A DNA stretch of 64,000 nucleotides from Alphaproteobacteria bacterium (GTDB taxonomy: Bacteria; Pseudomonadota; Alphaproteobacteria; Rs-D84; SZUA-605): the NCBI GenBank assembly GCA_031549385.1, contig JAVBPW010000001.1, positions 352,001 through 416,000 of the forward strand, given 5' to 3'. The translations under genes and the position numbers were made by a program. This document shows, one piece after another, positions 1-64,000 of the stretch. Under the pieces are notes generated by a model. That model saw only the letters and a program-made list of their open reading frames with translations. It was not told the origin of the DNA and made no database searches. How positions within the stretch are numbered: the stretch's first letter is position 1; every line of letters begins with the position of its first letter.

Positions 1-582
1 ACACCAGAACGTCCAGTTGATAAACCATTCTTGATGCCAGTTGAAGACGTGTTTTCAATCACAGGTCGTGGTACAGTGGTAACTGGAAGAGTTGAAACAG
101 GTGTTATCAAAGTTAATGATGAAGTTGAAATCGTTGGTATTAGACCTACACAAAAAACAGTTGTTACAGGTGTTGAAATGTTTAGAAAACTTTTAGACCG
201 TGGTGAAGCTGGAGATAATTGTGGATTATTACTTCGTGGAACAAAAAAAGAAGATGTAGAACGTGGTCAAGTTTTGGCTAAAACAGGTTCCATCACTCCA
301 CATAAGAAATTTGAATGTGAATGCTATATTTTGACAAAAGATGAAGGTGGACGTCATACTCCATTCTTCTCAAACTATCGTCCACAATTCTATTTCAGAA
401 CAACTGACGTTACAGGAACAATCAAATTGCCAGATGGTGTTGAAATGGTTATGCCAGGAGACAATATCAAAATGACAATTGAATTGATTAATCCTATCGC
501 TATGGCAGAAGGTCTACGTTTAGCTATCCGTGAAGGTGGAAGAACAGTAGGTGCTGGAGTTGTTACAAAAATTATTGAATAA
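1..582 (+). CDS. tuf: Elongation factor Tu, 5'-truncated at the window edge
   Basis: EF-Tu domain II/III sequence ([44 protein letters not shown]); frame open from position 1. Confidence 0.99.
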
Positions 583-603
583 TTGTTTGTAAGACTAATA
601 GTT

Positions 604-633
604 AAAATGAGCCTGAAATATGGCTCATTTTTT
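604..633 (+). terminator. Intrinsic terminator after tuf
   Basis: AAAATGAGCC-N8-GGCTCATTTT followed by T tract. Confidence 0.85.
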
Positions 634-702
634 GTTGTTTGAAATACAAATTTTACAATATAAATAAAATTGACATTTTATTAATTATTTGTCAATTAAT
701 TA

Positions 703-763
703 TTGACAAATGGTATTTTGTATGCTATATTATAATAGTATTAATAATAAACCTAAATAATAT
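703..763 (+). promoter_or_regulatory. sigma70-type promoter and SD-less leader of cassette gene 764
   Basis: TTGACA(703)-17-TATATT(726) with TG extension; AAACCTAAA at 749-757; no GGAG. Confidence 0.75.
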
Positions 764-1264
764 ATGAAAAAGTTAGTTTTTTTGACCTTAATGGTCGTTG
801 TGTTAGTGTTCGGAGTTAGTTGTAATCGTAATCAGATTGCGCAAAAGCAGGTTGCTTACCGTATAGTTGTTACTGGTGGTGATAAACCAGAAGTGTTCGA
901 ACGGGTATTTCAAGAACCAGATGGTGCGTATCGGGATTATTTTGCTCAGAAAGCTCAAAACTTTTTGACCAAAGTGGAAAGAGACTATCTTTCTTTTATC
1001 GGATGTAAGCCGTTTGGAAGATTGGTTGTTTTTGAACTTTATCTGTTGGTTAATGGTGAAGAAGTTTGGATGCAAACTGAACGCCAATGGGTTTCGCCAT
1101 GTTCTGATTGTGGACAAAATCAGGCGGAAGTAAAACCAACACCAAAGCCAAATAGGCCGGTGCAGGTTAAGCCTAATCCTGGTAATCAACATCCTGTTGA
1201 AACTTACCCTTGCCCTCCGCAACAAGAAAGAACTATTCCTTTACCTGATAATAAATATTATTAG
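764..1264 (+). CDS. Hypothetical lipoprotein with Pro/Gln-rich tail (cassette class)
   Basis: 166 aa ORF, signal peptide ending VSC, own promoter, terminator AGCAGACC-ATCG-GGTCTGCT-T at 1282-1307. Confidence 0.8.
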   Translation: MKKLVFLTLMVVVLVFGVSCNRNQIAQKQVAYRIVVTGGDKPEVFERVFQEPDGAYRDYFAQKAQNFLTKVERDYLSFIGCKPFGRLVVFELYLLVNGEEVWMQTERQWVSPCSDCGQNQAEVKPTPKPNRPVQVKPNPGNQHPVETYPCPPQQERTIPLPDNKYY

Positions 1265-1395
1265 AAGGTAAGGAGCTTATGAGCAGACCATCGGGTCTGC
1301 TTTTTTTATTTTCTAATCTTTGTTGACAAAATATTTTTTAATGGTTAGAATTAAGGTTCTATTTATAAATAAACTTAATTAAAAACCTAAAGAGT

Positions 1396-1662
1396 ATGAG
1401 CAAAATGGAAATTACCGCCCTTTCAATTGGCGGAGGAGATGTAGAAATCTTAAATGGAGTTCAGGTAGCTGTTTTCGGTGTAAATACATTTGAAAAAAAG
1501 CTGCCGGGTGGTGAAGATGCTGTAATGTATCAATTTGCGGAAGCAAACAAGAAGATGATTGATTATTATCATCGAAACCAACTTGCTGGTGAGTACCAGC
1601 TTGAACTTATATCGGCAAAAGGTGAGCCGGTTGTAATTAAGAACTCATTTCTAAAGAATTAG
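1396..1662 (+). CDS. Hypothetical protein (cassette class)
   Basis: 88 aa ORF; TTGACA(1323)-17-TAGAAT(1346); AAACTTAA 1371 and AAACCTAAA 1383; terminator hairpin 1684-1718. Confidence 0.75.
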   Translation: MSKMEITALSIGGGDVEILNGVQVAVFGVNTFEKKLPGGEDAVMYQFAEANKKMIDYYHRNQLAGEYQLELISAKGEPVVIKNSFLKN

Positions 1663-1736
1663 TTTCTGTGTTTCAAATGGTGGTAGGTCGGAAGTCTTTG
1701 TATTTCCGGCCTATTTTTATTATTTTACAAAAGTAC

Positions 1737-1930
1737 TTGACAAAATGAAAATAGATTACTATGTTATGCATAGGTTTAGTATAAAAATTATAAATTACTT
1801 ACTACAAACAAAATTATAAAAATATTTTTTAGGTTTGATTATTATCGGGGTCCACGGGGACCCTTCTTTGACAAAACAGTTCATGTTTGTTAAGTTTATG
1901 TTAGGGGTTGCACGTGCAGCCCTTTTTTTA
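1737..1930 (+). ncRNA. Putative small RNA unit(s) carrying anti-leader sequences
   Basis: TTGACA(1737)-17-TATGTT; no plausible + strand gene; hairpin GGGTCC/GGACCC 1848-1863 + TTCTTT; second TTGACA(1868)-17-TAAGTT; hairpin GGGTTGC/GCAGCCC 1905-1922 + T7. Confidence 0.55.
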
Positions 1931-2106
1931 TTACTTGGATTGATTCCAACCTCTTGTTTTTTGAGTCGTAATTTAACATTTTAATTGCTTTTTTTTCAAG
2001 AATCGTTTATTTTTAAGAAATGCGAAAAAAAACCTTGATTTTTGGTGACTTTTCGTTTAACTTACTTTGGCGATTAAAAAAATCGCTTGGTTTTGTTTGT
2101 TAATTT

Positions 2107-2182
2107 AGGGGTGTAGCTCAGTTGGTAGAGCGTTGGTCTCCAAAACCAAATGTCGGGGGTTCGAATCCTCTCGCCCCTGCCA
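2107..2182 (+). tRNA. trnW: tRNA-Trp (CCA)
   Basis: Cloverleaf AGGGGTG...CGCCCCT-G-CCA, anticodon loop CTCCAAA, GTTCGAATC T-loop; canonical position before secE. Confidence 0.97.
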
Positions 2183-2207
2183 AAAACATATGGAGTATGT
2201 GGTCAAA

Positions 2208-2414
2208 ATGAGTGATAAAAAGCGAATTTCTATAGTTGAATTTTTTTCCCAAGTAAAAGCTGAAGTTAAGAAAATTACATGGCCTTCTAGACAACAAGTT
2301 ATAATGTCTACAATATTGATTTTTGTAGTGTCTGTTATTGCTGCGTTGTTCTTCTTTGTAGTTGATCAACTTATTGTTTGGGTTATGAAAAATCTTTACA
2401 GTTTAGTGGGGTAA
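2208..2414 (+). CDS. secE: Preprotein translocase subunit SecE
   Basis: FFSQVKAEVKKITWPSR motif plus one TM helix; between trnW and nusG; start moved to ATG 2208 (longer ORF overlaps the tRNA). Confidence 0.95.
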   Translation: MSDKKRISIVEFFSQVKAEVKKITWPSRQQVIMSTILIFVVSVIAALFFFVVDQLIVWVMKNLYSLVG

Positions 2415-2418
2415 GAAA

Positions 2419-2958
2419 ATGGCTGAAAATATGGATTTTAAATGGTATGTTGCTCATGTTCAATCTGGATCAGAAGGAACTGTTGTAAAAGCTATTAATG
2501 AAAAAATAACACGTAAAGGTATGGAAAGTTTTTTTGATAAAATTTTAGTGCCTACTCATGAAGTGACTGAAGTTAAACTTGGTAAAAGAGTTAATACAGA
2601 AAAAAAATTCTTTCCAGGTTATGTTTTAATTAAAATGATTATGAATGATGAAACTTGGCATTTAGTTAAAGACTTGCCTAGAGTTTCTGGATTTTTAGGG
2701 GCTAATAATAAGCCTGTTGCTATTTCTGAAAAAGAAGCGATGAAATTGTTGAATGCTATCGAAGACCACAAGACAGGTTCTGTTTCTATGCTTACTTATG
2801 AAATTGGTGACGAAGTTAAAGTTATCGAAGGTCCTTTTGCTTCTTTTGTTGGAAGAGTTGAAGAAGTTGATAACGATAAACAAAGATTGAAAGTTTCTGT
2901 TTCTATATTTGGAAGACCGACTGAGGTTGAATTGGACTTCCTTCAAGTAGAAAAGTAG
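2419..2958 (+). CDS. nusG: Transcription termination/antitermination factor NusG
   Basis: KWYVAHV, FFPGYVLI, KOW motif GPFASFVG, SIFGRPT. Confidence 0.98.
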   Translation: MAENMDFKWYVAHVQSGSEGTVVKAINEKITRKGMESFFDKILVPTHEVTEVKLGKRVNTEKKFFPGYVLIKMIMNDETWHLVKDLPRVSGFLGANNKPVAISEKEAMKLLNAIEDHKTGSVSMLTYEIGDEVKVIEGPFASFVGRVEEVDNDKQRLKVSVSIFGRPTEVELDFLQVEK

Positions 2959-3082
2959 AAAAGCTTTGAAAATTTGCTGCAAAGTTGCAAAAGCAAATTT
3001 TTTATTTGGTCGACGTATGTTTAATACGCCTCCTGCATAAAAAATTAACTTTTACAATTTTCGCTAAACTTTGAAAGCTTTT
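2959..3082 (+). repeat. Palindromic element copy A (RPE-like)
   Basis: Long imperfect hairpin with AAAAGCTTT...AAAGCTTTT ends and CGTA-TGTTTAA-TACG core; homologous to 21057, 35727, 40651. Confidence 0.65.
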
Positions 3083-3148
3083 TTATAGACATATTTTTGA
3101 TATGAAAAAAATTAAAAGATTTTGGATAATGAAATGTTATCTGAAAAA

Positions 3149-3175
3149 GCGGAAGAAGTTGCCACTTCACACCGC
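3149..3175 (+). promoter_or_regulatory. rplK-rplA leader, probable L1-binding structure
   Basis: GCGG-AAG-AAGT-loop-ACTT-CACA-CCGC stem with asymmetric internal loop upstream of rplK. Confidence 0.55.
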
Positions 3176-3265
3176 GAGCTCCGGAGGCTAAAAAATAGTC
3201 TTGGAAATAAAATCTGGCATGCGCTGGGTATTAACAATAAAAAGTCGAAAGACAAGGAGTAAAAA

Positions 3266-3700
3266 ATGGCAGCAAAAGAAGTAATAAAAAATATTAAATT
3301 GCAGATCCCTGCTGGGGCTGCAAATCCATCTCCTCCTGTAGGTCCTGCTTTAGGACAAGCTGGTGTGAATATTATGGAATTTTGTAAAGCATTTAATGAC
3401 AAAACATCATCTTTGGAAAAAGGTATGGTTGTTCCTGTTGTGATTGAGGTTTATAAAGATAAATCTTTCTCATTTGTAACTAAACTTCCTCCTGTTTCTT
3501 ATATGATTAAGAAAGCATTAAATTTAGGCAAAGGATCTAAGACTGCTGGTCGTGGAGAATCTGTTGCTAAAATTACAAAAAAACAAATAACTGATATAGC
3601 AACTGCTAAGATGCCTGACCTTAATTGCGTTGAAGTTTCTTCAGCTTATAATATCGTTGCAGGACAATGCGTTTCTATGGGCATTGCAATAGAGGAGTAA
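3266..3700 (+). CDS. rplK: 50S ribosomal protein L11
   Basis: [23 protein letters not shown]; SD AAGGAG. Confidence 0.99.
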
Positions 3701-3704
3701 GAAG

Positions 3705-4394
3705 ATGGCTAAAATATCAAAAAGAATGAAAAAAGTTTATGAAGGACTTGATAGAAATAAAATTTATCCAGTGGATGAAGCTATCAATATTTTATTAGAA
3801 AGAAAATCTACAAAATTTGATGAAACTGTAGAAATTAGTGCAACTCTTGGAATTGATACTAAAAAATCAGATCAAATTGTACGTGGAATGCTTACTCTTC
3901 CAAATGGAACAGGAAAGTCTTATAAAGTAGCTGTGTTTGCTAAAGGCGATAAAGCACAAGATGCTGTTAAGGCTGGAGCTGATCTTGTTGGTGATGAAGA
4001 TTTAGCAGAAAAAATATTAAAAGGTGAATTAGGTTTCGATCGTGTTATTGCTACTCCTGATTTGATGACAGTTGTTGGAAAAGTTTCTAAAATTTTAGGA
4101 CCTAAAGGTTTAATGCCAAATCCAAAATTAGGAACTGTTACTTTAAATATTGCTGAAGCTGTTAAGTCTGCTAAAGCTGGACAAATTGAATACCGTGCTG
4201 ACAAACAAAATATGGTGAATACTGGTATTGGTAAAGTTAGCATGAAAGATAAAAAAATAAAAGAAAACTTGCTTGCATTAGTTGATGCTTTGAAAAAAGC
4301 TAAACCTGCTACTTCAAAAGGAACTTACTTGAAACAAGTTGTTTTAAGTACTTCTATGGGTGCTGGTCTTAAATTAGATACTAGAGATTTGTAA
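3705..4394 (+). CDS. rplA: 50S ribosomal protein L1
   Basis: KFDETVE, LGPKGLMPNPKLGTVT; SD GAGGAG. Confidence 0.99.
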   Translation: MAKISKRMKKVYEGLDRNKIYPVDEAINILLERKSTKFDETVEISATLGIDTKKSDQIVRGMLTLPNGTGKSYKVAVFAKGDKAQDAVKAGADLVGDEDLAEKILKGELGFDRVIATPDLMTVVGKVSKILGPKGLMPNPKLGTVTLNIAEAVKSAKAGQIEYRADKQNMVNTGIGKVSMKDKKIKENLLALVDALKKAKPATSKGTYLKQVVLSTSMGAGLKLDTRDL

Positions 4395-4445
4395 GTAAAA
4401 AAAGAATTTGATTAAACTTTTTATGAAGTTCAATCAAAACGATAC

Positions 4446-4530
4446 CCTGTCGAAGATTGCCGGTGGTGGTAATAAATTGAAAGCAATTTTAAATTATTAT
4501 TAACCTTAATGAAGCCTGCATGAGACTGAT
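4446..4530 (+). promoter_or_regulatory. rplJ (L10) leader
   Basis: CCTGTCGAAGA..GCCGGTG...TTAAT...CCTGCATGAGAC pattern resembling proteobacterial L10 leaders, upstream of rplJ. Confidence 0.6.
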
Positions 4531-4651
4531 GTCAAATGAATGAAAATTCAAATGATGAAAAGGATAAAACTAAAAAGTTATTCGGCGGGGATTATTAACC
4601 CGGGTTTTTATGAAAATGAAAACTTGATATTAACTTAAAGCGGAGAAAACT

Positions 4652-5131
4652 ATGAACCGAAAAGAAAAGGAAACTTGGATTTCTGATGTTGCTCTTGATT
4701 TAAAAAATTCTGAAACTGTTTATGTTGCAGACTATAAAGGTTTGACAGTAAAAGATTTAGAAATTTTGAGAAAAAAATTAAGAGAAACTAACGGAAAACT
4801 TAAGGTTGTAAAAAATAGGCTCATGCGTTTGGCTCTTAAGGGTACAAACTTCGAATCTACTGCAGATAATTTTAAAGGTACAACTTTAATTGCATTTGCT
4901 GGAGATAGTATTTCTATGGCAAAAGTTTTAGATAATTTTTGCAAAGAAAACGAATCTTTGAAAATCCTTTGTGGTGTTATGGGAAATGAATTTTTTGATG
5001 CTAAAGGCGTTAAAGAATTAGCATCTCTTCCAACACTTGATGAAGCTCGTGCAAAAATACTTGCAGTGTTACAAACACCTGCTGGCAACGTTGCTAGAGT
5101 TTTAAAAGCTTACGCTGATAAAGCCGCATAA
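4652..5131 (+). CDS. rplJ: 50S ribosomal protein L10
   Basis: DYKGLTV, KVVKNRL, LASLPTLDEARAK. Confidence 0.98.
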   Translation: MNRKEKETWISDVALDLKNSETVYVADYKGLTVKDLEILRKKLRETNGKLKVVKNRLMRLALKGTNFESTADNFKGTTLIAFAGDSISMAKVLDNFCKENESLKILCGVMGNEFFDAKGVKELASLPTLDEARAKILAVLQTPAGNVARVLKAYADKAA

Positions 5132-5164
5132 TTAACCGAATAATTAAAAAAAGGAGTCAAAATA

Positions 5165-5533
5165 ATGGCTGATATTAAAAAAATAGTAGAAGATTTATCT
5201 AAGTTAACAGTGATGGAAGCTGCTGAACTATCTAAAGCTTTAGAAGAAGCTTGGGGTGTTAGTGCTGCTGCTCCTGTTGTTGCTGTTGCTGCTGCTGGAG
5301 CTGCTCCGGCTGCTGCTGAAAAATCTGAATTTACAGTTGTTCTTGCAAGTGCAGGTCAAGAAAAAATTAACGTTATCAAAGAAGTGAAAACTATCACAGG
5401 TCTTGGTTTGAAAGAAGCTAAAGATTTAGTTGATGGTGCTCCAAAAACTATCAAAGAAAACGTTCCTGCAGCTGAAGCAGAAGCTATGAAAAAAACATTA
5501 GAAGCTGCTGGTGCTACTGTAGAACTTAAATAA
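5165..5533 (+). CDS. rplL: 50S ribosomal protein L7/L12
   Basis: Ala-rich hinge, [20 protein letters not shown]. Confidence 0.99.
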
Positions 5534-5597
5534 AATAATTTTAGTGAAGAAGGGGATTCTTTCCTCTTCTTTGCTGAATAACAACCGGGAAAATTAT

Positions 5598-5990
5598 ATG
5601 AAACAAAACTATAATAATAACCAAAACTATAATAATAGAAATTTTCAACAAAATCATAATAAAAAGCATTACAGTGGCGTAATTAATAAAATCGTCGCTC
5701 TTGTTTTTTTCTTACTTTTAGCTTGGGCTGTTTATGATGTTGCGGGATTGATTCAACCTACTTTAGTTTCTCGAAAAGCAGATATTTTATCTTGCGAAAA
5801 GAAATATGAAGCAGCTTGCAGAATGAATGAAGTTTTTTATAACTGCAAAGAAGAAAAAATGGCAACTCGTGAACAACAATTCAAAGACAAAAAATTATTA
5901 GTAAGAAGCGACATAAAACAAGAATTGTTTTTTCTTATCATTATGTTGATCACTTTATTTGCGTTTATTAGAATTAATAGAAAAAAATAA
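5598..5990 (+). CDS. Hypothetical 2-TM membrane protein with Asn/Gln-rich N-terminus, between rplL and rpoB
   Basis: ATG 5598; QNYNN repeat; two hydrophobic helices flanking a Cys-containing loop. Confidence 0.75.
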   Translation: MKQNYNNNQNYNNRNFQQNHNKKHYSGVINKIVALVFFLLLAWAVYDVAGLIQPTLVSRKADILSCEKKYEAACRMNEVFYNCKEEKMATREQQFKDKKLLVRSDIKQELFFLIIMLITLFAFIRINRKK

Positions 5991-6002
5991 TAAGGGGTTA
6001 AA

Positions 6003-9000
6003 ATGAAAACTTTTAGATACAATTTTGGTAAAACAAAATCTCCTATTGATATACCTGATTTATTGGAAATCCAATTAGAATCTTATGAAAAATTTTTACA
6101 AATGGATGTTAAACCTGAAGAAAGAAAAGATGAAGGTTTACAAGGTATTTTTAAAGAACAATTTCCTATCATTGACCAATCTTCAAATGCTGAATTGGAT
6201 TTTGTGAAATATGAAATTGCTAAACCTGAATATTCTATGGAAGAATGTATCAGACGTGATATGACATATAGCGGAAAACTTAGAGTGTTATTCCGTTTAA
6301 TTGTTTGGGACGTTGATGAAAATACTGGTGCTAAAACTATCCGTGATATTAAAGAACAAGATGTGTTTATGGGTGCTATTCCACTTATGACAAAAAGAGC
6401 TACTTTCATATTCAATGGAATTGAAAGAGTTGTAGTTTCACAATTACAACGTGCACAAGGTGTATTCTTTTCTAATGGTAAAGCTCATATTTCTGGTAAG
6501 GTTATTTATAATGCAAGAATTATTCCTTATCATGGTTCATGGTTAGATTTTGAATTTGATCATAAAGATATTTTATATGTGCGAATCGATAGACGTCGTA
6601 AACTTCCAGTGACTACTTTGCTTTATGCATTGCCTGGTAAAGAAGATGGTGATAATGCTGATGTTCGTGATGTTACTTTAAAAGGTATGAGCAAAAAAGA
6701 AATTTTAAAGAAATTCTATTTGATTAGACCTATTGAAAAAAGTGGTGAAAATTGGAAGACACCTTTCAAATCATCTCACTTTAATAAAACTTATAAATTA
6801 GTTCATCCTATTATTGATGCTGATACAAATAAAGTGTTAGTTGAAAAAGGTATGAGAATTAATGGAATTAAAGCTCAAAGATTAGAAAAAGAAGGATTGA
6901 AAAATTATATTCTAACATCTGAAGAATTAGTAGGATTTTATGTTTATGATGATATCGTTGATCCAAAAACAAATGAAGTAATCTTAAGTTCAGGTGATGA
7001 AATCACTGAAGAAGCTATGGCAAAAATTAATGCTGCTAAGATTTCAAAAATTACTACATTATATGTTGATCACGTTAACGTTGGTTCACATATTTTAGAT
7101 ACTTTGAATTTAGATAAAAATAATACAAGAGAAAAAGCATTGGCTGCTATTTATCAAGTAATGCGCCCAGGGGAACCTGCTACTATTGATGCTTCATCTG
7201 ATTTGTTTTATAAAATGTTCTTCGATCCATTAAGATTTGATCTTTCTGGAACTGGACGTTTCAAAATGAATAGAAGACTTGGTATTTCTTCTGAAGAAGC
7301 TCCTGAAGATTTAGGAACTTTGAGAAAAGAAGATATTCTTGTTACATTAAAAGAATTAATCAATATTAAAGATGGAAAAGCTGAAGTTGATGATATCGAT
7401 CACTTAGGTAATAGAAGAATCCGTTCAGTTGGTGAATTATTAGAAAATCAATACAGAATGACTTTTGTTAGAATGGAACGTCAAGTACGTGAAAAAATTG
7501 GTTCAATTAATATTGATACAGTTCAGCCACAAGATGTTATTAATGCAAGACCTGTTATTTCTATGTTGAAAGAATTCTTTGGTTCTGGTCAATTATCACA
7601 ATTGTTAGATCAAGATAATCCTCTTTCAGAATTAGATAATAAAAGAAGAATTTCAGCACTTGGACCATCAGGATTAACTTCTGATAGAGCAGGGTATGAA
7701 GTTCGTGACGTGCATCCAACTCATTATGGAAGAATTTGTCCTATTCAAACACCTGAAGGAGCTAATATTGGTTTGATTTCTTCTTTGGCTACTTATGCTA
7801 AAGTTAACCAATATGGTTTCTTAGAAACACCTTACAGAAAAGTTGCTAATGGTGTTGTTACTGATGAAGTTATTTATCTTTCTGCATTAGATGAAGGTAA
7901 ATATACTATTGCTCAGGCTAATGAAATTCTTACAGATAAAAATACTTTCAAAAATGACATGATTAATGTTAGACGTAATGGCGACTTTACTATGGTGCCA
8001 AAAAATGAAGCTGATTTGATGGACGTTTCTACATCTCAAATTGTTTCTGTGTCTACATCACTTATTCCTTTCTTGGAAAATGATGACGCTAACCGTGCTT
8101 TGATGGGATCAAACATGCAGAAGCAAGCTGTGCCTTTACTTCGTCCAGAATCTCCAATTATTGGAACTGGAATGGAAGCAAAAGCTGCGATTGATTCTAA
8201 AGCTGTTATGGTTGCTAAAAACAATGGTATTGTACAATCTGTTGATGGTAACCAAATCGTTATTAAAGTATTAGACTCAAAGAAAAAAGTTAAAGGTGTT
8301 GATATTTATACTTTAGATAAGTTTATTAAAACAACTAAAGAAACTTGTATAAATCAAAGACCTATGGTTAATGTTGGTCAAGAAGTTAAAGTTGGCGATG
8401 TGCTTGTAGATGGATATGCTACAGAACGTGGAGAACTTGCTTTGGGACGTAACATACTTGTAGCTTTCATGCCTTGGAATGGATACAATTTTGAAGACTC
8501 TATCTTAATCTCAGAAAGAATTGTGCGTGATGATGTGTTTACTTCTATTCATATTAAGGAATTTGAAGTTTCTGCTCGTGATACAAAATTAGGACAAGAA
8601 GAATTCACTCGTGATATTCCAAATGTTTCTGAAGAAGCTTTGAAGAACTTAGACGAATCTGGAATTATCTATATTGGTGCTAAAGTTAAAGCAGGGGATA
8701 TTCTTGTTGGTCGTGTAACTCCAAAAGGTGAAGGATTAGAAACTCCTGAAGAAAAATTATTGCGCACTATCTTTGGTGAAAAAGCTATGGATGTTCGTGA
8801 TGCATCTTTACGTATGCCTACTGGAACAGAAGGTACTGTTGTGGATGTTAGAGTATTCTCACGTAAGGGAGTAAAACAAGATGAACGTTCTTTGATTATT
8901 GAACAACAAGAAATCGAAAATTTAAAAGCTCAAAAAGAAGCTCAATTTAAAATTTATAAGGGTTCTTTTGTTGAACAAATGCAAGGTATTGTTGTTGGAA

Positions 9001-10133
9001 AAACTTTAGCAACTAATGTAAAAGGTTTTGGAAAGAAAGGTGATAAAGTTTCTAAAGAAGATTTAGAAAATGCTTCTGTTGCTTCTTTGAAAGCTTTGGT
9101 TGTTGATGATCCAAAAGTTCAAGAACAAATTAAAACAGTTATGGATGTTTATGAAAAACAATTAAAAGAAATTGAAGATATCTATAATAACCAAGTTGAA
9201 AAATTACGCCGTGGTGACGAATTAATGCCAGGAGTTTTAAAGTCTATTAAAGTTTCTGTTGCAATTAAAAGAAAATTACAACCAGGTGATAAACTTGCAG
9301 GACGTCACGGAAATAAGGGTGTGGTTTCTAAAGTAGTGCCACTTGAAGATATGCCTTATCAAGAAAATGGACAACCTATTGATATCATTCTTACACCACT
9401 TGGTGTGCCTTCACGTATGAACATCGGACAAATTTTGGAAACTCATTTAGGTTGGGCTTGCAAAGGTATTGGTGAACAAATTGGTGAAATTTATGCACAA
9501 TATTGTGATAAGAAAGCTTCTATCAATGAAGTTAGAGATGTTGTAAAAAGTTCTTATTCTTTGGAAGATCAAAATAAAATTGATGATCTATCTGATTCTG
9601 AATTTAAAGAACTTGCTTCTTATATTTCAAAGAAAGGTATTTCTATTGCTACTCCTGTGTTCGATGGAGCTAAACAAAATGATATTGAAAAATGGTTAGA
9701 AAAAGCTGGATTGGATAAATCAGGACAAGTTCAATTGTTTGATGGAAAAACTGGTGAACCATATGAAAGAAAAACAACTGTTGGATATTTGTATATCTTG
9801 AAGCTTCACCACTTAGTGGATGAAAAGATTCACGCTCGTTCAGTTGGATCATACTCTTTAGTTAACCAACAACCTCTTGGTGGAAAGGCTAACTTCGGAG
9901 GACAAAGATTCGGAGAAATGGAAGTGTGGGCATTAGAAGCTCATGGAGCATCACATATATTACAAGAAATTTTAACTGTTAAGTCTGACGACGTTGCTGG
10001 AAGAACTCGAGTTTATGAAACTATTGTTCGCGATGACAATAACTTTGAATCTGGTGTGCCAGAATCATTTAATGTGCTCGTTAAAGAAATGCAATCACTA
10101 GGTCTTAACGTTGAATTGAAAAAAGCTAATTAA
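6003..10133 (+). CDS. rpoB: RNA polymerase beta subunit
   Basis: [50 protein letters not shown]. Confidence 0.99.
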
Positions 10134-10147
10134 AGGGGATAAGAAAG

Positions 10148-13100
10148 ATGAAAAATAATTTAAAACTATTCTCAAATGTTACAAAAGAAGAAATGTTTAA
10201 CAAGGTTAAAATATCTATTGCTTCCCCTGATCAAATTAGATCTTGGTCTTTTGGTGAAGTGAAGAAACCTGAAACAATTAATTACAGAACATTTAAACCA
10301 GAAAGAGATGGATTATTCTGTGCAAAAATATTTGGACCTATGAAGGATTACGAATGTTTATGTGGAAAATATCGCAGAATAAAATATCGTGGAGTAATCT
10401 GTGAAAAATGTGGTGTGGAAGTTACTATTAAAAAAGTTCGTCGTGAACGTATGGGACATATCGAACTTGGTACTCCTATTGCTCATATTTGGTTCTTTAA
10501 ATCACTTCCTTCACATTTAGGTGTGTTGCTTGATCTTCCTATGAAGAAAATGGAATCAGTGATTTATTTTGATAACTATATTGTTATTGAACCAGGTTTA
10601 ACATCACTTAAACTTTATGATACTATTTCTGAAGAACAATATCAAAGTGCTTTAGAAGAATACGGCGAAGATTCATTTAAAGTAGGAATCGGAGCTGAAG
10701 CTTTTAAAGAAATTTTAGCAAGTCTTGATTTGGAAGAAGAAAGAAAAAATTTAAGAGTTGCTTTGAAAGAAACTAAATCAGAAACTGTTAGAAAAAAAAT
10801 TGTTAAAAGATTAAAATTAATCGAAAACTTTATCGAATCTAAAGCAAGACCAGAATGGATGGTTATGAATGTACTTCCTGTTATACCACCAGATCTTCGT
10901 CCTTTAGTTCCACTTGATGGTGGAAGATTTGCTACTTCTGATTTGAATGATCTTTATCGTCGTGTTATCAACAGAAATAACAGATTGAAAAAACTGATTG
11001 ATATTAAAGCACCAGAAATTATCGTACGTAACGAAAAAAGAATGTTACAAGAAGCAGTTGATGCTTTGTTTGATAATACTATGGGAAGTCGTCCTGTTAT
11101 GACACATAACAAGAGACCATATAAATCATTGGCTGATAACTTAAAAGGAAAACAAGGACGTTTCAGACAAAACTTACTTGGAAAACGTGTGGATTATTCT
11201 GGAAGATCTGTTATCGTGGCTGGTCCTGAATTGAAATTACATCAATGTGGATTGCCTAAGACTATGGCTTTAGAATTATTTAAACCATTCGTATTTTCTA
11301 AATTAGTTTCTCGCGGTCATGCTAATACTATTAAGACTGCAAAGAAAATGGTTGAAAAACAATTACCAGAAGTTTGGGATATTTTAGAAGAAGTGATTTT
11401 CGAACACCCAGTGTTATTAAATCGTGCTCCTACATTACATAAACTTTCTATTCAGGCTTTTGAACCATTACTTATTGAAGGTAAAGCTATCCAATTGCAC
11501 CCGCTTGTATGTAAAGCGTTTAATGCTGACTTCGACGGTGACCAAATGGCTGTTCACGTTCCTTTGTCTGTTGAAGCTCGATTAGAAGCTCGTGTTTTAA
11601 TGATGGCATCTAATAATATTATTTCATCTTCAAATGGAAAACCTATTATTACTCCTACACAAGACATGGTTCTTGGGGTTTATTGGTTGTCACTTGAAAA
11701 AGATGGTGAAGTTGGTGAAGGAAAAATATTCTCTTCAATTGATGAAATCAAAATGGCTTTAGAATATAAACAAGTTACTTTGCATACTAAAATTAAAGCA
11801 AGAAGATTTGATGGCGAAAAAAATACTGTAGTTGATGCTACTGTTGGAAGAATGTTAATTGATGAAGTGTTTCCAAAACATCCAGGATTGTCATTTTCTT
11901 TAATCAACAGAGTTATAAGAAATAAAGAACTTGCAGAATTAATTTCAGTTATCTATGACGTTGCTGGATCTAAAGATGCTGTTATCTTTGCTGATAAAAT
12001 CAAAAATCTTGGATTTAAACATGCAACACACGCTGGAATTTCTATTGGTAAAGACGATATCTTGGTTCCAGATGCAAAATCAAAATTGTTGAAAGATGCT
12101 TATGATCAAATTGCAGAATTTGAAGCTCAATATCAAGAAGGTTTGATTACTACTGGTGAAAAACATAATAAGAGTATTAGTGTTTGGATGGCATGTACTG
12201 ATTCTATTACAAAAGAAATGATGAAAGTTCTTTCTGCTGATAAAAACTTTAACTCTATTTATATTATGGCTACATCTGGTGCTCGTGGATCTACAAAGCA
12301 AATGAGTCAGTTAGGTGCGATGCGTGGAGTATTGTCTAAACCTAATGGAGATATTATCGAAACCCCTGTTACTTCAAACTATAAAGAAGGTTTGACTGTG
12401 GCTGAATACTTTAATTCAACTCATGGTGCTCGTAAGGGATTAATCGATACTGCTCTTAAGACAGCTGAAGCTGGATACTTTGCAAGAAAGCTTGTAGACG
12501 TTGCTCAAGATTCTATTATCACAATTGATGATTGTGGAACTGATAAAGGTCTTAGACTTTCTGCTGTTGTTGAAGGTAGCACAATCATACAATCACTTGG
12601 CGCAAGAGTAGTTGGAAGAGTTACATTAGAAGATGTTATTGATACAAAAACAAAAGAAGTTTTAGTAAAGAAAGATTCTTTAATTACTGAAATTGATGCT
12701 AAGAGAATCGATACTGCTTCTGTTAATGATATCCTTGTTAGATCTTCTATTACATGTGAAGCTAAGAGAGGAATCTGTGCAAAATGTTATGGAAAAGATA
12801 CTGTAACTAAAAACCTTATTAACTTAGGCGAAGCTGTTGGAGTTTTGGCTGCTCAATCTATTGCAGAACCTGGAACTCAGCTTACACTTAGAACATTCCA
12901 CGTTGGTGGTACTGCTCAAGTTGCTTCTGAAGTTTCTTCTGTTGAATCTTCTATTAATGGTGTTATCAAATTTAAAAATAATAACATTATTGGTGGTGAT
13001 GATAATAGAATCGTTATTTCAAGAAATATGGAAGTTTACTTGCTTGATGATTTAGGTCAAACTAAAGCAAGTTTCAAAATTCCTTATGGTTCTAAGATGT

Positions 13101-14272
13101 ATGTAAAAGATGGAGATAAGATTTCTATTGGTCAAAAGATAGCTGATTGGGATCCTTATATTTTACCTATTATCAATGAAGTTGAAGGTAGTGTTAAATT
13201 TAGAGATTTAGTAGAACATGTTTCTTATAAAGAAGATATAGATTCAAATTCAGGTGTTACTGTAAAATCTATTATCGATTGGAGATTCTCTGCTAAGGGA
13301 CAAAATTTAAAACCTCATATCGAAATTGTTGATGCTAGTGGTCATGTTCTTACATTAGACTCTGGTATGGAAGCTACTTATATGCTTTCAATTGGAACTG
13401 TGCTTTCTGCTAAAGATGGTGCTAAAGTGAAAGTTGGAGATGTGCTTGCTTACTTACCTCGTCAAACATCTAAGAACGTTGATATCACAGGAGGTCTTCC
13501 AAGAGTTACTGAATTGTTCGAAGCAAGACGTCCTAAGAATGCAACTATTATGGTAGAAAAAGATGGTGTTGTAGAATTTGGTGGAAATTATAGAACTCGA
13601 TTATTGGTTAGAATTAAACCAGACGATGGAACAGAGCCTATTGAATATTCTGTACCAAAGGGATTACAACTTAACGTACAATCTGGTGACTATGTAAAAA
13701 AAGGTGAATATCTTTTCAATGGTAACCCAGCTCCTGCTGATATTCTTAGAATATTAGGAGTAGAAGCTTTGGCTGATTACTTGATTAAAGAAATTCAATC
13801 TGTGTTCCGTCTTCAAGGTGTGGAAATTAACGATAAGCACTTCGAAGTTATAATCAGACAAATGTTGAAAAAACAACAAATCGCTGACGCTGGGGATACT
13901 ACATTCTTAGTTGGTGAAGAAGTTGATGAATTTGAATTGAACAGAGAAAATGAAAAAGTAATGGAAATCGGTGGCAGAATTGCTGTTGCTGAAAATGTTT
14001 TACTTGGTATTACTAATGCTTCTTTGAAATCACGTTCATTTATTTCTGCTGCGTCTTTCCAACACACAACTCAAGTGTTAACCCAAGCTGCTGTGTCAGG
14101 TAAAGAAGATAACTTAGAAGGATTGAAGGAAAATGTAATCGTTGGAAGATTAATTCCTGCTGGAACAGGTGCATACATCAACCGTGTTGTTGAAGTTGCA
14201 GAAGAACTTGATGGTGCTTCTGTTGAACCTGAAGAAAAGGAAGAACAATCACAATTGTTACCAGGAATGTAA
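10148..14272 (+). CDS. rpoC: RNA polymerase beta' subunit
   Basis: Zn-finger CLCGK...CEKC, catalytic [19 protein letters not shown]. Confidence 0.99.
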
Positions 14273-14290
14273 AATAGGAGAATAAAACGC

Positions 14291-15226
14291 ATGTATTTCG
14301 AATATTATTTAATAGGTTTTGTAATTTTAGTTATGCTGATGTCAGCTTATAAAAAAAATAATCTTAAGGGCCTATTAAATAGTATCGGAGCCATTGCTTT
14401 TGCAGTGTGTTTAGCTCTTGGAGTTAGATCATTTTGGTTCGAACCTTTTAATATTCCTTCTGGATCTATGATTCCTACTTTGGAAATTGGAGATCATCTT
14501 TTTATTTCTAAATATTCTTATGGATATACTCGTTTTTCTTTTCCGTTATCACCTTCTTTCTTTAAAGGAATTTGGTTTGATAAACCTATTAAAAGAGGGG
14601 ACATAGTTGTGTTTAGAAATCCTGATAATTTGAAAGTTGATTTTATTAAGCGTGTTGTTGCATTGCCTGGTGAAAAAGTTCAAATGAAAGGTGGAACCCT
14701 TTATATAAATGGTAAGAAAGTTGAAAAGAATTACGTTGGTGAATATGTTATGGCTGATTTAGCTAGACAATGGGAAGGTCGACCACTTCCTACTAAGGCA
14801 GGAAACAGAATCGTTAAAGTTGTTAAAAATGATTTGTATTTAGATGGTCAAAAATTTGATAATTATACTATTAATTATTCTGAACTTTATAATTGTATGG
14901 GAACTTGTGAACCATTTGTTTTGAAAAAATATAAAGAAACATTACCTAATGGAGTTAGCTATTTTGTTATTGAAAAAAGTGACATGGAAGCTTTAGATAA
15001 TACTCCTGAAGTTGTTATACCTGAAGGACAATATTTTATGATGGGTGATGATAGAGATTTTTCTGGCGATAGCCGTGTTTTTGGACCTGTGAATAAAGAA
15101 AATGTTATTGGTAAAGCTAGATTTATTTTCTTTTCTCATAACCACAGAAAACCATTTTTATCTTGGATAGTTTGGCCTTTTGGTCAACTTAGATTTGATA
15201 GATTTTTCGATAAAATCCAAGACTAG
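14291..15226 (+). CDS. lepB: Signal peptidase I
   Basis: IPSGSMIPTL, DFIKRVVALPGE, GDDRDFSGDSR. Confidence 0.97.
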   Translation: MYFEYYLIGFVILVMLMSAYKKNNLKGLLNSIGAIAFAVCLALGVRSFWFEPFNIPSGSMIPTLEIGDHLFISKYSYGYTRFSFPLSPSFFKGIWFDKPIKRGDIVVFRNPDNLKVDFIKRVVALPGEKVQMKGGTLYINGKKVEKNYVGEYVMADLARQWEGRPLPTKAGNRIVKVVKNDLYLDGQKFDNYTINYSELYNCMGTCEPFVLKKYKETLPNGVSYFVIEKSDMEALDNTPEVVIPEGQYFMMGDDRDFSGDSRVFGPVNKENVIGKARFIFFSHNHRKPFLSWIVWPFGQLRFDRFFDKIQD

Positions 15227-15272
15227 AATTTTTAATAAAAACATTTTAAATAAATAATCAAACATAAATACT

Positions 15273-15569
15273 ATGGCTGATAATAGAAATAGGTATAAGT
15301 TTCAATTCAATGCTGGTAAAAGTGAGTTGGGACGACCAATAGTAGAGCAACAGGTAATTGATGGTGACTTGGTTTTATCAGACAACTGGTCACAAGAAAA
15401 CTTTGCTAGAGAAATTTTCCAAGACTTGATGGATGATTATAAAAAGTCATCTACAGCTAATGGTGACAGATCATTTAAGATTAAGTTTACTTTTAAACTT
15501 TTTGATACTTTACAACAAGAGGCTGTGAAAGAATATCAGAGGTATTGTTTTGTTTCAAGTTTAAAGTAA
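15273..15569 (+). CDS. Hypothetical protein (cassette class)
   Basis: 98 aa ORF; SD-less leader AATAATCAAACATAAATACTATG; bidirectional terminator AAAAGCGGC/GCCGCTTTT at ~15591-15614. Confidence 0.7.
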   Translation: MADNRNRYKFQFNAGKSELGRPIVEQQVIDGDLVLSDNWSQENFAREIFQDLMDDYKKSSTANGDRSFKIKFTFKLFDTLQQEAVKEYQRYCFVSSLK

Positions 15570-15617
15570 ATCTGATGTTAAAGGTATTAAAAAAGCGGCA
15601 TTTAGCCGCTTTTTTGT

Positions 15618-17015
15618 TTATTTCTTTTTAGAATCTTTCTTGGTTTCTTCTTTCTTTTCTTCTATTTTCTTTTCATTAGATTTTTCTTTAGCATCAATTT
15701 CTTTCTTTTCTTTTGCTAAAAAATCTTTTGGTTTTTCGTATACTGTTAAACCTTGTAAAATATCCATAGCTCTTTCAAGTTGGTAGTCTTTTACTTTTTC
15801 TTCTTTCTTATCATCTTTCTTTTTTGTTTCTTTTTTATCTAATGATTTTGCAAGAGAGTTTTCAGTAAACAATTCTTTTGATTCTATTTCTTCTACCTTT
15901 GCTTGTTTTACTTCAATATCTGGAATGATTCCTGTTCCTTGGATTGATTTTCCAGATGGTGTGAAATAACGTGCTGTTGTTATCTTTATAGCTGTTGAAT
16001 TACCAATTGAAAACATTGTTTGCACAGATCCTTTACCAAATGATTTTGTTCCAACTATTACTGCTCTTTTGTGGTCTTGTAATGCACCAGCTACAATTTC
16101 ACTTGCTGAAGCTGATCCACCGTTGATTAATACTACGATTGGTTTGTCTTCTGTTAAATCACCTTCTGTTGCAAAGCTTGATGATGAGTTTTTTGAATCA
16201 CGTCCACGTGTTGATACTATTTCGCCACTTTGTAAAAATGCGTCTGATACCAAGATAGCTTGTGGAAGTAATCCGCCAGGGTTGTTTCTTAAATCAACTA
16301 TATAACCTTTTATATTGCCTTTAGAGTCTTTATTTAACTTTCTGATACCTTTCTTTAAGTCATCAAATGTTTTTTCTGAGAATGTTGATACTCTGATATA
16401 ACCTAATGTTTTATCTCTTTTCAATTCTGTCTTTACAGCGTCTGCTCTTATTACAGCTCTTTTTAATGTTAAATTGAATGGTTCTTTGTTTTCACGGAAG
16501 ATTGTTAATTTAACTTTTGTTCCTGGTTTTCCTTTCATTTTTTTAACGGCATCATTTAAATTTAAACCTATTACTTGTTCGTCATCAATATGTGTTATTA
16601 AGTCGCCAGGTTCAATTCCAGCTTTTGAAGCAGGAGAATCATCCATTGGAGATATAACTTTTACAGCTTTTGTGTCTTTATCTAATGTGATTTGAATTCC
16701 AAGTCCACCAAATTCACCTGATGTGTCTTCTGTGATTTCTTTGTATTCTTCTTTATTTAAAAAGTGTGAGTGAGGGTCAAGAGAAGATAACATTCCATTC
16801 ATTGCTTCTTCAAGCATTTGTCTTTCATCTGTTTCTTCTACATAATTGTTTCTTGCCATTTCAAAAATTTCACCAAATAATTCCATCATTTGATAAATTT
16901 CTGTTTTTGATAAGTGTTCTACTTTTTTTTCAGCTTTTTTTGTTTGGCAGAATCCTGTTGTTGATATAGCAATTATTGTTAGTGATAATATGATATTTTT
17001 TAATAATTTTAACAT
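15618..17015 (-). CDS. ctpA: S41 family C-terminal processing protease with PDZ domain
   Basis: LDPHS, GLGIQI (PDZ), DLRNNPGG, SASASEI, SFGKGSVQ; ATG 17015 preceded by GAGGGA. Confidence 0.95.
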   Translation of the reverse strand: MLKLLKNIILSLTIIAISTTGFCQTKKAEKKVEHLSKTEIYQMMELFGEIFEMARNNYVEETDERQMLEEAMNGMLSSLDPHSHFLNKEEYKEITEDTSGEFGGLGIQITLDKDTKAVKVISPMDDSPASKAGIEPGDLITHIDDEQVIGLNLNDAVKKMKGKPGTKVKLTIFRENKEPFNLTLKRAVIRADAVKTELKRDKTLGYIRVSTFSEKTFDDLKKGIRKLNKDSKGNIKGYIVDLRNNPGGLLPQAILVSDAFLQSGEIVSTRGRDSKNSSSSFATEGDLTEDKPIVVLINGGSASASEIVAGALQDHKRAVIVGTKSFGKGSVQTMFSIGNSTAIKITTARYFTPSGKSIQGTGIIPDIEVKQAKVEEIESKELFTENSLAKSLDKKETKKKDDKKEEKVKDYQLERAMDILQGLTVYEKPKDFLAKEKKEIDAKEKSNEKKIEEKKEETKKDSKKK

Positions 17016-17062
17016 TTTTTCCCTCTTAGATTTTAACTTCAATTATTATAAAAGTATTGTTG

Positions 17063-18187
17063 TTAATTTACAATAAAATAATTACCTGGATTTAATGGTT
17101 TGTTCTTATACCTTATTTCTAGATATACTGTTCTGCTTTGGCCTACTTCTCCTACTGGAGTTCCTTTAGCTACATTTTGTCCTTCTTGTACATAAATAGC
17201 TCCTAAATTTGCTATGATTGTATGGAAGTTTTGATTGTGTTCAATAATGATTAATTTGTTATATCCTTTAAAGTAATCTGCGAAAATTACTACACCTTGG
17301 TGAGTTGATGTTACTGTTGCATCTGAACCTGTTCTTATTTTCCAACCGTCAGATTTAATTTTGTTTTCATTTGCTTCACCAAAAACTTGTATTATTGTTC
17401 CATCTGCTGGAAGTGGCGCTTTTGGTAGCCTTGGAGCAGTACCTGTATATTTTTCATATTTGTCTTGGGCTGTTTTTTTTGCTAATGCTTTTTTCAAAAA
17501 TTCTTCTAAGTTTCTTGACTGTTGAGCAAGCTTTTGAATGTTTGATTCCACTTGTTTCTTTTCACTTTTTATATCGTTTAATTTTTGAGTTTGCTCATTT
17601 ATGGTGGATTTCATAGATGATTGTTTTTGTGTTAAATCTTTTTTATTTCTGTCTATGTTGGTTTTTGTTTCTGAAATTTGTTCTTGATTTTTTTCTACCT
17701 TTTCAATTAAGTCATAATAAACTTTAAATTTTTCTTCTGATAAGATAATTGAGTTTTCTAATGTTATTGCTGATGTTAATTGATTTGATATGTCTGATGA
17801 AGTTTCAAGCAAAATAGGTTGTGGGGTTAATGCAAACATTTGTAAGATTGCTATTGCTTCTGACATTTCCTTTTGCATTTCTTTCATTTCTTGTTCATAT
17901 GTGTCTCTTTGCTTGTTTAAAAAAGTTAATTGAGAATCGAGATTGTTGATTTTCTTTTCAGATTCTCTTATTGAAGATGCTATTGTTATTAGTTTTTGCT
18001 CGTTAATAGATACTACTTTCTGGATTTCTTTGTCTTTTTGATCAAGTTTGCTTTTTTCTTGTTTTTGACGAGCTAACTCTTGTTTGAGCTTTACTAAATC
18101 TTGTTGTGTTTTTTCTTCCTGGGCAAAAACGAAGGATATATTACATAGAATTAGTGTCAAAATTAAAAAAAAGTGTTTTACTTTCAT
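17063..18187 (-). CDS. envC: EnvC-like murein hydrolase activator (coiled coil + degenerate M23 domain)
   Basis: Signal peptide, long coiled coil, C-terminal LytM-like domain (VYLEIR..KPLNP) lacking Zn ligands; upstream of ctpA. Confidence 0.8.
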   Translation of the reverse strand: MKVKHFFLILTLILCNISFVFAQEEKTQQDLVKLKQELARQKQEKSKLDQKDKEIQKVVSINEQKLITIASSIRESEKKINNLDSQLTFLNKQRDTYEQEMKEMQKEMSEAIAILQMFALTPQPILLETSSDISNQLTSAITLENSIILSEEKFKVYYDLIEKVEKNQEQISETKTNIDRNKKDLTQKQSSMKSTINEQTQKLNDIKSEKKQVESNIQKLAQQSRNLEEFLKKALAKKTAQDKYEKYTGTAPRLPKAPLPADGTIIQVFGEANENKIKSDGWKIRTGSDATVTSTHQGVVIFADYFKGYNKLIIIEHNQNFHTIIANLGAIYVQEGQNVAKGTPVGEVGQSRTVYLEIRYKNKPLNPGNYFIVN

Positions 18188-18229
18188 GAATTATAATTCT
18201 ATCATTATTGTAAGAAAAGGCAAGTAGCA

Positions 18230-19345
18230 ATGACTAAAAAAATGAATGTCATTTTAGATGACAAAATTATAGCCGGTATCTTTGCTTTGTTTCCAGGTAA
18301 GATTTATTTGGTTGGCGGAGCTCTTCGCAATTTTTTCCTTAAAAAAAATATTGGTGACTTTGACTTTGCGGTGGGAATTCCTTTTGCAGAAGTTTGTAAT
18401 ATATTAGATCAAAAGAAAGTAGTGTACCGAATCGTTTCTTCTGAATATGGAGTTGTTAGAGTTTTTGTTAAAAATAGAGAATTTGAAATTACTTCATTTC
18501 GAATCGATACTCAAACTTTTGGGAGAAGTGCAACTTGTACTTTTACTCCTGATATTTATCAAGATGCTAAACGTCGTGATTTTACTGTGAATGCTATTTA
18601 TATGGATGGGGAAGGAAACTTTATTGATCCTTATAATGGAATTACAGATATAAAAAATAAAATACTAAAGTTTATTGGTGATCCTTTAATCAGAGTTTCT
18701 GAAGATGTTTTGAGAATCTTGAGATATTTTAGGTTTTTACCTTACTTTCCTGTCATAGATAAGAAATCTTTTGATGTTTGCCATAACAGTATTTACTTAG
18801 TTGAAACACTATCTGCGAATCGAATTAGAGATGAATTAGAAAAAGCTTTAGATAGTTCTATGTGTTTTGAGATTATTGAATATTATTATAAATATAAAGT
18901 GTTTAAATTTGTTCCTGATGCACTTGAAAATTATAAAAAACTTTTAAAACAAGAAAAAATTCAAGGACAAACTTCTTGGATTAGAGCTTTGTTTGTTTTG
19001 TTTAAAGATTATTCCTTTGTTGGTTTGAAAAAAGAAGAACTGAAACATTTACAAAATCTTAAGTCTGCATTTGCTGAAAACTTAACTCCTAGAGTTTGTT
19101 GGTTTTATTATGGTAAAAATATAACCTATGATCTTTGTTTGATGCAAAATAAATTAGATGAATTCTGTCAAATAGATGATGTTATTTTTCCTGTTTCTTT
19201 CAATGAAGCAGAGGCTCTTTTGAAAAAAGATTTGCCTAAAGTTATTATTAGAAAATACAATTCTATGAAAGAAAAATGGATAGAGTCAGATTGTATGTTG
19301 AATAAAAAGGAACTCTTGAAGATTTTAGTTGAGTTTTCATTTTAA
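18230..19345 (+). CDS. cca: CCA tRNA nucleotidyltransferase
   Basis: LVGGALRN, DFDFA, RRDFTVNA, EDVLRILRYFRF. Confidence 0.9.
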   Translation: MTKKMNVILDDKIIAGIFALFPGKIYLVGGALRNFFLKKNIGDFDFAVGIPFAEVCNILDQKKVVYRIVSSEYGVVRVFVKNREFEITSFRIDTQTFGRSATCTFTPDIYQDAKRRDFTVNAIYMDGEGNFIDPYNGITDIKNKILKFIGDPLIRVSEDVLRILRYFRFLPYFPVIDKKSFDVCHNSIYLVETLSANRIRDELEKALDSSMCFEIIEYYYKYKVFKFVPDALENYKKLLKQEKIQGQTSWIRALFVLFKDYSFVGLKKEELKHLQNLKSAFAENLTPRVCWFYYGKNITYDLCLMQNKLDEFCQIDDVIFPVSFNEAEALLKKDLPKVIIRKYNSMKEKWIESDCMLNKKELLKILVEFSF

Positions 19346-19396
19346 GTTATTAAAATATTTAAATGAAAATATTTAAGTGTTTTTAAGGAGAGAAAT

Positions 19397-19558
19397 ATGA
19401 GAAAATTATTAACATTATTGGCAGTGGTTGTTTTGGTATCATCTTGTGGTGGTGGAATCTATCAAAGAGATCCTGTTTCTGTTGGGCCTGATAATTCTGA
19501 ATTGAAAATATCACCTTGTGCTTGTCTTAAAGTAAAACAAACAACTCCTTTTGTTTAA
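19397..19558 (+). CDS. VirB7-like small lipoprotein (53 aa; not in ORF track)
   Basis: MRKLLTLLAVVVLVSSCGGGIYQRDPVSVGPDNSELKISPCACLKVKQTTPFV; SD AAGGAG; lipobox and KxSPCAC; precedes two VirB8-like genes. Confidence 0.75.
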   Translation: MRKLLTLLAVVVLVSSCGGGIYQRDPVSVGPDNSELKISPCACLKVKQTTPFV

Positions 19559-19575
19559 TAGTTTCTTAAAACATT

Positions 19576-20376
19576 ATGAAAAATGAAGATCAAGTTGTTT
19601 TTCCGTTTAAGGTAGATGTTCCATCCTTCCCTGAAAGAAGATGGGTTAGAGCTTGTCGTATCTTTGTTTATATAATATGCATTAATTTAGTTTTTTCTTT
19701 AGCATTTGCTTTTTTATTATTGCTATATAGCGATAAAAAAACTACTTTTCCTGCTTTTTTATATTTTTCTAATAAATATAGCAAGTTTGAAAAACTTGAA
19801 TTTAAAGATATGGCTTTGAAAAAAGATATGAGTATTTCTCAAAGAGCTTTACTTGAAGAGCAATTTATTAAAACATATTTGGAAGCTCGATATAATGTTA
19901 ATGACTTTATGGCTGATAATCTTTATAAGTGGTGTAATTGTATTGTAGATGAAAATGGAAAAAGAATTATTAGAAACTCTTATCTTAAAAGAGAAAATAT
20001 AAGGTGTTCTTTATGTATGATGTCTGAAGCAGATGTTTATACTAATTTTATAAAAAAAGAAAGAGATGGACTTGTTAATAATTTGAAAACATATGGACCT
20101 TCACGAATCCAAGTTAATAATATAAAGAAGGTTATGGAAGTTTCTTCTAAAAATTCTGGTTCATTCCCTTATAATATTTATATGGTTGAAATGAAAACAT
20201 ACTATGCTGATAGAACTTTTATTAATCAAAGAGTTTTTTTGGGAGTTGCTTCTGTTCAAGCTGTTAATGAAAAAAGACTTAAAGAAGAAGAAAAAATACA
20301 TTTTGAAGCACAACCTTATTTGTTTAAAGTAGTGTCTTTTAGTGTTAGTGACTTTACAGGAGGTAAGAAAAAATGA
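19576..20376 (+). CDS. VirB8-like bitopic protein
   Basis: Single N-terminal TM, then FIKTYLEARY helix, ..VYTNF.., C-terminal FKVVSFSV as in VirB8. Confidence 0.6.
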   Translation: MKNEDQVVFPFKVDVPSFPERRWVRACRIFVYIICINLVFSLAFAFLLLLYSDKKTTFPAFLYFSNKYSKFEKLEFKDMALKKDMSISQRALLEEQFIKTYLEARYNVNDFMADNLYKWCNCIVDENGKRIIRNSYLKRENIRCSLCMMSEADVYTNFIKKERDGLVNNLKTYGPSRIQVNNIKKVMEVSSKNSGSFPYNIYMVEMKTYYADRTFINQRVFLGVASVQAVNEKRLKEEEKIHFEAQPYLFKVVSFSVSDFTGGKKK

Positions 20377-21056
20377 AAACAAATCTTACTTTTTTGAGTA
20401 TAGTTGCTTTTGTTAGTATTGTTGTAAATGCATTACTCGCTTTCTTTATTTTTAATCTTTCATCATCTGATACTTTTGAAAAGACACCTATGTTCGTTCA
20501 AGACTTTAATAATTCAAATGATAGTATTATTTTTATTGATTATAACTATGATAATTTAACTGAAGAAGATAAATATTTCTTATCATCACAACTTGTTAAA
20601 CAGTATATTGTTGATAGATATACTTTTATACCAGATCAGAACTATTTTGACTCAAAACTCGGTGTTTGGTATGAAAAAGGTGGTCGTGGGGCTGATTTGG
20701 GAGATCCTAGATTCCCTCTTGGAATTATAAATACTTTTGATTTTAATAAGGGAAAAAGTAACTCTGTTTGGATAAGGTTTAAAGATCCTAAAGTTGGTCA
20801 ATATAATGAATTTGAAGATATGCTAAAAGATGGTGTTACTCAACAAGTTGAAATTGTTAGAGAACCTCGACTTGAAAAAGAATATTGGGTTGTTGTTATA
20901 AATATTTATAGAAAAGAATTAGGTAAACCAACTACTGTTACAAGAAAAATTGTTCAATTAAGGGTGCAACTTGAGGGAGTACTTAATCCAGCTGCGTTGG
21001 AAGAAAGACCAGAGTTCTACTTCAAATTTATTGTACAAGATTTTAAAGATGAATAA
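20373..21056 (+). CDS. Second VirB8-like protein
   Basis: N-terminal TM, PMFV, LVKQYIVDRY, SVWIRF, C-terminal FIVQDF; overlaps upstream stop. Confidence 0.55.
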   Translation: MKTNLTFLSIVAFVSIVVNALLAFFIFNLSSSDTFEKTPMFVQDFNNSNDSIIFIDYNYDNLTEEDKYFLSSQLVKQYIVDRYTFIPDQNYFDSKLGVWYEKGGRGADLGDPRFPLGIINTFDFNKGKSNSVWIRFKDPKVGQYNEFEDMLKDGVTQQVEIVREPRLEKEYWVVVINIYRKELGKPTTVTRKIVQLRVQLEGVLNPAALEERPEFYFKFIVQDFKDE

Positions 21057-21175
21057 AATTTATCTAATTGGCTGCAAGACAAAATTATTAAAAATTCATT
21101 CACAATCACATAGCTTCAGTATGCTCATGTGAATTAATTTTGAATACTTTCGTTTTCGCTCAATTATCTGAAATT
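21057..21175 (+). repeat. Palindromic element copy B (RPE-like)
   Basis: GCTGCAA...AAAATTCATTCACAATCA-CATA-N7-TATG-CTCATGTGAATTAATTTT...CTTTCGTTTTCGCT. Confidence 0.7.
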
Positions 21176-21189
21176 TTAAAAGGAATATA

Positions 21190-21792
21190 ATGAAAAATAT
21201 TTTAATCTTTGATATTGATGGGACTAATAGTATTATTGTTTATGATGAAAAATCTTGCATAATTATAGATCCTGTTGGGGATGTTAATTTTTGGATTAAA
21301 AAAATTAATGAATTAAAAATTCCTTTGAAAGCTATTTATGTTACTCATGGTCATTATGATCATATTGAAACCGTTGCTGATTTAGTTGAACATTTTAATG
21401 TTCCTTGGTTTATGCATGAAGGTGATGTTCAATTAAGTATAATAGGAGTTGCTTTTAGACCTTATAAAGTTCCTAAAAATCCGAATCCAATTAATGAAGG
21501 TAAAATTAATTTCACAGATACTATAAAAGGGGAGATTTTTTATACTCCTGGACATAGTGGTGGAAGTTGCTGTTTTTATTTTCCTGAATATAATTTTATT
21601 ATTACTGGGGATACTTTATTTAAGGGGACTATTGGGGCTACTCATTTTCCTTTTTCGAATCCAAAAGATATGGAAGAAAGTTTGGTTCAAATTAAAAACT
21701 GGAAGATTCCTTTAGATACAGTTGTTATTCCTGGACATGGAGATATTACTACTTTTGGTGATGAACTTGAGAGAAACCCCTTTTTAAAATAA
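21190..21792 (+). CDS. MBL-fold metallo-hydrolase (glyoxalase II-like)
   Basis: THGHYDH, TPGHS, TGDTLF, PGHG. Confidence 0.92.
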   Translation: MKNILIFDIDGTNSIIVYDEKSCIIIDPVGDVNFWIKKINELKIPLKAIYVTHGHYDHIETVADLVEHFNVPWFMHEGDVQLSIIGVAFRPYKVPKNPNPINEGKINFTDTIKGEIFYTPGHSGGSCCFYFPEYNFIITGDTLFKGTIGATHFPFSNPKDMEESLVQIKNWKIPLDTVVIPGHGDITTFGDELERNPFLK

Positions 21793-21871
21793 GGTTTGAT
21801 TTTTCTGTAATTTTTATTATCATTTAATGTAAATATAAATCTTAAATTTAAAAATAAAAAATAATCCTTAT

Positions 21872-22735
21872 ATGAGTATAGATTTTGGAAAGCTGATAAC
21901 AGCTATGGTTACGCCATTTGATTTAGATGGCGATATTGATACGTTTTCAGTTGAAAGACTGGTGAAACATTTATGCGAAACATCAGATTCTATTCTGATA
22001 AATGGCACTACAGGAGAATCGCCTGTTCTTGAAAAAGGGGAGCTTTTGGATCTTATCCATCGTGTTAAGTATGACATAGAGCCTTGTGTAAATTTAATTG
22101 TAGGTGTTGGTGGAAATTCTACCAAATATGTTTTGGATCTTTTGAAAAAGGTTGATGATATTGGAGTAGACGGGATTTTATCCGTTGTTCCGTATTACAA
22201 CAAACCTTCACAAGAAGGATTGATTTACCATTTCAGATCCATAGCGGATAACACTAATTCACCTGTAATACTTTACAATATTCCTTCCAGGACTGGTGTT
22301 AATATGCTGCCTGAAACTGTGCAAACATTGGCTAAGGTTCCTAACATTGTAGGAATTAAACAAAGTTATTCTGATTTGAACTTTGTTTCTGAAATGAGGC
22401 TATTATGTCCTGAAGACTTTGTTATATATTCAGGAGATGATAGTTTAACACTGCCTATGATGGCGCTTGGTGCGAAGGGGGCTATATCCGTTGCTTCTAA
22501 CCTTGTTGGAGGCAGAGTTAAAAAGATGATTGAAGAAAGGAGTTTAAAAATGCATTTAGAGCTTTTTCCTTTGTTTCAAGAATTGTTTAAGGCACCGAAT
22601 CCGGTACCTATAAAACATGCATTGTTTCGTAGAGGAATTATTGATTGTTCAAGAGTGAGAATGCCTTTAACACAATTAAATCCTGCACAAAAGAAAAGCT
22701 TGGAAGATGAATTAAAATTTCATCCTAAAGAATAA
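21872..22735 (+). CDS. dapA: 4-hydroxy-tetrahydrodipicolinate synthase (cassette-type leader)
   Basis: TAMVTPF, GTTGES, PYYNKP, YNIPSRT, catalytic Lys in GIKQS; A-rich SD-less leader. Confidence 0.95.
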   Translation: MSIDFGKLITAMVTPFDLDGDIDTFSVERLVKHLCETSDSILINGTTGESPVLEKGELLDLIHRVKYDIEPCVNLIVGVGGNSTKYVLDLLKKVDDIGVDGILSVVPYYNKPSQEGLIYHFRSIADNTNSPVILYNIPSRTGVNMLPETVQTLAKVPNIVGIKQSYSDLNFVSEMRLLCPEDFVIYSGDDSLTLPMMALGAKGAISVASNLVGGRVKKMIEERSLKMHLELFPLFQELFKAPNPVPIKHALFRRGIIDCSRVRMPLTQLNPAQKKSLEDELKFHPKE

Positions 22736-22749
22736 TCCCTTAATAGGGA

Positions 22750-23019
22750 TTATTTTTTTATGTATCCAATTACTTCTTCTGTTAAGGATTTTATTTCTAC
22801 TAATTTTAATTGAGAGGTTTGACCTTTTAAAATTGATATTTCTTTTTTAGGTACATCAAAAGTTTCTGATAAGAACTTTATTAGCTCTTCGTTTGCTTTG
22901 CCTTTTTCTGGTACTGCTTTTATCTGTAGTTTGAAAACAAAGTTATCAAACATATCTTTGTTTATATCTATGATTTTATTTTTTTTGGCGTTTGGTGATA
23001 CTTTTATATAGAATTTCAT
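22750..23019 (-). CDS. DUF167/YggU family protein
   Basis: KVSPNAKK, AVPEKGKANEELIKFL, GQTSQLK; ATG 23019 with GAGGA (longer ORF overlaps rnpB). Confidence 0.88.
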   Translation of the reverse strand: MKFYIKVSPNAKKNKIIDINKDMFDNFVFKLQIKAVPEKGKANEELIKFLSETFDVPKKEISILKGQTSQLKLVEIKSLTEEVIGYIKK

Positions 23020-23042
23020 TTTTGTATCCTCATAATTTTTAG

Positions 23043-23324
23043 GCGAAATATTATAAGCCGGATTCTGTACATTTGCATGCGACAATCATTTATCTTGAAT
23101 TACTGTTACCAGTAATTTCTTTGCGACCTACCACGAAGCAGTTGGGATTCCTGTAGCTTCTTATTTGGTCTTGCTCCAAGCAGAGTTTACCGCGTTTCAC
23201 CCTAACTTAATAGGCTCGTCTCTGTGGCACTTGTCCTCAGCTTGCGCTGGGTGGGTGTTACCCACTGCTTTATCCCATTGGAGTCCGGACTTTCCTCACC
23301 ATAGTGCGATTGTCCATATTTCGC
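23043..23324 (-). ncRNA. rnpB: RNase P RNA, compact (~282 nt)
   Basis: Minus strand contains GAGGAAAGTCCGGACT, AGTGCCACAGA, GGGTGAAA, GGTAAACTC, GGAGCAAG, ACAGAATCCGGCTTA; P1 GCGAAATAT/ATATTTCGC. Confidence 0.96.
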
Positions 23325-23362
23325 TATACTAACATAATATAAGATTAACATTTTTTCAAGGA

Positions 23363-24031
23363 TTAGTTATTTAATATACATCCAAACAATACTGAAAAGA
23401 AAAACATTATCGTTCCGTTAAGTACAAATAAATGCCAAATTGCATGTGAGAATTTTAGTTTTCTCCATAGGTAGAATATTATTCCTATTGTATAGCTTGC
23501 GCCACCTATGAACATGAAAGTTAGAGATTCTGGATTTAATACTATAAATAATCTTCTTAATATGAAAATTAAAAACCATCCCATGCCTAAATATAATAAT
23601 ACTGTCCATTTTGGTTGATGGTCTTTGTATAATAATTTTATTATTGTTCCTGCTATGGCTATTGCCCAGATGCAGCCAAATGTTACCCAACCTGTAACAC
23701 TTCTCATTACTGTTAGAGTATATGGTGTGTAAGAACCAGCTATTAAATAATAAATTGAAAGATTATCAAAAATTTCAAAAAACTTTTCACCTTTTTTACC
23801 TGTTGTTACATGGCAAAAAGTAGAAGCAAAATAAAGAGTTATCATCGATGTTCCAAATATTGCTGATGATACTATTGCCCATGGATCGCCTTTAATAGCT
23901 GCAAAGACTACTAAGAGAACTAGGCCTGCTATTGAGAGGCCTATTCCAACACCATGTGTTAAGATGTTTAGTATTTCTTCTGCTTTTGTATTTTGTCGTT
24001 CCCAACGAGATATTGCTTTTTTTTCTGCCAT
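23363..24031 (-). CDS. Hemolysin III / PAQR family membrane protein
   Basis: EEILNILTHG, IYYLIAGSYTP, HAIWHLFVL; about 7 TM. Confidence 0.93.
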   Translation of the reverse strand: MAEKKAISRWERQNTKAEEILNILTHGVGIGLSIAGLVLLVVFAAIKGDPWAIVSSAIFGTSMITLYFASTFCHVTTGKKGEKFFEIFDNLSIYYLIAGSYTPYTLTVMRSVTGWVTFGCIWAIAIAGTIIKLLYKDHQPKWTVLLYLGMGWFLIFILRRLFIVLNPESLTFMFIGGASYTIGIIFYLWRKLKFSHAIWHLFVLNGTIMFFFSVLFGCILNN

Positions 24032-24042
24032 TCTTTAATCCT

Positions 24043-24843
24043 TTATTCTGGTAATACAAATGTTGTTACGAATCGAAACCCATAATCTGGTTCATCATCA
24101 CGACTGTCTACAAAATATCTGAAACCTAATGTAAAGTTAACTGGAAGTTTTCCGAATCTTACAACTTTTCCTGCAGTGAAATTTAATGGTAGAGAATCAA
24201 CTCTGTGTTCCCAGTCGTATTGGTATTCTGTGTTGAATCCTAATGAATATGCACCTGGTAATTGTCGAACGATAATTGGTTGTATAAATGTTGTATTTAC
24301 ATTATCTCTGTTTTCATTTCCTGCAAATGACCAAATATGATTTGCAATTACTCCAAATGTCCATTTATCTGATTGTTTTATAAGTATTGCAGATGGACCA
24401 GCACCCCATTTTTCTGTTCCTAATCTGTCCTCACTTGCTGTTGGAAGCAAGAATGCTCCACCAACTCCCCAAATGAAATATTTACTTTTTGTTGGAGAAA
24501 CAAAAAATGTTTGTGTTGTATCGCCTATACCTTTTGTTGTGTCTTTTTGACCGTCTAAATTATTACTTTGTTGCTCAATTAATGGAAATATTGTTCTTGA
24601 AATAATATTCCAATCTGCATTTAAATTTATAGGAATAATTGGTTGAATGTTTAATGTATAATTTTGGTCTTTATCACGTTCTCCACCACCTATACTATAA
24701 TTTAATTGAAAAGGTATACTTATTAAGCTTGCAAGAGGGTTATTTAACATCTTGTTGATTTCATCATTTGATAGTTCAGCAAATGCAGAATTTGTTATTA
24801 ATGTTGATGCTAATAGCAGTGATAAAATTTTGATTTTTTTCAT
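24043..24843 (-). CDS. Putative outer-membrane beta-barrel protein
   Basis: Signal peptide, NPLASLISIPFQ, QPIIP, LPTA..LGTEKWGAGP, C-terminal aromatic beta strand. Confidence 0.7.
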   Translation of the reverse strand: MKKIKILSLLLASTLITNSAFAELSNDEINKMLNNPLASLISIPFQLNYSIGGGERDKDQNYTLNIQPIIPINLNADWNIISRTIFPLIEQQSNNLDGQKDTTKGIGDTTQTFFVSPTKSKYFIWGVGGAFLLPTASEDRLGTEKWGAGPSAILIKQSDKWTFGVIANHIWSFAGNENRDNVNTTFIQPIIVRQLPGAYSLGFNTEYQYDWEHRVDSLPLNFTAGKVVRFGKLPVNFTLGFRYFVDSRDDEPDYGFRFVTTFVLPE

Positions 24844-24903
24844 TATGAATTCTCCTTCTTTTATTTCATTATATGATGAGTAAAATAAAAAGCTATAGGA
24901 AAA

Positions 24904-25452
24904 TTATTCTAATTCTTTCTTTATAAGTTTTAAAGATTCCCATGTTGGACGCTTTTTTGTTTCATCTCTTAATAATGCTGATGGGTGGTAAATTGCCATT
25001 ATCTTATAACTATCTTTATTGAACCACTTTCCTTGATCTGATGTTATTCTGAAAGTAGGAGAAATTAATGCTTTGGCTGCTATGCGACCTAAACAAATTA
25101 TTATTTGTGGTTTGATTAGATTTATTTGCGAATCTAAATATTCTTTGCATGCTGATTGTTCTTCATCTGATGGATCACGATTTTGAGGAGGACGACATTT
25201 TACTATGTTGCATATATAACAATTTGTTAAATTTAAACCTATTGCTGCTAACATCTTATCAAGAAGTTGTCCGGCTTTGCCTACAAATGGAAGACCTTGC
25301 ATATCTTCATCATGTCCTGGACCTTCGCCTATAAACATTATTTTTGTTTCTTTTGAACCTTTGCCAATTACTACATTGTGGCGAGTCTTATGTAACTCAC
25401 ATTTTGTGCAATTTAAACATTGATGCTCAAGAGTTTTCCAGTCGTTTATCAT
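24904..25452 (-). CDS. Uracil-DNA glycosylase family 4 (4Fe-4S)
   Basis: CTKCEL, GEGPG, PFVG, KCRPPQNRDP, YHPS. Confidence 0.95.
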   Translation of the reverse strand: MINDWKTLEHQCLNCTKCELHKTRHNVVIGKGSKETKIMFIGEGPGHDEDMQGLPFVGKAGQLLDKMLAAIGLNLTNCYICNIVKCRPPQNRDPSDEEQSACKEYLDSQINLIKPQIIICLGRIAAKALISPTFRITSDQGKWFNKDSYKIMAIYHPSALLRDETKKRPTWESLKLIKKELE

Positions 25453-25495
25453 ATCTAAATGATATTTATTTTAATGATGTTTTTCAAGAAATTTA

Positions 25496-25579
25496 TGGTG
25501 CGGATAAGAAGATTTGAACTTCCACGGGTCGCCCCACAGCCACCTCAAGGCTGCGTGTCTACCATTCCACCATATCCGC
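25496..25579 (-). tRNA. trnL: tRNA-Leu (GAG)
   Basis: GCGGATA...TATCCGC-A-CCA, anticodon loop TTGAGGT, long variable arm. Confidence 0.95.
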
Positions 25580-25733
25580 ACTGAAAAAACATAATTCTAT
25601 GGATACTTATTCGCAAAAATGAAAAATTTTTAATTTCACCGTATTCATATACGCCATTATCAAAAATTTTCCTATTTTCACAAATATCTATCTCATATAA
25701 TTAAGTTTTAAAATATTTGTGAGGTAATTAAAA

Positions 25734-25819
25734 TGGTGCGGGTGGCCGGACTTGAACCGGCACGGCCTTGCGGCCAACGGATTTTAAGTCCGTAGCGTCT
25801 ACCATTCCGCCACACCCGC
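25734..25819 (-). tRNA. trnL: tRNA-Leu (TAA)
   Basis: GCGGGTG...CACCCGC-A-CCA, anticodon loop CTTAAAA, variable arm GGCC-GCAA-GGCC. Confidence 0.96.
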
Positions 25820-25896
25820 TTAAAATCAGGTATTTAGTATATGTTCTTGATTACAAGAAATCAAGAATAAAATGTCTTTCTTTAAATTTTTTTGAA

Positions 25897-26337
25897 TTAC
25901 ATAGGGCCGCCAGATGGCATTGTTGAGAATCGACCTATATTATTAAATAATTCTTCAACAGGATTTAGCTCAACTGCATTTTCAATTGGAGTTGATGATT
26001 TGTCGAAGTGTATATTTCTTTTATCTTTCAATGTTAAAGTTTGTCTGTTTTGGATTTTACCATCTTTGAAAGTTAAAAGATTTAGTTCATATTTTTCATA
26101 GTATGGATTTAAGAATGCTGTTTGACGCATTACTGAACCAAAATATATCCATGTTTCGTCTTTTCCAAACATTGTTGTTGCTGATGGAGTCCCTAGTTCT
26201 TTTAATACATCTGTTTTTGAATTTACTTTTTCAAATGCAACTTTTTCATCATCTGTAAAAATTTTACCTTTGTTTAGAACTTTTGTTCCACAACCTGACA
26301 TAAATAAAACTAAAGATAGAATAAATAACTTTTTCAT
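25897..26337 (-). CDS. bamE: Outer membrane assembly lipoprotein BamE/SmpA
   Basis: Lipobox MSGC, SKTDVLKELGTPS, TWIY, alpha-type tail ELFNNIGRF. Confidence 0.85.
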   Translation of the reverse strand: MKKLFILSLVLFMSGCGTKVLNKGKIFTDDEKVAFEKVNSKTDVLKELGTPSATTMFGKDETWIYFGSVMRQTAFLNPYYEKYELNLLTFKDGKIQNRQTLTLKDKRNIHFDKSSTPIENAVELNPVEELFNNIGRFSTMPSGGPM

Positions 26338-27482
26338 TATGCGTTCTTACCCCAACGATGGTGTATCCATAACCATTGGTCTGGATTTTCTCTTACCCAA
26401 CTTTCAATAAGATCGTTTACTTTTTGCATACCTTCGTTTATTTCTTTTTCAGAACTGCCTTTGAAATACATTGGTTTGTGTAAAACTATTTTATGTTTTA
26501 TCCCCTTTACTCTTACTATTTGAACAGGAAGAATAGGGCAGTCAAAATGATTTGCTAATTTTACAGCAACAGTTGATGTCATTGCTTTTTTACCAAAGAA
26601 TGTTAGTGGTTTTCCTTGTGTAAAATATTGGTCTGGGGCAATTGCAACTGGAAGACCTCTTTTTAAGAAATCCAAAGATTTTTTAATTCCCATTTTACTT
26701 TTTGGAAGAAATTCTACGTCTATACCTTTTCCTGATACACCTTTTCCAAATCCTTTTTGTAATAAATCTAATGTTACTGGATTATTTGGAAAACGATAGA
26801 TAACTCCAACTGGAAATCCTTTTTTTGTAAATGGTAGTGAAATCATACCAAGAGAATTAAAATGTGCAAATACAGCTACGAATCTATGATTTGGTAGATT
26901 TGTTAGATATTTTTCATTTTCAACTTGTAAGTATTTTTCATTTCTGTAGAAGAATCTTAAATGTGGAATTTCAAATACCATTCTTCCGAAATTTTTCCAC
27001 ATGCCTTTTACTATTTTTTGTTGTTCTTCTTTTTTCATTTTAGGAAAAGCTATATTAACATTTTTATAAGCTAATTTATTTCTTTTATATAATATTTTTC
27101 CTGCAATCATTCCTAAACATGACCCAATTGAAGATGCAAATTTTACTGGGATTAATTTTATTACTAACATAAATGAATAGCCTAAGAATGCTTCAATAGG
27201 ATGAATTATCCAAGTCTTTATAAATCCATAATTTCTTTGTGGAATACCTTCATGCTTTGGTTGCTTTAAAAAGAATGTTACTATTAAAAATATAAATAGG
27301 ACAGGTATTGATATCATGTAAAAGCTTTGGAATATACATGCTATTATTCCGAGCAATAAAAGAAAGTGACTCAATATACTTTGTTTAGCAAAAGCCACGT
27401 AGGCAGGTAAAAAGAAAAGTAATCCTAGTAATATAGGATAGTTTTCGGCGAAATAACTTATTTCATATATGATTTGTTCCAT
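26337..27482 (-). CDS. Lipid A late acyltransferase (LpxL/HtrB family) with extra N-terminal TM segment
   Basis: AHFN, APDQ, FFG..A.T, NPDQWLWIHHRW. Confidence 0.88.
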   Translation of the reverse strand: MEQIIYEISYFAENYPILLGLLFFLPAYVAFAKQSILSHFLLLLGIIACIFQSFYMISIPVLFIFLIVTFFLKQPKHEGIPQRNYGFIKTWIIHPIEAFLGYSFMLVIKLIPVKFASSIGSCLGMIAGKILYKRNKLAYKNVNIAFPKMKKEEQQKIVKGMWKNFGRMVFEIPHLRFFYRNEKYLQVENEKYLTNLPNHRFVAVFAHFNSLGMISLPFTKKGFPVGVIYRFPNNPVTLDLLQKGFGKGVSGKGIDVEFLPKSKMGIKKSLDFLKRGLPVAIAPDQYFTQGKPLTFFGKKAMTSTVAVKLANHFDCPILPVQIVRVKGIKHKIVLHKPMYFKGSSEKEINEGMQKVNDLIESWVRENPDQWLWIHHRWGKNA

Positions 27483-27587
27483 AGTTAGTTATTGTATAAA
27501 AACTTTTGTTTTCTTTCAAGGATTTTTTTCGGCTTGATAAATGTCTCAAATTTTGGTATAATATTTATATAATTATAGGAGAAAAAG

Positions 27588-27854
27588 ATGAAAAAATTAC
27601 TTTTTGCTTTGGTTGTTACTGTATCAACAGTATCATTTGCTGAAATGGAACCAAATTATTATGATATTTCAGAAGCATATGGATCATTACAAAGATTACG
27701 TGCTCAATGTGGAGATTCTAAACCAGGTTGTGCTGGGGTTTGCTCACAAGGGATTAATTATTCAATGAGCCAAATGAGTAGCGGGGCTAATGTTTCTCCT
27801 GAAGTTGCAGCACAATTAAAACAATATTGGTGGTCTTGCTTAAATTCACTATAA
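27588..27854 (+). CDS. Small secreted Cys-containing protein
   Basis: SD AGGAG, signal peptide ending SFA, 4 Cys. Confidence 0.75.
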   Translation: MKKLLFALVVTVSTVSFAEMEPNYYDISEAYGSLQRLRAQCGDSKPGCAGVCSQGINYSMSQMSSGANVSPEVAAQLKQYWWSCLNSL

Positions 27855-27975
27855 TTTAAGTAGGTTTATAAAGTTAGACGGTCTTTTTTAAAAGGCTGTT
27901 TTTTGTTGAAATTTAAATAGTGGGTTTTATAATCAGGTGTGATATTAAAATTTCAAACCTAAAATTATATATGTT

Positions 27976-28269
27976 ATGCTTAGATTGTTAAATATAGGAT
28001 CTTTGATCCAAGCAGCCTTGATTGTTTGCTTTTTTGTTTTTTTAAACAATCCTGAGATTGTTTTTTTTAAAAATGAATTTGTACAATGGGGAATATTTTT
28101 ATTTTTTCTGTTTTTCCTCATTTTTTATTTCAAAAAAGCTAATCATGAAGTTGATGATGATACGTATTTGGGATTGTATTTTTTTGTTCTTGTTGTATGG
28201 TTTGTTATTATGGGGTCATTTGCAACAAATAGTGGTGGAATTGATTATTTTGATTATCCTTATCACTGA
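27976..28269 (+). CDS. 3-TM hypothetical protein, paralog 1 (cassette class)
   Basis: TATAAT 27928, leader TTCAAACCTAAAA 27952-27964, terminator GGCTGG/CCAGCT at ~28278-28300. Confidence 0.75.
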   Translation: MLRLLNIGSLIQAALIVCFFVFLNNPEIVFFKNEFVQWGIFLFFLFFLIFYFKKANHEVDDDTYLGLYFFVLVVWFVIMGSFATNSGGIDYFDYPYH

Positions 28270-28369
28270 TTTTTTAAAAGGCTGGGTTTCCAGCTTTTTT
28301 TATTGTAATTTTGCCATTAGTTTTTATAATCAAGTGTGATATTAAAATTTCAAACTTAAAACTTAAAAT

Positions 28370-28663
28370 ATGAATAAATATCTCTTAATGCTGGGTTGTT
28401 TTACCCTTATAGCATTTATTGTTATTTTCTTTTATTTCATTAATGTAGATTCAGGTATTTTTAAAGGTAATTTTTTTTTACATGCGTCTGCAATATGTTT
28501 TTTCTTTTTCATCGTTGTATATATTCGAATTACTAGGAATTTGTTCAATGATGGAATGTGGGTTGGAATCTATATATTGCTTTTGGTTATATGGTTTGTT
28601 TTAATTGTATCATATAACGGAGTGGAAACAATTATGATTGAAGTAAAAGAATTGTTCAAATAA
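28370..28663 (+). CDS. 3-TM hypothetical protein, paralog 2 (cassette class)
   Basis: Near-identical promoter/leader to paralog 1; shared GxY...LVxWFV motif; terminator 28666-28684. Confidence 0.75.
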   Translation: MNKYLLMLGCFTLIAFIVIFFYFINVDSGIFKGNFFLHASAICFFFFIVVYIRITRNLFNDGMWVGIYILLLVIWFVLIVSYNGVETIMIEVKELFK

Positions 28664-28708
28664 AAAGGCTGGAATTTCCAGCCTATTTTTTATTTAAATC
28701 AGCTATTA

Positions 28709-28981
28709 TTAGTTTACAGCGTCTTTTAAAGCTTTACCAGCTTTGAATTTTGGTTGTACTGATGCAGCAATTTTAATTGTAGCACCTGTTTGTGGGTTAC
28801 GTCCTGTTGTAGCTTTTCTTTTTACTGTTGTAAATGTTCCAAATCCTACTAAACGTACTTCTTCTTTCTTTTTCAAAGCTTTTGTTACAACTTCGATAAA
28901 TGCATCTAATGCTCTTGCTGCATCAGCTTGTGACATATCGATTTTTTCTGCAATAGCTTGTACTAATTCTTTTTTATTCAT
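28709..28981 (-). CDS. hup: DNA-binding protein HU
   Basis: [33 protein letters not shown]. Confidence 0.98.
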
Positions 28982-29074
28982 ATTCCCTTCTCCTTTAATT
29001 AAAGTTATTTTTGCTGTTTTTTAACCAGCATACACGAAATATACCGGATTCTTGGGGTAAAGTCAATAAAATTG

Positions 29075-29521
29075 TTATTTAATATTTTTTAAATAAACTC
29101 GAGGCACTTGGTGGGCGTCAGGTGTAGATGGAGAGCATCTTACTAAACGAGTGTTTGGGTCACGTGTGTCTTTATAATATTTGCCATCAGTTCCGTTTCC
29201 ACCAGCCATTACGTTTAAAAGTAGACCTGCTGCTATTAGGGGTCCAAATCTCCATGCATTCTTGTTTAATACTTCCCAGTTAAGTTCTTTGTTCATAAAC
29301 ATTTGTATCATATCCCATATAAAAAATATGAGCAAAAATAAAAAAAGAAATATAGCATATCTGTTGTATAGGTATGCTCCTATTGAAAATAGAGTTTGAA
29401 TATCATTTATTATATTTGTTCCAATTGCTGAATTGTTTACTGCACAATAATAGTTACTTGTTGTTTGTGCAAATGATAATCCCGGAAATAATAAACTTAT
29501 AAAAAATAATAATTTCTTCAT
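29075..29521 (-). CDS. Signal-peptide membrane protein, possibly VirB2/TrbC pilin-like
   Basis: Signal peptide to SFA, two hydrophobic segments separated by a K..W loop. Confidence 0.5.
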   Translation of the reverse strand: MKKLLFFISLLFPGLSFAQTTSNYYCAVNNSAIGTNIINDIQTLFSIGAYLYNRYAIFLFLFLLIFFIWDMIQMFMNKELNWEVLNKNAWRFGPLIAAGLLLNVMAGGNGTDGKYYKDTRDPNTRLVRCSPSTPDAHQVPRVYLKNIK

Positions 29522-29543
29522 GTGATTGATTGTAACATTATTC

Positions 29544-30281
29544 TTAATCATAGTCAACTTTTACAAAATATAAACCTTGCGCTGGGGCTGTTATTCCTGC
29601 TTTAGTTCTGTCTTTTGATTCTAATACTTCTTTTACCCATGAAGGTTCTTGTTTTGATAAACCTACATCAACTAATGTTCCTACTATGTTTCTTACCATG
29701 TGGTGCAGAAATGATTTTGCAGAAATGTCTATGTAAATGTATTCTCCATTTTTTGTGATGTTTATATAATCTATTGTTTTTACTGGTGATAGGGCAGTAC
29801 ATTGTGATGAGCGAAATGATGAGAAATCATGATTTCCTAATAAGTAATTTGCTGCTTTTTGCATTTGGTCTATATTTAAATCTTGAGAAATACGCCAAAC
29901 TCTGTTTTTATCTAATGCTTCTTTTGGAGTGCGATTAAGAATTATATATTGATAATATCTTTTCTTTGAAGAAAAACGAGCGTGAAAGTCTTCTGATACT
30001 TCTTCACAGTTTATTACTGAAATATCGTCTTTTACTAAATGAGCATTGATTGCCATCATTAATTTATATGGTTCAAATTGTTTTTCTATATCAAAGTGAG
30101 CTACTTGGCCTTTTGCATGAACACCTGTGTCTGTTCTGCCGCTGCCAAAAACTTGTGTTTCTTGACCTGTTATGTTGAAAATAGCAGTTTCTATGGTGCC
30201 TGCTATGGTTCTTAGGCCGTCTTGCTTTTGCCAACCATAGTAGTTTGTACCATCGTATTCTATTGTTATCTTGTATCTCAT
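29544..30281 (-). CDS. truA: tRNA pseudouridine(38-40) synthase
   Basis: YDGTNYYGWQ, GRTDTGVHA, FHARFS, FLHHMVR, TAPAQGL. Confidence 0.97.
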   Translation of the reverse strand: MRYKITIEYDGTNYYGWQKQDGLRTIAGTIETAIFNITGQETQVFGSGRTDTGVHAKGQVAHFDIEKQFEPYKLMMAINAHLVKDDISVINCEEVSEDFHARFSSKKRYYQYIILNRTPKEALDKNRVWRISQDLNIDQMQKAANYLLGNHDFSSFRSSQCTALSPVKTIDYINITKNGEYIYIDISAKSFLHHMVRNIVGTLVDVGLSKQEPSWVKEVLESKDRTKAGITAPAQGLYFVKVDYD

Positions 30282-30342
30282 GAAGGTCATAATGACAAAA
30301 AAGTCCTTAAAAAGCAAGAAAATAAGAAAAATTTGGTTGTTG

Positions 30343-30417
30343 TTGACTCGGTGGTGATTTTGTGATATAATGTGATTCGTTAAAAAGATGTATTTGGGCC
30401 ATTAAGGCTCATTTTTT
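30343..30417 (+). ncRNA. Array unit 1: promoter + ~40-nt transcript + terminator
   Basis: TTGACT(30343)-17-TATAAT(30366) with TG; hairpin TGGGCC/GGCTCA + T6. Confidence 0.55.
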
Positions 30418-30418
30418 A

Positions 30419-30523
30419 TTGACTTAGTTAAAGTTTTGAAGTATAATGATTTTTAGCATAGCAAAAGCAGTAAGTTCATATATATATATAAATAGGTTTG
30501 ACCTCCGTACGCGGGGGTTTTTT
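30419..30523 (+). ncRNA. Array unit 2: ~70-nt RNA antisense to a leader + start codon
   Basis: TTGACT(30419)-17-TATAAT(30442); AGTTCAT-(AT)n-AAATAGGTTTGA; hairpin ACCTCCG/CGGGGGT + T tract. Confidence 0.6.
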
Positions 30524-30604
30524 ATTGCCTATTGACAAGTGTTTGTTATTGTGATATATTCTAAGGACAGTTAAATAAATAATAAACCAAAAAACAAACC
30601 GCGT

Positions 30605-30727
30605 ATGTTTATACGAGCGCCCCTGTGGGCAGAATTCCAAAACCAAAAATGTAGCAGTCGCGCCAATATGCAAGCTACAAACAAGACGAACAGAAGTATT
30701 TCGACGTCACCGGTGAATTCGATTTAA
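30605..30727 (+). CDS. Array unit 3: 40-aa small ORF (or ncRNA)
   Basis: TTGACA(30532)-17-TATATT; A/C-rich leader, TATG start, MFIRAPLWAEFQNQKCSSRANMQATNKTNRSISTSPVNSI; terminator CCCAGCC/GGCTGGG 30732-30760. Confidence 0.45.
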   Translation: MFIRAPLWAEFQNQKCSSRANMQATNKTNRSISTSPVNSI

Positions 30728-30779
30728 TCTACCCAGCCATGAGATAGGCTGGGATTTTTTTATTAAAATTTTAAGGGTA

Positions 30780-30990
30780 TTGACTCGTTACCTGATTCGT
30801 GATAGAATCTTATTTACATTTAATTAGTAAACTAAACCTAAAAATAAACGTATGAAATAAAAAGCGGCTGGGCCGCAGAGAAAAAATTAAAAAATAAATA
30901 ATAAAAAACTTAAAACAAGTGCGGATTAGCACCAATTGAGCTTAAGCTCCAATAAAAACATAGAGGCGCCATTAGTGCGCCTTTCTTTTT
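30780..30990 (+). ncRNA. Array unit 4: leader + ATG-AAA-TAA minigene + hairpins
   Basis: TTGACT(30780)-17-TAGAAT; AAACCTAAAAA 30834; ATG AAA TAA 30852-30860; terminator AGGCGC/GCGCCT + T. Confidence 0.55.
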
Positions 30991-31074
30991 GGCTAAATTT
31001 TGACTTTTACATAAGTAACTTGACAAAAGTAAATAATCCCTTATATTGTTGGTATAAACTTAAAAAATATACAT

Positions 31075-31251
31075 ATGGACAAAAAAATTTATGGGGCAAC
31101 AATAGACCCCGATGGTGCAAAATGTTGCACCGAAACTGAAAGACCTCGTAATGAAGGTGTAGTAGCAAAGACATTGGAAGATGTTTTGCACTTTGAAGGA
31201 AAGGTTCCTGACCACTATCTGTGGTTAAGTATTTACAGGGTAAAGCAGTAG
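31075..31251 (+). CDS. Array unit 5: 58-aa hypothetical protein (not in ORF track)
   Basis: TTGACA(31020)-16-TATATT; ATAAACTTAAAAAA leader; MDKKIYGATIDPDGAKCCTETERPRNEGVVAKTLEDVLHFEGKVPDHYLWLSIYRVKQ; terminator 31276-31307. Confidence 0.6.
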   Translation: MDKKIYGATIDPDGAKCCTETERPRNEGVVAKTLEDVLHFEGKVPDHYLWLSIYRVKQ

Positions 31252-31310
31252 TGGAGTGTGAGTTTTAACTCTGTTTAAGGTGTCTTTTTTAGGCACCTTA
31301 TTTTTTTGCC

Positions 31311-31525
31311 TTGAATGGTTTTGGTATTTATGATATAGTGTTGTAACTTTTTACGATTAAACTAGCCCTTTGGGCTGCTTAAAGATCCTTATGGGATCGA
31401 TTACTTGCCAGCAATGGTAAGACTACGAATTTTATTTAAAATTAAATTTAATTAATCAATGAGAAAACAATTTTAATTGTTTTATTTATTGGCAAAGAAA
31501 GAGGCTCTTTTGGAGCCTCTTTTGA
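31311..31525 (+). ncRNA. Array unit 6: multi-hairpin RNA
   Basis: TTGAAT(31311)-17-TATAGT; hairpins at 31364, 31384, 31404, 31464; bidirectional terminator 31498-31523 shared with dnaN. Confidence 0.5.
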
Positions 31526-31527
31526 TT

Positions 31528-32640
31528 TTATCTTCTTAATGGCATTAACACATATAAGAAATTGTTATTCTTTGGCTCTTGAATGATACATGGAGCAAGT
31601 CCAGTTGAGAATAAGAATTCAACTTCATCTGTTTTTATTTGTGATGCTGCTTCAAGAAGGAATTTTACTTTGAATGTTGATTCTAATGCTACATCACTGT
31701 TAAATTCTACTTCAATTTCTTCTGTACCACTTCCAAGTTCACTTGCACTTGCAGATAGTGTTAGTTTGTTTGTTTTTACAGACATCTTAATATCTTTGAA
31801 TTTATCGTTTGATACTGATGAGATTCTGTCTACACCTGCTGTGAATAACTTGCAGTTTACTTTTAATACGTTCTTGTTTCCTTTTGGAATTACAACACCA
31901 TAGTCTGGAAATTTTCCGTCAATTAACTTTGATGTCATTACTAAATTCTTAAATGAAAATCTTGTTTTTGTTTCTGATACTTCAATTGTTATATCTTCTT
32001 TGTCATTTTCAATTATTTTATTTAGTTCATATATTACTTGTTTTGGAATTATAATTCCTGTCATTCCTTTTGCGCCTTCTGGAGCTGGAATTTCAAATAA
32101 TGCTAAACGTGAACCGTCTGTTGCAACTGCGCGTAATACTGTTTGGCTATTCTTTTCAGTTGTATGCAAATAAATACCATTTAATTGATAACGTGTTTCT
32201 TCTGTTGAAATAGCAAATTTTGTTCTTTCAATTAATGATAGTAAATCTTCTGGAGATAATTTGAATTTGTGTGGAAGATTTGCTCCTGCCATCATTGGGA
32301 AATCATCAGCTGGTAATGTTGGTAATTTGAATTCTGATTTTCCAGCTTTGATTATGATTTCAGTTCCTTTTAATTCAAATTTGATTTCTGAATCTTCTGG
32401 AAGCTTTCTTACAATGTCATATAATGTATGAGCAGGGATTGTTATCTTTCCTTCTTTTTCTACTTTAGCCGGAACTTTTTCAATTAATTCTAAATCAACA
32501 TTTGTTGCTGTAATTGTTAGTTCATTTTCTGCTACAAATTTTGCATTTGAAAGAATTGGAATAGAACTCTTCTTTTCTGCAATTGAAGCTATGTGTGAGA
32601 GGCTTTTTAAAAAGCTTTGGCGATCTACTGTGAATTTCAT
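31528..32640 (-). CDS. dnaN: DNA polymerase III beta sliding clamp
   Basis: SIPILSN, FAISTEETRYQLNG, VATDG, SKLIDGKFPDY, YVLMPL. Confidence 0.98.
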   Translation of the reverse strand: MKFTVDRQSFLKSLSHIASIAEKKSSIPILSNAKFVAENELTITATNVDLELIEKVPAKVEKEGKITIPAHTLYDIVRKLPEDSEIKFELKGTEIIIKAGKSEFKLPTLPADDFPMMAGANLPHKFKLSPEDLLSLIERTKFAISTEETRYQLNGIYLHTTEKNSQTVLRAVATDGSRLALFEIPAPEGAKGMTGIIIPKQVIYELNKIIENDKEDITIEVSETKTRFSFKNLVMTSKLIDGKFPDYGVVIPKGNKNVLKVNCKLFTAGVDRISSVSNDKFKDIKMSVKTNKLTLSASASELGSGTEEIEVEFNSDVALESTFKVKFLLEAASQIKTDEVEFLFSTGLAPCIIQEPKNNNFLYVLMPLRR

Positions 32641-32791
32641 ATTTTTCCCCTTTTAATTATTTCTTTCAAGGATAATCAATTTAATTTTCTTCTGCAAGAG
32701 TTTTTTTTGTTTCGAGTGTGATAAAAATTTATTGACACTTTTGTTTGATTACGGTATGTTAAAATCTAATTTAAACAAAAAGGGGAATTTC

Positions 32792-33796
32792 ATGAATAAA
32801 AAGAAAAAGGTAGTTATTATAGTTGCAGCAGTTTTTGTTGTAGTTGCTTTGTTATTAATACTTAATCAAAAGAAAAAAGACGAACAACCAAGAATTATCA
32901 AGGATAGTGGAAGTATTTCTATTGTTGAACCTGATGACGATAATGTAGAACTTACAAATGATTTTTATAATGAAGATTTGAAAAAAGAAAGTAAAAAAGA
33001 AACTTCTAGGGAAGTTAAAACTATTGTTCCTGCTTTTGATGTAGTTAGAGTTGAAAAACGTAAAGCTGTGTTTGCAGGAAGAGCTGATAAAAATGTTGAT
33101 ATTCACATTATGTCAGGGGATAAAGAAATCGGAACTATGAAAACTGATGGTAAAGGTGAATTTGTTTTTATTCCTGAAAAAGATTTTGACGCTGGGCATT
33201 ATGAATTTTCTTTATGGTATGAAAAAGATGGAAAGAAAATAACATCTGAACAAAATGCTATACTTGCTATTGATACTAAAAATAATTCTGGTATTGCTGT
33301 GCTTGTTGGTGGAGATAAAGAAACTAAAGTTATGACTGCTCCAAAAGGTGAATATATTGGTGAACTTGCAATTCAATTAGTTGAATATGATTTTAAAGAT
33401 ACTATGACCGCTTCTGGAACTGCTGAAAAAAATGCTAAAGTTAATGTTTATTTAGATAATAAACTTTTACAAACTGTGACAGCTGATGAAGATGGTAAGT
33501 GGACTTTGAAATATGAAACTACTTTAATTCAAGATAAAGCTTACAAAATTAGAGCTGACCAAGTTAATGAATCTGGAAAAGTTTTAAAGAGAGTTGAAAA
33601 TAGATTTTCTACTGAAAAAGTTGAAGTTGCTAAACAATATGTTGTTCGCAAAGGAGATTGTTTGTGGAGAATTGCTCGAAAAGAATATGGCAAAGGAATT
33701 AAATATACTTTGATTTTTGAAGCTAATAAAGCTCAAATTAAAAACCCAGATTTGATTTATCCTAATCAAATATTTAAGTTGCCTAAGAATTCATAA
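32792..33796 (+). CDS. Membrane-anchored Ig-like + LysM peptidoglycan-binding protein
   Basis: N-terminal TM, PAFDVVRVE, C-terminal VRKGDCLWRIA...IKNPDLIYPNQ LysM. Confidence 0.9.
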   Translation: MNKKKKVVIIVAAVFVVVALLLILNQKKKDEQPRIIKDSGSISIVEPDDDNVELTNDFYNEDLKKESKKETSREVKTIVPAFDVVRVEKRKAVFAGRADKNVDIHIMSGDKEIGTMKTDGKGEFVFIPEKDFDAGHYEFSLWYEKDGKKITSEQNAILAIDTKNNSGIAVLVGGDKETKVMTAPKGEYIGELAIQLVEYDFKDTMTASGTAEKNAKVNVYLDNKLLQTVTADEDGKWTLKYETTLIQDKAYKIRADQVNESGKVLKRVENRFSTEKVEVAKQYVVRKGDCLWRIARKEYGKGIKYTLIFEANKAQIKNPDLIYPNQIFKLPKNS

Positions 33797-33890
33797 GAGA
33801 GAGCCGAAAGGCTCTTTTTTATTTTTCCAATTGCATTTTTAACCCTTATGTTTTAGAATTGTTTCGAATTTAAAATGAAAGGTTTTTAGT

Positions 33891-35255
33891 ATGTCAGCAA
33901 AGTCTATGGATGATTTAGTTTCTTTATGTAAACGTCGTGGTTTTATTTTTCAAGGATCAGAAATTTATGGTGGTCTTAAAGGTACTTATGATTATGGTCC
34001 TCTTGGGATTGAATTAAAAAAGAATTTACGTAATGCTTGGTGGAACGCTCTTGTTTATGAGCGTGATGATATTGAAGGGATTGAAGCTGCTTTGCTTTCT
34101 AATCGTTTGATTTGGAAATATTCTGGTCATGAAGGAACCTTTTCTGATCCTCTTGTTGAATGCAAAAAATGCCATACTCGTATGAGAGCTGATCATATCA
34201 AAAATGGTAAGTGTGAAAATTGTGGTTCTTCTGATTTGACTGAACCTAAAGCTTTTATGCTTATGATGAAGACTAATATAGGTCCGGTGGATGATGGTAC
34301 TTCATTTGCTTACTTGCGTGCAGAAACAGCTCAAAGCACTTATGTGAATTTTAAAAATGTGTTAGATTCTACATCTCAAAAAATTCCTTTTGGAATTGCT
34401 CAATATGGAAAGTCTTTTAGAAATGAAATTACCCCAAGAAACTTTGTTTTTCGAATGAGAGAATTTGAACAAGCTGAAATGCAATTCTTTGTTGAACCTG
34501 GTACTGATGAAAAATGGTTCGAAGATTGGAAAAAAATTAGAATGGAATGGTGGCAAAAACAAGGACTCAAAAAAGAAAATTTGAAGATTGTTCCACATCC
34601 AAAAGATAAACTTGCACACTATGCGAAAGCTGCCGAAGATATTGAATATAATTTTCCTCATGGATTTGATGAACTTGAAGGTATTCATAACAGACAAGAT
34701 TTTGATTTAGGTTCTCATACTAAAGCTCAAAAAGATTTTGATATTAAAGCTAGTGTAATTGAAAATAAAGATTCTAATGCAAAACTTAATTATATTGATC
34801 CATCTTCTAATAAAAACTATATTCCTTTTGTAGTTGAAACTGCAGCAGGATTGGATAGAGGGGTTATTGCTGTTTTAAATGAAGCATACACAGAAGAAGA
34901 TTTAGGGGATGGAAAAGAAAGATTAGTTTTAAAATTGGCTAAACATTTATCACCTATTAAAGTAGCTGTTATTCCTTTGGCAAAAAATAATGAAGAACTT
35001 GTTAAAGTAGCTCATAAGATTAAAGACGATTTGCAAAAGTTGGCTATTGGAAGAATTCTTTTTGAAAATTCTGGAAATATCGGAAAAGCATATAGAAGAC
35101 ATGATGAAGTTGGAACTCCTATTTGTTTAACGGTAGATTTTGAAACTTTGGAAAATGGAACTTTGACTGTGCGTGACAGAGATACTATGAGTCAGGAAAG
35201 AATTAAACTTGATGATGTTGTTAACTATGTAACAAACTTTTTTAAGGAAAATTAA
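33891..35255 (+). CDS. glyQS: Glycine--tRNA ligase, alpha2 (homodimeric) type
   Basis: LCKRRGFIFQGSEIYGG, YLRAETAQ, FRNEITP, RMREFEQ, IGKAYRRHDEVGTP. Confidence 0.97.
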   Translation: MSAKSMDDLVSLCKRRGFIFQGSEIYGGLKGTYDYGPLGIELKKNLRNAWWNALVYERDDIEGIEAALLSNRLIWKYSGHEGTFSDPLVECKKCHTRMRADHIKNGKCENCGSSDLTEPKAFMLMMKTNIGPVDDGTSFAYLRAETAQSTYVNFKNVLDSTSQKIPFGIAQYGKSFRNEITPRNFVFRMREFEQAEMQFFVEPGTDEKWFEDWKKIRMEWWQKQGLKKENLKIVPHPKDKLAHYAKAAEDIEYNFPHGFDELEGIHNRQDFDLGSHTKAQKDFDIKASVIENKDSNAKLNYIDPSSNKNYIPFVVETAAGLDRGVIAVLNEAYTEEDLGDGKERLVLKLAKHLSPIKVAVIPLAKNNEELVKVAHKIKDDLQKLAIGRILFENSGNIGKAYRRHDEVGTPICLTVDFETLENGTLTVRDRDTMSQERIKLDDVVNYVTNFFKEN

Positions 35256-35256
35256 T

Positions 35257-35718
35257 ATGAATAAAAAATTATTTATTATCAGAAATAGAGAAGTTCTTTT
35301 AGGTATTGTATCTTTACTTGGATTGATAATTCTTTTTACTGCTGTAAATAATTTTAAATTAGAAAAAGCATCAGCTGGTTCAAGAGAATATAAAGCTCAA
35401 TTTTTAAATATTGAAGGTATTAAGGTTGGGTCTAATGTAAGATATTCTGGTATTAATGTTGGTGATGTTAGTGATGTTAAATTAAATCCAGATTATACTG
35501 TGGAAGTTACTATTAAGGTTGGAAGGGGTTTTGATATTCCTGTTGATTCTACATTAATGGTTTTAACAGATGGAATTCTTGGAAGTAAGTATTTAGAAAT
35601 TTCTGCTGGAAGTGAGGATGAATATTTGAAATCAGGAGATAGTTTTGAAAATACTACAGAGTCGACAAATATTATTGGGTTGGTAAAACAAGTATTACAT
35701 AGGGTGAAGGTTAATTAA
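35257..35718 (+). CDS. mlaD: MlaD/MCE domain protein
   Basis: TM + EGIKVGSNVRYSGINVG, DGILGSKYLEI. Confidence 0.88.
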   Translation: MNKKLFIIRNREVLLGIVSLLGLIILFTAVNNFKLEKASAGSREYKAQFLNIEGIKVGSNVRYSGINVGDVSDVKLNPDYTVEVTIKVGRGFDIPVDSTLMVLTDGILGSKYLEISAGSEDEYLKSGDSFENTTESTNIIGLVKQVLHRVKVN

Positions 35719-35726
35719 ATTGGGGT

Positions 35727-35902
35727 GCATTGAAAATGTGCTGCAAATAAAAAGAGTTGAAAATTCACTTCACAATCACACATGTTTAATACGCTCATGC
35801 GAAGATGATTTTTAACTTTTTCGTTTGTCCTCGTTGTTATACAACTTGCGGGCTTCTCGTAAGCGAACAAGTTCGAACTCGTCGGGCGCTATATTTTGAA
35901 TG
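35727..35902 (+). repeat. Palindromic element copy C (RPE-like, with 3-hairpin insertion)
   Basis: CATTGAAAATGTGCTGC...GCGCTATATTTTGAATG closing stem; core CACAATCACACATGTTTAATACGCTCATG. Confidence 0.7.
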
Positions 35903-35991
35903 GCTATTGATACAATAATTTAATTAAAGTTTTTTATGGATTTTTAAAAAATCACGTTTATAATTCGAGTCATAAAAAAGGAGACTCAATC

Positions 35992-36723
35992 ATGAAAAAT
36001 AAACTAATCAATATTATTATTTATGCTATAATCGTTTCTGTATCTGGTGCAGGACTTTATTATGGCGGAACAGAATTCGGAAGAAGATATATCAATACAA
36101 CTATTAAAGAAGTTAAAGTTGTTATGGCTGTAGTTATTAAAAGCTTATCTAAAGAAGCTGGAAAGTCATTTGATACTATGAGCAAATCTGTGCAATCATC
36201 TTCAAGTGCTATGGTTAAATCTGCTAAAGATTCTGGAAAGGCTTTAGAACAATCAGTAAAACAATCTGGAAAAGATATAGAAAAACAAGCTAAAAGTGCT
36301 TTGATTATTGGTGCTTTGAGTGGAAAAAATGCTAAAGAAATTGCTAAAGATGGAAAGGAAATCCTAAAAGGTCAAGAAGATAGCTTGAAAGCTGATGTTA
36401 AAGCTCAAGAAAAATCATTGAAAAATGAATTGAAAGCTCAAGAAGATAAGTTGATGGATGACTTGATGCAAGTTCTTAATGCTAAACAAGTTGAAGAAGA
36501 TGTAAAACAAGCTGTTCTTGTTGCAGCATTGAAAGCTGTTGTTGATAATTCTGCTTTGTTTGCTGGTGTTATTATTTCACTATGTGTGTTTATAGCATCT
36601 GTGTTCTTACTAGCTAAAAACTTAATTCTATTAGTGATACTTGCTATCTGGGGAACAGGAAAACTTACTGCAAAAGGTACTTCAGCAGGATTTAAAGCTG
36701 TTACTAAAAAGAAAGAAAAATAA
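35992..36723 (+). CDS. Hypothetical membrane protein with repetitive helical core
   Basis: SD AGGAG; TM at both ends; SGK..EQ and LK..KAQE repeats. Confidence 0.8.
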   Translation: MKNKLINIIIYAIIVSVSGAGLYYGGTEFGRRYINTTIKEVKVVMAVVIKSLSKEAGKSFDTMSKSVQSSSSAMVKSAKDSGKALEQSVKQSGKDIEKQAKSALIIGALSGKNAKEIAKDGKEILKGQEDSLKADVKAQEKSLKNELKAQEDKLMDDLMQVLNAKQVEEDVKQAVLVAALKAVVDNSALFAGVIISLCVFIASVFLLAKNLILLVILAIWGTGKLTAKGTSAGFKAVTKKKEK

Positions 36724-36743
36724 GATTTAAGGTCTTAAAGTTA

Positions 36744-36863
36744 ATAACTCTATGAAAATAGAGTTATTTTTATTTAGTATTCTCGAAAGAATTTCATAAG
36801 AATTACTTGACAAATAATAAAAATACACTATATTATAAGTATAAACTTAAAAAATATATTAAA
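36744..36863 (+). promoter_or_regulatory. Terminator-promoter-leader module, homologous to 47600-47712 (minus)
   Basis: 28-bp identical hairpin, TTGACAAATAATAA, CACTATATTA, ATAAACTTAAAAA. Confidence 0.8.
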
Positions 36864-37379
36864 ATGAACAACAAATTATGGTTACCAAGACCTACAACTT
36901 TGGTATTAGAACCATTTTGGAAATGGGTAGTAGAAAGAAGAGTTGGTTTTTTACTAGCTTTAGGTGGTATTGTATTGATCTCAATCTTTTGGATTAATGC
37001 TTCTCGGATTGGTCATACTGCTCATTATAGTGCTAGTGTTGAAATTGTTGACCTTGATGCTGTTGAGGCAGACCCTTTGGTGGAACCAGAAAATACTTCT
37101 TCGTTTCCATGGATGAATTGGGGATTGGGATTACATTATTTTTTTGTAATAATTGCATCAGGGTTCATGCTTCTAATGCATTTTGTTGAAACTGAAAAAA
37201 ATGCAAAACGTTTATTGGGATATTCAACGACGTTTTTCATTTTAGCTATTTTGATTTGTCTTATTGATGGACTTTTCAATATTACTGGTGAAACAGAGAG
37301 TAGATTTATTTGGAGTGGAATTTTATTTTCACTTACAATGATAAATTATTTTTTTACAAAAAAATATATTATTAATTAA
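36864..37379 (+). CDS. 4-TM hypothetical membrane protein (cassette class)
   Basis: ATG 36864 after leader motif; terminator AAAATCTGGG/CCAGATTTT at ~37383-37408. Confidence 0.75.
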   Translation: MNNKLWLPRPTTLVLEPFWKWVVERRVGFLLALGGIVLISIFWINASRIGHTAHYSASVEIVDLDAVEADPLVEPENTSSFPWMNWGLGLHYFFVIIASGFMLLMHFVETEKNAKRLLGYSTTFFILAILICLIDGLFNITGETESRFIWSGILFSLTMINYFFTKKYIIN

Positions 37380-37407
37380 AAAAAAATCTGGGTTATCCCA
37401 GATTTTT

Positions 37408-38691
37408 TTATTGGTCTGATATTCTATAATTTCCTGTTTTGCAATTATCTAATCTTGTAGGAAGCATAATTTTCTTATTTCCAATTTTACCTTTAAAGAA
37501 AATATATTTGAATTGACCAATAGATGGATTGGATATTTGTGTCCATATATTTCCTATACTTGAATAATATGATAAACTTTGACCATGTGCAAATATAACT
37601 CCACAGTCATTTGGATTCAAAATGCCATGCTTATCATTACAGTAGAAGTGTCCATTACTGAATGGGATTTTTGCCAGATATAGTTTTCCTGCTTCAGAAT
37701 TTACAGCCATTACTATACAATCTTTTGATTCATCATCATATAAATATCCACATGCTTGGCAACTTGCTTCATTTGGAGTTAGATGAGAGTATGCTTGTGA
37801 ACTTTTGTGTATGCATGATTGTCCATCCCATTCATAATCAGCTCCAAGTTTATCACAGTCTTCTTTTGTTATTTTCTTTCCTTGTTGAGAACTTACATTT
37901 TGTTGTTCTGATTTAGTTTTATCAGAACTGCTTGGTGAAGATGAACTTGTTGCTGCTGGTTTTGGTTCGGGCTTTTTTACACATTGTCCGTTTTTAATTT
38001 CATAATCACTTGATGCACATACACATTGGTTTGTGCTTGAATTTAATGTGAATCCTTTTGATTTATTACATACACAACGTTTGTTGTTTAAAATGAAATA
38101 ACCTTTTGTATCGCATTCAACTGCTTCACAACGTTTTGTATCCCATGCTGCTAAACCTGTTAATTCTTCATTCCATTTTTGCTTTAAAGTTCCTGGAGGG
38201 AAGGGACCATTTTCACATGCGCCTTTGTTTATTCCACTTTGTGTCATTACTGTTGAAGATGCTACTATTTCTTCATCACCTTCTGGTTGCTTTGCAAATA
38301 GTTTTGGAAGTTGCGTTGCTCCTATACCCATTAAACCTGCTACATAATTTTGTGTTTTTGTGTTGCCTGTTCCATATTTGTTTGCCATTACGTCTGTTCT
38401 TTGAGAATATGTTAGTAAATCTTCACAAATTGAACTTATATATTTTGTGCAAACTTTTTCATAGTTTATTGAATATCTTGATTTTGATCCCATTTGATCT
38501 TTGAAGAATGCTATACATTCTATTTTAGAACTTGTATGACGACGAAATTCTGGGAGGTTTTGATTTTCATCTATTATCTCTGTGAATATTTTTTCACAGT
38601 TTGTATTATCTATTTGTCTGAATCTTTTTTGAGCGTAAGATGTTGAGACTATGGTTAATAACAATAATAAAAGTATAGATAGTTTTTTCAA
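37408..38691 (-). CDS. Secreted Cys-rich protein
   Basis: Signal peptide ending SYAQ, CxC..G......C repeats, Ser-rich linker; TTG start preceded by AAGGAG. Confidence 0.8.
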   Translation of the reverse strand: MKKLSILLLLLLTIVSTSYAQKRFRQIDNTNCEKIFTEIIDENQNLPEFRRHTSSKIECIAFFKDQMGSKSRYSINYEKVCTKYISSICEDLLTYSQRTDVMANKYGTGNTKTQNYVAGLMGIGATQLPKLFAKQPEGDEEIVASSTVMTQSGINKGACENGPFPPGTLKQKWNEELTGLAAWDTKRCEAVECDTKGYFILNNKRCVCNKSKGFTLNSSTNQCVCASSDYEIKNGQCVKKPEPKPAATSSSSPSSSDKTKSEQQNVSSQQGKKITKEDCDKLGADYEWDGQSCIHKSSQAYSHLTPNEASCQACGYLYDDESKDCIVMAVNSEAGKLYLAKIPFSNGHFYCNDKHGILNPNDCGVIFAHGQSLSYYSSIGNIWTQISNPSIGQFKYIFFKGKIGNKKIMLPTRLDNCKTGNYRISDQ

Positions 38692-38792
38692 AACAGTACT
38701 CCTTTGGTGCTATTATTATATCAAATTTTTGACCTCCTTGCAACTGCTTTATTGGGCTTGACAAAAGTCTGATTTTTGTAGATATTATAACA

Positions 38793-39614
38793 ATGATTAA
38801 ATTGATAAATCTTATTGGAAAATTTTTTGGATATGTGAAAGTTTTGTTCCTAACTTCACTGGTTGCTTTTTTAATTAGCTCTTTTTATACAATGTATCAT
38901 TTTCATGTTATTGCGCCTGTTGCTGTGTTTGCTAATTTGATTGCTGTACCGTTTTTTTCTTTCTTTATTATGCCTCTTTGTACTTTGATTTTATTTTTGT
39001 TGCCTATTAATGGAGCTGAAATTCCTCTTCAAATTTTAGATCAACTATATTTTGTATTTAAAAACATTTCTCAGTTTTTTGATTCTTGGGATTGGAATTT
39101 TATGGTTGGAGCTATGCCTTCTTGGACTTTGGGATTTTTTTCTTTTTCTTTTTATTTTTTTATTGCTTTTAATAACAAATGGGTAAAAAGATTTTGTGTT
39201 TTTGTTATGCTGCTATGTTTTGCTTCTCCTCTTTTTTATAAAACACCTAATATTTGGATTGCAGAAAATGGTCAGTTGATTGCTGTTAAAAAAGAAGATG
39301 GAAGATTGCAATTTTTTGGAAATGTTTCTCTTAATAAGTTTATTGCTGATGAATGGATAAGAATTAATGGACAGGAAAATATACTTAAGTCTGAGAAAAA
39401 TTATTGTTCACGTAAAAAGTTTTGTTATTATCAAGTTGATGGAAAAACTTTATATATTTTAAATGATTTTTTTGATATCTATAGAAATATTATGATTGCT
39501 TGCGATGATGAAAATGGTATTATTGTTTCATCTTATGAAATAAATAATCCTGCTTGTAAAGCTCAGTTAATCGACAAAAAATATCTTCAAGATAATGGAT
39601 ATCAAACTTTTTAA
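38793..39614 (+). CDS. ComEC/Rec2 C-terminal portion only
   Basis: YHFH...ANLIAVP.....IMP (end of Competence domain), then PNIWIAENGQLIAV and WIRING as in alphaproteobacterial ComEC tails. Confidence 0.7.
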   Translation: MIKLINLIGKFFGYVKVLFLTSLVAFLISSFYTMYHFHVIAPVAVFANLIAVPFFSFFIMPLCTLILFLLPINGAEIPLQILDQLYFVFKNISQFFDSWDWNFMVGAMPSWTLGFFSFSFYFFIAFNNKWVKRFCVFVMLLCFASPLFYKTPNIWIAENGQLIAVKKEDGRLQFFGNVSLNKFIADEWIRINGQENILKSEKNYCSRKKFCYYQVDGKTLYILNDFFDIYRNIMIACDDENGIIVSSYEINNPACKAQLIDKKYLQDNGYQTF

Positions 39615-39693
39615 TTCATTGACAATTTGAATTTTCGTTGGTAAGTATCTATATATTAGGTGTTATAATAATTCAAACTTAAATTTAAAACAT

Positions 39694-40038
39694 ATGTACC
39701 ATACTTTAGTGTCTGATGTTGATAGGAAATTTTATGAGGGTGGTTGGTCAAATTCATATGAATTGGAAAATGAATCACCATTTATTTCGATTTTTGAACG
39801 AAAAGTGTGTATTTGTAAAAATATCACTCACCGTGAGACAGGGGCCAAGGATTTATTCCTTTATTTTCCCCGCCAACCCTTTATTCAAGAGGATGCCTTT
39901 GTTGGTGACCAAGAAGTAAGGAATAGTTTGCTTGGTTTTAAATCAGCTGTTTTTAATGGATTGCGTGATCAAAGAACTTGGTTCAAGGTTGAGAAAAATG
40001 AAGGCGCAGATCTGTTATATACAGGCTGGGGTGGGTAA
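39694..40038 (+). CDS. Hypothetical protein (cassette class)
   Basis: TTGACA 39619, leader TTCAAACTTAAATTTAAAACATATG, terminator 40057-40075. Confidence 0.75.
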   Translation: MYHTLVSDVDRKFYEGGWSNSYELENESPFISIFERKVCICKNITHRETGAKDLFLYFPRQPFIQEDAFVGDQEVRNSLLGFKSAVFNGLRDQRTWFKVEKNEGADLLYTGWGG

Positions 40039-40078
40039 TTCATTTACAAAAAATTTAGGCTGGAATTTCCAGCCTTTT

Positions 40079-40630
40079 TTATTTCCCTTTTAAACCTAGC
40101 TGATAAATTTTTTCTAACATTTTTAATCTTTTTTCTTGGCTTACAAATTGTACACTGTAAAGAGGTGTTCTTTTTGCCTTAAATCCACAAAATTTAAAAA
40201 TATGTCTGTTTAAACATTTCCATGTTACAAAGCCTGTTATTAATTGGTAAATCCAAGGTCCATTTAATGTATAAATAAAACGTACAGTTTTACCTTTCAT
40301 TAATTTTGCTGGAATCATTCCTTTTCCATATTTGAAAAATACTCCGTGAACTATTGTTTTGTCTATCCAACCTTTGAATAAAGCAGGAACTGTGCCCCAC
40401 CAAATAGGACTTTCAATTACTATATGGTCAGCCCATAAAAACCATTTTTGATGTTCTTGTATGACTGGTTCAACCATCATGTTGCTGTTTGCAAGTGGGT
40501 CGAATTTTGTATCACGTAAAACTATTTTATTTACTTTGTTTTCTTTTTTTGCACCTTTTTCATAAGCTTCTATTAAGGCTTGTCCGAATGAGCCATGGAA
40601 TGGGTGGGTGTCTATAATCAGTATATTCAT
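40079..40630 (-). CDS. NAD(P)H-dependent oxidoreductase, flavodoxin-2 family
   Basis: HP..GSF, WADHIV..PIWWGTVPALFKGWID. Confidence 0.9.
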   Translation of the reverse strand: MNILIIDTHPFHGSFGQALIEAYEKGAKKENKVNKIVLRDTKFDPLANSNMMVEPVIQEHQKWFLWADHIVIESPIWWGTVPALFKGWIDKTIVHGVFFKYGKGMIPAKLMKGKTVRFIYTLNGPWIYQLITGFVTWKCLNRHIFKFCGFKAKRTPLYSVQFVSQEKRLKMLEKIYQLGLKGK

Positions 40631-40650
40631 AATTTATCTCCTTGGGGGTA

Positions 40651-40766
40651 CGTTGAATTTTGGTTACGATTCAAAAGGATTTAAAATTTAAAGACGCATC
40701 ACGTAGCCATATGTACGCTCAGGTCTTAAAATTTTAAATACTTTCGTTCTCACTCAAAATTGAACG
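40651..40766 (+). repeat. Palindromic element copy D (RPE-like)
   Basis: CGTTGAATTTTG...CAAAATTGAACG ends; core CGCATCACGTAGCCATATGTACGCTCA. Confidence 0.7.
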
Positions 40767-40902
40767 ACCAATGATTTAATATCATTTTAATTATATCAAA
40801 TTTTTGAATCCTTTACAATATGACAATATTCTCTTAAAAAAGATTGCAAAATTGTTATTTTTTTTCTATTATTGACCTTTGAATAAAAAAAGGAAAAAGA
40901 CT

Positions 40903-43900
40903 ATGGCATATCCAAAAACTAATGTATCTGTAAACTTTGTAGAAATAGAAAAAAATATCCAAAAATTTTGGGAAGATAATAAGATTTTTATGAAGTCAAT
41001 TGATATTAGAAATGGAGCAGAGGATTTTGTGTTCTTTGATGGACCTCCTACTGGTAATGGTTTGCCTCATTATGGACATTTGGCAGTGTCTGCTATGAAA
41101 GATTGCGTTTGTCGTTATAAGACTATGCAAGGGTACCGAGTTATTAGAAATTTTGGTTGGGATTGTCATGGACTTCCTGTTGAAATAGAAGTTTGTAAAG
41201 AACGTGGACTTGCTGATAGAGATGCTATTTTATCTTATGGTATAGAAAAGTTTAACGGCGAATGTAAAAAAGATGTTATGAAATATCGTTCTATTTGGGT
41301 TGATACTTTAAATAGAGTTGGCAGATGGGGTAACTTTGATGCTGAATATAAGACTATGGATTTTTCTTATATGGAATCTGTTATGTGGGCTATTTCTGAG
41401 CTTTATAAAAATGATTTACTTTATCAAGGTTATAAAGTTATGGCTTATTCTTATGGAGCTGAAACATCACTTTCTAATTCAGAAGCTAAGATGGAATATA
41501 AGGATAAAGTTGATCCTGCTATTACTGTTGCTTTTAAATTAAAAGATGATTTCTTAAGTAAGGAAACTCATGTTCTTGTTTGGACTACTACACCTTGGAC
41601 ACTTTGCACTAATTTAGCTTTGGTTGTTGGAAAGGATATTGATTATTCTGTTATGGAAGAAGATGGAACACAATATATTCTTGCTTCTGCTTTGGTTGCT
41701 AATTATAAAAAACAATTAGAAAATGCTACTCTTGTTAAAACTATTAAAGGTTCGGATTTATTAGGTAAAGAATATGTGCCTATGTTTGATTATTATGCTC
41801 ATCTTGAATTTAATAACGCTTTTAAAATCTATGATGCTGATTTTGTTTCAATAACTGATGGAACTGGAATTGTGCATATGGCTCCTTATGGAGAAGATGA
41901 CTTTGAAGTTTTAAAGAAAAATAGTATTCCTGTTGTTTCTCCAGTTGACGGAAAAGGTTTGTTTAATTCAGAAGTTAAAGATTATGCTGGTATGCTTGTT
42001 TTTGATGCATCAGAAAAAATTATTCAAGATTTAAAAGAAAGAGGAGTGTTGATAAAAAAAGAAAACTATACTCACTCTTATCCTTATTGTTGGAGAACTA
42101 AAACTCCACTTATTTATAGACCTATGGAATCTTGGTTTGTGAATGTGGAAAAAATAAAACAAAATATTATTGATGAAAACAAAGAAATAACTTGGGTGCC
42201 TGAACATCTTCGTGATGGACGTTTTGGTAAATGGTTAGAGGGTGCTAAAGATTGGGGTATTTCAAGAAATCGTTTTTGGGGATGTCCGCTTCCTATTTGG
42301 GTAAGTGATAATCCTGATTTCAAAAGAATTGATGTTTTTGGATCATACGAAGAAATTGAAAAAGTTTCTGGTCAAAAAATTAGTGATCCACATAAACCTT
42401 TTATAGATGAAATTACTTATAAAAATCCTGATGATCCTTCTGGAAAAACTTTGATGAAGAGAATTCCTGATGTTTTGGATTGTTGGTTTGAAAGTGGAGC
42501 TATGCCTTTTGCTGCTCTTCATTATCCGTTCGAAAACAAAGAATTGTTTGAGGAAAGATTCCCTGCTGACTTTATTGTCGAAGGACAAGACCAAACACGT
42601 GGATGGTTTTATACTTTGATGGTGCTTGCTGTTGCATTATTTGGAAAGAAAGCATTTAAGGTTTGTATGGTTAATGGATTGGTTTTAAATGTTGAAAAGA
42701 AAAAACTTTCTAAATCAGAAAAGAATTATGTTTCACCTGATGTATTATTTGAAAGTTTAGGGGCTGAAGCTTTTAGATGGTATATGCTTAGTTCACCTTT
42801 GTTTAAAGCTGAATCTGTGGCATTTGATGAAAAGTTAACTGCTAAGGCTATGAGAGATGCTTTGATACCTTTATGGAATAGCTATCACTTCTTTACACTT
42901 TATGCTAATGCTGATAATGTTGATGCAAAAGAAATTGTAACTTCTTCAAATGTACTTGATAGATATATTTTAGCAAAACTTAAAAAATTGTCTGTTGATG
43001 TTAAATCTAATATAGATAATTGGTCAGTTGATAAAGCATGTGTTAAAATTGTTGATTTCTTAGACGTTTTAAATAATTGGTATATCAGACGTTCTCGTGA
43101 TAGATTCTGGGGGACTGGAATAACTAAAGAAATGTCAATGGAGGCGTTTAATACTCTTTACACTGTACTTGTTAATGTGTGTAAAACTATTGCTCCTATT
43201 ATGCCTCATGTGTCAGAATTTATTTATAAAAATTTAACTAATGAAGAAAGTGTGCATTTAGTTTTATGGCCAGATTTATCAACAATAGCTGATGAAGATG
43301 ATTTGATTAAGGCTATGGATCAAGTGCAAGATGTTTGCAGATGTGGTAAATTTATACGTGAAGAAGAAAGTTTGCGTAACAGATTGCCTCTTGCTTCTGC
43401 TACTGTGGTTGGAATCGAATTGGAAGATTATTCTGATGTTATTGCTGATGAGTTAAATGTTAAAAAAGTTATATTCGATAAAAATCTTCCTCAGTATGCT
43501 GATAAGTTTTTGTATTTGATTACTCCTAAGATTGGGGAACGCTTAGGTGGAGCTTTAAAAGATATTATTCCTGCTTCTAAAAAAAGTGAATATAAACTTG
43601 CTAATGGAAAGTGTATTGTTGCTGGGTTTGAATTGAATAATGATGAATTCGAAGAAAGACTTGTTTTGAAAAATGGAGTGCATGGAAAAGCATTATCTGA
43701 TAACAGTGCTGTTGTTATGCTTGATTTAGTTGTTACTCCTGAATTGAAAAAAGAAGGAATGGTTCGTGATTTTGTTAGAGCTGTTGCTGATGAAAGAAAA
43801 GAAATAGGTTTGGAAGTTACTGACAGAATTAAGCTTTATTATGAAACAGATAATAACGAAGTTATAGATGCTTTTAATACTTATTCAGGATATATAAAAG

Positions 43901-43998
43901 AACAAGTTCTTGCAGAAGTTTTTGAGAAAAATAAGATGGCTAAAAAAGAAGTTTTATTAGGAGATGTTAAAATATATTTATATTTAACTAAAAATTAG
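40903..43998 (+). CDS. ileS: Isoleucine--tRNA ligase, type 2
   Basis: DGPP..NGLPHYGH, GWDCHGLP, WTTTPWTL, SRNRFWG, KLSKS; type-2 C-terminal domain. Confidence 0.97.
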   Translation: MAYPKTNVSVNFVEIEKNIQKFWEDNKIFMKSIDIRNGAEDFVFFDGPPTGNGLPHYGHLAVSAMKDCVCRYKTMQGYRVIRNFGWDCHGLPVEIEVCKERGLADRDAILSYGIEKFNGECKKDVMKYRSIWVDTLNRVGRWGNFDAEYKTMDFSYMESVMWAISELYKNDLLYQGYKVMAYSYGAETSLSNSEAKMEYKDKVDPAITVAFKLKDDFLSKETHVLVWTTTPWTLCTNLALVVGKDIDYSVMEEDGTQYILASALVANYKKQLENATLVKTIKGSDLLGKEYVPMFDYYAHLEFNNAFKIYDADFVSITDGTGIVHMAPYGEDDFEVLKKNSIPVVSPVDGKGLFNSEVKDYAGMLVFDASEKIIQDLKERGVLIKKENYTHSYPYCWRTKTPLIYRPMESWFVNVEKIKQNIIDENKEITWVPEHLRDGRFGKWLEGAKDWGISRNRFWGCPLPIWVSDNPDFKRIDVFGSYEEIEKVSGQKISDPHKPFIDEITYKNPDDPSGKTLMKRIPDVLDCWFESGAMPFAALHYPFENKELFEERFPADFIVEGQDQTRGWFYTLMVLAVALFGKKAFKVCMVNGLVLNVEKKKLSKSEKNYVSPDVLFESLGAEAFRWYMLSSPLFKAESVAFDEKLTAKAMRDALIPLWNSYHFFTLYANADNVDAKEIVTSSNVLDRYILAKLKKLSVDVKSNIDNWSVDKACVKIVDFLDVLNNWYIRRSRDRFWGTGITKEMSMEAFNTLYTVLVNVCKTIAPIMPHVSEFIYKNLTNEESVHLVLWPDLSTIADEDDLIKAMDQVQDVCRCGKFIREEESLRNRLPLASATVVGIELEDYSDVIADELNVKKVIFDKNLPQYADKFLYLITPKIGERLGGALKDIIPASKKSEYKLANGKCIVAGFELNNDEFEERLVLKNGVHGKALSDNSAVVMLDLVVTPELKKEGMVRDFVRAVADERKEIGLEVTDRIKLYYETDNNEVIDAFNTYSGYIKEQVLAEVFEKNKMAKKEVLLGDVKIYLYLTKN

Positions 43999-44079
43999 TA
44001 ATTTACCTGATAAAAAACCTCTTGTGTTGATGTTAAAATTATGGTATATTTAATACATCAATAAAAAGAGAGGAAAATT

Positions 44080-44577
44080 ATGATAAAAGTTTCTTACGTT
44101 ATTTTAGCATCTGTTTTGCTAGTATCTGGCTTTGCAGAAGCACAAAGAACAAATGATGGTACAGCTTCACGTGCTGGAGTTAGCCGTTTAAATACTGGTG
44201 TTGCAAAACCTGCAGCGTCATCTGAAATCAGACCTGCTATTGCTAAACCGACTGTTGCTACTGCAGTGAAACCTGTGGAAGCTCAAAAAGTTACTGAAAT
44301 TGTAGAACCTGTTAAAACTACTGCTATTATAGAAGATACAGAATTAATCAAAAAGAAACAGGAAGAGTTGGCTAATAAGCAAGCTTTGAAAGAACAATTA
44401 GAACTTGAAATCTCTCAAATAGAATCTGAACAAAAACGTTGCGATAAGCAAAAGAAGAACTGGACTATTGCAACAGTTGCTGGGTCTGTGGGAACAGTTG
44501 CTGGTACTGTGGGTGCTGTTATTCAAGGTAAAGACTTAAAAGAAAAGAAAGAAACACTTAACGAGTTAAAGAATTAA
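44080..44577 (+). CDS. Secreted coiled-coil protein with Gly-rich hydrophobic helix, paralog 1
   Basis: Signal peptide, C-x6-WTIATVAGSVGTVAGTVGAVIQG. Confidence 0.8.
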   Translation: MIKVSYVILASVLLVSGFAEAQRTNDGTASRAGVSRLNTGVAKPAASSEIRPAIAKPTVATAVKPVEAQKVTEIVEPVKTTAIIEDTELIKKKQEELANKQALKEQLELEISQIESEQKRCDKQKKNWTIATVAGSVGTVAGTVGAVIQGKDLKEKKETLNELKN

Positions 44578-44589
44578 AGGAATTTGAAC

Positions 44590-45873
44590 ATGAAAAAAAG
44601 TATATTAATTTTATCAGGCTTGTTGGTTTCACTTAATGCATATGCGCAACAATCAACTAAACCTACTGGACTTGTTTTAGAAAAACCAGTTGCACCAACT
44701 GCTTCTGGAGTTTCTGCTGTATCAATAAATAGTGAAATTGAACTTGATAATGCAATATTAAAATTAGATAAAGAAATTAAAACACTTTCTGAAACTCGTC
44801 AAAAGAAAGAAGATGAACTTGATAAGTGTTCTAAATCAGTTAAAGGATTTAAAGTTGCTGGTATTTCCACTTTGTCTGCTACTGGTGTGCTTGCAGGTGT
44901 TAATATTTACCAAGGTGTTCAACAAGGTAAATTGAAAGATGAAATTAGAGATGCTTCTGTTATTAAAGCAGAAAGAGAAAAATTAGTTCAAATTATTAAA
45001 ACTATTCAATCTACAAGAACAATTACTATGGATCAAATGAGAACTTTGAGAAGTAATTTGGATAAGTTAACAGAACAAGATAAAGCAGATCTTAGAACTG
45101 CTTTAACAGGAAGTAAGATTACTGTTAATTCTGAACGAGAAAAATCAGAAATGGAAGATTTCTTAAAGATGTTAGATGTTGCTGGTTATACAGTTAATGT
45201 TAATCCATTTGTTACAGTTGGTGGACATTGTGTTACTCCTGTAGAAATTTTACAATTTTCTAATCAAATTCAATATTTAGATACACCAGAAAAGTGCTGT
45301 GGAGAACATTTAGTTTGGAATGATGGTAATAATCCAGAAACTAGAAATACAAAAAATATAAGACCTTATCCAAGATGTGAATTAGATAAAGCTGGATTAG
45401 AAAAAGTTCTTGAGTTTGTTTGTAAAAATAATTTAAGATACCATAATACATACGATAATATTTATAATTATACAAAAGAAGCCCAAGATTTATTTGAAGA
45501 AGCTTCAGGTAAAAAAGGAACTTCAGAAAAAGAATCTCTAGCAAAGATGAAAGCTTATTGCAAGAAACTTAATTTCAATAATGATTATAAATTTATAAAT
45601 ACAATAGAAGAAGTAAAAAAAGTTGATAATACTTTTGCAACTTTTACAGAAAAATATAATGCTATGAAAGATAAATCAGAATTAGTGTTTGGTGATATTC
45701 AGTTTTTAATGTGGAATAAAGATTATGTTAAAAATGCTAAAGATAATGCTGTTAGAACAAGTTTAAAAGGTAAAAAAGTTGTTTTAACTGATAATGAAAA
45801 AAAACAAGCTGACCCTTGGATTAAAGAGTTAGAACTTGAATTAACAATTGAGGTTAAGGAATCTAAGAAATAA
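44590..45873 (+). CDS. Secreted coiled-coil protein with Gly-rich hydrophobic helix, paralog 2
   Basis: Signal peptide AYAQ, CSKSVKGFKVAGISTLSATGVLAGVNIYQGV. Confidence 0.8.
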   Translation: MKKSILILSGLLVSLNAYAQQSTKPTGLVLEKPVAPTASGVSAVSINSEIELDNAILKLDKEIKTLSETRQKKEDELDKCSKSVKGFKVAGISTLSATGVLAGVNIYQGVQQGKLKDEIRDASVIKAEREKLVQIIKTIQSTRTITMDQMRTLRSNLDKLTEQDKADLRTALTGSKITVNSEREKSEMEDFLKMLDVAGYTVNVNPFVTVGGHCVTPVEILQFSNQIQYLDTPEKCCGEHLVWNDGNNPETRNTKNIRPYPRCELDKAGLEKVLEFVCKNNLRYHNTYDNIYNYTKEAQDLFEEASGKKGTSEKESLAKMKAYCKKLNFNNDYKFINTIEEVKKVDNTFATFTEKYNAMKDKSELVFGDIQFLMWNKDYVKNAKDNAVRTSLKGKKVVLTDNEKKQADPWIKELELELTIEVKESKK

Positions 45874-45931
45874 TATCAATAAAAAATAAGGGGGGCTTGA
45901 GAAAGCCCTCTTTTTATTGTATAATATCTTT

Positions 45932-46726
45932 ATGAAAATTTTATTAGCACTATTATTGTTTTTTTCTTTTAATGGGTTTGCTCAGTCTGTTGATGCTCAG
46001 CTTTTATCTGTTAATGAAAAAATTGAAGAATTGATAAAAATAAAAGATAAAAAATTAATTGAACTTAATAAATGTGCTAGGTCTGTAAAAGGTTTTAAGG
46101 TTGCAGGGATTACTACTTTAACTGCGACTGGTGCTTTGGCAGGGGTTAATGTTTATCAAGGGGTTGAACAAATTAAAACTCAGAATGCTATTAATGATGA
46201 AAAGAGTAGATTAGAAGCTTTAAAACAAGATGAAATAAAGATTATTATTGTTCCAGGGGAAACTACTGATAGTTTAGTAAAAGATAAAAATAAAACAGAA
46301 GAAGAACTTAGAGAGCGTATTAAGAATATGACTCCTGAAGAACGACAAAAATATATAGATAGTCAATACTGGCAAAATACTTCAGAAAAAGATATGTATG
46401 AAGCAGGTGTTGCTTATTTGGAAAAAGGTCAAAATCAAACTGCTATTGAAAGATTTAATAAGGCTTTAGAAATGAATCCTAATAATCCTTTTTCTTACTA
46501 TGGAAGAGGGGCTGCAGAATATCATATAGGAAAATTAAATGAAGCTAAAGCTGATATAGAAAAATCGCTTGAACTTTGGGTGTTGGATGTAAAATTACCT
46601 TTTCATGATTTGAATGTAATATGTTTTAAATGTAGTGCTAAATATGATGAGGTTAAAAAGGTTTGCTACCGAACAGCTTCTGATGGAAAGCGAGCTGATT
46701 TGACTGATTTAAATAAATGTAAATAA
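45932..46726 (+). CDS. Secreted Gly-rich-helix protein with TPR repeats, paralog 3
   Basis: CARSVKGFKVAGITTLTATGALAGVNVYQGV; TPRs (AIERFNKALEMNP...YYGRG); likely leaderless (TATAAT 6 nt before ATG). Confidence 0.8.
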   Translation: MKILLALLLFFSFNGFAQSVDAQLLSVNEKIEELIKIKDKKLIELNKCARSVKGFKVAGITTLTATGALAGVNVYQGVEQIKTQNAINDEKSRLEALKQDEIKIIIVPGETTDSLVKDKNKTEEELRERIKNMTPEERQKYIDSQYWQNTSEKDMYEAGVAYLEKGQNQTAIERFNKALEMNPNNPFSYYGRGAAEYHIGKLNEAKADIEKSLELWVLDVKLPFHDLNVICFKCSAKYDEVKKVCYRTASDGKRADLTDLNKCK

Positions 46727-46750
46727 AAATAGCCCCATAAGGGGCTTTTT

Positions 46751-47587
46751 TTAAAACTTCACTGGAATATTTTTTGCAACTGAGTCAATCAGTTTCAGTT
46801 TTTCCAGTAATGACTTCATGTCTTCCAACCTGATGGAGTTTGGTCCGTCAGATGGAGCATTGTCAGGATCGTCATGCGTTTCAAGGAACACACCCGCCAT
46901 TATTCCTGTAGAAAGCGCGGCACGAGCTAATACTTCCACATGGTCTCTGTTTCCTCCTGTAGTTGCACCTGCACTGCCCGGTTGTTGGACTGCATGAGTT
47001 GCATCAATAATCAGAGGGTAACCAGCGTGACCCATTATGGGAAAGCCTGTTATGTCTACCACCAAACCGCCGAAGCCAAATGTAGTTCCCCGTTCAGTGA
47101 ACATAATATTATCGTTCCCTGTTGAGGCTGCTTTTGCAGCTAAGTTTTGCATCATTTGAGGGCCTAAAAATTGACCCTTTTTGATGTTAACAACTTTTCC
47201 GGTTTCTGCAGCTGCAATCACCAAATCGGTTTGGCGACAAAGAAACGACGGGATTTGCAGAATATCTGCTACCTGCGCTGCCTTTTCACACTGAATTGTC
47301 TCATGCACATCGGTGATTATGGGAAGATTTAATTCTTCCTTAATCCCTTTAAGGATACGTAATCCTTCTTTCATGCCTACACCTCTTTTTGAGGTGAGGG
47401 AAAGCCGGTTTGCTTTGTCGTATGATGATTTGAATATAAGGTTTATATTCAAATCTGTGCAGACTTTTTTTAGGTGTTCTGCTATCATAAAGCAATGAGC
47501 TTCACTTTCAATCTGGCAAGGGCCAGCAATCAATGTGAATGGCAGGTTATTTGCCATTAAGAAGTTTTTTATTTTAATTGTTTTCAT
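46751..47587 (-). CDS. kdsA: KDO8P synthase (cassette-type leader)
   Basis: IAGPCQIES, KSSYDKANR, FLCRQTD, KKGQF, DATHAVQ, SDGPN. Confidence 0.97.
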   Translation of the reverse strand: MKTIKIKNFLMANNLPFTLIAGPCQIESEAHCFMIAEHLKKVCTDLNINLIFKSSYDKANRLSLTSKRGVGMKEGLRILKGIKEELNLPIITDVHETIQCEKAAQVADILQIPSFLCRQTDLVIAAAETGKVVNIKKGQFLGPQMMQNLAAKAASTGNDNIMFTERGTTFGFGGLVVDITGFPIMGHAGYPLIIDATHAVQQPGSAGATTGGNRDHVEVLARAALSTGIMAGVFLETHDDPDNAPSDGPNSIRLEDMKSLLEKLKLIDSVAKNIPVKF

Positions 47588-47732
47588 GTTTATGTTTAAT
47601 TTTTAAGTTTATGGCTTTAATATAGTGGAAAAATTATTATTTGTCAATATTTTACAAAAATATATTATAATATGAATAAAGTAAAAAAATAACTCTATTT
47701 TCATAGAGTTATAATCTATTATAGATTAAATA

Positions 47733-49211
47733 TTACTTTTCTTCCTTTTTCTTTTCTGGTTTTAAAGTTGGAAAGGCAATAATATCACGTATGTTTTGAT
47801 TGTTTGTTAGGAACATTATCAATCTGTCTATTCCTATTCCCATTCCGCCTGTTGGAGGCATACCATATTCAAGAGCTGTGATGAAATCTTCATCCAAATC
47901 CTCAGCTTCATCGTTTCCTGCTTTGGATTGTCTTACTTGGTCTTCCATACGTTCTCTTTGATCCCTTGGATCTGTTAATTCAGTGTATGCATTTGATACT
48001 TCTTTTCCATTTATTCTTGTTTCAAAGCGTTCTACTAAACGAGGATGTAGGCGATGCTCTTTTGTTAATGGTGAAATGTCTTTTGGATAGTCTATTACAT
48101 GAATTGGTTGGATTAGTTTTGGTTCTACTAATTCAAAAATTGCTTCAATTATTTGACCCCAATTCTTTCCTTCTTCTACAAAAACTTCTAATTCATCTGC
48201 TATTTTTCTTACATCTTGGACAGTTGAATCTAATGAAATATCTCTGCCTAAATATTCTTTTATTAATTCAAACATTGTTGCGCGTCGAAAAGGTGGTTTG
48301 AAATTAATTAAATTTTCACCAACTTGAACTTCATATGTGCCATTGAATTTTAGACATAGATGGCCTATTAAATCTTCAAGTAATTTCATCATGTCATTAT
48401 AGTCTGCATATTGTTCGTATAATTCCATCATTGTGAATTCTGGATTGTGTGTTAGGTCTATACCTTCGTTTCTAAACATTTTTCCAATTTCGAAAATCTT
48501 TTCATATCCACCTATGATTAATCTTTTTAAATATAATTCTGGAGCAATACGCAAAAACATATCCATATCAAGAGTGTTGTGATGTGTTATAAATGGTCTT
48601 GCTGCTGCACCTGTTTTTGTTGTTTGTAGGATTGGTGTTTCTACTTCTATGAATCCAAGATTAATTAAAAAATTTCTTATTTCTTGAATCATTAAAAAAC
48701 GAGTCATAAGAGTATCTCTTGTTTCTTTATTTGAAATCATATCTAAATATCTTTGGCGATATTTTACTTCGTGATCTACTAGCCCATGGAATTTTTCAGG
48801 TGGTGGTAATAAATTCTTTGAAAGCATTGTTATAGCTTTTGTACGTACTGTTAATTCACCAGCTTTTGTTTTAGAAATGATACCTTCTACTCCAACTATA
48901 TCACCCACTGAAATAGATTTTAGTATCTTTTGGTTTAATTCGTCTAAATCATTTTTGTATGAAAATATTTGTATCTTTCCTGTTTGGTCTTGCATGTCCA
49001 TGAACATGCCAGAATTACGATATGCATAAACACGGCCTGCTACTTTTACTACATCAGTTGTTGTTTCTTCTGGTTGTAAATTTTTATATTTTTCTTGCAA
49101 ATCACCGGCTTTTGCTGATGGTTTGAAGATATGTGGGTAGGCATTAATATTTAATTCTTCTAGTTGTGCTAGCTTTTCTAATCTTGAATCTCTTTGTGGG
49201 TTTTGGCTCAT
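47733..49211 (-). CDS. lysS: Lysine--tRNA ligase, class II
   Basis: YRQRYLD, LRIAPELYLKRL, FRNEG, HNPEF, YGMPPTGG.GIGIDRL. Confidence 0.98.
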   Translation of the reverse strand: MSQNPQRDSRLEKLAQLEELNINAYPHIFKPSAKAGDLQEKYKNLQPEETTTDVVKVAGRVYAYRNSGMFMDMQDQTGKIQIFSYKNDLDELNQKILKSISVGDIVGVEGIISKTKAGELTVRTKAITMLSKNLLPPPEKFHGLVDHEVKYRQRYLDMISNKETRDTLMTRFLMIQEIRNFLINLGFIEVETPILQTTKTGAAARPFITHHNTLDMDMFLRIAPELYLKRLIIGGYEKIFEIGKMFRNEGIDLTHNPEFTMMELYEQYADYNDMMKLLEDLIGHLCLKFNGTYEVQVGENLINFKPPFRRATMFELIKEYLGRDISLDSTVQDVRKIADELEVFVEEGKNWGQIIEAIFELVEPKLIQPIHVIDYPKDISPLTKEHRLHPRLVERFETRINGKEVSNAYTELTDPRDQRERMEDQVRQSKAGNDEAEDLDEDFITALEYGMPPTGGMGIGIDRLIMFLTNNQNIRDIIAFPTLKPEKKKEEK

Positions 49212-49318
49212 TTTTTTCTCCGTTAACTTTTTCTTTTCTATTATATTTGAGGCAATTTAAAATACAATAAAAAAAGCCCATGAAGGGCTTTCTTTTATTT
49301 ATCTTAAAAGCCCTGAAA

Positions 49319-49582
49319 TTATTTCATAGATTTTAATTTAGCTGCCATTCTTGCTGTCTTTCTTGACGCAGTATTCTTTTTTACTAAACTCTTTGAAGAA
49401 CCTTTTGCAAGTTGACTTTGTGCTTCATTAAAAGCAGATGACGCTTCTTCTTTATTTCCTGAAGTGAAAGCTGTTTCAAACTTTTTAACAAAAGTTCTTA
49501 ATGCTGAAATAACACTTTTGTTTGATTGTCTTTTAGCTTCATTTCTTGTTATTCTTTTTTTTGCAGATTTATGATTTGCCAT
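49319..49582 (-). CDS. rpsT: 30S ribosomal protein S20
   Basis: MANHKSAKKR, KNTASRK. Confidence 0.97.
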   Translation of the reverse strand: MANHKSAKKRITRNEAKRQSNKSVISALRTFVKKFETAFTSGNKEEASSAFNEAQSQLAKGSSKSLVKKNTASRKTARMAAKLKSMK

Positions 49583-49594
49583 AATTAACTCCTA

Positions 49595-50242
49595 TTATTT
49601 CTTTGGTTTTGCTGCTTTTGCTGCGGCTGCTGGTGCAGATGATGCTGCAGGAGCTGCTTTTTCTTCTTCCATTCTTGAAACACGTGATGGGAGTAAGTTT
49701 GCAATTGTATAGTTTATTTTTGTGTCATATAACTTTGCACCTTCTGGAAGATTTAGGTCAAATAATTTTACAGCACTGTTTGCTGCAAGTGGAGCTAAAT
49801 CAACTATGATTTGATTTACTATTTTATCAGCATCACATAATAATTTTACAGCACGGATAATTACATTTAATGTTCCACCTTGTTTTAAAGCTGTGTTCTT
49901 ATCACGATTTTCAAAAATAACTGGAACAGAAACTTTTACTTTCTTGTCTTTTGAAATTCTTAAAAAATCTATATGTAATGGAGTATCTTTTACTGGGTGA
50001 AATTGTACGTTTTGGCAAATACATGTTTCTTTTTTGCCGTCGCAGTCAATTTCGAAAACTCTAGTTTTGAAACCAGGTTTTGTTAATTCCATCATTAATG
50101 TTTTTGGATCTGTATTGATTAATACAGGATTTGCATTGTTTCCATAAATTACGCCGGGTACAAGGTCTGATCTTCTTGCAGCTCTTGCGGCCCCCTTACC
50201 AGCTTCTTTACGGACTTGCACTTTTAAGTTTGTTTTATTCAT
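49595..50242 (-). CDS. rplY: 50S ribosomal protein L25/Ctc
   Basis: GKGAARAARR, VPGVIYG, QFHPV, HIDFL; ATG 50242 with AAGGA. Confidence 0.95.
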   Translation of the reverse strand: MNKTNLKVQVRKEAGKGAARAARRSDLVPGVIYGNNANPVLINTDPKTLMMELTKPGFKTRVFEIDCDGKKETCICQNVQFHPVKDTPLHIDFLRISKDKKVKVSVPVIFENRDKNTALKQGGTLNVIIRAVKLLCDADKIVNQIIVDLAPLAANSAVKLFDLNLPEGAKLYDTKINYTIANLLPSRVSRMEEEKAAPAASSAPAAAAKAAKPKK

Positions 50243-50265
50243 TGCTTTGTCCTTTTTTGTTATTA

Positions 50266-50289
50266 CGAGTGCCTCCAAGGGTGTCACTC
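50266..50289 (-). promoter_or_regulatory. rplY leader hairpin
   Basis: Minus strand GAGTGACACCCTTGGAGGCACTC, resembles the conserved alphaproteobacterial L25 leader (from memory). Confidence 0.55.
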
Positions 50290-50371
50290 AGGAGTGAGAT
50301 TATGAAGTAGATTTTACTTAAAGTCAAGAAATATCTTGAATTTTTTTACAATTTGCAGTAATGTTAGCCCT

Positions 50372-52051
50372 ATGATAGTTAAAGATAAAATATTGAATTT
50401 ATTTGGGGATTTAGGGCTGGATTTCATTAATATTAGGAAGTCTGATAGACCTGATTTATCTGATTTTGCATCTACTGATTGCCTACGTATGGCAAAAGTA
50501 TTAGGAAAAAAGCCTTTAGATATTGCTAATGAAGTTAAGGAAAAAGTGTCTGGATATGATGTTTTTGAAAGTTTATCAGTTGATGGACCTGGTTTTTTAA
50601 ACTTCAAAATGTCTCAAAATTTTTGGATGGATTGTGTAAATGAGCTTGGAGATGGTAACTTTATTTATAAAGAAGTTAGTCCTCGTAAGATTATTATTGA
50701 TTATGGTGGACCTAATATTGCTAAACCTTTACATGCTGGACATTTGCGTTCTGCTGTTATTGGGGAAGCTTTAAAGAGGATATTAAAAGAGCCTGGAAAT
50801 GAAGTTATTGCAGATATTCATCTTGGAGATTGGGGTCTTCAAATGGGATTAGTGTTTGTTGGGTTGGAAGAAGAAGGTTATAATGCTGATGATATAACTA
50901 TGGATTTACTTAATGATATTTATCCTAAATATTCTAAATTATCGAAAGAAGATGAATCACTTTTAAAGAGAGCTCAAAATTATACATATTTACTTCAAGA
51001 AGGTGATAAAAAGTTAAAAACTTTGTGGCAAAAATGTTATGATGTATCTGTTGCTGCTATTAAAGAAAATTATGAAAAATTAGATATAACTTTTGATCTT
51101 TTTTTAGGAGAATCAGATTCAGAAAAAGTGCTTGTTAATTTGGTTAATGAATTGAAGAAAAAAGAAGAACTTACTTTTTCAGAAGGTGCTTATGTATTAG
51201 AAGTTAAGGAAGATAATGATAAAAAAGAAATGCCTCCACTTCTTATTGTAAAGAGTAATGGAGCTTTTGGATATCATGGTACAGATTTAGCTACAATTAA
51301 ACAAAGAGAAGATGATTATCATCCAGATGAAATAATTTATGTTACAGATTTTCGTCAAAATTTACATTTTGAACAGGTTTTTAGAGCTGCTAAAAAAGTT
51401 GGTGTAATTCGTAAAGAAGTTGGTTTAGTTCATGTTGGTTATGGAACTATGAATGGAACAGATGGAAAGCCATTTAAAACTCGTGATGGTGGGATTCTTC
51501 GTTTAGGTGATTTTATTGAGATTGTTAAAAGAGCTGGTCTTTCTAAAATTAAAGAAGATAAAATATCTGATACTAATGAAAAGAATCAATTAGCATTAGA
51601 TATTGGTGTTGCCGCACTTAAATTTGGTGATTTATCTAATGTGGCTACTTCTGATTATGTTTTAGATTTAGATTCTTTTACTTCATTTGAAGGAAAAACT
51701 GGACCTTATATTCAATATAGTGCCGTTAGAATTAAATCATTGCTTGAAAAAGTTGGTAAGGTTTATAGCGAGATAAAATTCTATAATGAATATGATTTGG
51801 ATTTAGCTAAGGCTATTTTAGAATTTGATGATGCTTTTGTTGAAGCATACCAAAAATTAGAACCTCATCATATTTGTTTGAAGGCTTATGAAATTGCTCA
51901 AAAGTTTAATACATTTTATCACTTCTGTCATATAGTTTCTGAAACTGACGAAGAGAAGAAAAACTCTTGGGTGGCTTTATCGTCTTTAACTTTAAAAGTA
52001 TTTGAAAAGTTCGCTGATTTGGTTGGATTTAAAATAGTGGATAAAATGTAA
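50372..52051 (+). CDS. argS: Arginine--tRNA ligase
   Basis: PNIAKPLHAGHLRS, HLGDWG, FKTRDG, GKTGPYIQY. Confidence 0.97.
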   Translation: MIVKDKILNLFGDLGLDFINIRKSDRPDLSDFASTDCLRMAKVLGKKPLDIANEVKEKVSGYDVFESLSVDGPGFLNFKMSQNFWMDCVNELGDGNFIYKEVSPRKIIIDYGGPNIAKPLHAGHLRSAVIGEALKRILKEPGNEVIADIHLGDWGLQMGLVFVGLEEEGYNADDITMDLLNDIYPKYSKLSKEDESLLKRAQNYTYLLQEGDKKLKTLWQKCYDVSVAAIKENYEKLDITFDLFLGESDSEKVLVNLVNELKKKEELTFSEGAYVLEVKEDNDKKEMPPLLIVKSNGAFGYHGTDLATIKQREDDYHPDEIIYVTDFRQNLHFEQVFRAAKKVGVIRKEVGLVHVGYGTMNGTDGKPFKTRDGGILRLGDFIEIVKRAGLSKIKEDKISDTNEKNQLALDIGVAALKFGDLSNVATSDYVLDLDSFTSFEGKTGPYIQYSAVRIKSLLEKVGKVYSEIKFYNEYDLDLAKAILEFDDAFVEAYQKLEPHHICLKAYEIAQKFNTFYHFCHIVSETDEEKKNSWVALSSLTLKVFEKFADLVGFKIVDKM

Positions 52052-52563
52052 TGGATTTGAAAAACATTAAACTTATTGTTGGGCTTGGTAATGTTGGTGA
52101 TAAATATAAAAATACTCGTCACAACGCTGGTTTTATTCTTGTTGATAATATTCATGATAAATATAATGGTTCTGATTGGAAAACTAAATTCAAAGGTGAA
52201 ATTTCTGATGTTAAAATAGATGGAAATAAAATATACCTCCTAAAACCTTCTACCTATATGAACTTGTCTGGGGAAAGCGTTTGTGAGGCTGTGAAATTTT
52301 TCAAAATAAAAATAGAAGAAGTATTAGTTGTCCATGATGAAATAGATTTAGAATTTGGGCAAATTAAAATTAAACAAGGTGGTGGAAATGCTGGTCATAA
52401 TGGACTTAAAAGTATTTCTCAAATTTGTGGAAATGACTATTTTAGATATAGAGTAGGGGTTGGTCATCCGCGAGATATTATTCCTGGAATGGAAGTTGCT
52501 GATTATGTGTTGAGTAAGTTTAGTTTAGAAGAATTGAAAGAAATTAAACAATTGACTTTCTGA
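52051..52563 (+). CDS. pth: Peptidyl-tRNA hydrolase
   Basis: VGLGN, TRHNAGF, KPSTYMNLSG, HDE, GHNGLKS. Confidence 0.97.
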   Translation: MDLKNIKLIVGLGNVGDKYKNTRHNAGFILVDNIHDKYNGSDWKTKFKGEISDVKIDGNKIYLLKPSTYMNLSGESVCEAVKFFKIKIEEVLVVHDEIDLEFGQIKIKQGGGNAGHNGLKSISQICGNDYFRYRVGVGHPRDIIPGMEVADYVLSKFSLEELKEIKQLTF

Positions 52564-52617
52564 GTTCTTAGCATTAGCTTTTAGTTAAAATAAAATTTCA
52601 AATTTAAAAAATCGTAT

Positions 52618-53163
52618 ATGGATAAATTAATTAGTAGGGATAAGTTCCCTTTGATGTGTATGGTGTTTGCACAAATACCTGAGGTATATTGGTCCGTTTA
52701 TAAAAAAGGCGTTTACACTTTAAATATTGGCTTTCGACAGTTTGCAAACTGTTTTGACTATGAAATAACTGAGGTTGTAAATGACTTTGAGAAACTTACT
52801 ATATCTGACCTTAAAAGTTGGTACAAAGTTTTTCAAAAAATTGAAGAGGTTGAAGAAATTGATGTTGATGGAACTACTTTTAGGAAATTTAAAATAGGAA
52901 GCGATTTTTTCTATTTTAGGAAATTGTGGCGAAATGTTTTCCTTTTTGCTGTTCCATATTGCAAATGCTGCCAGCCGGATACTCAATCTGAAGCTTTTAA
53001 GACTTCTAATAAACGGCTTAAGTATGAAAGGCTTCGTACTTCTTCATATATGTATGGAGATTTTGTGTATGAACATACATCAACAACTTGTCGGAATAGT
53101 CCTGTTGGAGGACGAGGGACTAGTTTTTTGGTGGTACGACACAGTTCGTATCATTGTCCGTAA
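52618..53163 (+). CDS. Hypothetical protein (cassette class)
   Basis: TTGACT(52552)-17-TAGCTT; leader TTCAAATTTAAAAAATCGTATATG; bidirectional terminator ~53177-53201. Confidence 0.7.
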   Translation: MDKLISRDKFPLMCMVFAQIPEVYWSVYKKGVYTLNIGFRQFANCFDYEITEVVNDFEKLTISDLKSWYKVFQKIEEVEEIDVDGTTFRKFKIGSDFFYFRKLWRNVFLFAVPYCKCCQPDTQSEAFKTSNKRLKYERLRTSSYMYGDFVYEHTSTTCRNSPVGGRGTSFLVVRHSSYHCP

Positions 53164-53196
53164 AATGTTATTAATCAATAAGGGGCTTTATGCTCC

Positions 53197-53655
53197 TTAT
53201 TTTTTTCTGAAATCATCAAGTGATATGATTTTATCTTCTTCTTGAATGAAACCTAGTTCAGGGTCTGTTTCATAGTTTGAAAAATCTTTTGTTTCTGGAA
53301 GTGAAAATTGTAATGTGAATTTTACACTTGGGTCTGAGAAATTTATTATTGCTTCAAATGGAACATGTACATAATAATTTTTATTATTAAAACGAAGAGT
53401 TACTGCAAATTCTCTTTCAGATACATGTAAGTTTGAAAATTCATATTGTAATACTAATGTTATAGTGTCTGGATGTTTTGCTAATAAAAATTCTGGGAGT
53501 TTTACACCTGGGTGTTGGGTTTTTAAAGTTATGTAAAAATGATGGTTTCCAGGAAGTCCCTTTTTTTCAATTTCTTTTAATGTTTTTTTTACTACCTCTA
53601 GGAGAGCTAGCTCAATCATTTCTTGGTAGTCGATAGTATCATTTTTAATAATCAT
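53197..53655 (-). CDS. sspB: ClpXP adaptor SspB (alphaproteobacterial type)
   Basis: GLPGNHHFYIT, HPGV, FSDPSVKF.LQF, C-terminal IISLDDFRKK. Confidence 0.93.
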   Translation of the reverse strand: MIIKNDTIDYQEMIELALLEVVKKTLKEIEKKGLPGNHHFYITLKTQHPGVKLPEFLLAKHPDTITLVLQYEFSNLHVSEREFAVTLRFNNKNYYVHVPFEAIINFSDPSVKFTLQFSLPETKDFSNYETDPELGFIQEEDKIISLDDFRKK

Positions 53656-53754
53656 TTATAAACTCCATATTGTGGACTGCAAATCATGTTTGTATTAAAA
53701 AATCCACTTTATCAGTATCTATAACATAGGAAAGTTTTGGTTTTTTTGCAATGA

Positions 53755-54672
53755 TTATTTTTTTGATAATGGATGGTATTTCATATAAACTTCTTTTAAA
53801 TGATTATCTTGAAGTTTTGTGTAAACTTGGGTTGTTGATAAATTAGCATGACCTAATAATTCTTGAATAGATCTTAAATCAGCTCCATTTTTTAATAAAT
53901 GTGTTGCAAATGAATGTCGCAGTGAGTGTGGTGTTATGTCTTCTGGAAGACCAACATGCCTTCTGATTTTTTCAATTAACCTTTGAATTTGACGTGGGTT
54001 TAATTGTTGTCCATTTAAGCCTATAAATACTGGGTCGCCCATAGGGTTTCCATAGGGTTTTATTCTTATATAATTTTCTACTTCTTGGATTACTTGGTCT
54101 ATTAATGGAACTAGTCTTTCTTTATCGCCTTTTCCTCGTATTCTTAATATACCAGATGTTTCTGCACCATACCAATCATTGAATGTTAATTCTAATGCTT
54201 CTGAGATACGAAGACCACAGCCATAAAGTAAATATAGAATTGCTTTGTCTCTTGCTGCTATCCATGGAGTTTTATCGAATTCTTCTACACTTTTAAAGAA
54301 GGCATCTATATCAACTTCTGATACTGTTTTTGATAGTTTCTTTTGTACTTTTGGTGCTTTAAGAAGTTCTATTTCAGAGTTTTCTGTTTCATATTCATTA
54401 TACAAAAATCTGTAAAATGTTTTTATAGCTGAAATATTACGGGCTATACTTTGGTTTGATAAGTTATTTTCTTTACGGGAAAATAAGAATGAACGAAACT
54501 CTGTTATTGTTACTTTTGATAAGCTTTCTGGTGTTACATCTTCATTTGTTGCTTTTTTTAGGAATATTAGGAAAAATGTTAAATCCCTTACATAGCTTGA
54601 TGCTGTGTGTTTGGAAAACCTTTTTTCGGCTAGTAAATATCTTTCAAAAGATTTTGTTAATTCTTGTATCAT
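53755..54672 (-). CDS. xerC: Tyrosine recombinase XerC
   Basis: SAM-like N-terminus, GLRISE, GKGDKER, TPHSLRHSFATHLL, LGHANLSTTQVY. Confidence 0.9.
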   Translation of the reverse strand: MIQELTKSFERYLLAEKRFSKHTASSYVRDLTFFLIFLKKATNEDVTPESLSKVTITEFRSFLFSRKENNLSNQSIARNISAIKTFYRFLYNEYETENSEIELLKAPKVQKKLSKTVSEVDIDAFFKSVEEFDKTPWIAARDKAILYLLYGCGLRISEALELTFNDWYGAETSGILRIRGKGDKERLVPLIDQVIQEVENYIRIKPYGNPMGDPVFIGLNGQQLNPRQIQRLIEKIRRHVGLPEDITPHSLRHSFATHLLKNGADLRSIQELLGHANLSTTQVYTKLQDNHLKEVYMKYHPLSKK

Positions 54673-54811
54673 GAGTGTATTATACAACTTTTTATATTAA
54701 TTTGAAAAGAAGAAAAAGTTTCTAGTAGTGCTTAAAATAAGTTGACATTATTGATTGTTGCTTTATAGTGGGGAAAGATATTAAAAGTTCAAACTTAAAA
54801 AATCAAAAATT

Positions 54812-55366
54812 ATGTTAACAAGAGATGCAATATTGCAACAAGTCATGTTGGGTAATATAGTTATTACTCCATTTGATGAAAAATGCATTGGAAGCAATTC
54901 GTATGATTTGCATCTTTATAAGATGCTTAAGGTTTACGATTGTGCTGAGCTGGATTGCCGGAAGCAAAATCCTACTATTGAATTTGAAATTCCCGAAGAA
55001 GGGTTTGTTTTACAGCCGGGTATTTTATACTTGGGAAGTACTATTGAGTATACTGAAACAGACTTGCATATTCCGGAAATCAATGGGAAATCTTCCCTCG
55101 GCCGGTTGGGGTTGGATATTCATAAGACTGCTGGGTTTGGCGACCTTGGTTTTAGAGGTCAATGGACTTTGGAAATGGTGGTTGTTCTTCCTCTTCGAAT
55201 TTACCCTGGTCAGAAGATTGCACAATTGCAATTTGATGTTCCGGTGGGGCCTATTACACATTTGTATAGGAATAAACCCGATCAGAAGTATGCAAACCAA
55301 TCTGGTCCGACGGCTTCAAAAATGCATGAAAACTTTTCAAATGCGGAAAGTAATGGTTTAGGTTGA
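54812..55366 (+). CDS. dcd: dCTP deaminase (cassette-type leader)
   Basis: NSYDLHL, GKSSLGRLG, AGFGD.GF.G..TLE, KYANQ; TTGACA(54742)-16-TATAGT; TCAAACTTAAAAAA 54789. Confidence 0.93.
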   Translation: MLTRDAILQQVMLGNIVITPFDEKCIGSNSYDLHLYKMLKVYDCAELDCRKQNPTIEFEIPEEGFVLQPGILYLGSTIEYTETDLHIPEINGKSSLGRLGLDIHKTAGFGDLGFRGQWTLEMVVVLPLRIYPGQKIAQLQFDVPVGPITHLYRNKPDQKYANQSGPTASKMHENFSNAESNGLG

Positions 55367-55387
55367 TTGAAAAATCAACCTATTTTT

Positions 55388-56128
55388 TTATTCTTCGTCA
55401 TCCATATCTACATCAAAACTTGATGTGTCATTCTTTTTATCTGATTTATATAAATCATTTATTTCATAATAACTGTTTTGTTGGTACATTGATTTTGAGG
55501 CTTCGTAGAAGTCTATACTTTGCTTTTTCAAGCTTTCTACCGTTTCATAGCTTCTTGCATATGATGTGAATAAGTCTGAGCCTGTTAATACTGTTTCAAC
55601 AAAAAATGATTTTGGTATTAAGATTGTTGGATCAAGTATTGCATTTAATCCCATTGCAACAAAGTCTCTTGTATTTGTTGGTCTTATGAATGGAACTGCT
55701 AGATAAGGACCATCTGCTACATTCCACTTTCCAAGTGTTTGGTTGAATCTTTGGCGGTGTCTTTGAAGGCCTATTTGATCTGCTATTTCAAATGTTCCTG
55801 CGAATCCTAGTGTTGAGTTTATTGCAAATCTAGCTACTGTCTTTCCACTTTCTATGAATTGCAATTGCAAAATGTTATTTACAAAAGTTAGTGGCTCTTC
55901 TAAATTTTTAAAGAAATTATTTATGTTATATTGGAATGTTTCTGGGACTATATACAAATATCCTCTTACTACTGGGTCTAAAAATGTTTCTTCCATATAC
56001 ATGTTAAATGCAAAAACTTTACGGTTTGTTTTTTCATATGGGTCGTATGTATTATCTGGTTGAGTTGCAGCACAACCTGATAATATTGAAATAAAAGTTA
56101 CCAAAGAAAATAGTTTTTTAATTTTCAT
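55388..56128 (-). CDS. mlaA: VacJ/MlaA lipoprotein
   Basis: LSGC, DPYEKTNR, RFAINSTLG, GPYL..P..P...RD. Confidence 0.92.
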   Translation of the reverse strand: MKIKKLFSLVTFISILSGCAATQPDNTYDPYEKTNRKVFAFNMYMEETFLDPVVRGYLYIVPETFQYNINNFFKNLEEPLTFVNNILQLQFIESGKTVARFAINSTLGFAGTFEIADQIGLQRHRQRFNQTLGKWNVADGPYLAVPFIRPTNTRDFVAMGLNAILDPTILIPKSFFVETVLTGSDLFTSYARSYETVESLKKQSIDFYEASKSMYQQNSYYEINDLYKSDKKNDTSSFDVDMDDEE

Positions 56129-56187
56129 TTTATTAATTATAGAAAATATTTCTTAAATTTCAAAGGTTTTTATGGTATAAGTGGTTT

Positions 56188-56871
56188 ATGATATCTGTTG
56201 AATATATAAAAAAGATTTTTGATAAAACTGTTCCTTGTGTTTTACATAAGGATGATGATAAGGCATCGGCTGCCAAATTATGCAAGACTGCTATTGATAT
56301 GGATTTCAAAAAACTTTGTGTAAAACAATCTTTATATGATTTTACTTTTAATTGTTTGGATAGAAAAGGTAAAGACTTAGCTTTGTACCTTGTTGGAAAG
56401 TCTATTGGTGATATGCAAAAAAATATTTTAATGTACAAAGATTATAATGTTAAAAATATATTTGTGATGTTTGATAAAGAAGTTATAGAGCTTTCTGATA
56501 TTGATTCTGTGTTTGGTGAATTAAAAGGTGTGTTTGAATTATCTAAGATTGTTTTTTGTATCAGGTCCGATGATTTTATTTTGTTTGATGATATTGGAAA
56601 ATTTGTACAAAAATTGAAAAGCTATGGAATAAAGAAAATTAATATTATTGAGAGGGGTCATAAAATTACTATCTCTGCTTATGATTATTTGAAATATTTG
56701 CATGATGAAAATTTGAGTGTGGTTCTTTATTTTACTCCAGATGTTTATGATGATGCCGAACTAATTTATCGAATTTATGAAAGTAAGCGAATCGTAAATC
56801 CTAATCAAAAGATTTATTTCTGCTTTCCTTTGAGTATGGCTATTACTCGTAATATTACTTTGGTAGAATAG
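56188..56871 (+). CDS. Hypothetical protein, weak DeoC-like N-terminus
   Basis: 227 aa ORF; LCKTAIDMDFKKLCV resembles DeoC LC..A....F...CV. Confidence 0.6.
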   Translation: MISVEYIKKIFDKTVPCVLHKDDDKASAAKLCKTAIDMDFKKLCVKQSLYDFTFNCLDRKGKDLALYLVGKSIGDMQKNILMYKDYNVKNIFVMFDKEVIELSDIDSVFGELKGVFELSKIVFCIRSDDFILFDDIGKFVQKLKSYGIKKINIIERGHKITISAYDYLKYLHDENLSVVLYFTPDVYDDAELIYRIYESKRIVNPNQKIYFCFPLSMAITRNITLVE

Positions 56872-56882
56872 GTTAATGTTCC

Positions 56883-56910
56883 TATTGACATAATTAAACT
56901 TATGTCATAT
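56883..56910 (+). promoter_or_regulatory. dif-like / operator palindrome overlapping a TTGACA
   Basis: TATTGACATAA-TTAAAC-TTATGTCATAT, 11-6-11 geometry with 8-bp perfect inverted repeat. Confidence 0.45.
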
Positions 56911-56966
56911 TAGGAAATAATAGAACAATAATGTTTTAAGTTAATAAATATATAAATTTCTAAATA

Positions 56967-57227
56967 ATGGGTAAAAAAGTTCCACATGAGAATGGTGGTG
57001 ATGCCACTTGGTCTCAAGTTATTAATAATGCTGAAAGGTGGTTAGGAGATGATTCTCGCCAATCTGATGATAATAAGTCTCAAGTTTCTGCAGATGGAAC
57101 AAGAGCTATTCGTATGGGAGATCATGAAACAAAAACAGATACACCTCATGTACATTTTGAAGTACGTGCTGAAGATGGGGTAACTGTTATCGCTGATAAT
57201 CGGGTTAATATAACCAGTTATGATTGA
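56967..57227 (+). CDS. Stand-alone polymorphic-toxin-like C-terminal domain
   Basis: AERWLG...SADGTRAIR...PHVHFE pattern resembles Rhs/CdiA toxin tips; SD-less A-rich leader. Confidence 0.6.
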   Translation: MGKKVPHENGGDATWSQVINNAERWLGDDSRQSDDNKSQVSADGTRAIRMGDHETKTDTPHVHFEVRAEDGVTVIADNRVNITSYD

Positions 57228-57271
57228 TTTTTGAGGGGGAGTTTTTCCCCTTCATTAATATAGGAGTTAAA

Positions 57272-57592
57272 ATGGGGTATGTTCAAAAAAGATCTGAAAA
57301 GTTTTATTTAGATAAGTCTAAAGATGAGTATATTGTTTTATTTAAAGGGTATAATGATGATCCTGTTGATGGCAATATTCATTATTTGTTTGAATATTAT
57401 TATGAGGGTAGAATAGAAGGTGATAGTTTTATTGCTGAAAGAAAACTAAATGATAAACTATATAAGTTTGGAGCTAAAATAAATTCAGCATTAAATTTAA
57501 ATGATTTAATTTATGGTATAATTAAATTTGCTATGGACACATATGAGGTTCATATAGACAGAAATGATATTATAGATTTTGTTGAATTTTAA
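57272..57592 (+). CDS. Hypothetical acidic/aromatic protein, possible immunity protein
   Basis: ATG 57272 with AGGAG (alternative TTG 57224 overlaps the upstream stop); directly follows toxin-like ORF. Confidence 0.55.
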   Translation: MGYVQKRSEKFYLDKSKDEYIVLFKGYNDDPVDGNIHYLFEYYYEGRIEGDSFIAERKLNDKLYKFGAKINSALNLNDLIYGIIKFAMDTYEVHIDRNDIIDFVEF

Positions 57593-57593
57593 C

Positions 57594-59099
57594 CTATTTT
57601 TTCTTTTCACTTTTTTTCACAATGTTTAAAACAAAAGTTATTCCAAGCAATAATACACAAAATATAAATAATGGGATTTGCTTGGTTACTGAGTAAATGG
57701 TTGCATATCCTCTGTCTGGAATTTTAAAGTCTATTATTCCTGATGTGTTTAATGGAAGAGATTTTAAAATTCTTCCGTTTGAATCTATTACTGCTGATAT
57801 TCCATTATAGCCTGCGCGAATCACTGGTTTGCCTTCTTCGATGGCTCTTAGTTGTGCTTCTACTAAATGTTGATATGGGCCACGTGATAAGCCATACCAT
57901 GCATCATTAGTTAATATAAGTATGAAGTTTGGGTTGGTGTTCTTTTGAACTACTTGGCCTGAGAATATTCCTTCATAACAAATTAATGGTGAGAATGAAA
58001 AGCCGTCTGCTGTTATTGTTTCTAATCCTTCACCTGGTGTTAAATCAGTTAATTGATTTGTTATTGTTTTCATTGGGATATATTTTTTAAATGGAATGTA
58101 TTCGCCAAACGGAACTAAATGTGATTTTGCATAGGTGGCTATTACTCCACTTTTGTTAAATAAGCCCACCATATTAAATAGTTTTCCAGAATTGTCTGCA
58201 TGAGGGAAGCCTGTAATTAAATAATTATTTTCATTTAATATTGAAGTTGCTAATGTTCTTGCAGTTGTTGCATTGATTAAATCATATGAAACTGCTGTTT
58301 CTGACCAGATTATGAAGTCTGCTTTTTCACCTTGTTTAGAGAATTCTAAATGAGTTAGAAAATTTCTTTCTACTTCTTCTGGTTTCCATTTTAATTTTTG
58401 TTGGATTCCTGGTTGAACTATTTTTACTGTTTGGTCTGTTAGTTTTATTGGTCTGATTGTTATGGTGTTTATTACCATTAATCCCATTACAGCAAGAGAA
58501 GTAAAACCTATTAATGAAGAAATAGATTTTTTGTTTTGTTGAAAGTTAAATATTAAATATACAAAACAGCCTAATAGTATTGTTAGGAATGTTAGACCGT
58601 TTGTTCCTATGATTGATGCGCTTTGTAGAATGTAGTTATAGTCTGACCAGATTGCGCCTATTTTATTCCATGGGAAGCCTGTTAGTAAACATTCACGCAA
58701 TATTTCTAGAATAGTAAATGATGATGTGAATATTAAAACTTTTGAAAGGGAGTTTTTACCAAAGTAGGCTAATAATGATGGAATTGCAAAGAATAAACCA
58801 AAGACTATACCAACACCTGCATAGAAAAATGGAATTAGCCAACTGAAGGTGTCTATTGTAAATTCGTCTATTAGTAATGCGTTTGTTATCCATGATAGAC
58901 CAAATACAAAATGTGAGAATCCAAAAATATATCCATAAAGAAATGCTTGTTTTTTGTTTTGTGCATTAAATACTATGAATGTGAAGATTATGAATGGTAT
59001 GAAAAATGCTGGTAAAAAGTTGTTTGGAGCGAATCCATGGTTTGATATAAATCCTTTTAGAGCTAGGGCTATGTATTTTAAAATTTCTTTTATCTTCAT
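57594..59099 (-). CDS. lnt: Apolipoprotein N-acyltransferase
   Basis: GFPW, VQPGI, WSETA, KSHLVPFGEYIP, LICYE, TNDAW. Confidence 0.96.
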   Translation of the reverse strand: MKIKEILKYIALALKGFISNHGFAPNNFLPAFFIPFIIFTFIVFNAQNKKQAFLYGYIFGFSHFVFGLSWITNALLIDEFTIDTFSWLIPFFYAGVGIVFGLFFAIPSLLAYFGKNSLSKVLIFTSSFTILEILRECLLTGFPWNKIGAIWSDYNYILQSASIIGTNGLTFLTILLGCFVYLIFNFQQNKKSISSLIGFTSLAVMGLMVINTITIRPIKLTDQTVKIVQPGIQQKLKWKPEEVERNFLTHLEFSKQGEKADFIIWSETAVSYDLINATTARTLATSILNENNYLITGFPHADNSGKLFNMVGLFNKSGVIATYAKSHLVPFGEYIPFKKYIPMKTITNQLTDLTPGEGLETITADGFSFSPLICYEGIFSGQVVQKNTNPNFILILTNDAWYGLSRGPYQHLVEAQLRAIEEGKPVIRAGYNGISAVIDSNGRILKSLPLNTSGIIDFKIPDRGYATIYSVTKQIPLFIFCVLLLGITFVLNIVKKSEKKK

Positions 59100-59101
59100 T
59101 T

Positions 59102-59545
59102 TTAATCCTTATATGGGTTTTTGATATTTAACTTTTTTAAAAGTTCAATTTCTTTTTGTTCCATTTTATTTGCATCTTTATCTTTTATATGGTCAAGACC
59201 TTGTAAATGCAAAATCCCGTGTATTAGCAAATGAATAAAATGATCGTCTGTTTTTTTACCTTGTTTCTTTGCTTCACTTCTTATTTTATCAATAGATATT
59301 ATAATGTCACCTAAATAATTTTGGTCTTTTGTTTCAAAAGATAATACGTTTGTTGGTTTATTTTGATTCCTGAACTCTTTGTTTAGTTTTTGAACTTCTT
59401 TGTTGTTATCTATTACTAATGTTAGTTCTTTTTTGTCAGATTTAAATAAAGGTAGAACTTTATTAATCAGTTTTTGAATGTCTGAGAGATAGAACCATGT
59501 TTTTATTTTACAATTATTGATTAAATTAATCTGCATTGATTTCAC
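59102..59545 (-). CDS. ybeY: rRNA maturation endoribonuclease YbeY
   Basis: KPTNVLSF, LGDI, HLLIHGILHLQGLDH. Confidence 0.95.
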   Translation of the reverse strand: MKSMQINLINNCKIKTWFYLSDIQKLINKVLPLFKSDKKELTLVIDNNKEVQKLNKEFRNQNKPTNVLSFETKDQNYLGDIIISIDKIRSEAKKQGKKTDDHFIHLLIHGILHLQGLDHIKDKDANKMEQKEIELLKKLNIKNPYKD

Positions 59546-60809
59546 CTCTTAGGGAACTTTGAGTTCCTGATGTTATTTTTACTTTTTGAATTGTGTTTGT
59601 TAATTTTGGACTTCCTTCCAATATAACATTTTGCATATAAATAGTGCGGCCAGATAGTTTTGTTTTGGTTTTATCATAGCCGTCTATTAAAACATCCATT
59701 GTTTTACCTACACATGATTGATTGAATTCTTTTTGATTTTTTAATAATGCGGTTTGTAGTCTTTTTAATCTTTCTTCTTTTATAGGATCGTCTACATCAT
59801 CTTTTAAGATATATGCAGCTGTATGAGGACGTGGTGAATATTTGAATGAAAAGGAAGTTATGAACTTTACTTTTTCTACTATATCCAATGTATCTTCAAA
59901 GTCTTTTTCAGTTTCTCCTGAGAAGCCTACTATAAAATCAGATGAGATTTGAATGTTTGGGTTTGTCTTTTTTAGTTTTTCTATGATACCTAAATATTCT
60001 TCTCTTGTATATCTGCGGTTCATTCTTTTCAAAATTTTATTTGAGCCTGCTTGAATTGGAAGATATATAAATGGAACTAGCTTTGGAGTTGTTGCAAATA
60101 ATTCAATTTGTTCATCTGTTAAATATGATGGGTAAGATGTTGTAAAGCGAATCTGTTTTACTTTATCTATCTTTGCTGTCTGGTTTACTAAATCAACTAT
60201 TGTATAATTTTCATATTTGTAGTTGTTTACATTTTGGCCTAAGAAATTTATTTCTAATGCTCCATTTGCAACCAAATTATTTACTTCTTCCATTATATCT
60301 TCAAAAGGTCTAGAAAATTCACGGCCTCTTGTGTATGGAACTATACAATATGTGCAAAAATTATCACAACCTTCCATGATTGAAACAAAACCAGTTGAAG
60401 TTTGATTTTTTGATTGTGGAAGAGAATCGAATTTTTCTATACCACGATAATTAGTATCAATTACTTTTAAATCGTTTTTTAATGCAGTTAGAAGTATATG
60501 CCATGATTGTGGTCCAAAAACATAGTTAACATATGGAGCTCGTTTGAATATTTCATTTTCAGCTTCTTTTGCTACACATCCTATTACTGCTATTTTAGCT
60601 TCTTCTTTTTTTGCTTTTTTAAAACGACCAAGTTGAGAAAATATTTTGTCTGTTGCTTTTTTTCTTACAGCACAGGTGTTTACTATTAATAAATCTGCTT
60701 CTTTTAAATCAGTTGTTTCTTTCCATCCTTCTTTTATTAATGCATCAGATAAACGAGTAGAATCGTAAACGTTCATTTGACAGCCAAAAGTCTTTATTAA
60801 AAAGTTCAT
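59526..60809 (-). CDS. miaB: tRNA methylthiotransferase MiaB
   Basis: TFGCQMNVYDS, NTCAVR, EGCDNFCTYCIVPYTRG, TRAM domain. Confidence 0.97.
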   Translation of the reverse strand: MNFLIKTFGCQMNVYDSTRLSDALIKEGWKETTDLKEADLLIVNTCAVRKKATDKIFSQLGRFKKAKKEEAKIAVIGCVAKEAENEIFKRAPYVNYVFGPQSWHILLTALKNDLKVIDTNYRGIEKFDSLPQSKNQTSTGFVSIMEGCDNFCTYCIVPYTRGREFSRPFEDIMEEVNNLVANGALEINFLGQNVNNYKYENYTIVDLVNQTAKIDKVKQIRFTTSYPSYLTDEQIELFATTPKLVPFIYLPIQAGSNKILKRMNRRYTREEYLGIIEKLKKTNPNIQISSDFIVGFSGETEKDFEDTLDIVEKVKFITSFSFKYSPRPHTAAYILKDDVDDPIKEERLKRLQTALLKNQKEFNQSCVGKTMDVLIDGYDKTKTKLSGRTIYMQNVILEGSPKLTNTIQKVKITSGTQSSLRGEINAD

Positions 60810-60950
60810 TTATTCACCTGTTTGATATTCAACTGTGTTTGTTACTATTTTTTGTTTCATTTTTGGAATGAAAAAACATAAAAATATTGCGATTACAATT
60901 AATATTATTTTAAAATATTTTCTGTGTTTGTTTTTACGAAATCTTGGCAT
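60810..60950 (-). CDS. 46-aa single-TM protein upstream of miaB (not in ORF track)
   Basis: MPRFRKNKHRKYFKIILIVIAIFLCFFIPKMKQKIVTNTVEYQTGE; GAAGG upstream; stop abuts miaB ATG. Confidence 0.6.
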   Translation of the reverse strand: MPRFRKNKHRKYFKIILIVIAIFLCFFIPKMKQKIVTNTVEYQTGE

Positions 60951-61088
60951 TTTAACCTTCTTTATAATTTTAATTGCTTATATTATAGAAAGTATTTTAT
61001 AAAAAACATTAAAAATTTAATAAAAGTGCTTTTTTTTTGTCCATTTTTGTGATATTATCTTTGTAGAGAGAAATAAAAGGAGATTTTT

Positions 61089-63284
61089 ATGAATAAAAAG
61101 TTTTTTATAGGATTGGGCGTTTTAGTAGTTGTTTTAGGTTTTAGTGCTAATGCTTATGCTCAACGTGCTAATACATCTGCAGCTGTGAAAAAACAACAAA
61201 CTGGTAGAGCAGGAGTTGCACGAGCAGGAATTACACGTATAACAACTGTTGCGACAAAAGTTCCAACAAGTGGTGGTACAACTACAGATACAACAACTGA
61301 TGATACAAAATTAGATTCACTTGCTTGTTCAAAAGCTTTTTATAATAAACTTGTTGAAAGTGGAGTTTGTGGGGGAGCCAACTTATCTACATGTAATGCT
61401 GATTTCAAAGTTTCTTTGATGAATGGGGATTATACAGCTTTTATGGCAAGTAAAGGTTATATAGCTCAAACAGTATTTACAAATTGTGATTGTGGAACTG
61501 ACAGTGCTGGAACTGCTTTGGATTGTAAGAAGGTTGCTGCTATGTATGTTGGTTCTGTTATGACTGATGGAATTATTAAAGATTATTATTCTTGCCAAAG
61601 AAGTTTTAATTCTTGTGCTAATGCAGTTTGTGGAACTGATTATGCTAATTGTGCTGATCTGTTAACAGAAAAAACTTATCCAACTGATGGAGTTGAATCT
61701 GCTCAAGCTATTTCTAGAGAATTAGAAAAGTTATTAGGTGAATTAAACTCAGGTAGTGCTTATGCTTCTACTATTTCAGGAGTTGGTACAAGACTTCAAA
61801 AAAGATTAGGAGAATGTCGCGCTAATATCTTAGATAAGTGTGAAATCGCTTCTGCTGATGGTACTTCTGATAATGCTACAAGAAGACAAGAAATCTTTGA
61901 TGAATATAGAGATGGATTAATCAGAAATGGTTCAAAAGCTTTGATTGCTCGTTATGGTAATGATGCTAAGAAAAGTATTATGGATGCATATTCATGTGTT
62001 GATTCAGTTGATGCTTGTATGAAAAAACAATGTGGAAGTGACTATAACAAATGTTTAAATGATGACTTTACAGTTAATACTTCTGCTGTAAATAACTTCA
62101 AATCACTTTGCCAACAAGATCTTATTTCTTGTGCTGAAGTAAGAGCATTGGCTCAGTTAGAGGGATACCAATACTTAGCTGATGTTAAGGTTGACGGTGT
62201 TGCTCAAGTATGGAATGATTTTATTACAAACAGAGTGCTTGCTTATGCTAATGCAAAAGCTGTGGATCGTAAGAAATTAGAAGAAAAATTAGAAAATCTA
62301 TTATCATTTGCTCAAAAGAGCTGTCAAGATAATGGTGGTGTAGTTCAATTTATCCAAGAAAAATTGGCTATCTACGACGCAAAATATGGTACATCACGTA
62401 CAAACGATCAGGTTGCTAATGATACTGGATTGTTTGGAACTACTACAGTTGATGGTGATTTAGAATATTCAACAACTGCAAATGATGGAGCTCGTAAAGG
62501 GGATAGATTTTATAACAAAATGGTTTGTGCGTTCCCGTTAACAGGAAACAAAGATGCTAATTCAAATATGCCAAAAATCATATTAATGGGTGAAAGCAAG
62601 GTTTGTGATGCTACATTCTTTGATGTTGATAAAAAAGCTGGTGGAAGAATTGTAGGTTCTATCGTTGGTGCTGGAGTTGGTACTGCTGCTGGATTGTTGA
62701 CAAGTGGTGCATTGAAGAAAGACCCATCAAAAGATATTGCTGATATTAACATAGCTATTCTTAAAGTAGAAGAATGTATAGCAGCAAAAGATGATGTTAA
62801 TAAATATGATAAACTTAGAGAAGAAGCAGCTAATTTAGTTAATAAGGCTGGTGTTATGGTAACTGTTGATAATGCTTGTGATTCTGGAACAAAAGCGAGT
62901 TTGACTAAAAAGTTAGATCAAGGTGGTGGAAAATTAATTGAAAATCAAAAAGCTCAAAATGCTGTACTTGGTACTGCTGGTGGGTTAGCTCTTGGTGCTG
63001 CTGGATTTGGTGTTGGTTCTGCTATTGATAAAAAGAATGCTGAAAAGAAACAAGATGAATTGAAGTGTGTTGTTGGTGGAAAACAATATGCAATTGGAGA
63101 AACAATTACTGTTGCAAGAAGCTCAGCTTTCAGAGAACTTGAAGATTTCTATCAACAAAATCCTAACTTGTTGGCAGAAAGAGGTGAATACATCAATTCT
63201 AAGTACAGAGGTGAATCTGTAGTTGCTGGACCTCAAGGAGATCAGAAAGATAGCAATATTAAGAATGAAAGTTTATTCCAATAA
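61089..63284 (+). CDS. Large secreted Cys-repeat protein with glycine-zipper helices
   Basis: SD AGGAG, signal peptide AYAQ, repeated C...CG.DY..C, GSIVGAGVGTAAG and GTAGGLALGAAGFGVG; terminator ~63297-63322. Confidence 0.85.
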   Translation: MNKKFFIGLGVLVVVLGFSANAYAQRANTSAAVKKQQTGRAGVARAGITRITTVATKVPTSGGTTTDTTTDDTKLDSLACSKAFYNKLVESGVCGGANLSTCNADFKVSLMNGDYTAFMASKGYIAQTVFTNCDCGTDSAGTALDCKKVAAMYVGSVMTDGIIKDYYSCQRSFNSCANAVCGTDYANCADLLTEKTYPTDGVESAQAISRELEKLLGELNSGSAYASTISGVGTRLQKRLGECRANILDKCEIASADGTSDNATRRQEIFDEYRDGLIRNGSKALIARYGNDAKKSIMDAYSCVDSVDACMKKQCGSDYNKCLNDDFTVNTSAVNNFKSLCQQDLISCAEVRALAQLEGYQYLADVKVDGVAQVWNDFITNRVLAYANAKAVDRKKLEEKLENLLSFAQKSCQDNGGVVQFIQEKLAIYDAKYGTSRTNDQVANDTGLFGTTTVDGDLEYSTTANDGARKGDRFYNKMVCAFPLTGNKDANSNMPKIILMGESKVCDATFFDVDKKAGGRIVGSIVGAGVGTAAGLLTSGALKKDPSKDIADINIAILKVEECIAAKDDVNKYDKLREEAANLVNKAGVMVTVDNACDSGTKASLTKKLDQGGGKLIENQKAQNAVLGTAGGLALGAAGFGVGSAIDKKNAEKKQDELKCVVGGKQYAIGETITVARSSAFRELEDFYQQNPNLLAERGEYINSKYRGESVVAGPQGDQKDSNIKNESLFQ

Positions 63285-63417
63285 AATTTAAAAATTAAAG
63301 CCCCATTTTATGGGGCTTTTTTATATCTTTAATATTAAAATATTTTTTAATTTTCTTTATTTTAAATAAGTAATCTTTATAATCAATTTATATAATTAGT
63401 AAAAAGATGAGGATAAA

Positions 63418-64000
63418 ATGAAATCATATAAATATCTTTCTGTAATATCAGGTTTGTTTGTTATGACGTTGATTCTATCAAACGTATTGGATACAAAAAT
63501 TTTTAATTTATTTGGTTTTATCGACTTACCAACTGGTATTTTAATATTTCCACTTGCTTATGTGTTTGGAGATGTGTTGACTGAGGTTTATGGATATGCT
63601 GCATCCCGTAAGGTTATTTGGACTGGATTTATCTCTCTTATAGCTTTTACTTTATTTACAACTTTGGCGATACATTTACCTGCAAGTTCAGGTTGGACAT
63701 TGCAAACTGAATTTGCTTCAGTATTTTCCCATATGCCAAGAATTGTGCTTGCAAGTATAATTGCATATTTTTGTGGTGAGTTTGTGAATTCTTATATCGT
63801 TGCAAAAATGAAAGTTTTTACTGATGGGAAAAGAATGCCATTGCGATTTGTTGTATCAACTATATTTGGAGAATTTGTAGATATGATATTGTTTGCAGTA
63901 ATTGCGTTTGCAGGGGTATTGCCATTTAAGTTGTTAATTTCATTAGGACTTTGTGCTTGGGCCTTTAAAATTGTATGGGAAATTATAGCTTTGCCAATAA
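63418..64000 (+). CDS. Queuosine precursor transporter (YhhQ/VUT family), 3'-truncated
   Basis: ILSN...K, FPLAYVFGDVLTEVYGY...RKVIWTGF, PRIVLASIIAYFCGEFVN; runs off the window. Confidence 0.9.
   Translation, partial: MKSYKYLSVISGLFVMTLILSNVLDTKIFNLFGFIDLPTGILIFPLAYVFGDVLTEVYGYAASRKVIWTGFISLIAFTLFTTLAIHLPASSGWTLQTEFASVFSHMPRIVLASIIAYFCGEFVNSYIVAKMKVFTDGKRMPLRFVVSTIFGEFVDMILFAVIAFAGVLPFKLLISLGLCAWAFKIVWEIIALPI

What the first reader, a model, noticed from the sequence alone, without database searches (positions are those of the whole stretch)
1737..1930. Small RNA unit carrying three anti-leader segments complementary to the cassette leader
Seen: a + strand promoter and T-tailed hairpins bracket ~100-160 nt with no plausible gene. 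It contains TAGGTTTAG (1771), TTTTTTAGGTTTGA (1825-1838) and AGTTCATGTTTGTTAAGTTTATG (1878-1900; reverse complement CATAAACTTAACAAAC-ATG-AACT, i.e. leader + start). UUUUAGGUUUGA pairs perfectly with UCAAACCUAAAA (27953-27964); the 14-mer pairs with one G:U to UCAAACUUAAAAAA (dcd, 54789) and two G:U to UCAAAUUUAAAAAA (52598). The leader varies mainly C/T at the two positions facing GG, as expected for RNA-RNA pairing. Inference: trans-acting antisense or adaptor RNA for the SD-less class. It lies directly after two cassette genes. The third segment overlaps the second promoter, so it is transcribed only on read-through.
Basis: partly seen in the sequence, partly recalled or inferred. Interest (0 to 1): 0.85.

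Follow-up and report, generated by a model that had tools for sequence, protein, structure and literature searches.

The report
Gene-less unit carrying an inverted leader
Between two housekeeping genes of a small bacterial genome lies a promoter-to-terminator unit with no gene; its predicted RNA is the mirror image of a start signal shared by about 70 genes, so it may switch them off together, but no data yet show that it is made or active.

Summary
The "cassette leader" is real. The motif (T/A)(C/A)AAAC(T>C)TAAAAA sits about 7 nt upstream of the ATG at 70 sites that lack a Shine-Dalgarno sequence. It is specific to this lineage: 35 pattern matches here against 0-4 in each of 30 relatives.

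Window 1737-1931 is a gene-less unit on the + strand. Its promoter is among the 23 best cassette-class matches in the genome, and a hairpin and a T-tailed terminator follow. Minus-strand promoter scores are poor.

- **Segment 2 (1825-1838)** is a consensus leader in reverse (PWM 16.9; median of real leaders 16.7). Chance expects 0.009 such hits across all 28 gene-less units. It pairs with the leaders better than the antisense of any of the 70 real leaders.
- **Segment 3** is moderate (10.7) and also forms an inverted repeat with the second -35.
- **Segment 1** is not leader-like. It belongs to a 5' stretch that may be shared with another gene-less unit.

Nothing shows that the RNA is made or acts, no close relative exists, and Hfq, ProQ and CsrA were not found. 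My odds: antisense "anti-leader" RNA 0.38, rearrangement relic 0.34. The "adaptor" idea has no support.

The parts
1737..1765 (+). Cassette-class promoter P1737: -35 TTGACA (extended TTGACAAAA), 17-nt spacer, -10 TATGTT
   Evidence: 10 of 12. PWM 19.9 against a median of 20.6 for 30 training promoters; 23 genome sites score as high, and 16 of those are training promoters.
1766..1800 (+). Similar to the start of another ORF-less unit on contig C4 (12635 onward).
   Evidence: 79% over 66 nt, E 0.008, a borderline value; alignment in register with the -35 and -10; leader PWM below 4 in either orientation.
1825..1838 (+). Anti-leader (segment 2): exact reverse complement of a consensus C-variant leader TCAAACCTAAAAAA
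   Evidence: PWM 16.9 on the - strand; chance rate; best universal partner, 0 of 70 real antisenses equal it; mean unpaired probability 0.38.
1815..1817 (-). ATA on the minus strand, at the modal distance (7 nt) where real leaders have their ATG
   Evidence: Read; the distance distribution is. It hints that the inverted copy derives from a real leader plus start codon.
1847..1864 (+). G+C-rich hairpin 1 with a weak T tail (TCTTTG); a possible first stop, giving an RNA of about 95-100 nt
   Evidence: folds. My looser scan lists it; the stricter terminator scan does not.
1868..1896 (+). Second promoter-like site: TTGACA-17-TAAGTT. Its transcript would begin at the terminator hairpin.
   Evidence: PWM 14.3; 25th percentile of training promoters is 13.7. 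Not listed (only 3 of 6 in the -10).
1867..1894 (+). A+U-rich hairpin: the second -35 (TTGACAAAAC) pairs with GTTTGTTAAG of segment 3
   Evidence: minimum-free-energy and centroid structures.
1886..1899 (+). Segment 3 core: reverse complement of ATAAACTTAACAAA, a moderate leader match followed on the - strand by ATG 1884-1882 at an atypically short distance
   Evidence: PWM 10.7; distances of 0-3 nt occur in 14 of 70 sites.
1903..1931 (+). Intrinsic terminator (9 pairs, 5 G-C) followed by seven T; end of the unit, giving an RNA of about 160 nt on read-through of hairpin 1
1795..1884 (-). 29-aa minus-strand ORF (rival reading); it runs through hairpin 1 and segment 2
   Evidence: The best minus-strand promoter scores are only 8.3 and 8.1.
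703..1302 (+). Cassette 1: promoter 703-731, C-variant leader 749-756, ORF of 166 aa (764-1264, N-terminus resembling a lipoprotein signal by eye, no Pfam family), terminator 1281-1302
   Evidence: An exact contig from RNA run X2 covers 762-1178.
1323..1715 (+). Cassette 2: promoter 1323-1351, leaders 1371-1378 and 1383-1390, ORF of 88 aa (1396-1662, no Pfam family), terminator 1682-1715
   Evidence: An exact contig from RNA run X2 covers 1420-1687.
2107..2179 (+). tRNA-Trp (CCA), start of the native tRNA-Trp/secE/nusG/rplK block that bounds the insertion

Best explanation
Window 1737-1931 is a gene-less, + strand transcription unit of the same build as the neighbouring cassettes: a TTGACAAA-type promoter, then a hairpin and a terminator. 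In place of 'leader-ATG-ORF' it carries the leader upside down. Transcription from P1737 (start near 1772, inferred) would give an RNA of about 95 nt ending after hairpin 1, or about 160 nt ending at the terminator.

The stretch 5'-UUUUUUAGGUUUGA-3' of that RNA, with its A/U-rich flanks, is complementary to the lineage-specific leader. The leader lies about 8-25 nt upstream of the ATG in about 70 mRNAs that have no SD. The G opposite the variable C/U position allows pairing with both variants.

The mechanism I think most likely is inferred, not shown. The RNA pairs in trans with these 5' UTRs inside the ribosome's landing zone and lowers their translation or stability. That would make it a class-wide 'anti-leader' repressor. 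It probably arose from an inverted copy of a real leader.

Shown: the anatomy, the non-randomness, the strand of the signals and the predicted pairing. Not shown: that the RNA exists, or that it acts.
For: - **Promoter:** PWM 19.9, one of 23 genome sites at that level; 10 of 12.
- **Terminator:** + oriented with seven T. The + strand folds better than shuffles (z = -2.87); the - strand gives z = -1.43.
- **No gene:** the longest + strand ATG ORF is 17 aa.
- **Segment 2:** leader PWM 16.9, with 0.009 expected by chance across all 28 ORF-less units.
- **Outlier:** among the 40 best cassette-class promoters, this is the only one followed by a strong antisense leader (16.9; next 5.8; all others at most 4.1).
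- **Pairing in register:** it pairs at 13 or more of 14 positions with 38 of 70 leaders and has runs of 11 or more with 58 of 70. None of the 70 antisenses of real leaders does as well.
- **Duplex energies:** leader class mean -14.0 kcal/mol, with 52 of 70 at or below -12. SD class mean -8.5, with 29 of 330 at or below -12. Shuffled RNA -7.8 +/- 0.9.
- **Neighbours:** the two adjacent cassettes pair at -16.2 and -16.5.
- **The leader acts at RNA level:** it is tied to the ATG (median 7 nt, sd 4.1) and is almost always in sense orientation.
Against: - No evidence that the RNA is made.
- No relative is close enough to test conservation. The nearest genome has nusG at 68% identity and a tuf/tRNA-Trp spacer of only about 260 nt without any of this. 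Searches found nothing closer than about 55%.
- Hfq, ProQ and CsrA were not found in a genome that is 97% complete.
- The GUUUG core of segment 2 is predicted to be mostly paired with CAAAC at 1805-1809. Mean unpaired probability of the 14-mer is 0.38.
- With 38-nt contexts, 12 of 70 antisenses of real leaders pair as well or better by energy. The flanks are therefore not special.
- The energy enrichment follows by construction from the inverted motif.
- The unit looks like a mosaic. Its 5' part may be shared with a C4 unit. A second promoter fires into the terminator. An ATA sits where an ATG would be on the - strand.
- It is the only unit of its kind. Unit B at 30419-30519 reaches only PWM 5.8.
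Confidence: 0.38

Rival explanations
1. The unit is a rearrangement relic. It is what remains of one or two cassettes after internal inversion and deletion in a recently inserted, fast-changing spacer. Promoter and terminator shells survive. The inverted leader is a fossil of a real leader plus start codon. Any RNA made is neutral noise.
For: - About 640-1935 is a lineage-specific insertion. The same-family genome G001 has about 260 nt between tuf and tRNA-Trp, and only window 1954-2009 matches its spacer.
- Promoter-leader modules form a dispersed family of similar sequences: 59 upstream regions link at E <= 1e-4, with up to 81% identity over 92 nt. Young copies would therefore be close to the consensus.
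- Other decayed or gene-less units exist: 28 ORF-less promoter-terminator units, 5 of the 40 best promoters have no ORF, and window 30343-31300 is a row of tiny units that includes a leader followed by ATG AAA TAA.
- ATA lies at the modal ATG distance on the - strand.
- The second promoter would start inside the terminator.
- The 5' part resembles another unit.
Against: - A plain inversion of a cassette would also flip its promoter and terminator, but both remain + oriented.
- The inverted copy matches the consensus at all 13 fixed positions and carries the minority C variant (10 of 70, though both neighbouring cassettes have it). No antisense of a real leader pairs as broadly (0 of 70).
- The promoter is still among the best in the genome.
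- A 931-kb genome is not expected to keep useless DNA for long (established knowledge of reduced genomes; inference).
Confidence: 0.34
2. It is a gene-less + strand RNA gene whose function has nothing to do with the leader, for example an unknown structured RNA or an insulating terminator array ahead of the tRNA-Trp/secE/nusG operon. The inverted leader would be incidental.
For: - Strong promoter, three hairpins and a fold z-score of -2.87.
- The 5' segment may be shared with the C4 unit, which continues into a G+C-rich structured part.
- Other gene-less units have no anti-leader.
Against: - No Rfam family comes near its threshold; the best are 22 bits against cut-offs of 45-59.
- The fold signal comes mainly from the terminator-type hairpins.
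- Chance does not explain the inverted leader.
Confidence: 0.15
3. It is a minus-strand small gene: an inverted cassette in which the leader-like 1899-1886 and ATG 1884 drive a 29-aa peptide (1884-1795).
For: There is a leader-like site (PWM 10.7) directly before an ATG. Distances of 0-3 nt occur in 14 of 70 real sites. A weak - strand promoter lies at 1999-1970 (9 of 12).
Against: - Minus-strand promoter PWM is only 8.3.
- The ORF runs through the G+C hairpin and through segment 2.
- No minus-strand terminator follows; the T-runs are on the + side.
- The peptide is too short for the homology tools, so it could not be tested that way.
Confidence: 0.06

Closest known systems
C-rich (UCCC) motif sRNAs of Staphylococcus and Bacillus (RsaE/RoxS class, RNAIII loops); the M. 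tuberculosis 6C sRNA is a related case
   Same: One small RNA carries a short unpaired motif complementary to a translation-start signal shared by many mRNAs, and so blocks formation of the initiation complex. Expression is Hfq-independent. Sources: PMC2790875, abstract and passages read; PMC6486639, title and start of the abstract only, from the listing.
   Different: Those RNAs target the universal G-rich Shine-Dalgarno sequence with C-rich loops, are conserved across species and have been shown experimentally. Here the target would be an A/U-rich, lineage-specific leader without an SD. The complementary stretch is 14 nt or more, it sits in a single gene in a single genome, and nothing has been shown experimentally. 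There is no unpaired UCCC motif, so it is not a member of that class.
Generic trans-encoded base-pairing sRNA of Proteobacteria (own promoter, Rho-independent terminator, pairing at the translation initiation region)
   Same: Own sigma-70-type promoter, terminator, 95-160 nt, no ORF, and complementarity next to start codons.
   Different: The usual chaperones Hfq and ProQ were not found. The pairing region lies next to the 3' hairpin rather than at the 5' end. The putative regulon is defined by a shared leader, not by gene-specific sites.
This genome's own promoter-leader-ORF-terminator cassettes
   Same: The same promoter type and the same terminator type, in tandem with two intact cassettes.
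   Different: The leader is in reverse orientation and there is no ORF.
Antisense RNAs of type I toxin-antitoxin pairs encoded beside their target
   Same: A small RNA encoded next to genes whose 5' UTRs it can pair with over about 20 nt.
   Different: The neighbouring ORFs (166 aa and 88 aa) are not small hydrophobic toxins. The complementarity is to a motif shared by about 70 genes, not to one partner. I rejected this as a family assignment.

Membership tests
Trans-encoded base-pairing sRNA | Own promoter | tested here: met
   Prediction only: 10 of 12; PWM 19.9, among the top 23 genome-wide.
Trans-encoded base-pairing sRNA | Intrinsic terminator on the same strand | tested here: met
   (1903-1924 plus seven T).
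Trans-encoded base-pairing sRNA | No protein-coding frame | tested here: met
   the longest + strand ATG ORF is 17 aa and has neither a leader nor an SD.
Trans-encoded base-pairing sRNA | Exists as a discrete transcript | not testable with these tools
   Only assembled contigs of one RNA run were available. Contigs cannot show the starts, ends or strand of a small RNA.
Trans-encoded base-pairing sRNA | Complementarity to target mRNAs beyond controls | tested here: met
   with the caveat that the enrichment follows from the inverted motif.
Trans-encoded base-pairing sRNA | Conservation in related genomes | tested here: inconclusive
   Not found in the 30 relatives searched, but none is closer than nusG 68% identity, and the leader class itself is lacking there.
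Trans-encoded base-pairing sRNA | Matchmaker chaperone (Hfq or ProQ) in the genome | tested here: not met
   no match in a genome that is 97% complete. Chaperone-independent sRNAs are known (PMC2790875 abstract).
UCCC / C-rich motif SD-targeting sRNAs | Unpaired C-rich motif that pairs with the SD | tested here: not met
   In the sequence and fold, the only C-runs lie in the stems of hairpin 1 and the terminator. The pairing stretch is U/G/A-rich.
Any Rfam family | Score at or above the family's gathering threshold | tested here: not met
   nothing in 1737-1931; the best match is 22 bits against cut-offs of 45 or more.
Cassette of this genome (promoter, sense leader, ORF, terminator) | Sense-strand leader 0-21 nt before an ATG ORF of at least 30 aa | tested here: not met
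   (no + strand PWM hit of 4 or more).
Cassette of this genome (promoter, sense leader, ORF, terminator) | Cassette-class promoter and terminator | tested here: met
Type I toxin-antitoxin antisense RNA | Adjacent small hydrophobic toxin ORF as the specific target | tested here: not met
   the neighbours are 166 aa and 88 aa with no Pfam family. By eye, the 29-aa minus-strand ORF is not hydrophobic.

The most novel reading that the evidence does not exclude
The RNA is the dedicated trans-acting partner of a lineage-specific, SD-independent translation leader. The leader spread to about 8% of the genes of a reduced alphaproteobacterial genome that lacks Hfq, ProQ and CsrA. In this reading the RNA is either a master switch that silences or releases the whole leader class at once or, more boldly, an adaptor that the leader needs in order to be read. 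The adaptor version has no support: no SD-like element was found in the RNA (-11.0 kcal/mol against shuffles at -9.0 +/- 2.2, with 50 of 300 shuffles as good). The master-switch version is my best explanation at 0.38. The probability given here is for the obligate-partner or adaptor form.
Probability: 0.05. Interest if true: 0.9.

Novelty: new variant of a known kind. Interest (0 to 1): 0.5.

Why it matters
If the RNA is real and active, a single small RNA would control a whole class of mRNAs through a start signal that is neither the Shine-Dalgarno sequence nor conserved outside this lineage. That would tie two open questions together. One is how SD-less mRNAs are recognised. The other is how a new translation signal and its regulator arise together, in a tiny host-associated genome without the usual RNA chaperones.

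Even if the unit is only a relic, the leader class behind it deserves study. It has 70 sites, gave 35 pattern matches here against 0-4 in each of 30 relatives, is carried on a dispersed promoter-leader module, and also fronts housekeeping genes (a DAHP_synth_1/KdsA-type gene and dcd).

Tried and rejected
- **Chance.** Rejected for segment 2 by the Markov null. The simple 8-mer count in the window was not significant.
- **Paralogous copy.** blastn of 1660-2110 against the genome found no long copy. The only notable match was 66 nt at 79% (E 0.008) to C4:12657-12718.
- **A family of anti-leader sRNAs.** Of the 28 ORF-less units, only this one carries a strong anti-leader. Unit B (30419-30519...TAGGTTTGA directly before its terminator) scores 5.8, and its alignment to this unit is not convincing.
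- **Terminal inverted repeats on cassettes.** Rejected: only 18 intergenic orphan motif sites exist, and most of those I inspected are real leaders with longer spacers or tandem motifs.
- **Leader pairing with 16S rRNA.** The best match is 8 contiguous pairs (one G:U) to the 5' end of the 16S rRNA. I recall this stretch as universal in bacteria and buried in the mature subunit; no call tested that. I do not treat the match as meaningful.
- **An SD-like element in the RNA.** Not significant.
- **Conservation.** No DNA match in 30 relatives. ORF166 has no relative in genome contigs. nusG scans of genome contigs and metagenome contigs found nothing closer than about 55%, so no covariation test was possible.
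- **Known RNAs.** No Rfam match for this unit or for the C4, C7:52.5k and C2:100.8k units. My ARAGORN run found no tmRNA, but the alpha_tmRNA model did, at a different place.
- **Expression.** In RNA run X2, kept as assembled contigs, no contig covers 1713-2015, while DNA run X1 does cover it. X3 held next to nothing.
- **Closed or unused tools.** Paper supplements were not consulted.
- **Whether the motif is in print.** One full-text search for four spellings of it returned 54 papers. The 10 listed were all unrelated by title. I make no wider claim than that.

Full report
**Setting.** The window is C7:352001-416000 of a 931-kb genome with 30% G+C, in 8 contigs and 97% complete. A two-piece alpha-type tmRNA and the nearest named nusG relatives point to a reduced alphaproteobacterium. 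The 16S rRNA has a normal CCUCC tail, and most genes have an AAGGAG-type Shine-Dalgarno sequence. The locus reads: tuf (1-582), two small cassettes (ORF of 166 aa at 764-1264; ORF of 88 aa at 1396-1662), the finding (1737-1931), then tRNA-Trp (2107-2179), secE, nusG, rplK and so on. Each cassette has its own TTGACA promoter and its own terminator.

**The leader class is real and lineage-specific.** AAAC[CT]TAA peaks 17-23 nt upstream of ATG codons (53 of 93 upstream hits). A weight matrix built from 70 instances gives (T/A)(C/A)AAAC(T/C)TAAAAA, with T in 60 and C in 10 at the variable position. Genome-wide there are 124 sites scoring 12 or more. Of these, 70 are intergenic and followed by an ATG ORF of at least 30 aa, 18 are intergenic orphans and 36 lie in coding sequence. 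A few genes carry two tandem sites.
- Geometry: the motif ends a median of 7 nt before the ATG (sd 4.1). In 51 of 70 cases a promoter matching 9 of 12 or better lies upstream, with its -10 a median of 21 nt before the motif. The motif therefore lies in the 5' UTR.
- Lineage: the pattern AAACTTAAAAA-N6-12-ATG occurs 35 times here, against 0-4 times in each of 30 relatives and once for the reversed control.
- Spread: 59 upstream regions link by similarity, up to 81% over 92 nt. Promoter plus leader therefore behaves as a dispersed module.
- Gene content: the class includes housekeeping genes (a DAHP_synth_1/KdsA-type gene and dCTP deaminase) as well as many orphans without a Pfam family.

**The spacer is an insertion.** The only same-family genome has about 260 nt between tuf and tRNA-Trp, and only window 1954-2009 resembles that spacer. 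About 640-1935 is therefore new DNA made of three promoter-to-terminator modules, all pointing in the + direction.

**Anatomy of the third module.**
- P1737 (TTGACA-17-TATGTT) scores 19.9 on a matrix trained on 30 cassette promoters, whose median is 20.6. Only 23 sites in the genome score as high, and 16 of them are training promoters.
- A second site, P1868, scores 14.3. The best minus-strand sites score 8.3 and 8.1.
- Downstream lie a G+C hairpin (1847-1864, weak T tail), an A+U hairpin in which the second -35 pairs with GTTTGTTAAG, and a terminator (1903-1924) followed by seven T.
- No + strand ORF exceeds 17 aa. No Rfam family matches.

**The three segments.**
- Segment 2 (1825-1838) is the exact reverse complement of TCAAACCTAAAAAA and scores 16.9, like a median real leader (16.7).
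- Segment 3 scores 10.7.
- Segment 1 scores below 4. It instead lies in a promoter-proximal stretch similar to the start of another gene-less unit at C4:12635 (79% over 66 nt, E 0.008, in register with the -35 and -10). That similarity is borderline.

**Is it chance?** Under a second-order Markov model of intergenic DNA, a hit of 16.9 or more is expected 0.84 times across all intergenic DNA. Across the 28 gene-less promoter-terminator units it is expected only 0.009 times. Among the 40 best cassette-class promoters, this is the only one followed by a strong antisense leader (16.9; next 5.8; the rest at most 4.1). The inverted leader is not chance. It is either a copy of a real leader or a selected sequence.

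**Pairing.**
- The unstructured part of the RNA (1771-1847) gives mean duplex energies of -14.0 kcal/mol with the 70 leader sites. The 330 SD-type 5' UTRs give -8.5. Shuffled versions of the RNA against the leader sites give -7.8 +/- 0.9. This follows largely by construction.
- More telling is the in-register comparison. The 14-mer pairs (G:U allowed) at 13 or more of 14 positions with 38 of 70 leaders and has runs of 11 or more with 58 of 70. None of the 70 antisenses of real leaders does as well. The reason is that it combines the consensus at every fixed position with the minority C variant, whose complementary G also pairs with U.
- With 38-nt contexts the advantage shrinks: 12 of 70 are as good or better.
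- The two neighbouring cassettes pair at -16.2 and -16.5 kcal/mol.
- Accessibility is only moderate. The GUUUG core is predicted to pair with CAAAC at 1805-1809, and the mean unpaired probability is 0.38.

**Evidence against function, or missing.**
- Hfq, ProQ and CsrA were not found.
- No close relative exists in any collection searched, so neither conservation nor covariation could be tested.
- One RNA run of the source habitat, available only as contigs, holds exact contigs for the two cassette ORFs (762-1178 and 1420-1687) and for tRNA-Trp/secE (2129-2464). That an RNA library holds them does not prove transcription, and contigs cannot show a small RNA.
- Several features read like wreckage. 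The second promoter would start inside the terminator. On the minus strand an ATA sits exactly where real leaders have their ATG. Other gene-less or decayed units exist, notably the row of tiny units at window 30343-31300.

**Weighing.**
- A whole-cassette inversion is excluded, because promoter and terminators kept the + orientation.
- A minus-strand 29-aa gene is unlikely. Its promoter is poor, the ORF runs through a hairpin, and no terminator follows.
- That leaves a + strand gene-less unit with an inverted leader. It is either kept because its RNA pairs with the leader class (0.38) or is a young relic (0.34). A leader-unrelated RNA function (0.15) and the small minus-strand gene (0.06) trail behind.
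- The adaptor idea lacks any SD-like element in the RNA.

**Comparison with known systems.** The unit would work like the chaperone-independent sRNAs that use one motif against a shared translation-start signal. An example is the UCCC motif of RsaE and related RNAs against the SD (PMC2790875, abstract and passages). It is not a member of that class. There is no C-rich motif, the target differs, and there is no homology to any Rfam family. If real, it is a new variant of a known kind. A full-text search for the motif strings found only unrelated papers among the 10 listed of 54.

Noticed in passing
genome-wide; in the window at e.g. 749-756, 1383-1390, 27953-27964, 28352-28366, 31056-31063, 36843-36850, 39675-39682, 47603-47610 (-), 54789-54802: A lineage-specific leader without an SD, (T/A)(C/A)AAAC(T>C)TAAAAA, lies about 7 nt before the ATG at 70 sites. 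The pattern matched 35 times here against 0-4 times in each of 30 relatives. It is carried on a dispersed promoter-leader module (59 upstream regions are mutually similar). It also fronts housekeeping genes (a DAHP_synth_1/KdsA-type gene and dcd). What reads it is unknown..
   Followed up: partly
window 30343-31300: A row of five tiny + strand promoter-to-terminator units. Two give RNAs of only about 40-75 nt with no ORF. One of these, 30419-30519, ends ...AAATAGGTTTGA directly before its terminator, which is a weak anti-leader (PWM 5.8). One unit has a 40-aa ORF. One has a good leader followed by ATG AAA TAA and then a long gene-less tail. The last is a normal 58-aa cassette..
   Followed up: partly
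G000 C4:12635-12870 (L180) and C7:52506-52240 minus (L181): Two further strong cassette-class promoters are followed by G+C-rich, apparently structured sequence of about 190-260 nt. They have no ORF and no Rfam match at E <= 0.01, so they are candidate unknown RNAs. The first 40 nt or so of the C4 unit's transcript resemble those of the unit studied here..
   Followed up: partly
L001 (G000 C6) about 1259-1290: A leader-like ACAAACTTAATTAA lies 5 nt upstream of the mature 16S rRNA 5' end (the model match starts at 1277) and is complementary to it (...GAGAGTTTGA). The leader motif in general can form 8 contiguous pairs with that 16S 5' end. This is probably precursor-rRNA leader pairing and otherwise coincidence..
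   Followed up: no
window 583-2106: The tuf/tRNA-Trp spacer is 1524 nt here, against about 260 nt in the only same-family genome. A conserved housekeeping junction has served as a landing place for three cassette-type modules..
   Followed up: partly
whole genome G000: Hfq, ProQ, CsrA and 6S RNA were not found. The SRP RNA matches only below its cut-off (33.9 against 40 bits, C2:47903-47991). An alpha-type two-piece tmRNA lies at C7:155577-155929, although my ARAGORN run with the tmRNA option alone missed it..
   Followed up: no
window 762-1178 and 1420-1687: Exact contigs of a metatranscriptome run of the source habitat cover both orphan cassette ORFs. Their word depths (32 and 25) are higher than that of the contig over tRNA-Trp/secE (2.6). 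Contig depth is a poor measure of expression..
   Followed up: no
G000 C7:347810 region (minus strand): A good leader (PWM 14.6) is followed after 2 nt by an 11-codon ORF whose coding sequence is itself the terminator hairpin. This is another mini-ORF or decayed cassette..
   Followed up: no

What the first reader, a model, noticed from the sequence alone, without database searches (positions are those of the whole stretch)
30343..31525. Array of six head-to-tail promoter-terminator mini transcription units between truA and dnaN
Seen: -35 boxes at 30343, 30419, 30532, 30780, 31020 and 31311, each with a -10 at 16-17 nt and each closed by a GC hairpin + T tract, with the next promoter starting 1-30 nt later. 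Payloads differ: ~40-nt RNA, anti-leader RNA, 40-aa ORF, minigene RNA, 58-aa ORF, multi-hairpin RNA. Promoters 1 and 4 look homologous (TTGACTCG...TGATT..GTGATAkAAT). There is no direct repeat, so CRISPR or repeat finders would miss it: the repeating unit is architecture, not sequence. Inference: an sRNA/micro-gene cassette array.
Basis: seen in the sequence. Interest (0 to 1): 0.85.

Follow-up and report, generated by a model that had tools for sequence, protein, structure and literature searches.

The report
Six back-to-back mini transcription units
A 1.2-kb gene-free gap in a small bacterial genome holds six tightly packed promoter-to-terminator units that most likely make short RNAs and one tiny protein, and one of those RNAs looks built to pair with a start-region motif shared by about 50 genes.

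Summary
All six -35/-10 pairs and six + strand hairpin/T-tract terminators are at the stated coordinates. On the + strand of 30283-31527 I count five promoter(>=10/12)-to-terminator units. In 4000 dinucleotide-preserving shuffled strands the maximum was one (98 of 4000). No other place in this 931-kb genome has three or more abutting units. None was found in 961 kb sampled from three relatives.

The region has no Rfam, tRNA, Pfam, phage or plasmid match, is not oriC, and is not conserved in 40 relatives. No transcript data cover it.

Unit 5 carries the genome's own 5' leader motif plus an orphan 58-aa ORF. Unit 6 is strongly structured (z -6.7). Unit 2 is specifically complementary to the start regions of about 50 leader-motif genes (0 of 80 shuffles reach it). 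The 40-aa ORF has non-coding-like codon usage. The promoter 1/4 "homology" is not significant.

Best reading: a lineage-specific cluster of independent sRNA and micro-gene units, an extreme form of this genome's one-gene cassette style. The main rival is a graveyard of decayed cassettes. It is a new variant of a known kind, of moderate interest.

The parts
29544..30282 (-). truA (tRNA pseudouridine synthase), the left flank. It is divergent from unit 1. The ORF list extends it to a TTG at 30317; the ATG at 30282 is the likely start.
   Evidence: Pfam PF01416, E 2.2e-46; ORF list; - strand read
30343..30417 (+). Unit 1. Promoter 30343-30371 (11/12, TGn) and terminator 30395-30411 plus T6. The predicted RNA is about 40 nt (30378-30417). 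It holds a 5-codon micro-ORF at 30388-30405 that runs into the terminator stem.
   Evidence: (hairpin -8.5 kcal/mol, z -2.1)
30419..30526 (+). Unit 2. Promoter 30419-30447 (11/12) and terminator 30500-30519. The predicted RNA is about 72 nt with no ATG. Segment 30474-30499 is a colinear antisense image of leader-class start regions, running from the leader core through the AU run to AUGAAC.
30532..30764 (+). Unit 3. Promoter 30532-30560 (11/12, TGn) and terminator 30732-30753. The predicted RNA is about 196 nt with an A/C-rich 5' tail. The 40-aa ORF at 30605-30727 has non-coding-like codon usage.
   Evidence: score -0.30; z -2.3. A DNA-run contig carries C>A at 30708, which turns codon 35 into a stop (my reading).
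30780..30992 (+). Unit 4. Promoter 30780-30808 (10/12, TGn) and terminator 30962-30984. The predicted RNA is about 177 nt and A-rich. It has weak leader-like motifs (30844 and 30881), a two-codon minigene ATG AAA TAA at 30852-30860, and four short GC hairpins.
   Evidence: repeat D3; PWM 12.1 and 13.7 bits; z -2.1
31020..31308 (+). Unit 5. Promoter 31020-31047 (11/12), an exact copy of the genome's 16-nt leader motif at 31054-31069, the orphan 58-aa ORF at 31075-31251, and terminator 31276-31300.
   Evidence: score 0.20, ambiguous; PWM 24.0 bits
31311..31531 (+). Unit 6. The weakest promoter, 31311-31339 (9/12, TGn). The predicted RNA is about 186 nt with five hairpins. Its terminator 31497-31523 abuts the dnaN stop codon and is shared with dnaN.
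   Evidence: z -6.70, 0 of 200 shuffles. A G-U pair in the third hairpin and one at the terminator base favour the + strand (my reading).
31528..32640 (-). dnaN (DNA polymerase III beta clamp), the right flank. It is convergent with unit 6.
   Evidence: Pfam PF00712, PF02767 and PF02768. An RNA-run contig covers 31578-32000.

Best explanation
The truA-dnaN gap holds six independent sigma-70-type transcription units on the G-rich strand, which is presumably the leading strand. Each unit has a near-consensus promoter and its own intrinsic terminator, and each terminator's T tract runs almost into the next promoter. The units are the shortest and densest example of this genome's habit of packaging lineage-specific genes as one-gene promoter-leader-payload-terminator cassettes.

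The payloads are mixed. Unit 5 is an mRNA for an orphan 58-aa protein behind the genome's hallmark non-Shine-Dalgarno 5' leader (AUAAACUUAAAAAAUA). Units 1, 2, 4 and 6, and probably unit 3, are non-coding RNAs of about 40 to 196 nt. Unit 2 most likely acts in trans, without Hfq. Its unstructured 26-nt segment pairs across the leader core, the AU run, the start codon and the second codon of leader-class mRNAs, and so would block their translation initiation.

Shown: the signals, their statistics, their uniqueness in the genome, the folding, and the complementarity. Inferred: that the units are transcribed, that unit 2 represses, and any role for units 1, 3, 4 and 6.
For: The six promoter and terminator pairs are at the stated coordinates. 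I count 5 units against at most 1 in 4000 shuffled strands. Four of the genome's 118 sites >=11/12 fall in this 1.2 kb.

Such sites predict real promoters in this genome. 86 of the 118 lie outside crude genes, which is 12.8% of the genome. Of the 82 outside the array, 56 face a co-oriented gene start within 350 nt.

It is the only run of three or more abutting units in the genome; there are two other pairs. In relatives, 0, 0 and 1 pairs were found in 239, 400 and 322 kb.

All signals are on one strand, with 0 - strand sites >=10/12. That strand has positive GC skew.

Unit 6 folds with z -6.7, unit 3 with -2.3 and unit 4 with -2.1.

Unit 5 has an exact copy of a leader 16-mer that occurs 8 times exactly and about 50 times by PWM before start codons.

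Unit 2 has mean duplex energy -11.10 with 50 leader-class windows and -8.50 with 150 other start regions. Dinucleotide shuffles give +0.21 +/- 0.50, and 0 of 80 reach the observed difference. Reverse and sense controls give +1.0 and +1.35. Sub-segments each score 0 of 40. Among 31 ORF-less solitary units genome-wide, only unit 2 and one other show this preference.

No paralogous or relative-derived coding remnant was found in a six-frame search.
Against: There is no expression evidence. The one RNA run that holds this organism has a contig over dnaN only, and a second run holds nothing; that is uninformative for short RNAs.

There is no conservation to test. The spacer gives only short AT-rich hits in 40 relatives, and dnaN in the nearest relatives (56-59% identity) is followed directly by other genes.

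The 58-aa ORF has no credible homologue, and its codon score is ambiguous.

Promoter 6 matches only 9/12.

Unit 2's duplexes are AU-rich and modest in energy. In a first test against all 846 start regions it did no better than shuffles. Its antisense signal could be a fossil of an inverted cassette start.

Units 1 and 4 look like a leader plus start codon plus early stop, which is what a decayed cassette would leave.
Confidence: 0.5

Rival explanations
1. Cassette graveyard. The gap once held several small orphan protein cassettes of the genome's usual kind. Internal deletions and stop mutations destroyed most ORFs. The promoters and terminators are leftovers that still fire, and the RNAs have no function. 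Only unit 5 may still code.
For: Head-to-tail one-gene cassettes with small ORFs are common in this genome. Unit 4 has a leader-like motif followed by ATG AAA TAA, and its start region resembles unit 5's (repeat D3). Unit 1 has a 5-codon ORF that runs into its terminator. The 40-aa ORF has non-coding-like codon usage, and a variant contig puts a stop in it. Nothing is conserved in relatives.
Against: The promoters and terminators are near-consensus (four at 11/12, six clean hairpins), while the payloads of units 2, 4 and 6 keep no trace of a reading frame. Under neutral decay both should erode together. No coding remnant matches any paralogue or sampled relative. Unit 6 folds far better than chance. 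Unit 2 has a specific antisense match to leader-class start regions.
Confidence: 0.27
2. Transcriptional punctuation. The products do not matter. A wall of strong + strand promoters and two-way hairpins between dnaN and truA stops read-through on the - strand and insulates the two genes by head-on polymerase traffic.
For: dnaN and truA are both on the - strand with the array between them and opposed to them. Four terminator-like hairpins also read on the - strand inside the array. No strong - strand promoter for truA was found in the gap.
Against: One terminator would be enough. Six matched promoter-terminator pairs, a canonical leader plus ORF, and an antisense match to distant genes are not needed for insulation. 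No comparable structure separates other co-oriented genes in this genome.
Confidence: 0.07
3. Regulatory remnant of a phage, plasmid or other mobile element inserted between truA and dnaN.
For: The region is lineage-specific and absent from relatives. Its ORFs are orphans.
Against: blastn found no match in 50,697 phage or 72,556 plasmid records. There is no PHROG hit for the two ORFs and none in viral contigs. The repeat search shows no flanking repeats and the tRNA scan no tRNA in the gap. GC is 0.31-0.37, not below the genome's 0.30-0.33. Unit 5 uses the host genome's own leader motif.
Confidence: 0.05
4. Chance clustering of promoter-like and terminator-like words in AT-rich non-coding DNA.
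For: The genome has about 30% GC, and weak promoter-like matches are common: 27 found against 19.3 expected.
Against: None of 4000 shuffled strands had 2 or more units, against 5 observed. At most 2 sites >=11/12 appeared in shuffles, against 4 observed. All signals are on one strand.
Confidence: 0.02

Closest known systems
Condensed five-sRNA cluster of Staphylococcus aureus Newman (srn_9342 to srn_9346; PMC5496865; passages read)
   Same: Several unrelated short RNA genes are packed into less than 1 kb. Three are contiguous on one strand. One member encodes a small peptide. The function is unknown, and the authors call the organisation unusual.
   Different: In that cluster two members are cis-antisense partners on the other strand, and one transcript starts inside a coding gene and reads through a first terminator. 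Here all six units are on one strand, each has its own near-consensus promoter and terminator, and no - strand promoter was found. That cluster was shown by northern blot and RACE. This one is only predicted.
Tandem 'sibling' sRNA genes (review PMC4211561, search listing and start of abstract only; the examples LhrC1-5, OmrA/B and PrrF1/2 are recalled)
   Same: Adjacent short RNA genes lie head to tail, each with a promoter and a Rho-independent terminator.
   Different: Siblings are sequence homologues. Here the payloads share no similarity beyond the promoter and terminator signals.
sRNAs that pair with a shared ribosome-binding motif of many mRNAs (C-rich sRNAs such as RsaE/RoxS against Shine-Dalgarno sequences; recalled, not searched)
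   Same: One short unstructured segment is complementary to a translation-start element shared by many mRNAs. This is the logic proposed for unit 2.
   Different: The target here is a lineage-specific, A-rich, non-Shine-Dalgarno leader plus the start codon. There is no sequence relation to those sRNAs, and the action is untested.
Promoter islands of E. coli (PMC3661553 and PMC7054387; search listing and start of abstracts only)
   Same: An unusually high local density of promoter-like sites in DNA without ordinary genes.
   Different: By those abstracts, and partly by recall, the islands are associated with horizontally acquired, transcriptionally inactive genes whose promoter-like sequences arise by AT accumulation and are bound by H-NS. 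Here the sites are discrete, spaced 76 to 291 nt apart, all on one strand, each matched to a terminator, and the GC is not depressed.
Two-codon minigenes of phage lambda (bar regions; recalled, not searched)
   Same: Unit 4 has ATG AAA TAA behind a leader-like motif.
   Different: An order-0 estimate from base composition (my own, no call) expects this 9-mer dozens of times by chance in a 30% GC genome. Nothing else ties unit 4 to peptidyl-tRNA drop-off.

Membership tests
Sigma-70 promoter plus intrinsic terminator transcription unit | -35 and -10 hexamers close to TTGACA and TATAAT with a 16-18 nt spacer | tested here: met
   Scores are 11, 11, 11, 10, 11 and 9 of 12. Spacers are 17, 17, 17, 17, 16 and 17 nt. 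TGn is present at four of the six.
Sigma-70 promoter plus intrinsic terminator transcription unit | GC-rich hairpin followed by a T tract on the same strand, downstream of the promoter | tested here: met
   Six of six units. My scanner found five; the sixth was cut off by the region boundary.
Sigma-70 promoter plus intrinsic terminator transcription unit | Discrete transcripts with matching 5' and 3' ends | not testable with these tools
   Only assembled contigs of RNA runs were available, and they cover only dnaN 31578-32000.
Sibling or tandem homologous sRNA array | Sequence homology among the tandem copies | tested here: not met
   The repeat families are only promoter or terminator signals at about 70%. 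All-against-all blastn-short of the payloads found nothing beyond 14-nt A-rich words.
Known RNA families (Rfam 15), tRNA, tmRNA | Covariance-model or ARAGORN match | tested here: not met
   No hit at gathering score. The best sub-threshold hit has E 0.44. No tRNA or tmRNA lies in the gap. 6S RNA was not found anywhere in the genome, but units 3, 4 and 6 do not fold as a rod with paired ends.
S. aureus-type condensed sRNA cluster | Cis-antisense partner genes on the opposite strand | tested here: not met
   0 - strand promoter-like sites >=10/12 and 1 at 9/12 in 30283-31527.
Type I toxin-antitoxin locus | Small hydrophobic membrane peptide plus an antisense RNA to its mRNA | tested here: not met
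   The 58-aa and 40-aa products are hydrophilic with no hydrophobic stretch (sequences). The unit 2 to unit 5 duplex is -14.6 kcal/mol, which is unexceptional within the leader class (mean -11.1, best -21.5).
Promoter island | Overlapping promoter-like sites on both strands in AT-enriched DNA | tested here: not met
   The sites are discrete and on one strand. GC is 0.31-0.37 against about 0.30 for the genome.
Replication origin (oriC) next to dnaN | Cluster of DnaA boxes, adjacent dnaA, a turn in GC skew | tested here: not met
   One box-like 9-mer (1 mismatch or fewer) lies in the gap. Cumulative skew has no extremum here. dnaA is on another contig.
Trans-acting antisense sRNA (unit 2 only) | Unstructured seed complementary to target start regions beyond what composition explains | tested here: met
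   The difference is -2.60 kcal/mol for 50 leader-class against 150 other start regions. 0 of 60 mononucleotide and 0 of 80 dinucleotide shuffles reach it.
Trans-acting antisense sRNA (unit 2 only) | Target regulation shown, with compensatory mutations | not testable with these tools
   Needs a bench test.

The most novel reading that the evidence does not exclude
The array is the control locus of a lineage-specific translation regulon in an Hfq-less, CsrA-less reduced genome. About 50 mostly orphan genes are marked by a non-Shine-Dalgarno 5' leader that starts at the transcription start site. The array's RNAs act on that leader. Unit 2, together with a second unit at window 1737-1924, would be a master anti-leader repressor. 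Unit 4 would be a leader-mimic decoy carrying a two-codon minigene. Unit 5 would be a leader-class micro-protein. On this reading the locus is also a place where promoter-terminator 'expression slots' turn cassette fragments into new riboregulators.
Probability: 0.12. Interest if true: 0.8.

Novelty: new variant of a known kind. Interest (0 to 1): 0.5.

Why it matters
If the units are transcribed as predicted, this would be one of the densest known clusters of unrelated bacterial small transcripts: six in 1.2 kb, each with its own promoter and terminator. It sits in a 0.93-Mb genome in which no Hfq or CsrA was found.

It also points to something wider in this organism. Many unrelated genes share a conserved, non-Shine-Dalgarno 5' leader, and two short RNAs are complementary to it. 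That makes a testable case for RNA control of a whole class of lineage-specific genes in an uncultured lineage.

If instead the units are dead cassettes, the locus shows how promoters and terminators outlive the genes they served.

Tried and rejected
Known RNA families: Rfam at gathering score and at E<=10 gave nothing usable. ARAGORN gave nothing in the gap. I asked whether a unit could be the missing 6S, SRP RNA or tmRNA. An SRP-like hit lies elsewhere (33.9 bits), tmRNA-like pieces lie elsewhere, and 6S was not found. The folds of units 3, 4 and 6 are not 6S-like.

Conservation: blastn of the spacer against 40 relatives gave only short AT-rich hits. The dnaN neighbourhoods of the nearest relatives lack the gap. 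No close relative was found in metagenome contigs (best 57% identity).

Homologues of the 58-aa ORF:
- 0 of 120 genomes of the order.
- No Pfam hit and no PHROG hit.
- No word-sharing protein of 31-102 aa among 5.8 billion clusters.
- ESM Atlas best score 0.81, below the usable range.
- Viral contigs: none.
- HMMER against 1.84 billion representatives gave 3 hits, all giant repeat proteins. The best (E 3e-13) sums ten near-identical fn3 repeats that each score about 25 bits. I treat it as not significant.

Pseudogene remnants: six-frame tblastn of the gap against 617 kb of relatives' loci gave one hit at E 0.43. Against the own genome it gave none at E<=0.1. This database was small.

Mobile element: no blastn match in phages or plasmids.

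oriC: rejected.

Promoter 1/4 homology: not significant.

Shared 9-mer: a 9-mer common to unit 2 and the window-1737 unit occurs 10 times in the genome against 11.6 expected, so it is not evidence on its own.

First target scan: units 1 and 2 against all 846 crude start regions showed no enrichment over shuffles. Only the later, class-specific test was positive, and only for unit 2.

Leader PWM on the - strand of the array: 0 hits at 8 bits or more. The unit 2 antisense match is therefore partial, not a clean inverted copy.

Expression: the RNA run X2 has one 709-nt contig, and it covers dnaN only. X3 has nothing. The lack of cover over the array says nothing either way.

Supplementary files of papers were not consulted.
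Full report
**Setting**

The window is G000:C7:352001-416000 of a 931,143-bp, 8-contig genome with about 30% GC that is 97% complete. Its nearest named relatives by DnaN are metagenome-assembled genomes labelled Alphaproteobacteria or Rickettsiaceae, at only 56-59% identity. The one DNA run that holds the stretch is recorded as an invertebrate gut metagenome and may be the source of this assembly.

The finding lies in a gene-free gap. On one side is truA, on the - strand, with Pfam PseudoU_synth_1. Its likely start is the ATG at 30282. On the other side is dnaN, also on the - strand, at 31528-32640, with three beta-clamp domains.

Yes. The consensus scan puts + strand promoter-like sites at exactly the six stated -35 positions. 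They score 11, 11, 11, 10, 11 and 9 of 12, with spacers of 17, 17, 17, 17, 16 and 17 nt, and four have an extended -10 TGn. Six + strand terminator-like hairpins each follow one promoter. The gaps from stem end to the next -35 are 7, 12, 26, 35 and 10 nt.

In my own scan of 30283-31527 the + strand has 5 promoter(>=10/12)-to-terminator units and the - strand has none. Of 4000 dinucleotide-preserving shuffled strands, 3902 had none and 98 had one. None had two or more. The gap holds four sites >=11/12, while shuffles never gave more than two (3 of 4000).

The whole genome has only 118 sites >=11/12 on both strands. These sites predict real promoters in this genome:
- 86 of the 118 lie outside crude genes, which make up only 12.8% of the genome.
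- Of the 82 that lie outside the array, 56 face a co-oriented gene start within 350 nt.

**Is it unique?**

Genome-wide I found 89 promoter-to-terminator units, 44 of them mostly intergenic. Only this locus has three or more abutting units, meaning a gap of 80 nt or less. Two other places have a pair.

In samples of three relatives I found 0 pairs in 239 kb of G001 (same family), 0 in 400 kb of G005, and 1 in 322 kb of G002. These are samples, not whole genomes.

**What it is not**
- There is no Rfam family at gathering score, and none better than E 0.44 below it.
- There is no tRNA or tmRNA.
- It is not oriC. There is one DnaA-box-like word, no turn in GC skew, and dnaA is on another contig.
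- There is no match in phage or plasmid records or in viral contigs.
- There are no internal repeats beyond about 70% similarity over the promoter and terminator signals.
- The proposed homology of promoters 1 and 4 is not significant. Their spacer similarity is 10 of 17, and 3.9% of all pairs of 350 intergenic promoter-like sites reach that.
- A six-frame search found no coding remnant related to the sampled relatives or to the rest of the genome (the database was small).

**Context that changes the reading**

This genome packages many lineage-specific genes as one-gene cassettes laid head to tail. Each has a strong promoter, a conserved 5' leader, a small ORF and a terminator. Examples are:
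- C7:91.2-92 kb and C5:31.6-33 kb.
- Window 27.5-28.7 kb, where two paralogous 97-aa membrane ORFs (34% identity, E 5e-11) each have their own promoter, leader and hairpin.

The leader is a 16-mer, ATAAACTTAAAAAATA. It begins about 6 nt after the -10 and ends 3-20 nt before the ATG. There are 8 exact copies. A PWM built from 30 instances finds 50 windows outside the array with an ATG close behind. The genes behind it are unrelated to each other. The motif is nearly absent from the sampled relatives: 15 copies with one mismatch or fewer in this genome, against 0-1 in each relative sample.

The array is therefore the shortest and densest case of a genome-wide style.

**The six units**

- **Unit 1** is predicted to make an RNA of about 40 nt. 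It is 17 nt plus the terminator, with a 5-codon ORF that runs into the stem.
- **Unit 2** (about 72 nt) has no ATG.
- **Unit 3** (about 196 nt) has a 40-aa ORF whose codon score is -0.30. That is below all 330 real-gene segments, and 67% of spurious ORFs score higher. A contig of the DNA run differs from the window at one base in 2101, at 30708 C>A. By my reading this turns codon 35 into a stop. The RNA folds with z -2.3.
- **Unit 4** (about 177 nt) is A-rich with four short GC hairpins (z -2.1). It has weak leader-like motifs and ATG AAA TAA. Its start region resembles unit 5's (repeat D3).
- **Unit 5** has an exact leader copy and an orphan 58-aa ORF with codon score 0.20. That is the 8th percentile of real segments, and 20% of spurious ORFs score higher. 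The clearly real 97-aa paralogues score lower still, so this score is a weak judge.
- **Unit 6** (about 186 nt) forms five hairpins with z -6.70; 0 of 200 shuffles fold as well. G-U pairs favour the + strand. Its terminator abuts the dnaN stop codon. Its promoter is the weakest of the six.

**The anti-leader test**

A first scan of units 1 and 2 against all 846 crude start regions showed nothing beyond shuffles. I then asked a narrower question: does any unit prefer the leader-class start regions?

Only unit 2 does. Its mean duplex energy is -11.10 kcal/mol with 50 leader-class windows and -8.50 with 150 others, a difference of -2.60.
- Mononucleotide shuffles reach this in 0 of 60.
- Dinucleotide-preserving shuffles average +0.21 +/- 0.50 with a minimum of -0.95, and reach it in 0 of 80.
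- The reversed and the sense versions give +1.0 and +1.35.

The signal sits in 30474-30499. This segment reads as an antisense image of leader core, AU run, start codon and a common second codon. Its sub-parts each beat 40 of 40 shuffles. The best target is an 89-aa gene just after dnaA, at -21.5 kcal/mol. Segments of units 1, 3, 4 and 6 show no such preference.

Among 31 ORF-less solitary units genome-wide, only unit 2 (-2.60) and one other fall below -1.1. The other is at window 1737-1924 and scores -3.5; 0 of 40 dinucleotide shuffles reach it.

Caveats:
- The duplexes are AU-rich and modest in energy.
- The leader PWM does not score the - strand of unit 2.
- The signal could be the fossil of an inverted cassette start. 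That would still yield an antisense RNA if promoter 2 fires.

**Mechanism, with odds**

I put about 0.5 on the following. There are six independently transcribed units on the G-rich strand. They make four or five short non-coding RNAs and one micro-protein mRNA. Unit 2 acts in trans on leader-class start regions without Hfq or CsrA, since neither was found in the genome; Rho is present.

The main rival, at about 0.27, is a graveyard of decayed cassettes. Units 1 and 4 look like it. However, near-consensus signals around payloads that keep no trace of a reading frame, the unit 6 fold and the unit 2 match all argue against plain decay. The two readings can also be combined, with riboregulators arising from cassette fragments.

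Insulation of dnaN from truA (0.07), a mobile-element remnant (0.05) and chance (0.02) are weaker.

**What is missing**

There are no transcript data and no close relative. The RNA-run contigs cover only dnaN, and such contigs would not be expected to hold RNAs of 40-200 nt.

**Comparison with what is known**

The closest published case I found is the condensed cluster of five unrelated sRNAs within about 650 nt in S. aureus Newman. One of them encodes a peptide, and the authors call the organisation unusual (PMC5496865; passages read). That cluster has cis-antisense pairs and a read-through transcript. This one is single-stranded, with six self-contained units.

Tandem sibling sRNAs differ because they are homologues (PMC4211561; search listing and start of abstract only). 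E. coli promoter islands differ as I recall them: their sites are overlapping, on both strands and silent (PMC3661553 and PMC7054387; search listing and start of abstracts only).

I searched the paper library with the terms and found no description of an array like this one. That is not proof that none exists.

**Verdict**

The feature is real and statistically strong. It is a new variant of a known kind. Interest is moderate (0.5), because function and expression remain predictions.

Noticed in passing
genome-wide; in the window at 31054-31069, 36841-36856 and 747-762 (two mismatches): A conserved promoter-plus-leader module sits in front of about 50 unrelated, mostly orphan genes without a Shine-Dalgarno sequence. 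It consists of TTGACAAAT, then cTATATT, about 6 nt, the 16-mer ATAAACTTAAAAAATA, and 3-20 nt before the ATG. There are 15 copies with one mismatch or fewer in this genome, against 0-1 in each sample of three relatives.
   Followed up: partly
window 1737-1924 (+): A second ORF-less promoter-to-terminator unit whose RNA is specifically complementary to leader-class start regions. The difference is -3.5 kcal/mol, and 0 of 40 dinucleotide shuffles reach it. The antisense element sits just before its terminator, as in unit 2.
   Followed up: partly
window 27534-28700 (+): Three small-gene cassettes of 88, 97 and 97 aa, each with its own promoter. The two 97-aa products are paralogous membrane proteins (34% identity, E 5e-11) with similar leaders and terminators. 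None has a Pfam or PHROG match.
   Followed up: partly
window 23038-23325 (-): A bacterial class A RNase P RNA of only 288 nt that matches the full 367-position model at 205 bits.
   Followed up: no
G000:C5:75586-76068 and G000:C5:74546-75243: dnaA lies on another contig, far from dnaN. A 698-nt gap upstream of it has no promoter-like or terminator-like site and may be the origin.
   Followed up: no
whole genome G000: No Hfq, CsrA or 6S RNA was found in a 97%-complete genome, while Rho is present. The SRP RNA match is below the family cut-off (33.9 bits, C2:47903-47991). ARAGORN called 37 tRNAs and no tmRNA; Rfam gave only partial tmRNA-like pieces near C7:155667-155897.
   Followed up: no
G000:C7:347774-347823 (-), outside the window: Another leader followed by a micro-ORF of 11 codons that spans its own terminator hairpin, like unit 1. 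This hints at ribosome-sensitive termination.
   Followed up: no
protein P0003 (2368 aa; fn3 x21 plus an autotransporter domain): The phmmer E-value of 3e-13 for the 58-aa query came from summing ten near-identical repeats that each score about 25 bits. It is a reminder that repeat proteins inflate whole-sequence E-values.
   Followed up: yes

Follow-up and report, generated by a model that had tools for sequence, protein, structure and literature searches.

Between truA and a gene for a 58-aa protein, five promoters follow one another on the plus strand, and the second of the units that they head (unit 2) is probably, as its signals suggest, transcribed as a small non-coding RNA gene. The best explanation for this RNA, to which we assign a probability of about 0.35, is that it serves as a class-wide anti-leader RNA that would act independently of Hfq on genes lacking Shine-Dalgarno sites. 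If this is true, one tiny RNA could shut off a whole symbiont-specific gene class, and the recognition and regulation of leaders without Shine-Dalgarno sites in the absence of Hfq become testable questions; if it is false, what is left at the locus is a small-RNA candidate of an ordinary, unclassified sort. Two results are more durable: the leader class, which is real and constitutes the most solid outcome of the analysis, and the array of closely packed orphan transcription units to which unit 2 belongs.

The genome consists of 931,143 bp in 8 contigs with about 30% G+C, and the window, i.e., the whole stretch of 64,000 nucleotides that was analyzed, corresponds to C7:352001-416000. An alpha-type two-piece tmRNA is encoded at C7:155577-155929 (166.8 bits) and DNA of the window is also present in sequencing runs labelled invertebrate gut metagenome; the genome is therefore read as that of a reduced alphaproteobacterial gut symbiont. 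The standard tmRNA model matched only apparently tRNA-sized segments, a candidate SRP RNA is situated elsewhere, at C2 (33.9 bits, under the cut-off), and 6S RNA gave no match at E ≤ 10. No match to the Hfq family (PF17209) was obtained at E ≤ 1 in this genome, which is 97% complete. Throughout, an ORF counts as a gene if it encodes 90 aa or more from its first start codon; after removal of overlaps there are 859 of these, intergenic DNA is the remainder, and promoters and terminators were called by consensus scans.

A gene class with a common leader

Most genes of this genome use Shine-Dalgarno sites of the AAGGAG type; AAGGAGA, for example, is encountered upstream of 60 of 856 genes, where 3.2 would be expected. 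A second class comprises 70 distinct start sites (72 rows) at which AAACTTAA is followed, at a distance of 10-29 nt, by an ATG with an open frame of 45 codons or more; the modal offset is 19 nt (21 of the 72 rows). These roughly 70 genes are mostly small, with a median protein length of 135.5 aa; no Shine-Dalgarno site is present, and (T/A)(C/T)AAACTTAAAAA stands some 19 nt ahead of the ATG. The T variant of the motif, TCAAACTTA, occurs 46 times in the genome, in 22 cases with an ATG 17-23 nt after AAAC, and all except one of these 22 ATGs (21/22) begin reading frames of 45 aa or more. Of the C variant, TCAAACCTA, there are 10 copies, one of which precedes a real ORF (27976-28269 of the window).

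The 11-mer TCAAACTTAAA is found 21 times in this genome, against 3 times for its reversed control, and 0-8 times in 40 relatives, against 0-9 times for the control. It is thus enriched only here among the 41 genomes, which makes the leader class lineage-specific. Four leader-class proteins, all from the window, were scanned against Pfam without a match. Pairing of the leader with 16S rRNA was considered and rejected, as only the 7-mer AGTTTGA at 16S position 10 is complementary, which we judge to be a chance occurrence.

The array beside truA and the RNA predicted from unit 2

The neighbors of the array are truA, dnaN, HU, and small ORFs without family matches, and all five units point toward the 58-aa gene (Table 1). 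Genome-wide, 81 promoter-like sites with at least 11 of 12 consensus matches lie in 112,483 intergenic nt; four such promoters are present on one strand within the 757 bp of the array, where 0.27 would be expected (Poisson P ~2e-4). Similarly, the stretch 28500-32500 contains 12 terminator-like sites, compared with 2.0 ± 1.3 in shuffles. As the clustering of promoters is far over expectation, the array of orphan units is considered real as a sequence feature.

Table 1. Features of the array, of unit 2 and of the sites compared with it (positions in the window).
Feature	Position	Strand	Description
truA	29544-30296	minus	PF01416
Intergenic region holding unit 2			757 bp, bounded by truA and the 58-aa ORF 31075-31251
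Unit 1	30343-30418	+	promoter at 30343 (11/12) with TG before the -10 box; ~25 nt, then terminator 30395-30411
Unit 2, promoter	30419-30447	+	TTGACT-17-TATAAT, 11/12 consensus matches
Unit 2, putative transcription start	A30455	+	8 nt past the -10 box
Unit 2, predicted single-stranded arm	30455-30499	+	positions 1-45 unpaired in the minimum-energy fold save a 2-bp blip
Unit 2, CAT (“anti-start”)	30477-30479	+	mirror of the minus-strand ATG
Unit 2, alternating AT tract	30478-30490	+	mirrors the TA-rich spacers preceding many start codons
Unit 2, TAGGTTTGA	30493-30501	+	complement of the leader variant TCAAACCTA; adjoins the terminator stem
Unit 2, intrinsic terminator	30500-30525	+	stem 30500-30519, 8 bp (5 G-C), 4-nt TACG loop, T6
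Unit 3	30532-30762	+	promoter at 30532 (11/12), GC-richer RNA of ~195 nt, terminator 30732-30753
Unit 4	30780-30992	+	promoter at 30780 (10/12), A-rich RNA of ~178 nt, terminator 30962-30984
Unit 5	31020-31300	+	promoter-leader cassette (promoter at 31020, 11/12), leader-class 58-aa ORF 31075-31251, terminator
dnaN	beyond the 58-aa ORF	minus	
Best-scoring predicted target	27953-27978	+	TCAAACCTA leader and ATG of a 97-aa ORF (27976-28269); rank 1/857
Compared unit	1737-1930	+	promoter TTGACA-17-TATGTT; hairpins 1848-1863 and 1903-1924
Compared unit, anti-leader stretches	ending at 1838; 1890-1899		TTTTTTAGGTTTGA and TTAAGTTTAT, respectively; CAT 1882-1884

Units 1-4, the four orphan promoter-to-terminator units of the array, are not mutually homologous, since a BLAST self-search found no cross-matches beyond promoter words, and it found no repeats of unit 2 either. 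Protein remnants were not detected in the array, blastx against 3709 ORFs returning self-overlaps only. The RNA predicted from unit 1 would be about 40 nt long, with a hairpin z-score of -2.45; z-scores of -2.48 and -2.13 were obtained for unit 3, folded as 197 nt, and for unit 4 (178 nt), respectively. A reading of unit 3 as a 40-aa gene was rejected, its GC3 of 0.50 (genome mean 0.18) being reached by 0.23% of 2577 genic 40-codon windows, and unit 3 is probably non-coding. In unit 4, a leader-like motif in the sense orientation precedes ATG-AAA-TAA (10.6 bits; 103rd of 33185), and the 58-aa gene of unit 5 has a profile score of 20.7 bits (rank 9) and no Pfam family. Units 3 and 4 were also considered as 6S RNA and dismissed, as their folds are not a 6S-like rod. 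With the covariance models of Rfam release 15, no part of the array was matched at the gathering score; the best sub-threshold match (E = 0.26, 28.6 bits vs a cut-off of 50) concerns the other strand of unit 4.

Array DNA was matched in 4 of 40 relatives, each stretch being at most 38 nt long, and a same-strand array of promoter-to-terminator units is absent from the truA loci of the six relatives inspected (L101-L106, out of 15). The closest genomes do not have the array, and scans of genomes and metagenome contigs yielded no TruA above 49% identity; because TruA identity to the closest genomes is only 56-57%, the absence of the array and of the leader motif from the 40 relatives is uninformative as to conservation of the seed. 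As far as sequence comparison goes, the array is specific to this lineage. The ORF upstream of truA was translated in four relatives, and in three of them (L101, L105, and L106) it matches, with E values of 1e-84 to 1e-86, an ORF that is found here on contig C6 and encodes a formyltransferase (PF00551 and PF02911). In relatives, fmt is encoded directly upstream of truA, and its displacement to contig C6 in the present genome marks the truA locus as a rearrangement (synteny) break point.

The RNA predicted from unit 2 would be about 70 nt long, comprising a 45-nt open arm, an 8-bp hairpin with a UACG loop, and a U tail. The earlier note had described this unit as the antisense image of a complete translation-initiation region, with the promoter and a T-tailed terminator on the plus strand. 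Both signals are indeed encountered there, the terminator being an 8-pair stem with a T run, and the letters of the reverse complement of 30451-30501 are as claimed: TCAAACCTA-TTTATATATATAT-ATG AAC TTA CTG CTT TTG CTA TGC TAA, with 13 nt between leader and ATG. The leader motif in this image is real; to call the region complete is an overstatement. The mirror consists of a 9-mer variant, a TA-rich spacer, and an ATG 20 nt after AAAC, without the A tract of real leaders, and the ORF that follows has only 8 codons (MNLLLLLC). On a leader-class profile built from 69 start regions, the mirrored ATG scores -1.3 bits, compared with a leave-one-out median of 18.0 for real members, and ranks 1238th of 33185 ATGs, 1169 non-training ATGs scoring at least equally; this profile is biased against the C variant because it was trained on the exact T variant. 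The minus strand was rejected as a leader-class initiation region on this T-biased score and on the 8-codon ORF. A type I toxin-antitoxin system, for which an ORF of about 20-60 aa would be expected, was rejected as well, with 8 codons present and a minus-strand promoter not found, and so was a guide RNA of a mobile or defense system (CRISPR, OMEGA, or bridge RNA), given that no repeats of the unit were found and that its neighbors are the genes listed above, without a recognized effector or transposase.

In the consensus scan, no minus-strand promoter with at least 9 of 12 matches was found within 30318-30996. Read on the minus strand, the hairpin has no T run behind it, and therefore the terminator would act only on plus-strand transcripts. 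The promoter and terminator on the plus strand, the lack of such a promoter on the minus strand, and the poor mirrored start together make the plus strand the plausible expressed strand, and it is likely, as the earlier note had it, that this is the strand expressed. As the arm has no ATG on this strand, it is taken to be non-coding; no plausible ORF was found in unit 2, and its fold predicts no alternative antiterminator structure. By its consensus signals only, unit 2 thus shows what is generically expected of a trans-encoded sRNA, namely a promoter of its own, a Rho-independent terminator and a non-coding sequence. In one RNA run, 0.24 of the words sampled from 28000-33000 are present, and its contigs there cover only 29327-29354, 30880-30898 (19 nt), 31429-31446, and 31578-31700, a coverage that is uninformative for RNAs of about 70 nt.

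A further unit of the window, at 1737-1930, was compared with unit 2. Its best Rfam match reaches 21.8 bits against a cut-off of 45, and its minus strand reads ATAAACTTA, with an ATG 13 nt after AAAC and then a 29-aa ORF. The two words that the earlier note reported as shared by these units are present in both: TAGGTTTGA at 30493-30501 and 1830-1838, in each case with a hairpin within 9 nt, and AGTTCAT at 30473-30479 and 1878-1884. They stand in opposite order in the two units, and TAGGTTTGA occurs 10 times in the 931,143 bp, compared with about 11.6 expected from base composition, while AGTTCAT occurs 175 times in the genome. The sharing of both words is at chance frequency and is uninformative.

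Predicted pairing with leader-class start regions

According to the earlier note, unit 2 specifies a guide-like RNA in which a constant anti-leader seed is combined with a variable anti-start segment aimed at one mRNA. Its statement that no gene in the window matches fully is correct. Start-codon-centred targets above background were not found in this genome, a result that goes largely against such a guide. Across the 5' regions of all 857 genes, the strongest predicted duplex (-24.5 kcal/mol) is formed with the gene at 27976, situated 2.4 kb from unit 2, and this energy does not exceed background, being equalled on some gene by 29 of 58 dinucleotide shuffles. In an ungapped comparison anchored at the ATG, identities reach a maximum of 30 of 47 anywhere, a value attained by 59 of 200 shuffled images, and a maximum of 26 of 47 at ATGs that open at least 45 codons. 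The best gapped local alignment, with 25 identities in 30 positions, is to a leader-class gene for 89 aa at C5:76685, where it runs from the leader as far as +9. Its exact core of 15 nt, to which the AT tract of unit 2 belongs, is complementary to C5:76677-76691, an interval across the start of this gene. Of 150 shuffles, 4 attain the gapped score of 33, and so do 64 of 400 real intergenic 91-mers, the latter control being confounded by promoters in the target set. Phage and plasmid collections contained no match to unit 2 as origin or target. For a variable anti-start module there is no evidence in this genome, and a tailored antisense guide against the start region of one gene is a weak candidate.

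The proposal of an anti-leader seed fared better. When the arm was paired with the 70 leader-class start regions, the mean duplex energy was -11.95, compared with -7.45 ± 0.73 for shuffles, and none of 120 shuffles equalled it; likewise, none of 60 shuffles equalled the 1737-1930 unit. Targets reaching -15 kcal/mol make up 13 of the 70 leader-class start regions and 24 of 799 others (Mann-Whitney p = 5e-16). The reverse-complement control of unit 2 shows no preference for the leader class, and units 1, 3, and 4 give no anti-leader signal in this class-wide test. Through a single G-U pair, TAGGTTTGA would be able to pair with the more frequent TCAAACTTA too. Against the proposal stands the finding that 6 of 420 random intergenic 47-mers (1.4%) reach -11.95 as well, from which about 0.6-1 such cases would be expected by chance among 44 units. 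Genome-wide, 44 promoter-to-terminator units were compared, and the two best anti-leader RNAs among them are those of 1737-1930 (-14.06) and of unit 2 (-12.54). Of 303 intergenic terminators, 6 are preceded within 25 nt by an anti-leader motif, where 2.6 would be expected, and none by the sense motif. These duplex energies ignore folding within each RNA, and the shuffle counts are small (58 to 200).

The chance probability of such class-specific complementarity is about 1-3% per unit. Unit 2 had first been picked for its motif, so that tests based on the motif are partly circular, and once this selection and the number of 44 units are allowed for, the class-wide complementarity is suggestive only. 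As predicted pairing, the complementarity of the arm to the leader class thus seems to be real and class-specific at a suggestive level. In the anti-leader reading that we favor, the plus-strand promoter would yield an RNA whose unstructured arm carries UAGGUUUGA immediately 5' of the terminator hairpin, complementary to the leader UCAAAC(U/C)UA, and, upstream of it, an AU tract and CAU. This arm might base-pair, without Hfq, with the start regions of the leader class and block initiation there, and the RNA would be directed at the class as a whole rather than being guided to a single mRNA by a variable segment.

Other explanations and known systems

It is possible, if somewhat doubtful, that unit 2 does specify a small RNA, or does form a transcription unit, but with another role, e.g., binding of a protein or of another RNA, and that its mirror likeness is a coincidence of AT-rich DNA. 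Such a coincidence is consistent with the chance frequency of TAGGTTTGA, with 39 orphan leader-like 9-mers in intergenic DNA, with the random intergenic windows that pair equally well, with the lack of a target above background, and with the low rank of the mirrored ATG. It does not account for the exact 9-mer that the top two anti-leader RNAs of the 44 both carry right before the terminator hairpin, nor for the location of both of them within about 600 nt of leader-class genes. Another explanation, which seems unlikely to us, regards unit 2 as a promoter-terminator cassette acting in cis and its RNA as a by-product; the cassette might be an attenuator or an insulator, load RNA polymerase for the 58-aa gene, or shield truA from divergent transcription. 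As strong promoters with a terminator 7-25 nt further on recur in the genome and some of these cassettes precede genes, including nusA and rho, the cis explanation is a serious rival. One promoter-plus-two-hairpin cassette is even duplicated before two different genes, and the five array units all face the 58-aa gene. However, each unit has a promoter of its own, so that attenuation of a given transcript could be due to the last terminator only, the 45-nt arm would be superfluous in a bare cassette, and an antiterminator fold is not predicted.

The truA locus being a synteny break point, with fmt on contig C6, the inner 48 nt might also be a decayed, functionless relic of an inverted leader-class 5' end in a hotspot of gene decay. 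Leader-class genes do form tandem clusters in which each gene has its own promoter, unit 4 resembles a leader with a 2-codon stump, and the best alignment falls on the start region of C5:76685. We consider this origin quite improbable, since protein-level remnants and a remnant of a minus-strand promoter were not found, the alignment score is ordinary for intergenic DNA, and the tight consensus fit of promoter and terminator would be left unexplained. It is highly improbable that the minus strand is the functional one, with MNLLLLLC as an upstream ORF in the truA leader or as a peptide resembling type I toxins and unit 2 as its cis-antisense RNA. The presence of TCAAACCTA 20 nt before the ATG and the position of truA downstream on the minus strand agree with it, whereas the promoter scan, the length of the ORF, and the profile score of -1.3 bits do not, and by inspection an apparent weak promoter-like site is situated 7 nt before the conserved ATG of truA.

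The anti-leader reading may be extended, at a level that we regard as speculative and rather unlikely, to a lineage-specific regulon in which about 70 genes without Shine-Dalgarno sites, sharing the 5'-terminal leader UCAAACUUAAAAA, would be silenced together by a family of small Hfq-independent RNAs. This family would comprise the RNAs of unit 2 and of 1737-1930, each with a G-U-tolerant anti-leader before its terminator hairpin, and the regulated genes are possibly accessory or effector genes of the gut symbiont. If true, such silencing would parallel that by a seed-defined microRNA family, here in a bacterium and directed at an initiation signal other than the Shine-Dalgarno sequence.

MicF of E. 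coli is a trans-encoded antisense sRNA against the ompF start region, and unit 2 is in kind a MicF-like, Hfq-independent sRNA candidate. As with MicF, the RNA would be short and transcribed from a promoter of its own up to an intrinsic terminator; it is encoded beside a divergently transcribed gene and apart from its predicted target, and its complementarity to an mRNA 5' leader and start codon is imperfect, so that pairing would block initiation. Passages of PMC11676804 and PMC5415839 have MicF-type antisense sRNAs as their topic. In contrast to MicF, unit 2 belongs to a genome in which no Hfq gene was found, showed no relationship to MicF by sequence or Rfam, and has complementarity to a motif of about 70 genes and no single target above background.

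Other sRNAs act through short seed motifs. The staphylococcal RsaE and RNAIII pair with the ribosome-binding motif through C-rich UCCC loops, the alphaproteobacterial “cuckoo”/CcsR RNAs (CCUCCUCCC) and the tandem AbcR1/2 are further seed-motif sRNAs, and some RNAs of this type are encoded in tandem intergenic arrays with a promoter and a terminator for each copy. The resemblance to unit 2 consists in a short constant motif that, directed against a common initiation signal, could reach many mRNAs. The predicted motif of unit 2 differs in being aimed at an AU-rich, lineage-specific leader and not at a Shine-Dalgarno site, and in its position within a linear arm beside the terminator instead of a hairpin loop; also, the four array units share no homology, unlike copies of a repeated sRNA.

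The sRNAs of Rickettsia are Hfq-independent. Intergenic sRNAs predicted in these small AT-rich genomes were, in passages of PMC4683814 and PMC5105140, likewise defined by a promoter and a terminator in intergenic DNA, and those candidates have RNA-seq and Northern support, whereas unit 2 is a prediction from sequence. As for transcription units that end early, it may be noted that unit 2 precedes another promoter, in contrast to an attenuator, which precedes a gene, and that its arm of 45 nt is unstructured and has no alternative fold. NusA regulates itself through leader terminators. Promoter-proximal intrinsic terminators and attenuators are treated in parts of PMC2965389, and unit 2 resembles them in having a strong promoter with a hairpin and T run close behind, an arrangement that is common in this genome, also upstream of nusA and rho.

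A class of start sites with a leader motif

Throughout the genome, about 70 start sites form a second class without a Shine-Dalgarno sequence, in which a leader motif, (T/A)(C/T)AAACTTAAAAA, stands at a modal distance of 19 nt 5' of the ATG. Their products are mostly small proteins, and none of the four that were scanned gave a family match. Of 41 genomes in which the leader motif was sought, only this one shows enrichment (21 versus 3 for the control). A recurrent promoter-plus-leader cassette of about 85 nt lies 5' of different small genes and has the layout CTTGACAAAT, 17 nt, TATATT and then ATAAACTTAAAAAATAT.

On the strand opposite the 1737-1930 unit, the other candidate anti-leader RNA, a 29-aa ORF (MNCFVKEGSPWTPIIIKPKKYFYNFVCSK) is preceded by the leader word ATAAACTTA, with its ATG 13 nt after AAAC; this ORF may be either a genuine micro-gene that has an antisense RNA or merely a remnant.

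The truA locus and array units 3 and 4

The linkage of fmt and truA is present in relatives (truA loci L101, L105 and L106) but broken here (window 30318-31074), and the array of orphan units is located at the break point. By eye, a weak promoter-like site, TTGCTT-17-CATTAT, ends 7 nt 5' of the conserved truA ATG (MRYK...); the truA mRNA may thus have no leader, or almost none.

Unit 4 carries, in sense orientation, the leader-like motif CTAAACCTAAAAA, 19 nt 5' of ATG-AAA-TAA, a two-codon start-stop element. Scored against the profile of leader-class start regions, this motif and ATG reach 10.6 bits, rank 103 among 33185 ATGs, comparable to genuine leader-class start regions.

Unit 3 is a candidate RNA of about 195 nt with a G+C content of 41% (versus 30% for the genome), a fold z-score of -2.48 and no match in Rfam. 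It may represent a very divergent housekeeping RNA, since a search of the whole genome found no 6S RNA. At window position 30708, inside this unit, the window has C, but A is found in the near-identical DNA contig from the run that is its probable source; the mismatch reflects strain variation or a difference in assembly.

Coordinates of the features (bare numbers are window positions; C4 to C7 are contigs of the studied genome, G000)
Feature	Position	Strand
Leader-class start sites (window examples)	1370-1398; 27953-27978; 28350-28372; 31054-31077; 36842-36866	
Promoter-plus-leader cassette, window	31020-31074; 36792-36858	
Promoter-plus-leader cassette, genome	C5:76607-76690; C5:31567-31649; C6:23668-23725; C7:429357-429412	
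Promoter-plus-leader cassette, genome	C7:399588-399647	minus
29-aa ORF	1786-1884	minus
truA putative promoter/start region (by eye)	30283-30330	minus
fmt	C6:26622-27512	
Unit 3	30566-30762	plus
Unit 4 motif and ATG-AAA-TAA	30833-30860	plus
nusA upstream promoter/hairpin element	C7:422618-422746	
rho upstream promoter/hairpin element	C7:163046-163157	minus
Duplicated promoter-plus-two-hairpin cassette	C4:83380-83498; C4:96330-96450 (minus)	
RNase P RNA	23038-23325	minus

Other promoter-terminator elements and RNase P RNA

Strong TTGACT-17-TATAAT promoters, each with a hairpin and a T run behind it, are situated 5' of the nusA and rho coding regions, whose identity was confirmed by Pfam; the hairpin elements may serve as leader attenuators for these two genes, which encode termination factors. 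Elsewhere, a cassette of about 115 nt consisting of a promoter and two terminator hairpins exists in two copies 13 kb apart, which precede unrelated ORFs and differ from each other exclusively in loops and spacers, with 0 differences in stems.

The class A RNase P RNA encoded in the window (205 bits) spans only 288 nt of sequence against a model of 367 positions and is therefore a shortened version.
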